Below, piece after piece: positions 1-52,951 of a DNA stretch of 52,951 nt (positions are counted from its first letter, which is position 1; every line of letters begins with the position of its first letter). Both the position numbers and the translations under genes were made by a program. The stretch covers positions 3,270-56,220 of the forward strand of contig MQRK01189108.1 of NCBI GenBank assembly GCA_001938485.1, written 5' to 3'. This stretch comes from Girardia tigrina. Its lineage: Eukaryota. The notes beneath the pieces are model-generated. The model was given only the letters and a program-made list of their open reading frames with translations, ran no database searches and was not told the DNA's origin.

Positions 1-220
1 AAAGAGCGAAAATACGATAGAGACAAAACGAATATTTCATACAGGCGATAAAGTGTTGATAAAAAAAGAAAATGCTACAAAGGAAGAAGATCGATATATA
101 GGTCCAGCCACAGTAAAAAACAGAAGACATGAAAGAAGTTATGAATTGGAGCTAGAAGATGGTAGAATTTTGATCAGAAATGTGGAATGGCTAAAGCCAT
201 TTAAATCGAGGGGGATTTGA
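1..220 (+). mobile_element. 3' end of Gypsy/Ty3 LTR-retrotransposon pol (integrase C-terminal GPY/F-like region) with polypurine tract
   Basis: Frame 2 reads ...RIFHTGDKVLIKK...RYIGPATVKNRRHERSYELELEDGRILIRNVEWLKPFKSRGI*; purine tract GAGGGGGA (208-215) immediately precedes the LTR. Confidence 0.8.
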
Positions 221-810
221 GGAATATTTGGTGTGTGGATGTTTTTGTGTAGTTTTTGTATGTTTAAATGTTGTATGTTGATTTGGGATTGTGCCTCTCC
301 TAACCAGATGGATTGTCAATATTTAATTTTTATAATCTGAAACTAATTTATTTAAAGTTAGATTTAATATTTAAATTTTTAGTTTTTATTATTGTACTTT
401 TTAAATAATTTAAATGATTTTATTTTTAAAATCAAAACTTAAAAGCCAATTAAAAACGTTTATTAATTTCGACGGTTTAACCGTCATCGTCAGAACAAAT
501 GATTTTTCAAACGAAATTTACTTATATAGTGCAGTTAATGATTATGCAATTTTATTTTTGTAAATTTTTAAATAATTAAAATCAAATTAATGTTTAAAAA
601 TAACTATAAAAATATTTTATTTCAGCCAATAAAATTTAAAGTAAATATTTTTAAATAAAATATTTTTCTCAACTTAGTTCAGATTATAATGAGAGATATT
701 GAAAAATTGATTGATGGAATCTAGTGAAAGCCTTACTGTTGATCATCATAAAGATGATAAAAATTGTGAATGTAATAAATGTTCTGTCAAATGTGTGAGT
801 TCTCTTAACA
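216..810 (+). mobile_element. 3' LTR of the Gypsy element, carrying a 121-bp insertion
   Basis: Colinear with the solo LTR at 50835-51299 (T(T/G)TGAGGAATAT...GTGTGAGTTCTCTTAACA); follows the PPT. Confidence 0.85.
458..496 (-). ncRNA. Minimal type I hammerhead ribozyme motif (Penelope-type)
   Basis: Minus strand: GTT-CTGACGA-T-GACGG(TTAAA)CCGTC-GAAA-TTAA-TA-AAC; intact core, stem I GTT/AAC, palindromic stem III. Confidence 0.75.
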
Positions 811-1419
811 TTAACAATAAATATATCATGAAAATTTTAATTTTTATGAATATTTGTTATTTGTGTATAAAATGGATAACTTTCATCGAAATTATTTTCA
901 GTAAAATTTAAAAAAATATATTAAAATTAAATAAAAAATACTAACCTATTTAAAATTGTATATCAAAAAGAATTTTAATTATTAAAACAAATATTTTTCC
1001 CACCAATTTTAACAAAATTTCTAAGAAAATTATTTCATCTAAATAACAAGAAAAAACATTTTCATGGAAAAATTTAGATGGAAAAAAATGAAAAAATTTT
1101 CCATCAAATTAATTTTCCATATAATTCATTATCCATGAAAGTCTTCCAATGAAAGTAAATCCACCAAGATAAAAATGCCTACTTACCGTTACAAATAAAA
1201 AGGTCAATTTATTATAACAATTGATAATTATTAATAATATTGGTATTTTTTCGTAAAAACAGAAAATTATTTGAAATTTTATGAAAAAAACATTTTACGA
1301 AAAAAATGTATGTTTTTCAAAAGAGTTTCTCGTTTTTTAAAAGCATAAAAACAGATTTTTTACCACTTGAAGTAGTATATCATTTTTTTAAAATTATTTC
1401 ATTATAATTAAATTATTAT

Positions 1420-1500
1420 ATTCGATGTTTTGTCCGCGGCGTTTTTGGTGGCGTCGTTTTTGTTCTCGGCGTTTTGTCCGCACCGTTTTGTCGTGATACC
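1420..1500. repeat. GC-rich degenerate tandem repeat, probably a DNA-transposon (MULE-like) terminus
   Basis: Repeated CGTTTT(T)GTCC-like units ending GTGATACC, similar in style to the MULE terminus near 26568. Confidence 0.35.
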
Positions 1501-1999
1501 CATTAATATATCCAATTTACCAAAACATTTTTCAAATTTAATTCAACATTATGTCCTACTGACGGAGATACTCGCCGTACATTAAAAAAAATCTGATACC
1601 ACATATTTCAGGTTACAGCAAATTATCTAGAAGCATAACTGTTTAATCCTCAGTGGTCGAATTACCACTCTAGTCACCAAAATCAAAATTAGAAGCTCTG
1701 TGGGTCAGCCACTAAAGGGAACCAGAAAAAAATTTACATGAAATAATGGTCGAAAAGTCATAATATATAAGCCATATTATATTTTTTCCTTATTAGAAAT
1801 TCTTTTGGTGTTAATATTTCTTTAAAAATTAATTTCGTCCCAAGGACAATGCTTTTAAATTCTTATACCGATCACTAAGGATTAAGTAGATTATATATCA
1901 AATGATATTAGATTGTATAAATAATCACAAAAATTATAATAAATTAATATTTTTATGAATACATTTAAACACCATTCAAAATTTTTATTTTAAAAAAAT

Positions 2000-3035
2000 G
2001 TGATTAATTTTGACGCATCACCCGTTATCATCATTGGCGCCGACTTTAGCTTCTATATTTTTTCCATCATTGAAGAAAAAATGAGATTGTTTTCTGGTAG
2101 CAGTTCATTGCATTATAAACGGTATGTAGATGATATTTTTTTAGTTTTTGAAAAGAGTGAGCATGTAGCTCCGTTTTTAAAATGCATGAATTCTTTACAT
2201 CCAAATATGAAATTTACTATTGAAGAAGAACAAAATGGTCACGTCTTTTTTGGACCTAATGGTATAAAGGAAACATAGGCATTTGAGACAAAAAATTTTC
2301 GTAAAAAAACGGATACGGGTTTATATACAACCCAGAGTAGTTTCTGTGAACCTAAATATAATAGAAATATGATAAAAGGTTTAGTTTTCCGATCGTGGTC
2401 TCTGTCATCTACTTTTTAAAAATCTGATAAAAGTATCAATAGGCTAACAAACTTACTAAATAATAATGGTTATTCAAAATCTTATATTGAAAGATTAATA
2501 AATGAAACTATTACTAAATTACTTGATAATTCTAAGAAAAATAATTTTAAGGTTAACAATAATTATTCAATTAATAATTGTCATTCCAATAATATCGATA
2601 AGGCTGATCAATTAAATAAACGAAGAATAGGTTTTGTTCTAACTGTTCCTTATTCGGAAGGGTCTAAGAAATTTAAAAATTCTATTAAACGATGTGATTT
2701 AAATAATTTACTAGGATTAAAGATTATTTCTCAAACATTCAAAAAAAGTAGTTTTGAGATAAATAATTTTAAGGTTCTGTGTTCAAAGTTTACAAATTAT
2801 TGGGAGATAGTTACGTGTGAAGCTTTATTAATCAGGACCCACAATCCTAAAATAAATGTTCAAGCGACAATTTCAACCAATTTATTAAAAGTATTTAATT
2901 AAAAAGCGATTACATAAATTGATTACATAATCACTGCTTCCATATCGATATACGTTGTTTTGATCATTATTTGTTTTGTCTGATGATGACGGGTGATCGG
3001 TCGAAATTAATCACATTTTTTAAAAATAAAAATTT
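2000..3035 (+). mobile_element. Degenerate, 5'-truncated Penelope-like retroelement (RT C-terminus, internally deleted GIY-YIG region, 3' end with hammerhead)
   Basis: YKRYVDDIF RT motif; MNSLHPNMKFTIEEE; RKKTDTGLY; C-terminal WEIVTCEALLIRTHNPKINVQ; frameshifts; homologous to 52240-52951 and 33445-33541. Confidence 0.85.
2977..3015 (+). ncRNA. Minimal type I hammerhead ribozyme motif
   Basis: TGT-CTGATGA-T-GACGG(GTGAT)CGGTC-GAAA-TTAA-TC-ACA; one G-G mismatch in stem II; about 75 nt downstream of the Penelope ORF stop. Confidence 0.75.
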
Positions 3036-3799
3036 TGAGTGGTGTTTAAATGTATTCTCAAAAAAAATTACCATTATTTTTAAATTCTTAATATTTTATA
3101 TGATTTTTATTATTTTAAAGTGTTTTTTTAATTTTGTAAAATACTTAAAAATAAATTATAAAATAATAAAAATTTTGCGCCCAGGTGGCATTTTTATTTT
3201 CTTTGAAAGATTTTTCATAGCTTGGTTCACTTTTATTTAGTGTAATTAATTGCTCTATCAAATATTTTGATGAATGAATATGGTATTTAGTTGGTCATAA
3301 AATGTTAAATTAACATAAGTGTCTTCAACGGTTAGGTCTAAAGCGAGGCTGATTAATTTTTTGAGACTTTGGATTCTTTCAATAGAAAAGGGAAAAACGA
3401 AATGCTTTTTTTTGTTTAAACAACACTATAAAATTATTCTTTTGTAAAATTATACATATTATAAATATATTATTTACCAAGAACGTTCTTGCAGTTTTCA
3501 TAATTAAAGGTAAGAGACACAAACATTTCTTAAGATCATATGTATCTATCAAAATAAGCAAAACAAATGAATTTATGCCAGTTGCATAAAATATATCATT
3601 ATGCTGGAAAAATAATTGTTAAAGGTGGGTAGATATTGCTCAGGTCATTGAAGCATTTTCTGCATTCGAAATGGTTGAAATGCTTGAAAATGTGATAATC
3701 TATAGGTAATATGTCTGGTGATTAAGGCGAGGAGATGAAATCTCATGGTCTAATTCCTTTAATAAGCTTTAAATATTGCTTTCAATTGTTTATTATCAA

Positions 3800-4500
3800 T
3801 TTTAGAAACCTATTTTTGACGAATTTTTACTCACTCAATTTTCTCTAAACTTTGCACACTCATTTTCGATGACAATAAATGATAATGTGAAAATTTAATT
3901 ACAAAAACTTTTTAAAGTCTCAGAATTGGAACAAAACTATTGGAGTTCCTGAACAATAGTAGTATAAAAAGATTTACTTATAAATTATAAGTAGTTTATA
4001 TTATGCAAAAAAAATAAATTGAAAAATAAAAAAAACTCCAGTAAACCGATTTAAAGTCTAACTATTAAATCAAAAAAATTCTTTAATATCCATGCTTTAT
4101 GCGGGTAAAACGCTACTTAGCCAACAGAATTTTTTAATTTTTTTGTGTTTTTTGGAAAATATTTTTTTAATTAAAATCTCTATAAATTATACAATAAAGC
4201 AATAAAAAACATTAAAAAATTTAAAGAAAATCTTTTTCTTGAAATGATTTGAAAGTTCAACTATCACCTTCAAATGAGAAAAAAAAATTGTGAAAATACT
4301 AACACATACACCTCTCATCCATTGTTAAATGTATAGAGAATTGAAAATTGAAATTTAGTTAACTTAATTATATAAATTTTAATTAAAAAAATATTTTCAA
4401 AAGAAAAAAATGAAAGATTTAAAAAAAAATTCTGTTGGCCAAGTAGAGTTCTGTCTGCATCAGGAATTGGATATAAAATTTTTTTTGATTTACTAGTTTA
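3800..4500 (+). repeat. Dispersed non-coding repeat (MITE-like) with internal inverted repeat
   Basis: TTTAGAAACCTA...GATGACAATAAATGAT..TGTGAAAATTT recurs at ~10730 and, inverted, at ~19140-19200 and 21620-21660; internal arms ~4065-4135 and ~4420-4495 (TACTTAGCCAACAGA / TCTGTTGGCCAAGTA). Confidence 0.6.
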
Positions 4501-4832
4501 TTTTTCCGTTGTATTTTAAATATAATCGTTTCATTATAACCATAATTAATCATTTTTATCAATTAGTGACCTTCTTTTTAGATATTTTTTATTTTTATTA
4601 CTCCTTGTAAATTTTTTGGAAATTCAAACCATCAATTTTCTCTATTTAAAAAATACAAATAAGAAGACTCAATAATTAATTTATAATACTTACAAATATA
4701 ATACTTATAATAATAATACTTACAAAGCTTTATAATACTTACAAAAAATTGGGTTTACGTGTACCGAGAAAAGATGGGAATGTCATATAAACAACTTTTG
4801 AAATTGGTTTATTTTCGCTTTATATTTTTTAG

Positions 4833-5111
4833 GTTTCCTGGCCTTCTTCTGCAGAACAAATCAATAATCTTAGTGCTCCGGTGGCAACAAAATTAATTTC
4901 AAACAAACTTTTTGATTTAGTTATTAATCTTCCAAATTACAAAACAAAATACGTTACTGAAAATTATCTAATTCGACGAGCGGCGATTGATTCTGCAACA
5001 CCATTAATAATTAATTTTGAATTAGTGAAGTTGTTAGTCGAATCTTTGGCCTACGTCGACTCGGTCACAACCGACTCACTTTTCAATTATCAAGCCGTGA
5101 CCTATACCTAA
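4833..5111 (+). CDS. CPS1: Terminal exon of carbamoyl-phosphate synthetase, CPS I/III type (MGS-like allosteric domain)
   Basis: Acceptor ttttttag| at 4832; VSWPSS...[46 protein letters not shown]...DSLFNY* matches the recalled vertebrate CPS1 C-terminus (VAWP...[36 protein letters not shown]...KSLFHY); stops here, unlike CAD. Confidence 0.85.
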   Translation, partial: [92 protein letters not shown]

Positions 5112-5156
5112 ATGACCCATAGTTATTTTTTAGTGGTTAAAGAAACTGTTTTTTTT

Positions 5157-5162
5157 AATAAA
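5157..5162 (+). promoter_or_regulatory. Candidate polyadenylation signal of the CPS gene
   Basis: First AATAAA, 45 nt after the stop, followed by T-rich sequence; the hexamer is common in AT-rich DNA. Confidence 0.45.
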
Positions 5163-7470
5163 GTTTTATTGCCTTATTTCTTTCATTGAATCTCAAAGAC
5201 AAAAATTATTTTTTTATATTTTGAATTGTCCTTGAAGTATCGTTCCTCAAAAAGGGTGTGTATTTTTAATTTTAGTATTATGTATCTAATTTCAACATTG
5301 TTTAAGGATCTAATACTACACTAGTTTAAGCGGCTTGTATCTGTCTAAAGATTTTGAATTATTTATCGTTGTTTAAGTTGGTTTATAAAAATTGACCTCC
5401 CATCTCTTTTCAAGAATGGTATTGAGCCTAAAAGTTCTTTAGGTAATTCACTCAAATCAAATAAGTCAATAAATTCCGATAGGCCTCCTCTCTGGAGCTT
5501 AATGATTTCGAAGATGTTCGAGACCCAGGATTTGACTTTTGTAGTGATTGGGGTAAGGATTTGGTTGGGTTGCTGGCCCAATCGTCGTTGTTTCTCAATT
5601 TTGCGTAGGGACGAAATTTCATCCAGACTTGTTTACCAGGACTGCTTCTTGAGGAGGCGAGAGAAACTGAAATCATGATACAATACCTTGTTAACGCCAG
5701 AAGCATGTTCAAAAATCGTTTTGAATAAGTTTTCAGATAGTTTTGCATTGAGTTATCGGATAATACCTTCGTTTTTTTTATCATAGAGTTTCAAATTCAA
5801 ATCTCATTTAATTATTTAGCCAACTTGTCTATGGTGATTATTTAACTATTTTTATACAAGTGCTGAGTTGTAAAGTATACCTGTTTTTGTATTTAAAAAG
5901 ATTTATTTCCAAAAAAACAATAAATTAATCAATAGCATATTCTCTATTGTTGCTTTCAACTTCTTTTCAAAGTTCAAGGAGCTTTTAAATACATCGACAT
6001 TAGAATTCGTCCAACTAAGTAAATAATTCTGGATCAGTAAGAAACGAAACACCACCTATAGCATTGAAAGGTTATCAAAAACGATGAAAATCTAAATCTA
6101 ATTTTGTGTCCTGTTTGAAATTGCTTGTGTTGGGAACGTTCATAAAATATAAAATTTTTGAATCTTATCAAATTATTAAATAAACAATTACATTCCGTAA
6201 AATATTGTTATAAATATGTTAAAATAGATTTTCAGAAATTTAATGTAAAAAAAATAATTTAAGTAAGAAATAAAATAAATTTTACGGTAGGGTTATTAAA
6301 AGATTTATGTAAAGATTTATTATAAAGTAAAAAAAAAGTTAATTTCAAATTTGATGAAAATATTTATTTGAAATAAAATAAAAGTAATTTAAGTTTGATA
6401 TTTATTTGTGAAATAAAAGTAAACTAAACTATTTTGGTAACTTTTAAATCAAAGTAAATTAAAAATGTGGTTATAATTTTTTTTGGAAAATGTAATTATA
6501 ATTTTTATTGGAAATTAAAATTGGGATTAAAAACTAATTGAAAACCATTAAATTGACTTAAATAAAAAATGCGATTTTAATTTTTTTTGGAAAATGTAAT
6601 TGAGAAACAGTTAAATTTAAATGTACCATAAAATTGAAAAATTAATAAAAGACGCAACAAAATTTTTGTGACAAAATTTTAATTCACTATAATTTTTATT
6701 AAAGAAAATATAAAATTTTAATTTGTAAAAAAATATACAAACCATATTTTTATTTATATCTATTTTTATTTATATTGGTTGTGTAAAAAAGAAAGTACAA
6801 AAGTTCCTCAAAAAATATTTGTTTAAAAAATTCAAATTGTTATAGAAATAAATTTTTGTGTTCATTATAATGTCTTTTGAGCAAGAACCCAATAGCTTGT
6901 TTCTAGCTAATTTGAATGCCTTGATCACGAATCTGAACTTCATTTTTGTCGAGGACCTCTAGTTTATTATGTAAACGTCAGTGGTCGCTGTGGTTAGGAA
7001 TAGATGGTGCCACTCAAGGTTCACACACTGTTACTATTAATTATTTGAGTGTACTGTAAATACAAAAATGTCAATGTAGAACTAATTAACATTTTTATCA
7101 TTAATCAGTACAAAATTCTAGAGTTTTGTGTTTAGTTAAATTTGAGTTTGCTAGAAAATTCCAATGTTCTATTTCTAGTAAAATTGAGTATTATAGACAA
7201 ATTAGAAGATGCCAGTTTTAGGTTTTTTTAAAGCAATACTGAAAACATATTTTCTCAAAACTTTAACCATATTCTGATTCAGTATGGTCGAACACTTTTG
7301 GTGGTTAAGCACCTTTTAAAAATAAATGCTTTTTCTCAAAATTCTTTATCAAAAGTAAAAGATTTGCAATTACAAGATTTACAAATATTCTCATTTATAT
7401 AACTCTGTAGCCTACCGTCAAATCTATATATTTAGCAAAGTCTATCTTATTTTTCGTATCAATTTACAAT

Positions 7471-8835
7471 ATGCCGAGACAATGCAAGCGACCAATCGAC
7501 TCTTTCTGTTACATTTGCGGTGAATTTATTTTAAAAGGAAGAGAGAAATCCATCACACCTCTCATTGGAAAGGCTTATGAGCAGTATTTTCATATCAAAA
7601 TTAATAATCAAGACAAGGATTGGGCTCCACACAAGTGCTGTGCAAATTGTGCTGTACCGCTTCGGGGATGGCTGAGTGGCAATCGAAAATCCATGCCATT
7701 TACAATCATAATGATGTGGCGAGAGTCGGCAGATCATGTCACCAACTGCTACTTTTGCCTCACAGATGTTTCTGGCATAAACCAAGAAACATCGAAGGAA
7801 ATCGAGAATCCAAACCTATCATCTGCAATTCGTCCTGTGCCTCATTGCGATGAACTTCCCTTACCTGTTCCTCCTGATGTTGATACTTTTGGAAATGAGG
7901 ATACATCATCGGATAGGTGCAGTAGCGGTGAGGATCCTATGGCTGATATGGAGTATGTTCCTAATTGCTCAACAGGTCCAAATCTCATTACATAGGAAGA
8001 ACTCAATGATTTGTGTCGCGACCTCAACCTCTCCAACGCACCCCAGAGTTGTTAGGCTCACGCTTGCAGCAATCGAACTTTCTTGTCTCTGGAACCAAGA
8101 TTTCCATGTACAGAGAACATCACCGCAGTTTATCTTCCCTATTCGAGAAGCAAGGCAATCTCTGCTATTGCACGGACATTAATAGTCTCCTCAGGGAGCT
8201 TGGTTTTTTTTATGTACCAAATGAATGGCGACTGTTCATAAACAGCTCCAAATCGAGTTTGAAGGCAGTTCTACTGCACATACGAAATAAATACCCATCT
8301 ATCCCTGTTAGATACGCTGTACATATGAAGGAGACGTACCACAATATGCAGAAGTTGCTACTGAAGATCCAGTATTCCAAGCATCAGTGGGTCATTTGTG
8401 GTGATCTGAAAGTGATCGGGCTGGGGCTAGGTATGTAGAATGGCTATACAAAGTATTGTTATTTCTTGTGTGAGTGGGATAGCAGAGAAGCATTACATCA
8501 GACAAGACTGGCCACGAAGAGAGATGCTACAGCCTGGGCGCATGAATGTAAATAATCAACCATTATTGGATTCCAGAAAGATACTGCTGTCGCCACTGTA
8601 TATTAAGCTATGGCTAATGAAGAACATTGTGAAGGCAATGGATCGAAGTGCTACTGGTTTCCGGTACTTGCTGGAGAAGTTTCCGCACATAAGCCAAACG
8701 TAACTAAAGCAAATAATCTTTGTTGGGCCACAAATTCGTAAAGTTATGTTGGGTCCAAACTTTAACTCAGCCCTTAAGCCTGATGAACTGGAAGCGTGGA
8801 ATGCCTTCAAAGCCGTCGTCATACAGTTTCTCTTG
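7471..8835 (+). mobile_element. Chapaev3-type (CMC) transposase pseudogene, 3'-truncated
   Basis: FCYICGE...QDKDWAPHKCC...WRE..DHVTNCYFC N-terminal zinc region; EWRLFINSSKSSLKAVLLH; HQWVICGDLKV; stops and frameshifts. Confidence 0.8.
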
Positions 8836-8916
8836 AACGGAGCAGGTCTTTTTGTGTCGTTTTTTTCAGTAATTTTTTGAATTTTTTTAAAGATTTTAAA
8901 GAATATATATTTCAAA

Positions 8917-9017
8917 ATTTCAAATAATATCTAACACTAATGCATTTAAACTTATATACATATCAAAGTAGATAAACAAAGTATAAAACTCAAAAACCGC
9001 CATTATTTTTCGAACAA

Positions 9018-9022
<5 letters not shown>
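8917..9022 (-). mobile_element. Isolated 5' end (TIR plus leader) of the cecropia-type mariner family
   Basis: Near-identical reverse complement of 46838-46943; flanked by TA. Confidence 0.8.
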
Positions 9023-9050
<28 letters not shown>

Positions 9051-9053
<3 letters not shown>

Positions 9054-10709
9054 GGTGCCCATAAAGTCACTTGACATGTTTGAAATTTTTTTTTGAAAAA
9101 TCTGTGAATGCTAGCAAAGCAATTTATTAATAAAATACATCGATAGGTACTACCAAATTATGTTATATAAAAATTTTAACTTTTTATAAAATCTTTTGTA
9201 AGTAGTATATCGTAATTAAATTATGTAAAAATTTCGAAAATCGTAACAAAATTTGTAGAGCCAAACTTAATCGAAAATTCGTACATTAATTGAAACAAAA
9301 TAAAATGTTTACATAATTTGTTTGTCTGAACCAAATGTAGAATAATAAAAATAGCACGGTGCATAATTTTGATATATAGCAGAGAATAGCATAACAGGAA
9401 AAGTAACTTAAATTTTGTTCCACAGTTTTTGTATTGACAGTTATTGGTTTAGATTTATGAAGATGGTATTGACATTGAAACAAAGAATTCAATTGGTTCA
9501 ACTATATTATGCAAACAACAAGTCAATTACTGCAACGATCCGCTTATGCAGATTGCAGTATGGAATTCAAAACATTTGCTCAAAACAAGGGTTGACGAAT
9601 TTGATTCACAAATTTGAAAAAACAGGATCAGTTAAAGATGCTGACAGGAGTGGTCGTCCAAGCGTTTCGAAAGAAACGCTAGCTGAGGTGTATGAAGCAA
9701 CAACCAGAATTCTAGAATTAGATGCTCAAGGTACCTCAAGCACAAGAATCATTGCCAGAGATTTGAATCTTTCAAAGTCAACAATTTGGAATGTTCTTCG
9801 CACAAAATTAAAACACCATCCATACAAAATCTCNNNNNNNNNNNNNNNNNNNNNNNNNNNNNNNNNNNNNNNNNNNNNNNNNNNNNNNNNNNNNNNNNNN
9901 NNNNNNNNNNNNNNNNNNNNNNNNNNNNNNNNNNNNNNNNNNNNNNNNNNNNNNNNNNNNNNNNNNNNNNNNNCATGTTAATACCAAAAACTGTGTGGTA
10001 TGGGCTGATCAGAATCCTCACCGACTTCATTCACGACCCTTATTTTCTCCTAGAATTACCGTTTGGTGTGGTTTCACAAGTAATTTCATCCTTGGTCCTT
10101 TCTTTTTTGAAGAACAACGTGCTAATTGGACTGTTCACACTGTTACTGTTACTGGTGTTAGGTACCTGGACCTTTTACAAACATTCATCATTCCTCAACT
10201 CCAACAGTGGCAAGTCCTGCAAGAAACTACATTTCAACATGATGGGGCACCCCCACATAATACAATCGCGGTTCGCAGATTTCTCGCAGAACACTTTGGG
10301 AATCGGATTATTTCACGAAATTTTGACTTTCCATGGCCAGCTAGATCACCAGACTTAAATCCTTGAGACTTTTGGCTATGGGGGTTCCTGAAAAGTAAGG
10401 TCTACGCACCTGCTCCTGCAACACTTAATGAACTCAAAGAGCGTATCACTGCCTGCATTGCTCATATTAACATTGACATCCTTCGAAATGTTGTGGTTAA
10501 TTTTGCTGATAGAGTGATATTATGTGAAGCTCGTGGTGGTTCACATTTTGAAAAGTATATGTAGCATTTTTAATTAAAACTGGATATTTTTATATTACAT
10601 AATTTGGTAGTACTTATCGATGTATTTTATTAATAAATTGCTTTGCTAGCATTCACAGATTTTTCAAAAAAAGATTTCAAACATGTCAAGTGACTTTATG
10701 GGCACCCTG
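9051..10709 (+). mobile_element. Full-length Tc1/mariner DD41D (rosa/Visitor-like) element with ~120-bp TIRs, inserted in (TA)n
   Basis: TIR CAGGGTGCCCATAAAGTCACTTGACATG at both ends; transposase ~9463-10564; 41 residues counted between QHD and the final D of SPDLNP*D; premature TGA at 10364-10366; gap 9834-9973. Confidence 0.9.
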
Positions 10710-10720
10710 TATATATATAT

Positions 10721-11185
10721 ATCCATGAAATTTAGAAACCTACTTTTGAAGACTGTTTCTCAATCAATTTTCTCAAAACTTTGTACATTTACTCATTCTC
10801 GATGACAATAAATGATTGTGTGAAAATTTGATCAAACTAGGAAATCCTAAATCTCATTTTGCTAAAAAAACGTTTTAGGATCATCAACAAATATTTAAAC
10901 TGTATTAAATAGAAATGTTTTGGATTTTTTCCTTTCATGCTTTATAATAAATTTATTATGTTATTAGTAACTATTTAATTTCAAAACGGTGTTGTAAATT
11001 TTTTGGTATGAAATTTTCTCTTCTACAAAAGACTTTTAATAGTTATTAATAACATAATAAATTTAATTAAAAATGTAATAGTAATTTTCCCTTCTAGAAA
11101 AGATTACAAAAAAAATCTGTTGGCCAAGTAGAGTTCTATCCGCATAAAGAATGGATTAAAAAAATTTTTGATTTACTAGTTTTTG
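10721..11185 (+). repeat. Second copy of the dispersed MITE-like repeat
   Basis: Shares motifs with 3800-4500 (GATGACAATAAATGAT; TCTGTTGGCCAAGTAGAGTTCT). Confidence 0.55.
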
Positions 11186-11760
11186 TTCAGAAAACTGAAA
11201 TTACTATTCATCAAATATATTTGGGGTATCCAAAATTAATTAATGTTTTAAAGTGGTTACGTTACCTTAAGTTTGTATAAATATAATATGGGTTTATTAA
11301 TTTTGATCATAGTGATATTTTGAGAAGTCTGAATTTTTTGTATCTTTTGATAAGGTGAAAAATTTAAAAAAATACTTAGTGACCAAATGACGGACTATTA
11401 AACGACTGAAAAACATATTCAATATTGTAGTTATTACATTTTCCAACCAAAGCTGTCTCGAATGGTGTATGTGGTCATTTTAAGGTCAATAAATGCCAAC
11501 GTTGGGTTAGAAAATTTGAATTTTTATTTTTATATAAAAATATAGAATTATAAATACTGATAAGCTATTTTAAAATTGAATTTTTTTTATTCTCTTTATT
11601 TTGAAAATTTACATTCCACTATTTTAGGCAATTTAATTTAAATTAAAACCAACATAATTTATTGTAGTCATATTTTTACTAAATTAATAAAAATGATTTT
11701 TATTATTTTAGAATTAGTTTAATGTTATTTTCTTTTATTTGTGAAAACGTTTTTAATTAA

Positions 11761-12714
11761 CCCTTTCCAGCCCAAATTATTATTTAAGCGAATATCCGTT
11801 ACAATGTTGATTTAAATTGCTAAGAAACAAGTGAGAATCGCGCTTTTTTGCATTTTAATATATGTAGTGTCATCTATTAGACTTTTTAAAAACTATTACA
11901 ATGTGTAAAATTGTAATTGGGTAAAATTACAATTGGATAAAAGAGATAACTGAAATTTAATTTTTCAAATATGTTGCCATATGGCAACTGGAAATACTTT
12001 AAAATTACTTTTGTTAATTACCAGCATCCAGGCCCATAAGGATGCGGTCCGAAATTCAAGCTCCCAATCGTCAATTGTGGTCCTTAAGAGGACCATATTT
12101 CTTTCGCAATTATTTGAATCAGTTGAGGAACCACCGATGAAATAATCTGGTTGAAACAATTTTCCAAGATTCGAATTCAGTTCGTAATCGAGAGTGGTAC
12201 TATTCAATTCAACCACGACGCTGATCGGCACACACTTTTCATGAATTCCAGAAACAACTTTTTCTTTTCTTGTCAACTTTCTTTTCCAAGGAGTCGTCAT
12301 CGAATTGTCTTCGTCTGTTAGACTTTCAATAAGCGGTTGTCCTTGCTGTAAATCTTCAATCGCTTTGTCGAAAATGCTTCCCTTAACGCTGTCACTGTCG
12401 CTTCTTGTCATTTGATTTAATAATTAAAAAAATCAATATTCTTTTTAATCTATATATTTAGTTATCAAAACTTTATTAATAAATTAGAACAATAAAACAA
12501 ATTACATAATTATAACTTAATCAAATTTCCTTTTTTTTACATTTTCTCTTTTCTTTCTTAACAATTAACAAAAGTAATTTTTTTGTAATAATTTTTCTTT
12601 CTTTATAACAGTTATTATTTTATAAATATATATAATTTTTTAATTTTAATTTCAGTTATAATTAGTTATATATACAATTATTGAATTTCTCCAGCAACAA
12701 TGGGCTGGAAAAGG
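11761..12714 (-). mobile_element. Non-autonomous piggyBac-like element containing a 148-aa ORF (11965-12411)
   Basis: TTAA|CCCTTTCCAGCCCA ... TGGGCTGGAAAAGG|TTAA (13/14 TIR match, TTAA TSD). Confidence 0.7.
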
Positions 12715-13209
12715 TTAATAAAAGATTTTAACGTTTTATTTATTATCAATATTTCAGTTTAAAAGCCTTTTGTTGCGGTCGGAAACTCACTCACACCTTA
12801 TAATATACCGACATCTACCTGCATTACAAAATACAATTTATAAAAGAAGAGAAAAAGGGGACAGTGATAGTCAATACATATATTTGAAATTTAGCACAAT
12901 GATCGGTGTCGCCTGAAGCATTTATGATCTTCTCGCATTCCACACAGAGCATTGTGAATACGTTGTAGAAACTGAAATATTATATAAATGATTAAAAATA
13001 GACAAAGTCACACAAAAACTCATCCGATGGAGAAAGTTGAACATCTGACCCTCCCTAGATAGATTTTCGTAAAGAACATCAGTAGTGGACCCATCTGAGA
13101 ATCCTAGTATCCCAAAACAAGTTATAGACCCTGAAGATGTAAAAGTTAATTAATAATAAACCCAAAAAACAACAAAGACCATTACTGAATCTCCCAGTAA
13201 GCGTAGAAT

Positions 13210-14351
13210 ACATATTGCTGTTATTTTTTAGAATATTTACGATGCTAAATTAATAATGGAAAAAATTAAAATTCGAGCAATTTTCTTGTACGAATTTAAA
13301 CTGGGTCGTAAAGCAGCAGAAACGGTTCGAAATATCTATAAAGCGTTTGTCAACGGAACAGTTTCTGAGCGCACAGTGCAACGATGGTTCCGAAAATTTT
13401 CTGATGGAGATGAAAACCTTGAAGATGAAGAAGGTCGTGGTCGTCCAGTTGCTGTGAACAACGACAATTTGAGGACAATGGTGGAAACAGATCCCCGTAC
13501 AACAATCAGAGAATTTGCAGATGGGTTGGGCATTAGTCATTCAACTGTCCTGGATCATTTAAAACAACTTGGAAAAATCAAGAAACTTGATAAATGGGTT
13601 CCACATGATTTGAATAAAAATCAAAAGAACCGACGTTATGAAATTTGTTCTGCCAATCATCTTCGCAATAAAAACGATCCATTTCTTGATCGTATTGTTA
13701 CCTGTGATGAGAAATGGATCATGTATAAAAAACCGACGTCGATCTGCACAGTGGTTGGACAAAGATGAAGTACCGAAACACTTTCCAAAACCGAAACTAA
13801 CACCCCGTAAGGTTATGGTGACAGTTTGTTTGTGTGATGCTGGAATCATCCACTATAGTTTTTTGAATCCAGGTGAAACAATCACAGCGGAGAGGTACTG
13901 TCGTAAAATTGATGAAATGCATAAAAAATTGAAAACCCTTTGTCCGGGATTGGTCAATCGAAAAAGTCCCATCCTTCTTCANNNNNNNNNNNNNNNNNNN
14001 NNNNNNNNNNNNNNNNNNNNNNNNNNNNNNNNNNNNNNNNNNNNNNNNNNNNCATCCACCATATTCACCAGACCTCTCGCCAACGGACTTCTACTTTTTC
14101 AGGCATTTGTACAACTTCCTACGTGAAAAAAATTTCAAAAACCAAAATGATGCTCAAAATGCCTTTCAAGATTTCGTCGCTTCGAGAACCGATGCATTTT
14201 ATGCTGATGGAATAAAACAACTTGTTTCTTGTTTGCAAAAATGTATTGATGCCAACGGTTCATACTTTGATTAATAAACTTTTGTTTCTGTGAATTTACA
14301 CGTCTTTGAAGTTTGTGTCCCAAAACCGCCATTATTTTTCGACCAACCTAT
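13210..14351 (+). mobile_element. Mariner (DD34D, cecropia/Hsmar1-like) lacking its 5' TIR; frameshifted transposase
   Basis: WVPHDL, TCDEKW and HPPYSPDLSPTD motifs; +1 frameshift near 13730; right TIR CCGCCATTATTTTTCGACCAACCTA; highly similar to 46838-48016. Confidence 0.9.
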
Positions 14352-14549
14352 AATGTATATATATATATGTGTATATAATGTATATATATATAATCATATA
14401 TGTGTGTACACGGCTAGAAAGTAAGCTAATAAAAAGAATGAAATTAATTCTTATAAAAGTTTTATTTTAAAAACTTTTTCATTTGAAATTGTTAAATATT
14501 TGAGAGATATTGATTTAACAGTCATCGTCACATGAAATTAATTCCTTAA

Positions 14550-14752
14550 CCCTAATCAAACTGGGTAGTGTCTTTTGTACACATTTCATGTTTGAATTGA
14601 TGGCATTAACTTGCCTTATTTACATGTATATTTTTTTATCAAAATGAACTAAAAATCCTAATTTTCCTATTGTTTTACCATTACTTTTCATATGTGTACA
14701 AAAGACAGATTTCAGTAGGTTACGCTAGTGAAACTACCCAGTTGGATTAGGG
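14550..14752. mobile_element. piggyBac-like MITE
   Basis: TTAA|CCCTAATCAAACTGGGTAGT ... ACTACCCAGTTGGATTAGGG|TTAA (19/20), plus internal IR TGTCTTTTGTACACA / TGTGTACAAAAGACA. Confidence 0.8.
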
Positions 14753-14762
14753 TTAAATAATA

Positions 14763-15862
14763 TAGCATTTCCAGTATCATTTAAGACTTTTCAATTATCA
14801 TTTGAGACTTCAATTATAAATTAATGAATTAAATTTTTTTAATTTATTTAAAATAAAAAATTTCAAGTGTTTTTATAGGTAAAAAATATATAAAACATAT
14901 ATTTAAAACAAACAACACAATTTTATTCAAACCTATGTTCTTACATTGCAAGAGCACAGTTTCTCTTAATTAACCTATACCATCCATTACAATTATCCAG
15001 TGTCACAGATCCAATCCCATTTAAAATAACTTCTCCCAAATCTTCAATTATATTTTGATTCATTATTGTTCTAACGGAATTTTTATTTTGCAGTGATATA
15101 AATCGTTCGTTACGCAATCTTGAAAAATTTAGTCTCGTGTTTTTTTTATGTGTGTGGCCGAGCGTTATCCATAATATATTTTCCATCAGTCATTTGGTAA
15201 GTATCAACCAATTTGTCATCAAGTTCGATTAAAAAATCAGAAAAGATTGCACCATTTGTTATTACAAAAAGATTACAAAAAAAATTTTATAATAAATAAT
15301 ACGTTCACTATTTATGGCCATTAAAATTGTATTCCTTCCTCTAATTGCAGGAAAAACATGGTAAACCATTTTCCCTGATAAACTTCTTCCATAATTTCTT
15401 CTAAGATGCAGGTTAAATCCACTCTCATCAATAAAAATATTTTTCCAATCATCGACTGAAAATTTCGTAAGGAAATCTGCAGCATATACTTTTCTCAACT
15501 CAAGTCTCTCTTCGTCATTTACTCTATCAAGAACAAGACTACTTCTCTTAAGAGTAATTTTTAATTTATTAAGATGTTTCCTAATTATTTCAACTGACAA
15601 ACTAACTTTAAATATATTCCAAATTTCATCAGTTATTTTTTTCAAGGTAATTGTATTATTTCTTTCAATTAAATTTTCGATAAAAAAGCTGATTTCTTGG
15701 GTAATTTTTCCAACGCGATTGTTTCTCGTTTCTAACTTCAAAGTTTGTAAACTCTATCTATCAAAACCACGGTTTTATTTATTTTATTTTATTCATCCTT
15801 TATTTTAATAACAATAAAAGCTTTTAATTTTATTGAAGTCTTAAATAATACTGGAAATCCTA
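14763..15862 (-). mobile_element. Degenerate IS630/Tc1-like DDE transposon
   Basis: IR ATTTCCAGTATCATTTAAGACTT / AAGTCTTAAATAATACTGGAAAT; ORF remnants with an HTH-like region, IFIDESGFNLHLRRNYGRS and DNARPH. Confidence 0.75.
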
Positions 15863-17175
15863 TAATTTGAAAATAGAACTATTTAAATTTTTTAGCTCTG
15901 TGACTTGTTCCCTATAATTCTCAAATTTGAGAAAACATAATCTTAGGTTGTAATTTTCAGTGAAACAACATTTTCTAAACTCAACAATATCGATTCTACC
16001 TTCATCACGACAATGTTCCTGGATTCTCCAACATTACTGGTAGTGACACGAAAAGCATTTATCGTCATATCTTACTATTCCAAAATTAACATCCATTTAT
16101 TGAAGGAATCCAATTAGTTTTTTGACGACGCAATTGTACAAAAGAAATTTCCAACACCCCCTGATTTTATTTAAATATAAATTTAATTACAAAAAAAACA
16201 AGAGTCCAAATAACACAACAGTTTATATATTTTACTATCCACAATATTTATTCTGTTTATGACAGTTATTATATTATAATACAAAGTCATTCACACAATT
16301 TACAAATATCAATAAAAATGAAGTCAGATTTGTATGTTAAAACTAACTCCAAATACAATAATAATAAATTGCTGTTCTTTTTGTTGATTTCCGATCAAAA
16401 ATATTTTTCCGAATTAAATAACAATTGATCTCTCGGTTCGGCAATTCTCACAATAAAAAGCAACAAAGAAAATTAGTAAAAAATGAGTAAGATCAGCGCG
16501 CGAAATATACGACTTTATTCACTCTCGAATAATTGGGATACAATAAAATTAAAATAAATAACTCATTAAAGCCGCATAAATAGAATAACACGCGCACATA
16601 CAAACTTTATATATTTATAATAATAATAATAATATATAACGATAATATATAATAATAACAGTAAATAATAATATAGTGAATCACAGATTGTAATAATCTA
16701 TAATTTATATATAATAATCATCTAAGACTTAAATTTCTATTTTTAATAGCACCGTGATATCGATTAGTTTGGAAGAGTAATACAAATAATAATAAGAAGA
16801 TGAAAAGAAGCATAACCAAACACACATCAACTCCCAACACTTAAAACTACATTCCAATAAAATTATTATTATTACTATTATTTCGTAGTTGATTTATTAC
16901 ACAATTATGTATAAGCATATTAAAATCTCACAAATTCCAAATTCTATTCCAATATTATTTGATCTATAATATGTATATATAATTGTAAAGAATAAATACA
17001 AAACACAATCGATAAAAACGAAATTCAGATAATTGTATTTTGCAAAAAGAAAAAAAAACAATTCTGCTATTTATTGAAGGCAATTTCTGTTAGAAGAAGA
17101 GGAAATTCGACTTGGTTTCTTTAGAACTTAAGGAATGATTATTGAACGATTGATGTTGTAAATGGTGAATATTTT

Positions 17176-18033
17176 CTATTGAATATTCGGATGGGTCTGG
17201 TGCATTAGGATCGTCGACTGATTGATATTGGAGTTCATTAGCACTTGGTTGTTCAGTTGGTTGTAGTTCTGTTGAATTCCAGGAGAATTGTTGATGGGAG
17301 GAGCGACTATTCCAGACATTTGATCGATTTGTGAGTTCTGATTATAATATTGAGGAAACGGTTGAGGCATTTGTTGATGTTTTTGAGAAATACCGGAATT
17401 GGGAGGTATATTACAACCGATATTTGGCGGTACATTGGAATCGTGAAATGTTGGATGAGGAAGACTGCGAAATGGTTGAATTTGAGCGTTTTTAGGATTG
17501 TTCATCATTGACTGAGGAAATCGATTCATATTAGCGTGGGATTGTGGTAGACACTGTACATTATTATTTTGAAAAGTACTTATATAATTGGAGTTCCCGA
17601 TGTAGGAATGATTTTGTTGAAATGGTATTTTTTGAATCATATTCATATGATGCATGGGATCTGAATGCATAGTAGAAACTGTGGATTGTAAGTGAGAAAT
17701 GTTTTGAGGAATTGAAGCAATATAAATGGGATTATTCATTATTGCTCTTGGAGGTTTTGCTGATGAGTTCATATATTCATATGCCATGTTTGGATTTTCA
17801 GAGTTATGGTAAGTATATGTTGGTTGATAGGTACAGTTAGAGAGATTTTCAGATGGCCATTGGGGTTGAGGGTAATTTGCGTAGATATTCTTTTGCATTT
17901 GAGGCTCGCGCATGACAGGCACACCTTGATAAGGAGTATTCATATTCACAGAATCATTCTGACGCTTGGACCTTTTCCACAACAATTCAAAGGCCACTTG
18001 ATACTTAGGATTCGTATCGAGCCAATTTCTAAA
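17176..18033 (-). CDS. CBP: CBP/p300 terminal exon (second half of NCBD-like region plus Q/N/P/M-rich tail)
   Basis: Acceptor ttcttaatacag| at 18034; phase 0; FRNWLDTNPKYQVAFELLWKR then low-complexity tail; TAG stop at 17176. Confidence 0.75.
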   Translation of the reverse strand, partial: FRNWLDTNPKYQVAFELLWKRSKRQNDSVNMNTPYQGVPVMREPQMQKNIYANYPQPQWPSENLSNCTYQPTYTYHNSENPNMAYEYMNSSAKPPRAIMNNPIYIASIPQNISHLQSTVSTMHSDPMHHMNMIQKIPFQQNHSYIGNSNYISTFQNNNVQCLPQSHANMNRFPQSMMNNPKNAQIQPFRSLPHPTFHDSNVPPNIGCNIPPNSGISQKHQQMPQPFPQYYNQNSQIDQMSGIVAPPINNSPGIQQNYNQLNNQVLMNSNINQSTILMHQTHPNIQ

Positions 18034-18636
18034 CTGTATTAAGAAAACGCTTATTTTTTTACTATTATATACAATACATATTTATCGTTGAATGTGTCAT
18101 AATGTATCATAAAATTTTACTTACTATAAACAGAGTTATGATATAAGGAAATGATCAACTGCAACCAACAGTGTAAAATTTATTAACATTACTTTAATTT
18201 TCTTGAAAGAGAGAAAATGAAAATAAAGGAATAATGGTATTGTTGCTGCCGAAATGTTATTAACAACTTTCAAACATGGTTAAAACGATTATTTATTCCT
18301 CGGATAAATAAGAAATAAATTGAAGTTCAATTATTTGGAATGAATTGATAACAAAATATTAAAATATTTGATTTCCAAACAATTATAGAAGCTACTCATA
18401 AACTAGTAAATCAAAAAAAATTATATCCATTCTTTATGCAGACAGAACTATACATTGCCAAAAAAATTTTAAATAAAAAAATTATGTTAAAAAAAACACA
18501 ATAAAAAATTAAAAAATTTTGTTGGCCAAGCGGAGTTCCGCCGGCATGGATGTAAAAAAATATTGTTTTGATTTACTACTTAGGCTTTAATTGGTTTACT
18601 GGACTTTATTTATTTTTCAATTTATTTTTTACAAGC

Positions 18637-18901
18637 TTTTATTACGTTTCATTTGTTTGTCTGTCTGGATGCATCAAATCTTGCGATCGAAAATTCACCC
18701 ACTTCCCATTCACCTAGCGACATGAAACTTTCAGGACTGATGTATTCTAGGTGACAATACACTTTTTCACTGTCACTGTTCATATACCGCCTTTAGTTTG
18801 GCCGAAAAAAGTAACTAAAGTGTCGTTCTCATGTTTTCCTCAGTAGTAGGTTTTGAAATTTGCTACATCTAAATCCAAATAGGAAGCGGATTTTCGTCTA
18901 G
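18637..18901 (+). mobile_element. Possible non-autonomous Helitron-like insertion
   Basis: GTTTGTCTGTCTG microsatellite near the 5' end; short subterminal hairpin then CTAG|T end. Confidence 0.35.
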
Positions 18902-19202
18902 TATGCTTTGATAATTCAGTCAAAAAATGTGGGAAGTAGGTGAAATAGATAGAGAACCGCAAACATATTAAAAATTATAAAAGCTGGTACACCAAAAAAT
19001 TTTTGGTATGATTATACTTATTTGGTAATGTAAACTGCTTTTAATTTATAAGTAGATCTTTTTCAATTAATATTGTTCAGGAACTTTGATGGGACCTTTT
19101 TGATTCAATTTGAGACTTGAAAAAGTTTTTTTTCATCAAATTTTCACATTATCATTTATTATCCTTTAAAATGAGTAAGTGTACAAAGTTCTGAAAAAAT
19201 TG

Positions 19203-21615
19203 TGACAAAATGTCAAGTTGAAATACGTAAAGATATCCTGGAATATACATTGAATGCTCAAAGCTATGGTCGATGTATAGAGCATCTTTGACTTGTGTTG
19301 GAGATTAATGTTATTAACCGACTACTGGTGCATCTGCCGTGACTGTGTCGGTAAGATTTGTCGTCACCGCATTTGACATCGGTGGGTTATATTGACCGGT
19401 ATTATGTTTATGCCATGTCGAGTTGGAATATTTGATATTCGACACGATGCACATTTTGGTTAATTTTTTTATAGTTGTACCTGAAAGATTTGTTTGTTTT
19501 TAAGCAGGTTGTCATTATCGGCGGACCAAGATTCTAAACAGCCGACTACAATTGCTCCTAATATTACAGTCCATCCTTTATGAGCCGCCTTTGTTTCAGT
19601 TAGCAGACTTTTACATTTCTTTTTGTTGTTATCTCTGGTATCTTTAAGTGCTTTGATTGTGTCATATGGGGTTTTTATATCTATAAACCAGAGTTCTTTG
19701 GTTCCATGGTTATAAACCTGTAAATCAACCCGGCTTCCCGACACAGACCAATTACACTATCGATTCATGATGATTTTTAAAATTGGTTTCTCTGCAAGTA
19801 AAGCATCTGTGACGATTTCTGCGATTGCATTATGTCTCGCCTGTATTAGAGTGCTGTTGGATTTACACCAACAATGAATATGGATCTGTGTTTCTATATC
19901 TTGACCACATGCCTTGCACATCGATTTTTGTCTTGGTTTTTTCGGCTTATAATTGGTTGGTAAACTACTAGTCCTTGCGCTGTGTAAAAAGTGCTATTCC
20001 TCGATGGATAGTGACTCGTTGTAAAATACTTTGGAGCTGAAGTTGTGTTCAGCCAATGAGATGGCTGACATTCCAGTCATCCTTTGTTTGCCCCATTTGT
20101 CAAATTTCATTTTGTTATAGATTCTGTGCAAGTGGAAAGTTATATTGTCAATTGAATGTTCACTTAGTATCATGGAATCATTGGATATGTGAACTTTTTT
20201 TTGGTGAAAAACTGAATTTGTAACCCAATGCCTTTCAGGTATTTGATTGAATTCCGAATCTTTAATCGATTCTCTTTATCACCTGTGTTGATCCAGTTTA
20301 GGCAATCAGAGAGTGTCCATTCTTTTTTAGTTATGAGTGGCACCACTAGAGCTGTGACTGTCTTCTCACACGGCAAGTTACTCAGTGAGTTATAGATATA
20401 CGCGTGTTCCGGCGTGCAGCACAGTGCAAGCCAATGTGTGTTGTTGTGATTGATTGGAACTACACATGAATCTGTTTTTTTGTATTAAAGCCATTAAAGA
20501 CCGAATTTAAATCGTCTTCTCCATGAAACAACCTATTTGCGATAAAGTCTGGTAGAACCAGAGACTTTTTTGAGATGCTGATATGTTCCAAGAAGGTATT
20601 TATATCATCGTTGTCGAACCAATATGACGTATTTGGCGGCCTATCTGCATCTTCAACAACAGTCAAAGATGCAGGGCCATCCCGTCAAATTTTTTGTTAG
20701 TTTTTTTGGCATATTTTTTTATTTTTTGGAGCCACAAATCCCGAAGACACGCTGGAAGCATCCGAGAATAAGTCACTATCACTGACATTAGCAATGTTTT
20801 CTTTTGTTAGGTCGGCCGCTGACACGGTAGATATAAGTCCAAGACTATCATCAAGGTCAACTGGATTGGCAAATTTGGCGACGACAGTTACTCAACTCTC
20901 GGTCCTTCCGGATCCCGTAGTCGTAGCAGCATTGTCACATTTACAAGCAACAGTCGGCAAAACCGATCTGGTTGCAACAACAGTCGGTAGAACCGATCTG
21001 GTTGCATCATTAGACATACCATAGAATCATTTGTTTTTATATCATCATTGCTATTATTATTTTTTTTATATTGACAGTTTTTTTATAGTGTTCTCAGAGG
21101 CAACTTTAATGTCATTCATCGAAAAAAGACTTTTGACAATTGCATAGTTTGACAAAGTGATTTTATGTTCTTTGACAATATTTTGTAACCTAATCTTTAG
21201 ATTAACATCAGCATCTCTAAGTCTAAATGTGCTATCTAGATTGTTTAGTAATTTTAGAGTTTTTTAGATTTTATTTTTCGCTTCTTCGTGATTGTCTTTT
21301 TTTAGAGTCATGAAGTTCCAACGAGATCTCGTCACAGAGTAGCCTGACTGCAATGCCATAGCCATTGCACTGTTTGTGACATCTGTCACATCTAGATTCT
21401 AAGATGTACTCTAATTTCTCTGGAGTACATTAATCGGATTTAATTAATCTAATTAATCTAATTTTTAATCGGAGCTCTATGTGTTATGAGCGCTTCTTTC
21501 CATGTGGTGGGTGCTGGGATTCCTAATTCAAAAGCCTGTCTATTTAGTTTGTCCAAGAACCAGCGTGGGATGTTGTTTACTCTTTCCACCACCTCCGCAA
21601 CACAGTGAATATTTT
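19203..21615 (-). mobile_element. NeSL-like (RLE-class) non-LTR retrotransposon remnant: Ulp1-type protease, CCHC knuckle and restriction-like endonuclease; RT absent
   Basis: YWFDNDDINTF...VPINHNNTHWLALC...YIYNSL (C48-like); CKACGQDIETQIHIHCWC...ARHNAIA; SRVDLQV...WFIDIKTPYD; interrupts an inverted copy of the dispersed MITE-like repeat. Confidence 0.75.
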
Positions 21616-23594
21616 TTATTGAGTAAAAAGCCTTCAAAAATAGATTTTTAAATTACATGGATATATAATGGAAGCTAATAAAAAGAATGAAATAGAAAGC
21701 AATAACTAACTGCGTTCAATATTTCTAAACTTTCTCATTATATTCTTTTTCTGACCTACCTAAAGTTATTAAATTTCTTGTTATATATTTGTATCATTGT
21801 TCAATTTTATGCCCTCCTATTCGGTTATAAACGGTTATTTTTGATAAAATTCCCCCAATGTGATGATTCCAAATAAATCCAAAACCTTGTCAAAAAGTCT
21901 AAAGCACATTTTAACGAACAAAAATGTTTCCTATTTTCTATATTTTGGTGTTTTAAATTTCACACATACAACATGTATCAAATAGGAGGCTAACTTACAG
22001 GTATTAAATTGTCATACAAAATTACAAAAAATATGTTAATTTAATTTCAACATTTTACAGAGATAAATTTGATCGATTTTAAAAGTAATGAATTTCACAG
22101 ATAAAGACAAAAGGTAATCTCTATAATTCGTGAATATAAAGTCTAATTTGTTTGATTATTTATCAGACGACACAAGAATTTTATTCTATGTAGAGCGTGA
22201 AGTAATCTTTGCAATCTTCTCGACATTAATCTTCTTGTTTTATGGGTTCACTGGACAACTTAAATAATGTAAAATCTAACACGAATCACATTGTAAGTGA
22301 GAATTATTCAGATCGCCTAGTGACACCAGCCTCTTGACTTCATATAAAATGATCCACATATCTTGCTGAGCAATAAATTATACCTCTTTGATGGTTTGAC
22401 AGCTTCTGAGTTATTATTAATTTGTGTATACTAGGGTTGTTTACACTGAAATAGTTAATTCCAGAAGATAATTTATAAAAAATTAGTAAATAATTGAAAT
22501 GTAGAATATCGCTTGTATTGTTGAAAAGGAAAAGGTAAACACAACTATTTACGCTAAGAGCCAAAATACGGTGGTTAAATTTTACAAGGATAAACAACAT
22601 TGGTATCCAACGAAATAAGTAGATGAAGGATTGCGTTTTTAATAACTAAAATATATAAAGAAATATTAAGTGTTAAATAGCAATAATTTAAATAAAATAG
22701 AGGAAACTTAAAGAAATTTCTACAGAATGAAGAATCAAGTGGTCTAAAATTAGCTAAGCAACATGTAAAAAAGAGAACAAAAAATCCAACTTCAAATGAA
22801 GCATTTTAGAAAAAAAAACATTTTTAAAACAGTAAATGTTATAATTTTTGTTGCTTTTTTGTCAATGTATCGTAAAACTCGTTTGCTGTAATGTAAATTG
22901 TGTTATGACACATGAGATACGACTTGTTTTACAAAAATGTGAGAAAAACATTAATAACTTGTCCCACCTCTAAATAACTCTTATTATGTACTGCCGTAAT
23001 TGTGATTGTAAATTTCTTTATTCGTAACAAATAAATTCTAGTCGATTTATTTTAATCGAAAATTTCTAACAAACAGGATTAAGAGACATCAAACAAAAGA
23101 AAACTTTACAAATATATAAAGAAATACCGTGAAATCTTGAAAAAATATACATAAATCATACTTAATGGCATTAACAACAATTATTAAGAATACCAACATG
23201 GTTTTCCACACTTATTTTCATCACAGTATGAATTGTCTTTCGTAATTCGATATCTAGTTAAATCTGGATGATTTTGTAAATGGAGTTACCGTTCAATTAA
23301 AACAAAACAATTATTAGAACAAATTTTCATTTTAAATTATTTCAGATTTTATTTTTGAAATTCTAGGTTTATAATTTCGTTAATAATTTTATCTAAAAAT
23401 TAATTTAATTTTAAAATGATTTTATTTAAAGAAAAACATTTATTTAATCAATTTAAAAATAAGTTAAAAATTATTTACTTTATCAAAATTTTTAATATTC
23501 AAATTTTAAAAACTTTAATATTTAAAAAGTTTTTAAATGTTTTAATTTAAAATTCAAACTATGCTCGATTAACTATTCATCACGAACATCCAAA

Positions 23595-23674
23595 ATACCA
23601 ATTTCCCATCTGGGTGGGAGAAGCAAATTTCCAAATAACAAACACAACATACTGAATTTAAAATATTCCTCACA
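23595..23674 (-). mobile_element. Diverged 5' fragment of the Gypsy LTR family
   Basis: Reverse complement begins TGTGAGGAATATTT and contains TCTCCCACCCAGATGG. Confidence 0.6.
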
Positions 23675-24649
23675 ACAACCATTTCTCAAATCAAAGCAGA
23701 AATTAATTTTATAAATTCGAAATTAAGATATACTTTGAAAAAGTAATCAGATTATTCTATATAAAATACTAACATTTCCATGTATATTATTATAGATCAA
23801 CAAATAGTGTCCGGTTCTATGAAGAAAAATATCAATCAGAATTTTTTGTATTTATAAAATTTTTAACTAATTTTTTTTATTTATAATAATTTTTATTTGA
23901 AGCCCTGCATAAAACGTCGATAAATAATATGTAAAATACAACTTCAAGATAAAAAAATAAAAGATTTTTTGTGTCAAATTTTTAAATGTATAGGCATAAT
24001 CCTAAACGACAGCAGACTTGGGTATATCCAGGTGAACCTTGAATATCGAAACCGATTACTTATGGCAATAATAGATTTTTTTCTATATTTAATGGGATGA
24101 AAAGATTTTTGTCAACAATGAATTGTGGTAACCATATCAGACAAGAAATGGTGGACACTGAGATATAATTAATTAATTTGAAAGAATCTCTGAACCAATA
24201 ACATCTACATTCTGTCAAAAGATATAGCAAAGGTGTTTTCGTAAAAGACAATGATCATCCCATGTTACAAGACCATCACAGATAACTAATTTTAAACTTA
24301 TTTATTGTGAACCAAAATAATTATTAAACTAAAATTGGAAGATAAGGATGTTTATATAGTTTTAAAAAAACATGTAATAGTTTTTTCTTCAACACAATTA
24401 CACCAGTTTTAACTCCCTTGGATGTCTCAATTTTATTCCATAAATTAAAAATAAGTAACAGATCTTTGCAAGCTTGAATTTACTTCATTTATTAGTGAAA
24501 AATATGAGTGAAAAAAGCTAGTTTTGTCATCCAATAATTGTCATTATATTAGAAGAATTTTTTAAAACATGTTAAAAATTTAAGCAATTTTTTTTAGATT
24601 TTCGTGGAGCTCTTAAGTATTTATACTGACCACCCGTTGAGAATCGCTG

Positions 24650-25310
24650 CTCTAGAATCACTCACTGGAATATATTATCTCCCTCCCCGTACTCACTGTG
24701 AGGAATATTTTGAATATTTGATGATTTGTGTTTGAATGTTCTGTGTTGATTTGGAATTGTGTCTCTCCTACCCAGATGGATGATTAATATTTTAATTCTT
24801 ATTATCTGAAAATATACAATGTTTAAATTTATTTCTAATTTAAAATAATCGTAAAATTTTAAATAAGTTAATTAATTTTATTTACAATTTTTAAATAAAT
24901 AAATTGAATTAATATTTTTCAAATAATTAATAATCATTTTAATTTTTAACAAATATAATTTTGAATAAATATTTTAACATTTTTATATAAATCTCCATTC
25001 ACTAAGATAATAAGATTAAAGTCATTAATTAATTAGACGGATGTCATTGTACGAAAGCTTTGACAAAGATTGTCCTGATGACAATCTAACTTGTTGTAAT
25101 AATAAAAATATTAAAAGTCATATTGGTGTACATAATACTCACCAAATTTTGCTACGTCAGAATTACTATTTATTCAATTCTATAAGAAGCGCTATTTCTA
25201 AATTGGGATTCAGGTTTTATACAAAAATAAAAAATGAATTTGAGAGCCGATTTACTTCAAAACAACCAGACTTTTTTAATCGCGGAATTCATTTGTTGTC
25301 TGTTTAATAC
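24650..25310 (+). pseudogene. Mariner transposase C-terminal relic split by a solo LTR
   Basis: HWNILSPSPYS before the LTR; YSPNFATS..YYLFNS...FFNRGIHLL after it. Confidence 0.6.
24697..25137 (+). mobile_element. Solo LTR (diverged subfamily) with 5-bp TSD CTCAC
   Basis: CTCAC|TGTGAGGAATAT...CATAATA|CTCAC; first ~115 bp similar to the LTRs at 216 and 50835. Confidence 0.8.
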
Positions 25311-25706
25311 ATCTATCTTTTATTTTTTGTTTACAACAAGTAGATATCTTTATTCAAAAAAGAACGGAGTCGTACTTACATATGTACTTTATATGTACTA
25401 TAAAATTTTATATATTAAACGGTTGCTTAAAAAAAGAATAAGTTTCATTTCCTTCATTTTGTTCTTGTTATTTCCTATAAATTCTTTCAATATTACTTTG
25501 TATAAAATATAAATCTGAATATTTAAAATAATGTCAAACTTATTAATATTGGAATTTTTTTCTTTTGTCTCAATCCATTCACAGCTACGAACTTAGTGAC
25601 TCTTTGGACATGTGTACGTATCTGGTTTGATAAATTTTGCAAATTTTATCACATTTCCAATTTATAAAAAAAATTTTAATTATTGGTCTTGCACGTATTA
25701 TGACGT

Positions 25707-26568
25707 GGTACGTTAAAATGTCGAAAATAAAAATATCGAAAATAAAAATGTCAAAAAATAAACGTCAAACAAATAAAGGAAAATAAGTGAAAATATATTT
25801 ATATGTATAAATAAATACATATAGTTTAAAAGTTTATGTTTATACAGAAATAATTAATAATAACAATATATAACCAAAATAATTTATTAATAGTATATAA
25901 AACCAGCCAGTTCAAAAATGTATGTTGTAGGATCGCTATTATTATGCTCCAATCAAAATTCAATTAATTTTTCATTAAAAATAACATATTTTGTTTTTCT
26001 TCGTATATTTTCTCTATAATAATTTTTTGATAAGCAGCTCGTGCTTTATTTTGATAATAAATTTTTAAATGTTGGATTTATATGACCAAATATTGTATTG
26101 AATGAATTATACCAACCTTCAATAGCATTATTTGTTCGTGGGATATCATTAAAAAGTCTTGTTCTAGAATGCCACAAATCTAATAGATACATTAAACTAA
26201 CCATCTCATTTAAAAGCGATCCAATATAAAATTTAAAAAATAAGAGTATATTTCATCAAGACAAATAGGAAATGATGTTTGGGATTTCAAAAAAATAAAT
26301 ATGTTGCTTATATCGCTTTTAGGTACAAAAGATAATACAAGCAACGCCCTTGTATATATTCCTAAGTTTTCATCACAGCAATATTTATTTTTTATTCCAC
26401 AATTAACTATTTTTTTAAAAAATTTTTTTGTCCTAGATGTAACAAACATCCCTAATAATTTTTTTTAAATTTTAATATTATATTTATATGTTATTTTCAA
26501 CATTTTTTGACATTTTAAAAACATTAAAACGTTTGACATTTTATTTTTCGACAATTTATCGTGGTACC
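25707..26568 (-). mobile_element. Internally deleted MULE/Mutator-like transposon
   Basis: Imperfect TIRs GGTAC..AAATGTCGAAAA; minus-strand LSFVP...LWHSR...IPRTNNAIEGWYNSFN motif. Confidence 0.7.
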
Positions 26569-26868
26569 GTTCATATGTAAAAACGAATATTCCTAAAGGC
26601 CTTTTATGTAACAAATAAATTGATTTTTAAATATTCTCTATACTTTCAAATTTGTGTTTTTATAATTTTTACTGATAAAATATGCAACGAAAGGGACTTT
26701 CAAACCAACAGATGTTAATTTTTCAGAAAATATTGTTAAAATAAATATAAAGTTATCGATAATAATAGATAAATTCTAGTTTCACTGATAATATATTTTT
26801 CATAATTTTAGCAATTATTATTTTTATTTATAGTTGAAATTTTAAACTAATAATTAATAAAAACTTAC

Positions 26869-28227
26869 ATGTTTTTGAAATTCTTCTTTGTTAGGATAAC
26901 TTTTAAGAAAATTATTGTATTGTTGATAAACGGATTTAATGTCATCATCGGTAATTTTCGCTTTTGCATCAACAGGATAAGTCACATTAGTATTGTTGTA
27001 TACGGCAGAACTATTCGTACCATAAGTGGTATCAACCTGAGTAACACATGTTAGAGGATGACTGTTTAAAACTGCCACATTCATATTTGTCTTCTTGTTC
27101 ATGTCACAATCATTGGATTCTGATATCTTATCTGGAAGAGGAGTTTTTATTGACGTGTCAATTGATAATGGCTGTGAATTTAATGTGACAGAAGTTTGAG
27201 ATTGTAAATTAGCTTGAGTCGAACCTGGTGTTTCTGGATGCATTCCTCTTTGCATTAAAGCAACTCTTCGTCTCAGCATTTGAGCTTGTTGCATACGTTG
27301 TTGACTACCTTGCTGTTTCCAATTGAAGCGTAGAGCTAAGCAATTGGGGACTTGGCATTTAGGATCAGAACAGAATTTCGCATGGACAATTAAAATACGT
27401 AAGAATAACTGACACACTTTGCATGTATTTTTTAAAATATTACAACACTGTAAATGTTTGATCATTCCTTTCATTTTAGCACATAAACTAATTCTGCAGT
27501 TAACATCTCGACATTGACATGCATGCTGTAGACTTTTAGAATATCGAACCATTCGAGCTCGAGTAGTATCCTGTAATTCGGATGAGGGTTGTGAAAGATT
27601 TTGAGAATTTGAAATGTTGGATTCTTCTTCCGGATCAACTTTAAAAAGAGGATGTGGGTGTGTTTCAGTTGCATAACAAGATGGACAAAGTTCGAAATCT
27701 TCACATTGTTTACAGGTATAACGCACTTCTATTTGCTTGTTGCAAGCATTACAAGCATAGAGAACGGAATTCTTCTGTTCCATGTGTAATTCGTAGCAAA
27801 AACAAAGGGTGGAAAATTTAGACCTGCGTAAAGACGAAAATTCCAGATGTTTTTCTCTAGCCAAACATAGTAATTTATCTCGACCATCCATGAGATCACT
27901 GTGAAATAAAGAATCTGGATCATTTATTGGAGGTAAATTGGCTGCATCATTTTGACTGTGAAGTCTAATTACAAAAAAGTTTTCCTTCCGCTTTTCCATC
28001 AACTCCAAAACTTTACGCGAAACATCATTTATAGTTTCAGATCCGTTACTTCGTTTGCGTTTATTGTTCAATGAATTCATACGCTTTAACTTACGTTTCT
28101 TCGGTTTCTTATCCATTTTAGATAAATTATTTTTGGATATGACTTCTACTTGAGAATTTTCACCTTCTTGGGAATTTGGATTTTCAGAATATGATTTCAT
28201 TCTACGATTACTTTCCTCATCAATTTC
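26869..28227 (-). CDS. CBP: CBP/p300 exon: HAT autoinhibitory loop and C-terminus, ZZ, TAZ2, first half of NCBD-like region
   Basis: ttcttcag| acceptor, |gtaagt donor; 1359 nt, phase 0/0; DLMDGRDKLL..AREKHLEFSSLRRSKFSTL; ZZ CNAC...CKQC...HPH; TAZ2 HACQCRDVNC. Confidence 0.93.
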
Positions 28228-28470
28228 CTGAAGAAAATTTTTTGATAAGTTACTGAATACATCAAGACAAAAATAGTTGAAGAATGAAAATTTTATCTAA
28301 ATCACTTGTTAATTTAATAAATTTTACTTATTTACTAACAAATATTTATATCTTATTTATGTTACATATAACTTTATTTATCTTTATTTATGTTACAACT
28401 ATTATGGAAATATGTGTTAATTATATAGGTTCCCACCATATTGGAATACCTTCTAATATTTTAGTCTATA

Positions 28471-29671
28471 CCCGGTGCATTATATAAGTATCCGGTCTGA
28501 CAAAGAAAACAAATCCCAAAAACGGCCATTTTTATGACCCATTAAGCTTGAAGTATATAAGCATCAGTTTTTAACATGATGTCCATTTCGTTTCACACAC
28601 GAAGAAATCATCAACGACAACCTTCAAATCGTCTTTGGATCCAAACTGGATGCCTTTCAAATGCATTTTAAGGTGTCTGAAGAGGTAAAAATCGCTCGGT
28701 GCCAAATCTGGGATGTACGGCAGATGATGCATAAGCACTACCTTCAATTATGACCCAAGGAATGCCCGCTATGTGCACTGGTGCATTGTCTTGGCGAATG
28801 CCAAAGTGATTTGTTCTTCTGCTTCCGTTTATTTTATCTGGTAGTTGTCACGGGTTGACTGTAGTCGGCAGCATTGATGGCCATGCCTTCATCCGTTAAA
28901 TCTCTCAGAATAACATCTTTATGATCCCAAAAAAATGGAAACATCATCGCTTGTCCATGACATGCCTCCTTTCGCATCTTCAGCGATGACTTCTCTTACG
29001 GGAGTTTAAACTCTGCTAGCCAACCCCTTTGTTTCCGGCAAATACATATTGAGTGGATTTTCATCCTCCGTAAATAAATTTTCCAGGAAAGTCTCACCAT
29101 GGTTGTCCCACAGGTTCAAGTTGTTCTGACTGCACTCCAAGCGGTTTCGTATCATTTCACCAGTCAAGAATGAGGATATGAATCTGGAGTACAGTTTTCT
29201 GATACCCATATATTTCAATTTGGCGTAGGATTTACCAATACTGATTTTGAGCTTCGTTGACAGCATTTTCATGGTAATTCAATGCTCTTCTTGGACTATT
29301 TTCTCAAAAAAAATATTATAGCCGATCTGATTTTTCTAGATCAAAAACGAAGGTTCGATCACCTTTTAACTCTCTGGCGCAATATTTAACAGTTGTCAGA
29401 ATGGGGACTCAAGTAGATTCAAAAGATCGTAGATTCCACTACACGTCTTCCTTTGCAACACATAGAACCTGATAATGCTGTGATATTCGACGACCAAAAT
29501 CATCGCACTGACGAAAATTCAAAATATCGCAATAAAAATTTTAATGCGTTTGATAAAATAAAACAATAACTGAAATTAAAATCTATATTAAATTACTTAA
29601 TCACACAAAAAACTCAAATCTGCTATTAAATTATTTTTACCTAAGGCCGGATACTTATTGAACGCACTGCG
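28471..29671 (-). mobile_element. Degenerate mariner element
   Basis: TA-flanked imperfect TIRs (ATAAGTATCCGG / CCGGATACTTAT); FTEDENP and HHLPYIPDLAPSDFYLFRHLK motifs. Confidence 0.8.
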
Positions 29672-31337
29672 TACTTCTTAATTCATATATTAAATAAAAT
29701 GAGATCTGTCTTTTTATTTTTTATATTATGTAAAATAAACTTAACCTATTTTAACCCAGAATTCATTTATATAAAATGCATCTTTTTGTTCAGCACTACT
29801 TTATACAATTACAGCACTCATTACTTAATTAATAACACCTGAATAAAAGTCATCACTAAATTAAATTGTTCAATAATGACTGTACGCTCTACTTTAATAT
29901 CTTATTTGTAGGATAAAAATCATTTTGTTTAGGATATTGATAATATTTTGGACTTTTTTTCTATTATTAATTACTTTAGAAGAACGTTTTGGACGAATAA
30001 ATTTGTTTGATGTCTTACACATCAAATATAATGAACCCGGAGACATTTTGAACCTTTACATTCATTTTACATTATGCTTTAATAATCAATTGTTTTGAAA
30101 AGTTTCAAATATAATTTACAAGTATTTCAACAAATAAAATTTCTTGTTTTCTAACGGTGATTTAAGTTTTATATTATTGAATCAATTATATTTAATTTTA
30201 TAGTTGTCTTACAGTGGATTTCTTTTACAGTAAAATATCTCATCGCTATAATTTATTAAACTTACAGTTTAAAAAATTAACTAATTATTAATTAATAGTA
30301 TCTATTGTAAAATAGAACAATTAAATCTCAAAGTGGAGCAATGGCATGTTTAAAAGAAGAATTAGGCACTAAACGTAACCATCTCTATGGAAAAATGGCA
30401 GACTTCCAATTAATGAGGAATCGAATAGACCCCAATAAATAAGTAACCTTTTTTTATTATCTGTGAAGACAGATATTTTCGGTAAGATATTTCTGAAAAC
30501 ACCCTGTTTTGATAAGATACCTTACTACAGTGGAACCTCCATATAGTCATACTCAGTCACTTAAAAGTTTGTCAATACTGAGAGTGTGACTATATGACTG
30601 TATTATGATTTCAAAGATCACATATACTTATAAAACTCTTTCAAAGAGATTAAAGCCTTTCATAAAAAACATCACTTTAACGAAAAAATAGAAAATCTTC
30701 ATTGTTGGATTTTGTATAAACTTACTCAATAAACTGACCGTAAAAGATTCGAAAAAAAGTTCCCTAGCTACAATTAATGACACTTCTATTTAATTAAAGT
30801 TACAAAAAAGATTGATCACAGAATAAAAAGGATTCATTTATTTTCAATTATTAAATAAAAATAAAAAGTTATCAGGTAGGGATCATCCAATGTTTTTAGT
30901 TCTTCTTAACTGAATGCGCTGTATTTAAAATATTAAGTTGTTGCCAAATTCTGTCAGAGCAACTTGGTTATGAGACAACCATTGTAAATGGGAAATCTCT
31001 GAACATAAATTAAATTTAATAATGGTTCATTCTATTCTTAGATTAAATATGACAAAGTGTGAGGAATTTTCGCCAAACTTATAAATTTTTAGAATTTTGA
31101 AAATTTAAAACTATAAAATATTTAAACATAATGTATAAAAATTTTATAATATTTTTTACAATTCAGGAAGTTATTAATATTTGAAAATTCAGATTTAATC
31201 ACACAAAAACAAATTATTTTTAAAGCTATTTTACAATTGAATATAAAAATTAAAATTAATCGAATATAAAAAAATACTAAGTACAATTAAAAGATTTTAG
31301 GAACTAATGTGTAATAAAATTATGTGGAAAATAAATA

Positions 31338-32163
31338 CACTAAAACCTCGATTTGCGTCGTTAATTGGGCCCGAAAATGACGACACAAATCGAAATTCAT
31401 TTTCCTATATAACTATTTTGTTGATTAGTACTAAATAAAATATTTCCTTGCATTATAAACTATTTTTATTTCAATTATTATGTACATAATATACATAAAC
31501 CAACATAAATAAAATATAATACATAAATTTATTAAATAAAAAATAAAATTTAACACATAAATTCAATAAATATTAAATAAAATAACATAAAATTTCATTA
31601 AATAAACAGAATAAAAATACATTGTACAGTAACTTATATGTTGTATTTTTTTGATAATTCTAATTTGATGAACTTGACGATTCTAAATCGATCATTATTT
31701 CTGTAGACTGGTTTGGTTCTCGAACTGATTTGGTTACAAAGTTGTCCAAAGTTTGCTGAACTTTTCCCGCTTTTTTTTCTAGATAAATTTCTTTATAGCA
31801 ATTGATAGCATTATCTATTGCTCGTGTAACATTTAGACTTCTATTTTCGTCAGGGTCATTATCTGCAAAAATTTCCATTGCCTGTGAAATTAGTTGCATC
31901 GCTTTCGAAATAGAACCAGCCGTTAAATGTTTTTTTTCTGGAACCACATCATGAGAATCAATATCATCCACCAAAGAATGTTCAATATTTAAAGAAATTA
32001 AATCTTCGTTGTTGAGCTCTTTATCAAGGTTTCAGTGTACATATAAAATTTACGCAACGCAAATCGAAATTGTAACGACGCAACTCTGAAATCACGAAAT
32101 TTCAAGAACAACGCAACTTCGAAAACGACGCAAATCGAAACGATGCAAATCGAGGTTTTAGTA
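31338..32163 (-). mobile_element. Internally deleted Tigger/pogo element retaining the transposase C-terminal tail (ORF 31660-31974)
   Basis: TIRs CACTAAAACCTCGATTTGCGTCG / CGATGCAAATCGAGGTTTTAGT; tail DPDENRS...CYKEIY...QQTLDNFV typical of Tigger. Confidence 0.8.
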
Positions 32164-33289
32164 TATTATTTTAAAGTTTAAAATTAAAATTAAAATGGTT
32201 GGAATCAAAATAAGTTCGATATAAAATATTATTAAAATAACTGTAATAAGTTTAATAAATTCAAAGGTAATATATTTTTTTAATATCGTTGAAAACGATA
32301 TTCAATTCGTATATTTAATGTATATTTCACTAAAGGTTTTTCGGAGTGTTATTGAAGATGAAATGACAATTCTTAGAATACTCAAATATGTTTGGAAATG
32401 TTTAATTAATCGATATTAAACTAATGTTTCTGTCAAGATCAAAACGGCTTCTGAGAATTGAAATTATCGAAATAAATGAAGTAAAATGCATCAAAAGTGA
32501 GGATCGTGAAGTTTCTTAAAGTCAACAACGTAAAAAGAAATATTCAGCAATCACTGTAATTGATCCATAAATAGGGGTGTACCGGTTTCCTTTTTTTAAA
32601 TCCGGCCGGTACCGGAACCGGAGTCAGAATTTATGTCAAATCCGGCCGGAGTTGGAGCCGGTGCCGGATTTTCAAAAATTGAAATAAAGTTGAATATGAA
32701 ATAAACGATAATTAAATACAATACGATATACGAAACATAGTTATGGTAAGAAACGCATTACATCTAAACAAATCGCTTGTAGCAGGTGAAGCAAGGTAAA
32801 CACGTGTCATAGATACCATTGTAGGAAGCCTGTATTTTTGTTTGATTGCCACCAAGAGTAAAGGATCTTCAAAATCTTCATCTGCACTATTTCAATCAAA
32901 TCAGATAGTTCTGTGATATATATTTCTCAATAGAATTTGATACCTGGGTATAAGTTCCACAAAACCAGTATTATTCACAAGTTGAATAGGCCACAAATCT
33001 ATGGCAAGCATTCGACCAATAACCTTGTTGATTTTGATAGCTGATGGATGATCGACATGCCAACGCTGTGTACGGACTAAACACTGTTCCAGAGTTTTTT
33101 CAACTGTGGTATGTTTTTTTTTGTTATTAGTAGTAGTGGATAAATGTAAGTGGCACTATTGTTTATTCGTGGAGGCTAGCAAGCTCTTTTGAAAGCAATA
33201 TAGGCCTGATTATATTTTCAAAGTATTAAACTTGCATTCACAAGACTCAATATTAAATATATATTTATATAAGAAATTTAAAAAATAAT

Positions 33290-33541
33290 GGTAAAATTTT
33301 ATAATTAAGAACGCCATTAAAATCAAATTTTATTGCAATATATTTCGGTGGATTTTCCACCATCTTCAGGCTGAATAAACAACAATTTTGCTGTCTTATA
33401 TATAGCAAATTGTTGATTATGTAAACATCTTGCGTAATAACTAATTAAATATTTTCAACAAATTGGAAGAGACTTGTTTGGACATTAATGGACGGATTAA
33501 GTGATTTAATCAATAATGCCTCACAAGTAACTCTTTCCCAA
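33290..33541 (-). mobile_element. 3' end of a Penelope-like element nested in the hAT (runs into an assembly gap)
   Basis: WERVTCEALLIKSLNPSINVQ, homologous to ~2802-2863; followed by a hammerhead motif. Confidence 0.75.
33330..33378 (-). ncRNA. Minimal type I hammerhead ribozyme motif
   Basis: Minus strand: TTATT-ca-GC-CTGAAGA-T-GGTGG(AAAAT)CCACC-GAAA-TATA-TT-GC-AATAA. Confidence 0.75.
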
Positions 33542-34429
33542 NNNNNNNNNNNNNNNNNNNNNNNNNNNNNNNNNNNNNNNNNNNNNNNNNNNNNNNNNNN
33601 NNNNNNNNNNNNNNNNNNNNNNNNNNNNNNNNNNNNNNNNNNNNNNNNNNNNNNNNNNNNNNNNNNNNNNNNNNNNNNNNNNNNNNNNNNNNNNNNNNNN
33701 NNNNNNNNNNNNNNNNNNNNNNNNNNNNNNNNNNNNNNNNNNNNNNNNNNNNNNNNNNNNNNNNNNNNNNNNNNNNNNNNNNNNNNNNNNNNNNNNNNNN
33801 NNNNNNNNNNNNNNNNNNNNNNNNNNNNNNNNNNNNNNNNNNNNNNNNNNNNNNNNNNNNNNNNNNNNNNNNNNNNNNNNNNNNNNNNNNNNNNNNNNNN
33901 NNNNNNNNNNNNNNNNNNNNNNNNNNNNNNNNNNNNNNNNNNNNNNNNNNNNNNNNNNNNNNNNNNNNNNNNNNNNNNNNNNNNNNNNNNNNNNNNNNNN
34001 NNNNNNNNNNNNNNNNNNNNNNNNNNNNNNNNNNNNNNNNNNNNNNNNNNNNNNNNNNNNNNNNNNNNNNNNNNNNNNNNNNNNNNNNNNNNNNNNNNNN
34101 NNNNNNNNNNNNNNNNNNNNNNNNNNNNNNNNNNNNNNNNNNNNNNNNNNNNNNNNNNNNNNNNNNNNNNNNNNNNNNNNNNNNNNNNNNNNNNNNNNNN
34201 NNNNNNNNNNNNNNNNNNNNNNNNNNNNNNNNNNNNNNNNNNNNNNNNNNNNNNNNNNNNNNNNNNNNNNNNNNNNNNNNNNNNNNNNNNNNNNNNNNNN
34301 NNNNNNNNNNNNNNNNNNNNNNNNNNNNNNNNNNNNNNNNNNNNNNNNNNNNNNNNNNNNNNNNNNNNNNNNNNNNNNNNNNNNNNNNNNNNNNNNNNNN
34401 NNNNNNNNNNNNNNNNNNNNNNNNNNNNN

Positions 34430-34472
<43 letters not shown>

Positions 34473-35112
34473 ATGGAATTGTTAAATATGTCTCAGTAGG
34501 ATGCATATCAAAAAATTACACACTGTATTAGTCTTTCTCTTTGGTGAATTCATAGTAATTCCTGTATAACTGCATCTGTAAAAGAATCATATTTGAGATC
34601 TTATTTTTTTTCTCATTTGTTTTTATAATCGAATTATTTATGAGTTTCATATTTTTGTAAACATTGATCAAAAACCCGGCATCAAAACCGGTAGAATTTT
34701 GCCGGAGCCAAAGCCGGTACCGGAGTTGAAAAAATGGCCGGATAGCCGGTTTTCCGGAGCCGGGACCGAAAACCGGTACATCCCTATCCATAATAGAAAA
34801 TATTATTATAGCATTCTACAAAGAAAACGTACGATAAATTAATCTTCTTCAATGAAAAATATGTAATAAAATTTTCAAAATTTTCAGTTGAAACCTTTCT
34901 TATGATTGTCAATCTTTAATTGCAATTAGAATAATAAAAAATAATTATTTTAAATATCGAAAATGTTTATTTTAACGAACATTTATCCAGTTGTACTAAA
35001 TAGAATTATGTTCATTCATTTAACATTCTATTGGATTTAATTTCTACAAAATTAACAACATAATAATGAATAAAAAATTACATAAAAATATTTTTATAAA
35101 AAAATTATTTAC

Positions 35113-35992
35113 TTTAAATATCTCCTCAAGTGCATTTGGCCAATAATCACCTTCAAAATAAGGAAGCTCGGTAGGTGATAACATGCTTGAATGTAATGCA
35201 TCACTAAAAATGTCTTTATAATCAATGACGACATTCTCTTTCATGGCTTTCTCAAGCATTTTTATATACCACTCTTGAAGTCTTTTGGGTTTTGGAAGCT
35301 TTTGTTCAGGAGGATGCATGTGAAAAATATAATCATCTCCTTCTCCAGGAGGACAAGCCCAAATATGAGCCATGGTAAATCCAAGTTTTTTTACATATTC
35401 TAAATATCCCACTAAGAATTCGTGATACACATCTGTGCGATATTTCCTTGGTGTAAAAAAATGAACTGAATCAAGATATGCAAGATAAACACGACGAGAA
35501 TTTGGATCTGGACAATCAGAACCGTATTCTTGAACATGAAGTCCGAAAAAACAGACTTCTTGACCATCAATCTCTTGAAAAGCAAAAATTGCTTTGAGAC
35601 GATATTTGAAAGATTCCGGCATTTCACAAGTTTCACAATAATGACTCTTCATTCCTGGTTTAACTTCAACAACTTTATCACTGCTGGAAAGTACTCGTAC
35701 TACAACTTCACTAATGTTTGGATCCTTGTCTTTCAGAAAATTATTAACTCGATTTTCTATATATTTGCTTAATTCACAATGGGGTAAACTTTTCGATTTG
35801 TAAATATTCTGCTTAACTTTAATCGACTTTTCCCGAATACAAGTGGGACAGACGAATCCTTCTCTCCAGATTTCGTCTAAGTGATTTGCACATACTTTAT
35901 GCCACTTACGATGACATATACGGCAATTGATAAATTCTTCATTTTCTTTTACATTATTTCGACATTTTGATAATAGCGACTTTTTGACTTTG
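35113..35992 (-). CDS. CBP: CBP/p300 exon: end of RING, PHD finger and HAT (KAT11) core
   Basis: 880 nt, phase 2/0; CRICHRKWHKVC...FVCPTC; VCFFGLHVQEYGS; YLDSVHFF; HIWACPPGEGDDYIF; PKRLQEWY; PYFEGDYWP. Confidence 0.95.
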
Positions 35993-36269
35993 CTATTTAA
36001 AAAAATATATATTAAAATTGATGATTAATACAATTTTCATATAATATACATGCAATTTATTAATTATTAATTACATATAGATGATTTATTATTGTTGAGT
36101 AACCTGGCGAAACAAAATAAAAATAAACCCTGTCACGGACGTAAGAAGGAAGATTTTCTTTTAGAACAGAAGAGAGACTTACATTTCATTTTAAATTTTA
36201 ATAATTCCGGATTTGAAAAAAGTAATTTCAGAAATTAATGAATTTGTAACATTCAGAATTCCGCAATAG

Positions 36270-37375
36270 GTGGGATGGGGCAAATTCGTCATGTTATTCG
36301 CTTTTCATTTTACTTTCAAAATATAATTTTTATTGTCAGATACAGAAAATTGATATTGATAACCTAAATACTACTGAATAGAAACTTTAATTTGTTTTAT
36401 ATTTGAATATCCTATGATCATTAATTTTTGTTCATTTGATTCAAATTTTAAATATGTGAAAAAATCATTGTTTTTGTAACCTACTAAACTTTTGGACTAA
36501 CAAGACAAAGGTTCTCTAAAAACGGTCCATATTAGAAAATATGCATTCTTAATCCTTTGCGAGTGAATATATTCTATACCATAAGAAACAAACGATATGG
36601 CTGACATGCTGGAAATCTTTTTAAAAATGGGGCAAAATTCGTCATTTGTCTTGTTTGCAAATTTTTCACTGTAATCGACATGATAAGAATGTGGTGTAAA
36701 CTTTCGCTCTTTATTTTTATTGAACTTGTCTTATTTTTATTATTAATAATTTTGGGGTGGGGCAAAATAGTCATGGGACAAATTCGTCATGTTATTCTAG
36801 ACAACAATCTCAGAATGTTCAAGCATCTTCCTCTCGTCAGAAATCACAACCTGATGATTTGTTGTGGTGAAATTCATTCCCTCATTTCCTTCTCGTCGGT
36901 AACGTAAAAGTCCACATCCATTTTATTATGTTGGTTCAATTGTTCGATGTGTAAGTGAACCAGAACAAGGATTGTACATTCAATGCGTGTGAAAACATGG
37001 CAATAGTATGAACCAATTTTTTTACCCTCCAAGGGTCAACATATCATTTTATAGCAGCGAGGACATTGTCCGTATTCTTACTCAACCTAAAATGATGCAT
37101 TTAACTTATTACTTCTCAGATGATGTGACTGAATTCTCTACTCATTTGAGATAATTATTTCGCAGTCTTATTTTGCTAAATAATATTATTGGTTATTGTT
37201 TTTTTATCACGTTTTGTACTATTCATTCCAGTGGATACATAAGAATTGTTGTGAAAAATAAAATTTAGATAAGTAAGCGTCTTGACTATTTTTATTTAAA
37301 TGACAGTTATGGAATATGGCGAATTTGCCCCAGGGCTGACGAATTAACTTCAGAGTGGGGCAAATTCGTCGTGGT
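36270..37375. repeat. Degenerate DNA-transposon relic with repeated GGGGCAAATTCGTCAT motif
   Basis: Motif variants at ~36278, 36629, 36759, 36776 and 37357, inverted at ~37318; Cys-rich remnant near 36850-36955. Confidence 0.45.
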
Positions 37376-38389
37376 TAGATTTTCGCTTACAATTATACAC
37401 CTTGCTTGTCTGTAGTGAGGCTTAAAAATCCTTAGATCTTAGCTAGTCCGATCCTCTTTATTTATTTCTTTAAATTCTTTCAATAACAATTCAAAAAATT
37501 CTACACCAAAAAGATTGGTTCCCAATTTTATTAAAAAAAATTTAAATAAAAAAAATGAAATAAAAATTCCAACGTCAAAAAATCGCGTACCCATATTAAA
37601 TAATGTACATGGAAAACTATGTTGAATTATAAAAAAATAAAGATTGTGGGGAACATGTTACGCTATTCAGAATTTGAAAGAAAAAAATTAAGATTGAAAA
37701 AATAAAATAAAATTGGAAAGAATTCTTTTTTAATTACCGAATTCGAATTATTAACCTATACGCAAGATTTGTATCATGTTTTAACGGCAGAAAAGTCTAA
37801 TTCTAGAAATTACTGAAAGGTGTGAACGGACTTGTCCTCAAATGTGTTCACAGATCTTTTTGACAAATCGATTTTCAATCTTTTAAATTTACAAAAAATG
37901 CACTCTAAAATGTCGAGTCCTATTATATGAAAAATATATATAATTTAACTTGTTAGAAATTACCTGTGTGGAATAACTCAATTATAATATACAAAATACG
38001 CTATAAAAAGAGTTTTGCTATTATATTAATAAACTATACAATTGTTTCTTGCATCAGGATATAGAAAACGCATTTGCCCCATTGATTCACAAATAATGTT
38101 TTAATTTGATAAGTGTAAATTGATTTGAAAGATAGATATTTTTGTTTTTGTGAAGAATAATAAATAAAATACGTGGTAAGGATGCAAATCCCTTATATAG
38201 AGATATAAATGAAATTTTGTATTTATATCAAGCAAACCTTGTAGATAAATAGACACATTATTTTTTCAGTATAATCACTATACACTACCAGGCACCAGAA
38301 AAAAAACATTATTTTCGAAGACAATGACATCATTTTTATAAAAATGACATCTTACATTAGTCTCCTAAGATCGTCTTTCGACCCGATTC

Positions 38390-38800
38390 TCCGCCCTCGC
38401 AGATGTTACTTCAAGATACAAGAAAACAAGAGTTTATTCGTGTAGATGGACCGATGGAAAGACGAACCAAATATAAGGATTTAGATAGTAGAATTCATTA
38501 TTTTGCGTCAGGATATCGCAACAGAGACAGAATGAAATATCTGCGAGGAATTGCGTCAAATTTGTCGTTAAATTAAGTTTCTATTTTAATGATAAATAAA
38601 CATTAATATCTATCTTTATTGTAAATTTTAGAATTTTTTATTTATAGTAATTTTAAATTATTAAAATTTTATTGGGTACCGTTCTTTTTAAATTATATTC
38701 TTTAAATTCTTTCCAAAACAATTCAAAAAATTCTACACCAAAAGTATCGGTTCCCAATTTTATTAAATAAAAAAGTCCAGCACCAAAAAGTCCTGATTCA
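38390..38800 (+). mobile_element. MULE transposase C-terminal fragment and terminus
   Basis: KYKDLDSRI...MKYLRGIASNLSLN*; 38700-38765 is nearly duplicated at 37470-37535. Confidence 0.55.
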
Positions 38801-39056
38801 ATTTAATATATTCATTTACTTTCGGATCTTCTATTAAAAGATTCAAAAATTAAATTCAAATTTTTATATTGGTAATACCATATAAAAGTCCTTAGACTCA
38901 TATAGAAATAAGAAAGATAAAGGAACTAAATTTTATATATCCATATCAGACCAGTACGATCAGTGTGAAATTAGCATAGTCTTTTTTGTCTATTACATTC
39001 ATCGTTCAGTGAGAAGTGTTGTTTTGGATTAAAGATTTGTTCTTTATTGTTTGTTA

Positions 39057-40392
39057 TTAATATGGCAAAAAAGTTTTTTCCGTTACTCCTCTGTATTTCT
39101 AATTTCTAAATAAAACAAATATAAAACAACAAATATATATTTCTACACAACAGTATATTCACCATTACAACAAATAACGTTTTCAGCATGTGTAAAAAGT
39201 TTATCAAATTCATGTGTAAGTTTTTCTCGTGAGAGATTCCTCATAATATCACTGACCGCTTGTAAGACCTCTTCCTCACTTGCAAATGATGTTGTTCTTA
39301 GTGATCCTTTTAAAAATTTGAATATCCATTTGTCACACTGATTTAAATCAGGCGAATATGGAGCTTGTTTAATCAATTCAACATGTTTTTTCTGAAAAAA
39401 CTCCGTGGTAAACTTGGATGAATGTTGTCGAGCATTATCATGCTGCCAAAAAATTTCTCGCATATTCACTCGTCGTCTGTCTTTACTAAACTTTGTAAGA
39501 CTATTTTGAATATATTTTGTACATCTTTCAGAATTGATAGCCTCACCAGATTTTGTTACTTCGATGTGAAACTTACCATCAGCTGTGAATGCCAAAATAA
39601 GAGTTGTTCTTCGTCCAAATTTTTTGTTTTGAACAGCACGTGGTCGATGATCATCTCCACTTGCCTATACTCGTAAGTCGGATCTCCATTATGTAGGGGG
39701 AAATGATATCCACGTTTCATCAACTGTTATCCATCGTTTCATCAAGTATTCTTTCCCATATTGTTGCACAAGTTGCAAAAAATTTCTTGAAGATTCAATA
39801 CGTTGTCGTTTGTGATCATCAGTCAGTTGATAAGGCACCAAGATGCTCAAAATCTTTTTCCTGTTCAAATTTTCATGGAGGATTGTCCTTATTGAATTTC
39901 TTTGTTGACATCAAGCATTTCACTTATGTGTCTTAAAGACATTCTTTCATCCTGCTATATTATGTTCCGAACTTTTTCATTCAAATCATCAGTTGTTGTT
40001 GAAGGACGTCCACTTTTTGGGTGATCGTCCAACGATAGCCGCTTGCCTGAGGTAAAATCAGAGAACCAGTTTCTTATTGTGCGTTCGTTGAGCAATCATC
40101 ATGGAAGGCATTGAACAACTTTCTATAGGTTTCAGCTGCAGTCGTTCCATTTTTCCACTCAAGGTATGCATAGAATCGACTGTTATATTTTGAAAACTCT
40201 ATTTTTACCGACAACCTTTTAAATCCAATATGAAAAGTGATCATATGACACAAATAAATATATATGTATCGATTGATTTTTTTGCCAAAAAATATTTATA
40301 AACATGAATTAACAAAAAATAGCATTAGAATGATAATTTTCTTTCTTATTTAGAAGTGGAGAGTAACGGAAAAAACTTTCTTGTCATGTTAA
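39057..40392 (-). mobile_element. Mariner DD34D element, both TIRs present, disrupted transposase
   Basis: TIRs TTAATATGGCAAAAAAGTTTTTTCCGTTACTC / GAGTAACGGAAAAAACTTTCTTGTCATGTTAA; WITVDETW; HDNARQH...APYSPDLNQCD (34 residues between the Ds). Confidence 0.88.
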
Positions 40393-41096
40393 TAATTAAG
40401 TTTGTAAAATAATGGTAAATTAATATATATTTGTAAATTTGTTTAAAATAAACAATTTGACCTTTTGAGTTGTCGTTTCTTTTTCAAATAAAAAATGAAA
40501 AATAATTTGAAATATCGATCGATATTCACTTTGAAAAATGAATCGATCGAATATGAAAGATTCTAAATGAGATTGTTGAAAAAAAAATTTTAGCTGATTT
40601 CTAGCGATTGTCGTTTGTGTGACTTCCGCGATCGATTGAGAGACAATCAGAATTTTTCGAGAGCACTGGCGAGTGGAGTGGTAGAGTAAAGCAGCGAGAG
40701 CGCTCCCAAACTGATTGTCCAGTACCTGATGGTCACTCTATTCTTTTTCGATCTGGCACAAATCAATCGTTTTATCAATGACCAATCTGGAGCTACAATT
40801 TTTAATTTAGTCTTACTACCAATGTACCTGTAAAAATAAACTGCACTTTTAGAATAGAAAATAAAAGCAGATTCCAAATCAATGTATAGAATTTCGTTGG
40901 AAAAAAGTATTATAAAAGAAACAGATGGAAAACTGAAGTTTGTTGAACAATGTCACTTTATATATTTTCATTGTGGGAAAAAATTCACCTATAATACATT
41001 TTAATAGTTTATAATATAATGATTTTTACTTTTGTAACCTCTTAATAATCATAATAATAATGACATGTAACATAAGCATTTATAAACACCACCAAC

Positions 41097-41210
41097 CATG
41101 CTGATCCGTTGTTTTCTGCATTGATAAATTGCACTTCTTCACAACTATCATTGTAACACTTCTCGCAACAAATATACCTATCACATGTTAATTCACTAAT
41201 GATCTTCTCC
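41097..41210 (-). CDS. CBP: CBP/p300 exon: RING region (not in ORF track)
   Basis: tttcaacag| acceptor, |gttggt donor; 114 nt, phase 2/2; EKIISELTCDRYICCEKCYNDSCEEVQF. Confidence 0.82.
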
Positions 41211-41257
41211 CTGTTGAAATCATGATTTCATAATTCCTTCCATTAAAATTAAATTAC

Positions 41258-41427
41258 CCATTGGATTTATCATTTTGAAAGGCATAATAAACAGCATCCC
41301 GGACAATCAAACAAACATTTGGAGTACAACAAATCAAAACTTGAGGAAGATAAACGAACTCTCGGCCACAGCAAAACCCACAAGACACCATTATTTCATC
41401 AATTTTTGATTCAAATAATTTCGCTAA
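41258..41427 (-). CDS. CBP: CBP/p300 exon: end of bromodomain and start of RING (not in ORF track)
   Basis: tactttag| acceptor, |gtaatt donor; 170 nt, phase 0/2; LAKLFESKIDEIMVSCGFCCGREFVYLPQVLICC...RDAVYYAFQN. Confidence 0.88.
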
Positions 41428-41880
41428 CTAAAGTATTTATTGTTTTTCAATCTGATAAAATCTTTACAAATACATGCGTAATCTTTAAAAAAAGATAAAA
41501 AATATTTAATGATATAAAATGATATATTAAATAAAATGATATAAAATGTTTTCACATTGTAAAACATTATTTTTTTCGTTTAAGAATTCGAATTTATTCT
41601 TGTTAATTATAAATCATTTGTTAAATAATAAGGTTTTCTTCTATGGAATTTTAAGTGCGTAAGTTTGAATTGAATTATTAATTTAATATTAAAGTTAATC
41701 TAAAATATTTCATAAGAAAATGAACACAAAAAGTAATTAAATTATATTAAAAATTATTTCCTTAATACTTATTTTTAAGGAAAAGTGAAATAAATTTATT
41801 TTCATCCAATAATTTATTGGATAAATTTAATTTATTTTCGGAAAGTTTCCATATAGTGTACTTGCTTAGTGCATTTTGTA

Positions 41881-41919
41881 ACCTGATGATGGGATTATTA
41901 CTATCTCGAAACGCGTAGT
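41881..41919 (+). ncRNA. Minimal type I hammerhead ribozyme motif
   Basis: AC-CTGATGA-T-GGGAT(TATTACT)ATCTC-GAAA-CGCG-TA-GT; palindromic ACGCGT stem III. Confidence 0.75.
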
Positions 41920-41929
41920 CTTATTTTTA

Positions 41930-41932
<3 letters not shown>

Positions 41933-41966
<34 letters not shown>
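41933..41966. repeat. (TA)n microsatellite
   Basis: Direct observation; similar tracts at 9023-9050 and 34430-34470. Confidence 0.9.
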
Positions 41967-41971
<5 letters not shown>

Positions 41972-42036
41972 AGTCTTGTGAACGCAAGTTTAATATTTTG
42001 AAAATATAATTTGATTAAAGCTTTTTTTATATAATT

Positions 42037-42078
42037 ATTGGACATGTTTCGATGTTTATATACATCATCATCAGCAAT
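42037..42078 (-). ncRNA. Minimal type I hammerhead ribozyme motif (GUC triplet)
   Basis: Minus strand: ATTG-CTGATGA-T-GATGT(ATATAA)ACATC-GAAA-CATG-TC-CAAT; 4-bp stem I, 5-bp stem II, palindrome ACATGT. Confidence 0.8.
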
Positions 42079-42249
42079 TTTCGGATATTTAGTATATTGA
42101 GTCTTTGTTTTAACATGGATCACATTGAAGATGTTATTGGAAGAAAAATTAAATGATAAAATAAAGCTTAATTTTAATTACAACAAAGTATCCAATTATC
42201 CTATGTATCCAAACATTACGGTGTTTTATTTTAGATGTTTTGTCTTTAA

Positions 42250-42560
42250 AAAAAATAAATAAGCCCGAAATCGCACTCCGTTTACCTTTAATGTCAAGCC
42301 ATTATCATCTTCGAAAAAATACGGTCCATGGTCTCTATCTGTGCATACACCACACCAAACAGTAACTTTCTACAAACTTAAAGGCACCTCTTCGATTATT
42401 TGTAACTTCAGTTCCCCAATAACGAACATTTTATGTATTAACAATTCCACACAGCTTAAAATGATCCTCATCTTTCATGATTCCAGAAATCAGGTTCACC
42501 AACAAAAATGTTTTGCATTTGTAGACTGTATGGAACATAACTAGGCTTATCAACTGACAT
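42250..42560 (-). pseudogene. Tc1/mariner (DD41D-like) transposase fragment
   Basis: KVTVW.GV...HGPYFFEDDNG..KVNG remnants on the minus strand. Confidence 0.5.
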
Positions 42561-45500
42561 TAATTTCTGTGCAAATTACCTTTTGTAAGGAAAAACATGC
42601 AAGTCGAACTTCCAAATTGAGGTGTTTGAAACATCAATTTCAGAATCACTTCACTCAATTGATATATTTATTATAAATTATTTTTAAACAAAATTTTCAA
42701 CTATTTTCTTAATTAATAATTAACCCACCGATCTCTATCTTTCAATATTTTTTCATTTATTTAAAATTGCAATCAAATCAAAAGCATATTTAATTTTCAA
42801 ATTTTCAAATTTTAATAAAAATATTTACGAAAATTATTATTTTACGTGTACTTAATATTTTAAAAAATATTTAATGTTTAAATTCGTTTTTTTATTTTAA
42901 GCCTTTTATAATGTTTTTTTTATAATTTTGTTTTTTCAAATGAAATATTATATGCTGTTTTTAATTTTGCATTTTAAAAAAAACATTTTTTTAATATTTT
43001 TACTATTTTTGAAATTTTTGAAAATACGTCATATTTAATATTCAATTTTTTATTTTTTAAATATTTTAATTATTTTAATCATATTCTTAAATTAATATAA
43101 CATTTGAAAAATAAATTTTTTAAAATATTAATAAAATTTTTTAATAGAATTCAAATTATTTTTAAAAATACTGTTTTATCTGTTATCTGTTTTGATCAAC
43201 TCATTTTTCTACTAAAATAATATTTTTATTCTAATAAATTTAGAATATTTTTAAATTTAAAATATTTAAGTATTATTTTAATTAATTTTTAAAATTTTCA
43301 TTTTGATTTCAATTCCAAATAATCTTTTTAAAAACTATTTAAATTTTGATCAGCGAACTAAAATTAACTACCTCCTCATACAATTTTTCCACAATGTCGG
43401 TGGATAAGTACCGGATTTCTGAGCATGGTGACAATATGAAGTGTTTGGATGATCCACAAAATAGACTCTTACTGCCTCAATAACCTCATTACTTTGACGT
43501 GTCTTAATTTTAGGCTTAGATGTTGCAAAAGAACCATTCTCATCAAATTTGGTTATTAAATGTCAAATTGTCTTCGACCACAGTATTTATTTCTATATGA
43601 CTGTTGTGTTATTGTACCCGAGGACTGTTTTTGAAAATAAAATTTCAATTTGGGCTCTTGTGGTGTTTAATGCTTCATAGTAAAAATTGTACCGGTTTGA
43701 AATTCCTAACCGTGTTGTAACTTGTTATAAAATTGATACAAATAAACCGATCGAATAATTCAGGTAATCGAATCGATTTAATGTCCGAAAAATATTTATT
43801 TAAACGAGAAAACTTACAAGGACTATTTGATATTTTCAAGGACAACTTTGATAAATTGATTAAGTGATAACAGGATAATTGATAACATGATTATCAGTTT
43901 TTCAATCATTTATTCCTATCTATTTGATGATGAAAAATTACTTGATAAAAGAAAAACGCAAAATAATGATTATAAAACTCCAATGAATAAAAATTATTTT
44001 AAAAAATTGAAAACTAATTTAGAAATAAATTAAAAAATTGTAATTATGTTTCAATTACTTAAAGAAATTTTAATAACAATTTAACTAAAAATTATATAAT
44101 AAAATATTGTTTTTTTGATTTATTAAACAATTGAATTGAAAATTACTTTACACTGTCCTGTGGAAAATATTCCTCATTGAGAACGCAAAATTGACTAGTA
44201 CTTAAAACATTTAATTGCATATTTTTAATTGTACAAATTCATTAATTTACTAAAAGTGCTAGTTAAAATTTACTCAATGTATGAATATTGAAATGAATAA
44301 AAATGAATGTAGATGAGTATCTATGAAACATTTAAAATATAAATATTGTACAAGATAATAAAGCAACATAATAAAATAAATAATTTATTTGCCAAACAGT
44401 TTTATTAACACTAATATGAACCAAGGCGTTTCAAAACATATTTACCTTAACAAATTACAAATTATTCATTCAATAATTGGACGTTTGGAAGTTCATTAAT
44501 CATTAACTATCTTAATTTGAAAAATCACACCTACAAATTTATACAAATCATATTATTTGTTTTAAAATTATTTGTAAAAAATAATTTTTAAAAAGTAGAA
44601 AAATATAAATAATATAAAGATATTATATATAGAGAGTTTGATGAACGTCAATTTTAAATTTTAGAAAAAATAATTTATTTAGCGCTTGTTTAAGAATTTG
44701 ATTGTTAAACATATTGCGATGTTTCATACATCATTAGAAAATATAATTTGTTTCGTAAAATTTTTTAATCTTAAATTAAATATTTTTCAATTTTATAATA
44801 TTTAAAAAGTAAAAGTAAAATACTTATTTGAGAGCAAGCGTTGAACTTTGGATGTGATTGAAACCACTTTTTTAACAATGTCTATATTCTAACGAATACT
44901 CTTTTTAAATGTTTTAAACCCTTCAAAATTTAGGATTTAATTTCTCTTATTTTTCCTCTTTCATATATTCTTCATTTAGTCCTTTCTTAACCCGTGTTTG
45001 TGTACAATAATTGCCCAATAAAACCTTATTGGTTAGACCTATTTGTTTGTTTGTGTACATGTCGCTTAAGTGTCCTCTAATGATAATTTAGCTATCATTT
45101 TCGATTTGGAAGACAACTTCCAAATCTTTGAATATAATATACTTTATATTTTTCCTCACAAAGGCTCTGTGGTGTAGTGTAGAGACATGTATCCGTTGTC
45201 TTTCTGTATAATCCAGTTATATATTTCCCATTCATCATTGTAACAAGAATGTAAAAAAAGGTAGTTTGTTATTCTCAAATTTTTAGTAAATTGAACATTA
45301 GGATGAAGATAATTCATTGAAACCAAAAAGATATAATCTACATATTTTGTATAAAGATAAGTTTTTTTATCAGGATGTATATTTTTTCATAAAAATTGTT
45401 ACCAACGCTGGTGCTTATGGAGAATACATTACAACACCATCTTTCTTAATGTTATATTCATAGTTACGAATAAATGATACATTTTTAACACAAAATTAAA

Positions 45501-46160
45501 TAAGTTTTTTCAGCACATGTTTGTTATTTTTAATTTTTCACACAAATCAAAGGTTTGTATATAGACACAATAGTAAAAAAAACTGGATACATTAAATGAG
45601 ACCATATATTCAGTGTTGAATTTAGGAATATGGTTCAAAATTAAATCTTTGAACTCAAAGCTATCCTGGTCTCAAATTCATTAAAAATCAAGATATTCAA
45701 AAATGAATCTTTCAAAAAAGAATCAAAAATGAATCTTATTCAAAAGGATCTTTGCGACCCTGTAATGCACAGTATCAATCATTTAATGTATTTTAGTTAG
45801 CCCAAATAATCTAACAGGTTTTGAACCCTAATACATCAACAGTTTCTCAATTATTCTTTTATTCTTAAGAAGAGGTTTCAGTATATTCTTCAATTCAGTT
45901 TCATTCTGAAATCGATCGAAAACCGTACAAGTCGTTAAATGGTTAAGTTAACCCCGATTTTGATGATTCCTACACGGAATTTCGTGAAAATTTTTATGAA
46001 AATATCGATAAAATACTAATTTATTTGATAAATGACAATTTCTGTCACTTATTTACTAATTATATTTCTAAAATTCAATTTAGGTTAAATTTGCAAAATT
46101 TCGTTATCATCTGATTCACAGTTTGTCGGTCAAGCTCAAATTTTACTATGATCATATATA

Positions 46161-46364
46161 TGTCCATAAAAGACATCGCGTAGTAGGGGGGAGGGGGACA
46201 GAATTTAATGACGAAGTGTTTATGGGGGAGGCGGGTTTCGGAAATGTGACGTCAAATCGAAATGCTGACGTATTTAGAGAAAAAATTATGTGACGAAATT
46301 TGACGAGGAAAAGAAGGGGTTGGAAATCTGCTAAAATTGCGTGACGTCATTTATGGACAGTCCC
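46161..46364. mobile_element. PIF/Harbinger-like MITE
   Basis: IR TGTCCATAAAAGACATCGCG / CGTGACGTCATTTATGGACA(GTCCC); G-rich subterminal runs. Confidence 0.6.
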
Positions 46365-46837
46365 AAAATGAAAAATACTTGAGGAACAGTGATTGAATCC
46401 GCATAAAATTGAGATAACTCTGCATAGTCCACATCGAGACGGTTCTGTCTGTACAGCTCGTTTGCCGAAAGGCTCCGGGAGCCGATTCAACTGACTGATT
46501 GTTAAATCAACACAGAATTCGAAACAATAAATAATAAATTATAATAATTAAGATTTAAAAATTAAAACAGAAACTTTCAAAATCGAAAATTCAGCTCACC
46601 CGTCATATATGACGAGTCTTTTTCTAGTTAAACAAGATTCTTTTAAAAAATCTAAAAACTGATAAATAATATTGTAAAAAATATATAACGAAATATAAAT
46701 TAAAAATATATTTAAAAAATTATACTCTTATATTAATTAAATATTTTTTGATAATAAAAAATGACAACAAAAAAGTATAATAATAAAAATAAATAACAGT
46801 ATCAATAATATTTATTAACAGAAAAATAAAAATATTA

Positions 46838-48016
46838 TTACGTTGGTCGAAAAATAATGGCGGTTTTTGGGCTTTATACTTTGTTTATCTACTTTGATAT
46901 GTATATAAGTTTAAATGCATTAGTGTTAGATATTATTTGAAATCTTATGCCTAGCAGTATATTCCTATAGCCATTATTAACATATTGCTGTTATTTTTTA
47001 GAATATTTACGGTGCTAAATTAATAATGGAAAAAATTAAAATTCGAGCAATTTTCCGAAAATTTTCTGATGGAGATGAAAACCTTGAAGATAAAGAAGGT
47101 TGTGGTCGTCCAGTTGCTGTGAATAACGACAATTTGAGGACAATGGTGGAAACAGATCCCCGTACAACAATCAGAAAATTTGCAGATGGGTTGGGCATTA
47201 GTCATTCAACTGTCCTGGATCATTTAAAACAACTTGGAAAAATCAAGAAACTTGATAAATGGGTTCCACATGATTTGATTGAAAATCAAAAAAACCGACG
47301 CTATGAAATTTGTTCTGCCAATCATCTTCGCAATAAAAACTATCCATTTCTTGATTGTATTGTTACCTGTGATGAGAAATGGATCCTGTACGATAACCGA
47401 CGTCGATCTGCACAGTGGTTGGACAAAGATGAAGTACCGAAACACTTTCCAAAACCGAAACTAACACCCCGTAAGGTTATGGTGACAGTTTGGTGGTGTG
47501 ATGTTGGAATCATCCAATATAGTTTCTTGAATCCAGGTGAAACAATCACAGCGGAGAGGTACTGTCGTAAAATTGATGAAATGCATAAAAAATTGAAAAC
47601 CCTTTGTCCGGGATTGGTCAATCGAAAAAGTCCCATCCTTCTTCATGATAACGCTAGACCTTATATTTCAAAAGTGACTCTTCAAAAGCTTAATGAGTTG
47701 GGCTATGAAACCCTACTGCATCCACCATATTCACCAGACCTCTCGCCAACGGACTTCTACTTTTTCAGGCATTTGTACAACTTCCTACGTGAAAAAAATT
47801 TCAAAAACCAAAATGATGCTCAAAATGCCTTCCAAGAATTCGTCGCTTCGAGAACCGATGCATTTTATGCTGATGGAGTAAAACAACTTGTTTCTCGTTG
47901 GTAAAAATGTATTGATGCCAACGGTTCATACTTTGATTAATAAACTTTTGTTTCTGTGAATTTGCACGTCTTTGAAGTTTGTTTCCCAAACCGTCATTAT
48001 TTTTTGACCAACCTAA
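46838..48016 (+). mobile_element. Mariner (DD34D, cecropia/Hsmar1-like) with both TIRs; in-frame HTH deletion and late premature stop
   Basis: TIRs TTACGTTGGTCGAAAAATAATGGCGG / CCGTCATTATTTTTTGACCAACCTAA; ORF 47026-47904 with WVPHDL, TCDEKW, HDNARP, HPPYSPDLSPTD. Confidence 0.93.
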
Positions 48017-48233
48017 TAAATACTTTTAATTAAGGTATTTGTTACATAAAAAGCTATAATATTTAATATTTTTTTAAAAAATAAAATAAAAACAAAGAAT
48101 AATAAACAGTAATAATGAATAAAAGAATGAAATTGCAATAATGAATATTTTTAAGAATAATTTTGTGAATAATTCAGAATTAAATATTATAAAAACAAAT
48201 GAATAGTCAATGAAGTCATCAAACTTAACTCAC

Positions 48234-49128
48234 CGTACTACACATCTTGTAAACCTTTGACGTTTTTTTGTTATAGAGCCAGGCATTGTTGAACATCAAC
48301 CAGAAATCGTCGACTACATCCCATGGGTCATTATAGAGCCCATTCACAAGTTTGTCCTTAATTGTTGATAAATCCATCGGAAATTTGACGATGCTAGGAT
48401 AATCCGGAATATCAAGTAGCTCCCAGTTAACTGGTAATTTGAAAGGTTCGCTGTCCTTATCATTGAGTAGCATTTGGTGGATCGGTAGAAACATATTCAA
48501 CAGTTCATCACTCGACCATTTTTTCTGAGACACTGTTAAATCTTTATTCGGAGTTGATGTTGAATCGGGAGACATTTTGATATCGCTCGACAATTGTGTC
48601 GATATCGGTTTGATTGGAGTGTGAATCGCGCTATTGGGAGAAGCGGTGTTGGTGACGATCATCTCGCGTTTGATATCAATCTCATTTTCAGCTGTCCAAT
48701 AACCGAATTTTGAGTCACATTCTTTCTCCGATTTAATTACAATTTCCTGAAGATTTTCTTTCTTCACAGTTGTTGTCGTCGTTGTTGTTCCAAAATCAAC
48801 ACTTTCTTTTATATTTCCATTGAAATTTATAAAAAACTTATCGAATTCTGATTTGATTAATTGATAGAATTTGTCCACTTGTTTGTTGTTGGGAGTATTT
48901 GAAAGATGATGAAACATAACACTTTCGTTTTCTTTTGGATTACGTTTTGATAACAACAATCGATAGACCATACCAAATTTTTCCGCCAATTTATAGAGAT
49001 AATCATTAATGTTTTCAGCTTTTTGAAAAATCTCATATTCAAAACTTGTTACATAATTTGATACATCAGAATAACCCGAATGATTTTTTACGTCTTCACA
49101 AACTTTGACGGGAATTAATTCATCCGTT
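48234..49128 (-). CDS. CBP: CBP/p300 exon: partial KIX, linker and bromodomain
   Basis: ctaat...tttcttttgtcag| acceptor, |gtgagt donor; NYVTSFEYEIFQKAENINDYLYKLAEKF (KIX helices 2-3); PFKLPV..ELLDIPDY..IVKFPMDLSTIK...LMFNNAWLYNKKTSKVYKMC. Confidence 0.9.
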
Positions 49129-49849
49129 CTGACAAAAGAAATCACTCATTAGGACAAAAACCGATATTTTACAAAATATAAAAAATAATAAAAAATTTAA
49201 ATTAAAATTTATGTTAAACTATGTGTAAATCGAAGTGACAAAGCCCTAGAATACACTTGCAGAGGTACAAAAGAATAACTTAGTGATTATTTTGTACAAA
49301 AAGATATAACTATTAATAGGAAAAAAATGCCGAAGTAATCCCAAATCTGTTGAATTGTTTGACCGGAATTACAGAGACAATGATTTTAATGTTCTAGTTT
49401 TCATAAACAATATTTTTACATTCAATCTAATTTATAAGTATGTTTGTTTCCTCTAACAGTGAAAATGACAGTTAATGGAGCTGTCGACTTGAATCGAAAC
49501 CCAAGTCACTTTACCAACTCAACTCGACTTTTAAATGATTTAAAAGTGGAGCGAATATATAAGTTTGTTAGTGAAATTGCCATAAATAATAAAATAGATA
49601 TTTTTATAATATTTAAAAAATATTGAACGCCATTTCTAACGATTTATTTTAGTAATTAATTTAGGCGGATTACCCGCTATATTCAGACTAAATTAACTTT
49701 TCTTTTGAAATGTTTTATGATTATAAATGTTGATTATGAAATCAATTATTTCATTAAGGTTATATTTGAATAATTTTTAACTGGAGATGTAGTGTGAAGT
49801 TTGAATATTAATTTTCGGATCCATTGATCTAATTAAATAAGCCTCTAAC

Positions 49850-50457
49850 ATTACAACAATGTTCGGTGGGGTCCAAAGAATCAACACGCTCAAGAGCAGA
49901 TTCTAAACTCCCGCCAGGGAATTATGGTGTGGTGTGGAGTAACTTCGGCGGGTGTCTTGAGTCCTTACTTTTTTGATGGTCCAGTCAATGCTGATACCTA
50001 TCTACAAGAGGCTTACCTTCCAGCATGACGGGGCTCCTGCTTATTACACAGCTTCAGGACGCAGCTGGCTCGACGAAAAATTTCCTCAGCAGTGGATCGG
50101 TAGAAGTGGTTCAATGGAGTTGTTCTCTGCTTCGCCTGACTTAACTGTGTGTAATTACTTCCTCTAGGTCAACCTGAAGTACCATACAAGGCCTGCTACT
50201 ATTGTTAAGCTCAGATACAAGATCGAGTGCAGCATTAAAGAAATAGCACAGGACATGATCAAAATAGCATGCCATGCAGCGTATGAGCGGTTTGAACAGT
50301 GCACTGCCTTGCATGGAAAACAACTGCAAATGTGATCCTATTCAGAACACTCTCTATATGTTGGCAGATACAGAAGTACCATTAACTTGGCATTTTCTTT
50401 TATTTTGTCAGATATACATACAAAATAATTCCCTCTCATTACTATTGGAACACCCTA
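49850..50457 (+). mobile_element. 3' half of a degenerate DD41D-type Tc1/mariner element
   Basis: IMVWCGV...SPYFF; FQHDGAPAYY...WIGRSG...SPDLTVCN (41 spacing, last D changed to N); TIR-like end TATTGGAACACCCT. Confidence 0.7.
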
Positions 50458-50710
50458 TATTTAATTTAAAATAAAAACTTATTTGGAAATAAAATAATTT
50501 AATTAAAAAACAATTGCAATAATTTTAAAATTTAAAAAAAAGGATTAACTAGATAAATGAAAATCGATTTTTTTAAATGAGAAACCAAAACACAAATGAC
50601 AGAAGTTTTAAAAGAAAAGCAGATGAAAATTTGTGTAAATTTATATGCAATATCATTCACAAATCTTGATAATTATGAATTCTCATTCGAATTTCGAAAA
50701 CGAGATATTA

Positions 50711-51840
50711 CAGGGTTTTTCATTCAGTTCTGACAATTTTCCAAACGGTTTTGACAATTTATAAAATAATTTTAAAAAATTAAAAAAATATTTTACTTTG
50801 TAATGAAAGATAAAAGATTTTTAAATCTTGTTAGTGTGAGGAATATGGGGTGTAAAATTGTTTTTGTAGTGTTTGCATGTTCAAATTTTGTGTGTTGATT
50901 TGGGATTGTGCCTCTCCTAACCAGATGGATGATCAATATTTTAATTCTTATAATCTGAAAATAATTTATTTAAATTTAGATTTAAATTAGATTTAAATCC
51001 AAATTTTTATTATTGCAACTTTTAAATAATTTTATTGATTTTATTTTTGTAAATTGTTAAATAATTAAAATCAAATTAATGTTTAAAAATGACTATAGAA
51101 AAATTTTATTTAAGCCAATAAAATTTAAATTAAATATTTTTTAATAAAATAATTTTCTCAAGTATTGTTCAGATTATAATGGGAGATATTGAAAATTGAG
51201 TGATGGATTATAGTGAAAGCAATACTATTGATCATCATAAAGATGATAAGAAATGTGAATGTAATAAATGTTCTGTCAAATGTGTGAGTTCTCTTAACAT
51301 TTAGTACAATTATATTGTACATGTTTTAAAGGAAATCAAATTTTATTAAATTATAAAGTTGCTGTTAATTTGATTTCCGGTCAGAAAAGGAGGGGAAAAA
51401 ACTCATTTAAAATAATCTGATAATTGTCTGGCAAACTCATTTACGGAAAACATTTACTTTTACTTCTCTATCACTCACAATGAATAGCTAACTTACATCT
51501 TAATTAGATTTATATGGGAATATGATTATGATAAAAAAGAAAGATAACAGCAACTATAATTTAATAGAATTTGTCAGTTAAACAGTTAGTTAAATTTATT
51601 CAAAAATGATTTTATTCAATTACAGATCGATGACATACTTTTATTTTTTGATACGTTGATTATTTTTATGGTACATAAATGTCTGTATTAACGAATTTCT
51701 ATATTTTACATAAAAAACCCATTTGAAATGAAATCCAAGCATGATTAAATTTTATTAGTTTTGTTCCTTGAGACCAAGATTCTTAGAACATAATGTTTAA
51801 AATTATTTTATAAATTGTCAAAACTGAATGAAAAACCATG
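50711..51840. mobile_element. TA-flanked MITE hosting a solo LTR
   Basis: TA|CAGGGTTTTTTCATTCAGTT...TTTTGACAATTTATAAAATAATTTTAAA and its inverted counterpart ending AACTGAATGAAAAACCATG|TA. Confidence 0.7.
50835..51299 (+). mobile_element. Solo LTR of the Gypsy family (465 bp, TG...CA)
   Basis: Colinear with 216-810; flanks GTTAG / TTTAG (4/5 TSD match). Confidence 0.88.
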
Positions 51841-51949
51841 TAATATTATTATAACTAGTATATATTATCATAATAATTATTATTTGTAATATTTTTTCTG
51901 ATTATTGCTTTACTAATTATTATTTTGATAATTATTTTCCTATCATAAT

Positions 51950-52053
51950 TTATTAATATATCATAATTCAGCCATCTGGATAGGAGAGACACAATCCGAA
52001 TCAACACACAACATGCAATTTAGTACAACACACAATTCAGAACATTCCTCACA
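51950..52053 (-). mobile_element. 5' fragment of a related LTR
   Basis: Reverse complement TGTGAGGAATG...GTGTTGATTCGGATTGTGTCTCTCCTATCCAGATGG. Confidence 0.65.
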
Positions 52054-52239
52054 TATATTTTTATTTAATTTATAATTCATAAAAAATAATACTCAATCAA
52101 TCGACGTACAGATTCATCACAAAACTGTGTCTGATCGACACGATCCTTTCTCGTCAATTCGCCGCCTTGCAACCAATTATTATTATTATTATAAATATTA
52201 CTTTTTTGATAATTATTTTCATAATATCATTGTTATTCT

Positions 52240-52951
52240 CAAAGAAAAATTACTGTTTCTAGATTTATTAATTGATAAAAAATACATTTTGAGAAAGAAA
52301 TTGATCGTAAGACAACTGATACTGGTCTATACACATCACCAGACAGTTTTTGTGAGTCTAGAGATGAGAGCAATATGATCAAAGGTTCGCTTTACCGTTC
52401 ACGCTCCCTTTCTTCTACTTTTATTAAGTCTAATAAAAGCATTGAAGCAATGAGTAAATTGATGAATAACAATAAATATTCGAAGTCTTTTATAGCGAAA
52501 CTCACTCATGAGACTTTAGACAAAATAATTGAAAGAGAACGAATTAGGACTGCTCAGTCTAACGAGACATTAATTCACCTGAGGATGAAAAATTGAAGGA
52601 TGACGTCGAGAAGGATCTTAAGATTGTAAATTCTTTCATATCTGGTTACACATTGAGCTTATCTCATTCTGAAGGATTCAAATGTCCAAAGAATTACATT
52701 CTTAAAGCAACAAATAATCTTTTAATTTTAAAAATCATTTCTCAATCATTTAAAGTTGAAAATATGTTTAGTAATAAATCTCCATTGAGTTTGTGTTCGG
52801 TCGTGATTGATCAGTGTACGTGTAGTGGTTGCAATGGCACAATCATCGCAGAGACTGCCCGCCATCTCTGCAAACGAGTGCAAGAGCGCGCTTATAGACG
52901 GGGCGAGAGTAATATTGCTGAGCAGAGGAGAACTTGTAAATGTGATTTGAG
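52240..52951 (+). mobile_element. Degenerate Penelope-like element (RT thumb and GIY-YIG endonuclease), continuing beyond the window
   Basis: LFLDLLI...RKTTDTGLY...NMIKG; VIDQCTCSGCNGTIIAETARHLCKRVQE (decayed GIY-YIG). Confidence 0.8.

What the first reader, a model, noticed from the sequence alone, without database searches (positions are those of the whole stretch)
417..559. 121-bp hammerhead-bearing insertion with an 11-bp TSD inside a Gypsy LTR; the empty site is visible in the same window
Seen: relative to the solo LTR at 50835-51299, which has one ATTTTATTTTT, this LTR has 428-548 inserted between two ATTTTATTTTT copies (417-427, 549-559). The insert carries a complete hammerhead core on the minus strand and shares TTRCATAATCA with the Penelope 3' ends at ~2920 and ~33420. 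Known: Penelope-like elements carry minimal hammerheads, and plant retrozymes are non-coding LTR-like elements with hammerheads. Inference: this is either an extremely 5'-truncated PLE or a tiny non-autonomous ribozyme retroelement. If the LTR was copied onward with it, it would be a Gypsy LTR/ribozyme chimera.
Basis: partly seen in the sequence, partly recalled or inferred. Interest (0 to 1): 0.72.

Follow-up and report, generated by a model that had tools for sequence, protein, structure and literature searches.

The report
Penelope retrotransposon stub inside Gypsy LTR
This 121-base insert is the end piece of a common Penelope-type jumping gene, with that family's usual small ribozyme motif, found in just one of more than a thousand copies of another jumping gene's terminal repeat; it is likely a one-off, cut-short insertion and is ordinary.

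Summary
In detail: a 121-bp insert (428-548), an 11-bp duplication (417-427, 549-559) and an intact minimal type I hammerhead on the minus strand. The retrozyme and chimera readings fail. The insert is 99-100% identical to the 3' pseudo-LTR of a young Penelope-like element (PLE) family: 1376 exact matches of its first 25 bases. In other copies it follows a GIY-YIG ORF end, with RT upstream. 5' ends are scattered (-765 to +58). Only 9 of 1376 were seen to break at this point, and one other is a stand-alone stub. Both junctions occur once in the assembly, against 1026 exact empty LTR sites. The ribozyme is antisense to the Gypsy. The insert's 3' end falls on the inner of two family-wide end clusters about 38 nt apart (the known PLE 'tail'). 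The hammerhead likely holds the PLE start codon, as in Anolis Poseidon. No intact parent was found in one piece, the cognate 5' LTR was not identified, and cleavage is untested. Side result: 19 of 20 inverted insertions pair one short end with one tailed end. The scan has noted such PLE stubs and hammerheads before on other DNA of this genome.

The parts
216..810 (+). 3' LTR of a Gypsy-type LTR retrotransposon, 595 bp with the insert (the family LTR is about 463-465 bp). Followed by TTAAC, the likely 5-bp target duplication of the Gypsy itself.
   Evidence: upstream on the same strand: zinc knuckles (PF00098, E 6.8e-7), weak protease and Tf2-like SH3 hits
208..215 (+). Polypurine tract before the LTR
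   Evidence: sequence; same tract before the LTR in L036
417..427 (+). Target-site duplication, left copy. 426-427 also match the element's next two bases (3'-end microhomology).
549..559 (+). Target-site duplication, right copy. 549-550 also match the element's two preceding bases (5'-end microhomology).
428..548 (-). 5'-truncated PLE copy: 3' pseudo-LTR only, starting about 25 nt after the ORF stop and ending at the inner (tail-less) end cluster
457..497 (-). Minimal type I hammerhead: stem I 497-494 with 460-457 (3 Watson-Crick pairs + 1 GU), CUGACGA 493-487, bulged U 486, stem II 485-481 with 475-471, GAAA 470-467, palindrome AUUAAU 467-462, predicted cut after A461 (AUA triplet)
   Evidence: cleavage not tested
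428..487 (-). Likely first 20 codons of the PLE ORF (ATG at 487-485, at the start of stem II)
   Evidence: in L136 and L145 the frame runs on through the tail into the ORF N-terminus
50835..51299 (+). Solo LTR of the same Gypsy family, with the empty site at 51038-51048
1950..3064 (+). Separate truncated PLE of another family, with inverted 84-nt arms and its own hammerhead (2980-3006). A comparison, not the parent.
33300..33541 (-). 3' end of a third PLE family (ORF end, pLTR, hammerhead 33369-33343). A comparison, not the parent.

Best explanation
The insert is the 3' pseudo-LTR of a young, high-copy Penelope-like element, present in one Gypsy LTR copy only, and it likely arose by a single target-primed insertion that stopped after about 121 bases. 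Inferred steps: the element's GIY-YIG endonuclease nicked the AT-rich LTR. The freed DNA end primed reverse transcription at the inner of two start regions inside the 5' part of the ORF, perhaps helped by a 2-nt match. The short cDNA was joined to the other target end through a 2-nt match, and filling the staggered cut gave the duplication. The hammerhead came along because every pLTR of the family carries it. It would be silent here: it is a lone minimal motif predicted to need a partner or protein, and it is antisense to the Gypsy. Shown: identity to the family, linkage to RT and GIY-YIG in other copies, scattered 5' ends, two 3' end clusters, unique junctions, orientation. Inferred: the enzymatic steps, the order (LTR first, PLE second) and the silence.
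For: Top 40 scored of 643 candidates are 99-100% identical over 117-121 nt. In 29 of 29 fetched loci (some the same place twice) the best copy continues upstream as PLE sequence. That sequence ends an ORF that is GIY-YIG in L066 (PF01541, E 3.4e-6) and RT in L072 and L090 (PF00078, E 1.8e-9 and 2.7e-11). L090 and L091 hold RT, endonuclease region and insert homolog (94%) in a row. Of 1376 exact matches to insert bases 1-25, 1301 keep the upstream G and 75 do not. Of the 74 besides ours, 66 still run on as PLE and 8 break here: 6 into an inverted PLE piece, 2 into flank. 58 resolved 5' ends among 94 copies run from -765 to +58. 3' ends of 161 copies cluster at 110-126 (65 copies) and 146-162 (61 copies); ours is at 121. 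Each junction pattern has 1 match, against 1026 empty sites, and none of 28 LTR loci holds the insert. Outer junctions of 18 of 20 inverted insertions share 11-17 nt (this includes microhomology, so it overstates TSD length). Published: AT-rich cleavage, two internal RT starts that explain the 30-40 bp tail, ORF start at stem II, ribozyme inactive without protein (PMC11167929); single min-HHR inactive in vitro (PMC4209133).
Against: No intact full-length copy was found in one piece: all long copies seen are broken or rearranged. One other stub (L229) has nearly the same two ends and a duplication, although it carries other sequence variants. Only 4 of 16 simple, non-inverted insertions, ours included, showed a repeat of 10 nt or more across the junctions, so clean TSDs are not the rule in that class. 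The filter misses breaks whose flank has G at that place. The cognate 5' LTR was not identified. No read-level proof of the junction was obtained.
Confidence: 0.94

Rival explanations
1. A tiny non-autonomous ribozyme retroelement (SINE-like or retrozyme monomer) with fixed boundaries of about 121 bp, copied in trans by the PLE protein.
For: A second stand-alone stub, L229, has 5' end 0, 3' end 118 and a 15-nt junction repeat. Nine of 1376 copies break within this 3-nt window. Animal non-LTR retrozymes derive from PLE pLTRs (bioRxiv 10.64898/2026.07.22.740005). pLTRs can act in trans (PMC3846280).
Against: 9 of 1376 (0.65%) is no more than the roughly 1% per 3 nt suggested by ends near this region (my estimate). 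Six of the 9 are inversion joints. No short head-to-tail array among 199 hammerhead copies in 169 loci; the one 309-nt pair repeats across an assembly gap. Neither end lies at the predicted cut site (86 nt from the 5' end). L229 has different variants, which fits a separate truncation.
Confidence: 0.03
2. A Gypsy LTR/hammerhead chimera that was or can be copied onward with the LTR, a step towards a plant-type LTR retrozyme.
For: The site lies about 200 nt into the 3' LTR, upstream of AATAAA at 628 and 654, so probably in U3 or R, which progeny would inherit (inference). The LTR is young (98-99% to relatives).
Against: Both junctions are unique against 1026 empty sites. The ribozyme is antisense to the Gypsy, so the Gypsy RNA would not contain it. 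It is type I minimal, whereas LTR retrozymes carry type III (bioRxiv 10.64898/2026.07.22.740005, introduction). The left terminus of this LTR differs from that of all 18 close copies compared.
Confidence: 0.015
3. An assembly artefact that joins two high-copy repeats.
For: The assembly is fragmented (255,254 contigs) and both parts are high-copy. No listed contig piece bridges the junction in four public runs (the table was cut, so this is inconclusive).
Against: An exact duplication of the target flanks the insert, and the LTR is colinear on both sides. The 3' end sits on the family's own end cluster. Overlaps at the joints are only 2 nt, far below an assembly word.
Confidence: 0.015

Closest known systems
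5'-truncated EN+ Penelope-like elements with pLTR and optional tail (Penelope/Poseidon type; PMC3846280, PMC8557442)
   Same: Single ORF with RT then GIY-YIG; strong 5' truncation; inverted 5' copies; pLTR that includes the first codons of the ORF (20 here, 12 in Adineta Pen2a); tail of 30-40 bp at one end; TSD of about 8-11 bp; nested insertion into other elements.
   Different: This copy is unusually short and holds no ORF 3' end. The clade (Penelope/Poseidon versus Neptune or Nematis) was not tested by a tree.
Poseidon of Anolis carolinensis, PAc (Frangieh et al. 2024, PMC11167929)
   Same: ATG at the start of hammerhead stem II with the cut about 26-27 nt downstream; AT-rich target; two internal 3' end sites that bracket the tail.
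   Different: End clusters lie about 54-66 and 90-102 nt into the ORF here, against a main start at 111-118 in PAc. The 2-nt matches at our junctions contrast with the non-homologous priming reported in vitro; in such AT-rich DNA they may be chance.
Minimal hammerheads of metazoan PLEs (Cervera and De la Pena 2014, PMC4209133)
   Same: Type I; full core; bulged base before stem II; G10.1-C11.1; short stem I; palindromic stem III.
   Different: Stem II is 5-6 bp rather than the 7-8 bp of Schistosoma motifs. Activity is untested here.
Retrozymes: plant LTR type and animal non-LTR type (bioRxiv 10.64898/2026.07.22.740005)
   Same: Short, non-coding on its own, carries a hammerhead; animal retrozymes share the pLTR origin.
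   Different: No tandem units, no fixed boundaries, no hammerhead in two LTRs, no type III fold, no sign of spreading as a unit.

Membership tests
EN+ Penelope-like element (truncated copy) | Sequence belongs to an element with an RT domain | tested here: met
   PF00078 in L072 and L090, in a row with the insert homolog in L090 and L091
EN+ Penelope-like element (truncated copy) | C-terminal GIY-YIG endonuclease directly upstream of the pLTR | tested here: met
   PF01541 in L066; the same ORF end precedes the insert in other copies
EN+ Penelope-like element (truncated copy) | pLTR holds the ORF start and a hammerhead | tested here: met
   frame from the stem II ATG runs into the N-terminus in L136 and L145; use of this ATG is inferred
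EN+ Penelope-like element (truncated copy) | Variable 5' truncation, inverted copies, optional 30-40 bp tail | tested here: met
EN+ Penelope-like element (truncated copy) | Intact autonomous copy with one uninterrupted ORF | tested here: inconclusive
   only broken or rearranged long copies among those fetched
EN+ Penelope-like element (truncated copy) | RT groups with the Penelope/Poseidon clade in a tree | not tested
   no reference RT set was fetched
Minimal type I hammerhead | Core CUGANGA...GAAA...UH, stems I and II, palindromic stem III | tested here: met
   five window motifs: 83.6% of cells paired against 64.1 +/- 4.6 shuffled (0 of 500), 8 of 11 pairs with two-sided change
Minimal type I hammerhead | Self-cleavage | not testable with these tools
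   only stem II forms in the predicted fold; the palindrome duplex is -0.2 kcal/mol and the predicted dimer is not the active fold
Animal non-LTR retrozyme | Tandem units, each with a hammerhead | tested here: not met
   single unit here; no short array among 199 copies in 169 loci
Animal non-LTR retrozyme | Fixed unit boundaries across copies | tested here: not met
Animal non-LTR retrozyme | Circular RNA in cells | not testable with these tools
   only assembled contigs were laid
Plant-type LTR retrozyme | Type III hammerhead in both LTRs of a spreading non-coding element | tested here: not met
   type I, antisense, one LTR copy only; the host element has gag and pol remnants

The most novel reading that the evidence does not exclude
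The family behind this stub obeys a strict one-tail rule: 19 of 20 inverted insertions join one short end and one tailed end (about 2e-5 if the two ends were drawn independently at even odds). This would mean that both nicked target strands prime on one RNA at two fixed sites about 38 nt apart, a PLE form of twin priming, and that this 121-bp stub is the product when only the inner site primes. The family would then be a genomic test set for how PLE inverted ends and tails arise.
Probability: 0.35. Interest if true: 0.45.

Novelty: new member of a known kind. Interest (0 to 1): 0.1.

Why it matters
As a locus it matters little: it is a clean example of a truncated Penelope copy nested in a Gypsy LTR, with the empty site at hand. 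It shows how a hammerhead can come to lie in an LTR by accident, but with no sign of spread or function. The more useful by-product is the family: over a thousand young copies with two sharp 3' end clusters and a near-strict pairing of short and tailed ends, which bear on the open question of how PLE inverted repeats and tails form.

Tried and rejected
Rfam scan of the window: no hammerhead hit, one chance microRNA hit. Folding z-scores give no support: -0.32 for the insert, -0.15 for the core. The loose core pattern alone is near chance. The PLE ends at 2920 and 33420 as parents: rejected at about 71% identity. Search for the cognate 5' LTR: the contig begins inside gag. Six LTR starts preceded by the same 5 bases were found: two are one solo LTR present twice, three are diverged or fragmentary, and L250 matches 111 of 112 bases but its contig ends before the insertion site and its flank is another integrase, so no link could be made. 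Junction in public runs: four runs laid on 505-592; no listed piece bridges it, but 1260 pieces were not shown, so no verdict. The first lay shows the empty form in contigs of X1, X2, X4 and X6, as expected from other LTR copies. First 30 pattern loci: most 5' ends ran into contig ends and were dropped; one search keeps 58 of 94 copies for that reason. In one search the longest repeat scored for our own locus is a chance LTR repeat, not the TSD. Intact parent: not found among loci. Literature searches: 'Penelope' with 'twin priming' gave 3 papers, none on PLE mechanism by title or abstract start; 'hammerhead', 'LTR retrotransposon', 'nested insertion', 'Penelope' gave 1 pipeline paper. Subscription papers are not in that library, and no supplements were read.

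Full report
Observation. The LTR at 216-810 differs from the solo LTR at 50835-51299 by a 132-base gap: 121 inserted bases (428-548) and a second copy of ATTTTATTTTT. On the minus strand the insert holds a full hammerhead: stem I 497-494 with 460-457, CUGACGA 493-487, a bulged U, stem II 485-481 with 475-471, GAAA, the palindrome AUUAAU and a predicted cut after A461. The loose core pattern is near chance (7 found, 3.06 expected, 3 of 100 shuffles reach 7). The full descriptor is not: 4 matches in the window, 0 in each of 200 Markov controls (the motif at 2980 narrowly fails it). The five hammerhead-like motifs of the window covary: 83.6% of cells paired against 64.1 +/- 4.6 shuffled, 8 of 11 pairs changed on both sides (five sequences only, structure named by me). 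Rfam does not detect them, and only stem II appears in predicted folds.

What the insert is. The window lies in a 1.43-Gb assembly. The insert has 643 candidates there; the 40 scored are 99-100% identical over 117-121 bases. A 28-mer from its 3' half has 408 exact matches, and its first 25 bases have 1376. In 29 of 29 other loci the best copy goes on upstream into the end of an ORF. That ORF scores as GIY-YIG (L066) and, further upstream, as reverse transcriptase (L072, L090). L090 and L091 hold these parts and a 94% insert homolog in a row. The insert is therefore the 3' pseudo-LTR of an endonuclease-bearing Penelope-like element. [quoted passage not shown] In L136 and L145 the same frame continues through the tail into the N-terminal region, as described for Anolis Poseidon (PMC11167929). 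No intact copy was found in one piece. The PLE ends at 2920 and 33420 are other families (81 of 114 and 79 of 111 aligned bases).

Are the boundaries fixed? No. Of 1376 copies, 1301 keep the G three bases upstream of the insert and 75 do not. All 74 besides ours were fetched: 66 run on as PLE with a point change or small deletion, and 8 break here. By inspection six of the eight join an inverted PLE piece. L235 joins flank but lacks the 3' part, and L229 is a second stand-alone stub with other variants. The filter misses breaks whose flank has G at that place. Among 94 copies from three sets, 58 had a resolved 5' end (36 dropped at contig ends or gaps). These spread from -765 to +58, and none of the 40 from the two sets not chosen for this break lies within 15 bases of ours. 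The 3' ends of 161 distinct copies form two clusters, 110-126 (65) and 146-162 (61), with 13 beyond 162, 13 before 110 and 9 between. The gap of about 38 nt matches the 30-40 bp PLE tail (PMC3846280, PMC8557442), which PMC11167929 traces to two internal RT start sites. Ours ends in the inner cluster. No short tandem array was seen among 199 hammerhead copies in 169 loci, nor at the insert.

Was the LTR copied onward with it? No sign. Each junction pattern matches once, at this place; the exact empty site matches 1026 times. Of 40 scored LTR candidates only this one spans the insert, and none of 28 fetched loci (some the same place twice) holds it; most are 98-99% alike. Most are solo LTRs with 5-bp duplications; three are followed by a primer-binding-like site and one follows a pol end. 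The Gypsy reads on the plus strand (most of its internal region reads N), so its RNA would carry the reverse complement of the ribozyme. The cognate 5' LTR is off the contig and could not be linked. Public runs did not settle the junction.

Mechanism. Shown: family identity, domain linkage, end distributions, uniqueness, orientation, and 2-nt matches between element and target at both junctions. Inferred from the PLE literature: endonuclease nicking of AT-rich DNA, priming at the inner internal site, early stop, joining by microhomology and fill-in of the stagger. Outer junctions of 18 of 20 inverted insertions share 11-17 nt, in line with the duplication here. Simple insertions show such repeats less often: 4 of 16 reach 10 nt or more, against 5 of 240 mismatched controls. 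The ribozyme is likely silent at this locus: single minimal motifs showed no cleavage in vitro (PMC4209133), the PAc motif needed protein (PMC11167929), and the palindrome duplex is only -0.2 kcal/mol.

Side result. In 20 distinct inverted insertions, 19 pair a short end with a tailed end and 1 pairs two tailed ends; 21/2^20, about 2e-5, at even odds (my arithmetic). A tail at one end only is described (PMC8557442, figure legend and text; PMC3846280), so the pattern is known in words. The twin-priming reading is my inference; the search did not show it for PLEs. PMC11167929 reports extension of both strands but no strand difference in start site, and PMC3846280 prefers self-priming on an antisense template.

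Papers seen. PMC11167929: parts 1-2 of 4 of the text. PMC4209133: parts 1-2 of 4. bioRxiv 10.64898/2026.07.22.740005: part 1 of 5 and passages. PMC3846280 and PMC8557442: passages. All others: search listings only. No supplements were read; they may hold end counts that bear on the side result. Hammerhead numbering, the AUA triplet as a usable site, U3/R inheritance and L1 twin priming are recalled and come from no call. Earlier notes of this scan on the same genome reach the same kind of verdict for other pieces; they were read after and are not counted as support.

Verdict. Real, well formed and ordinary: a one-off truncated Penelope copy nested in a Gypsy LTR. Confidence 0.94, interest 0.10.

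Noticed in passing
loci L006, L007, L010, L011, L013, L015, L017, L019, L026, L066, L068, L071, L075, L083, L131, L162, L164, L180, L202, L238: 19 of 20 inverted insertions of this PLE family have one short and one tailed 3' end.
   Followed up: partly
L229 (G000:C233988:620-1220): Second stand-alone stub with almost the same two ends, a 15-nt junction repeat and a short filler at the 5' joint.
   Followed up: partly
window 41883-41911 (+) and 42074-42047 (-): Two more hammerheads facing each other, with different stem III palindromes (ACGCGT, ACATGT). All five motifs in the window have a perfect 6-nt palindrome.
   Followed up: partly
window 1950-3064: Truncated PLE of another family (RT end, endonuclease remnant, hammerhead) with inverted 84-nt arms.
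   Followed up: partly
window 52279-52949 (-): ORF pieces that resemble the same PLE region by eye, likely a further decayed PLE.
   Followed up: no
window 17176-49145 (-): Exons of a CBP/p300 gene: bromodomain, PHD, KAT11 HAT, ZZ, TAZ. The glutamine-rich frame at 17176-18081 is assigned by eye.
   Followed up: partly
window 4833-5111 (+): MGS-like domain (E 3.5e-4, below the curated cut-off), possibly the last exon of a carbamoyl-phosphate synthetase gene; the Gypsy may lie in its intron.
   Followed up: no
window 13210-14377 and 46980-48042; 9038-10722: Two mariner-like copies 93-99% alike, and a transposase-like frame between 154-nt inverted arms; names assigned by eye.
   Followed up: no
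window 50705-50759 and 51792-51846: Inverted arms enclose the solo LTR, which may have landed in a small DNA element.
   Followed up: no
window about 24700-24975: A third, diverged copy of the LTR (73-75%).
   Followed up: no
window 216-217: The left terminus of this LTR differs from that of all 18 close copies compared.
   Followed up: partly
window 216-810, public runs X3-X18: About half of the sampled words are held by runs labelled as other organisms or as environmental samples. Four such runs were laid and hold LTR and PLE pieces (X4, X6, X8). Relatives, shared elements or mixed samples were not told apart.
   Followed up: partly
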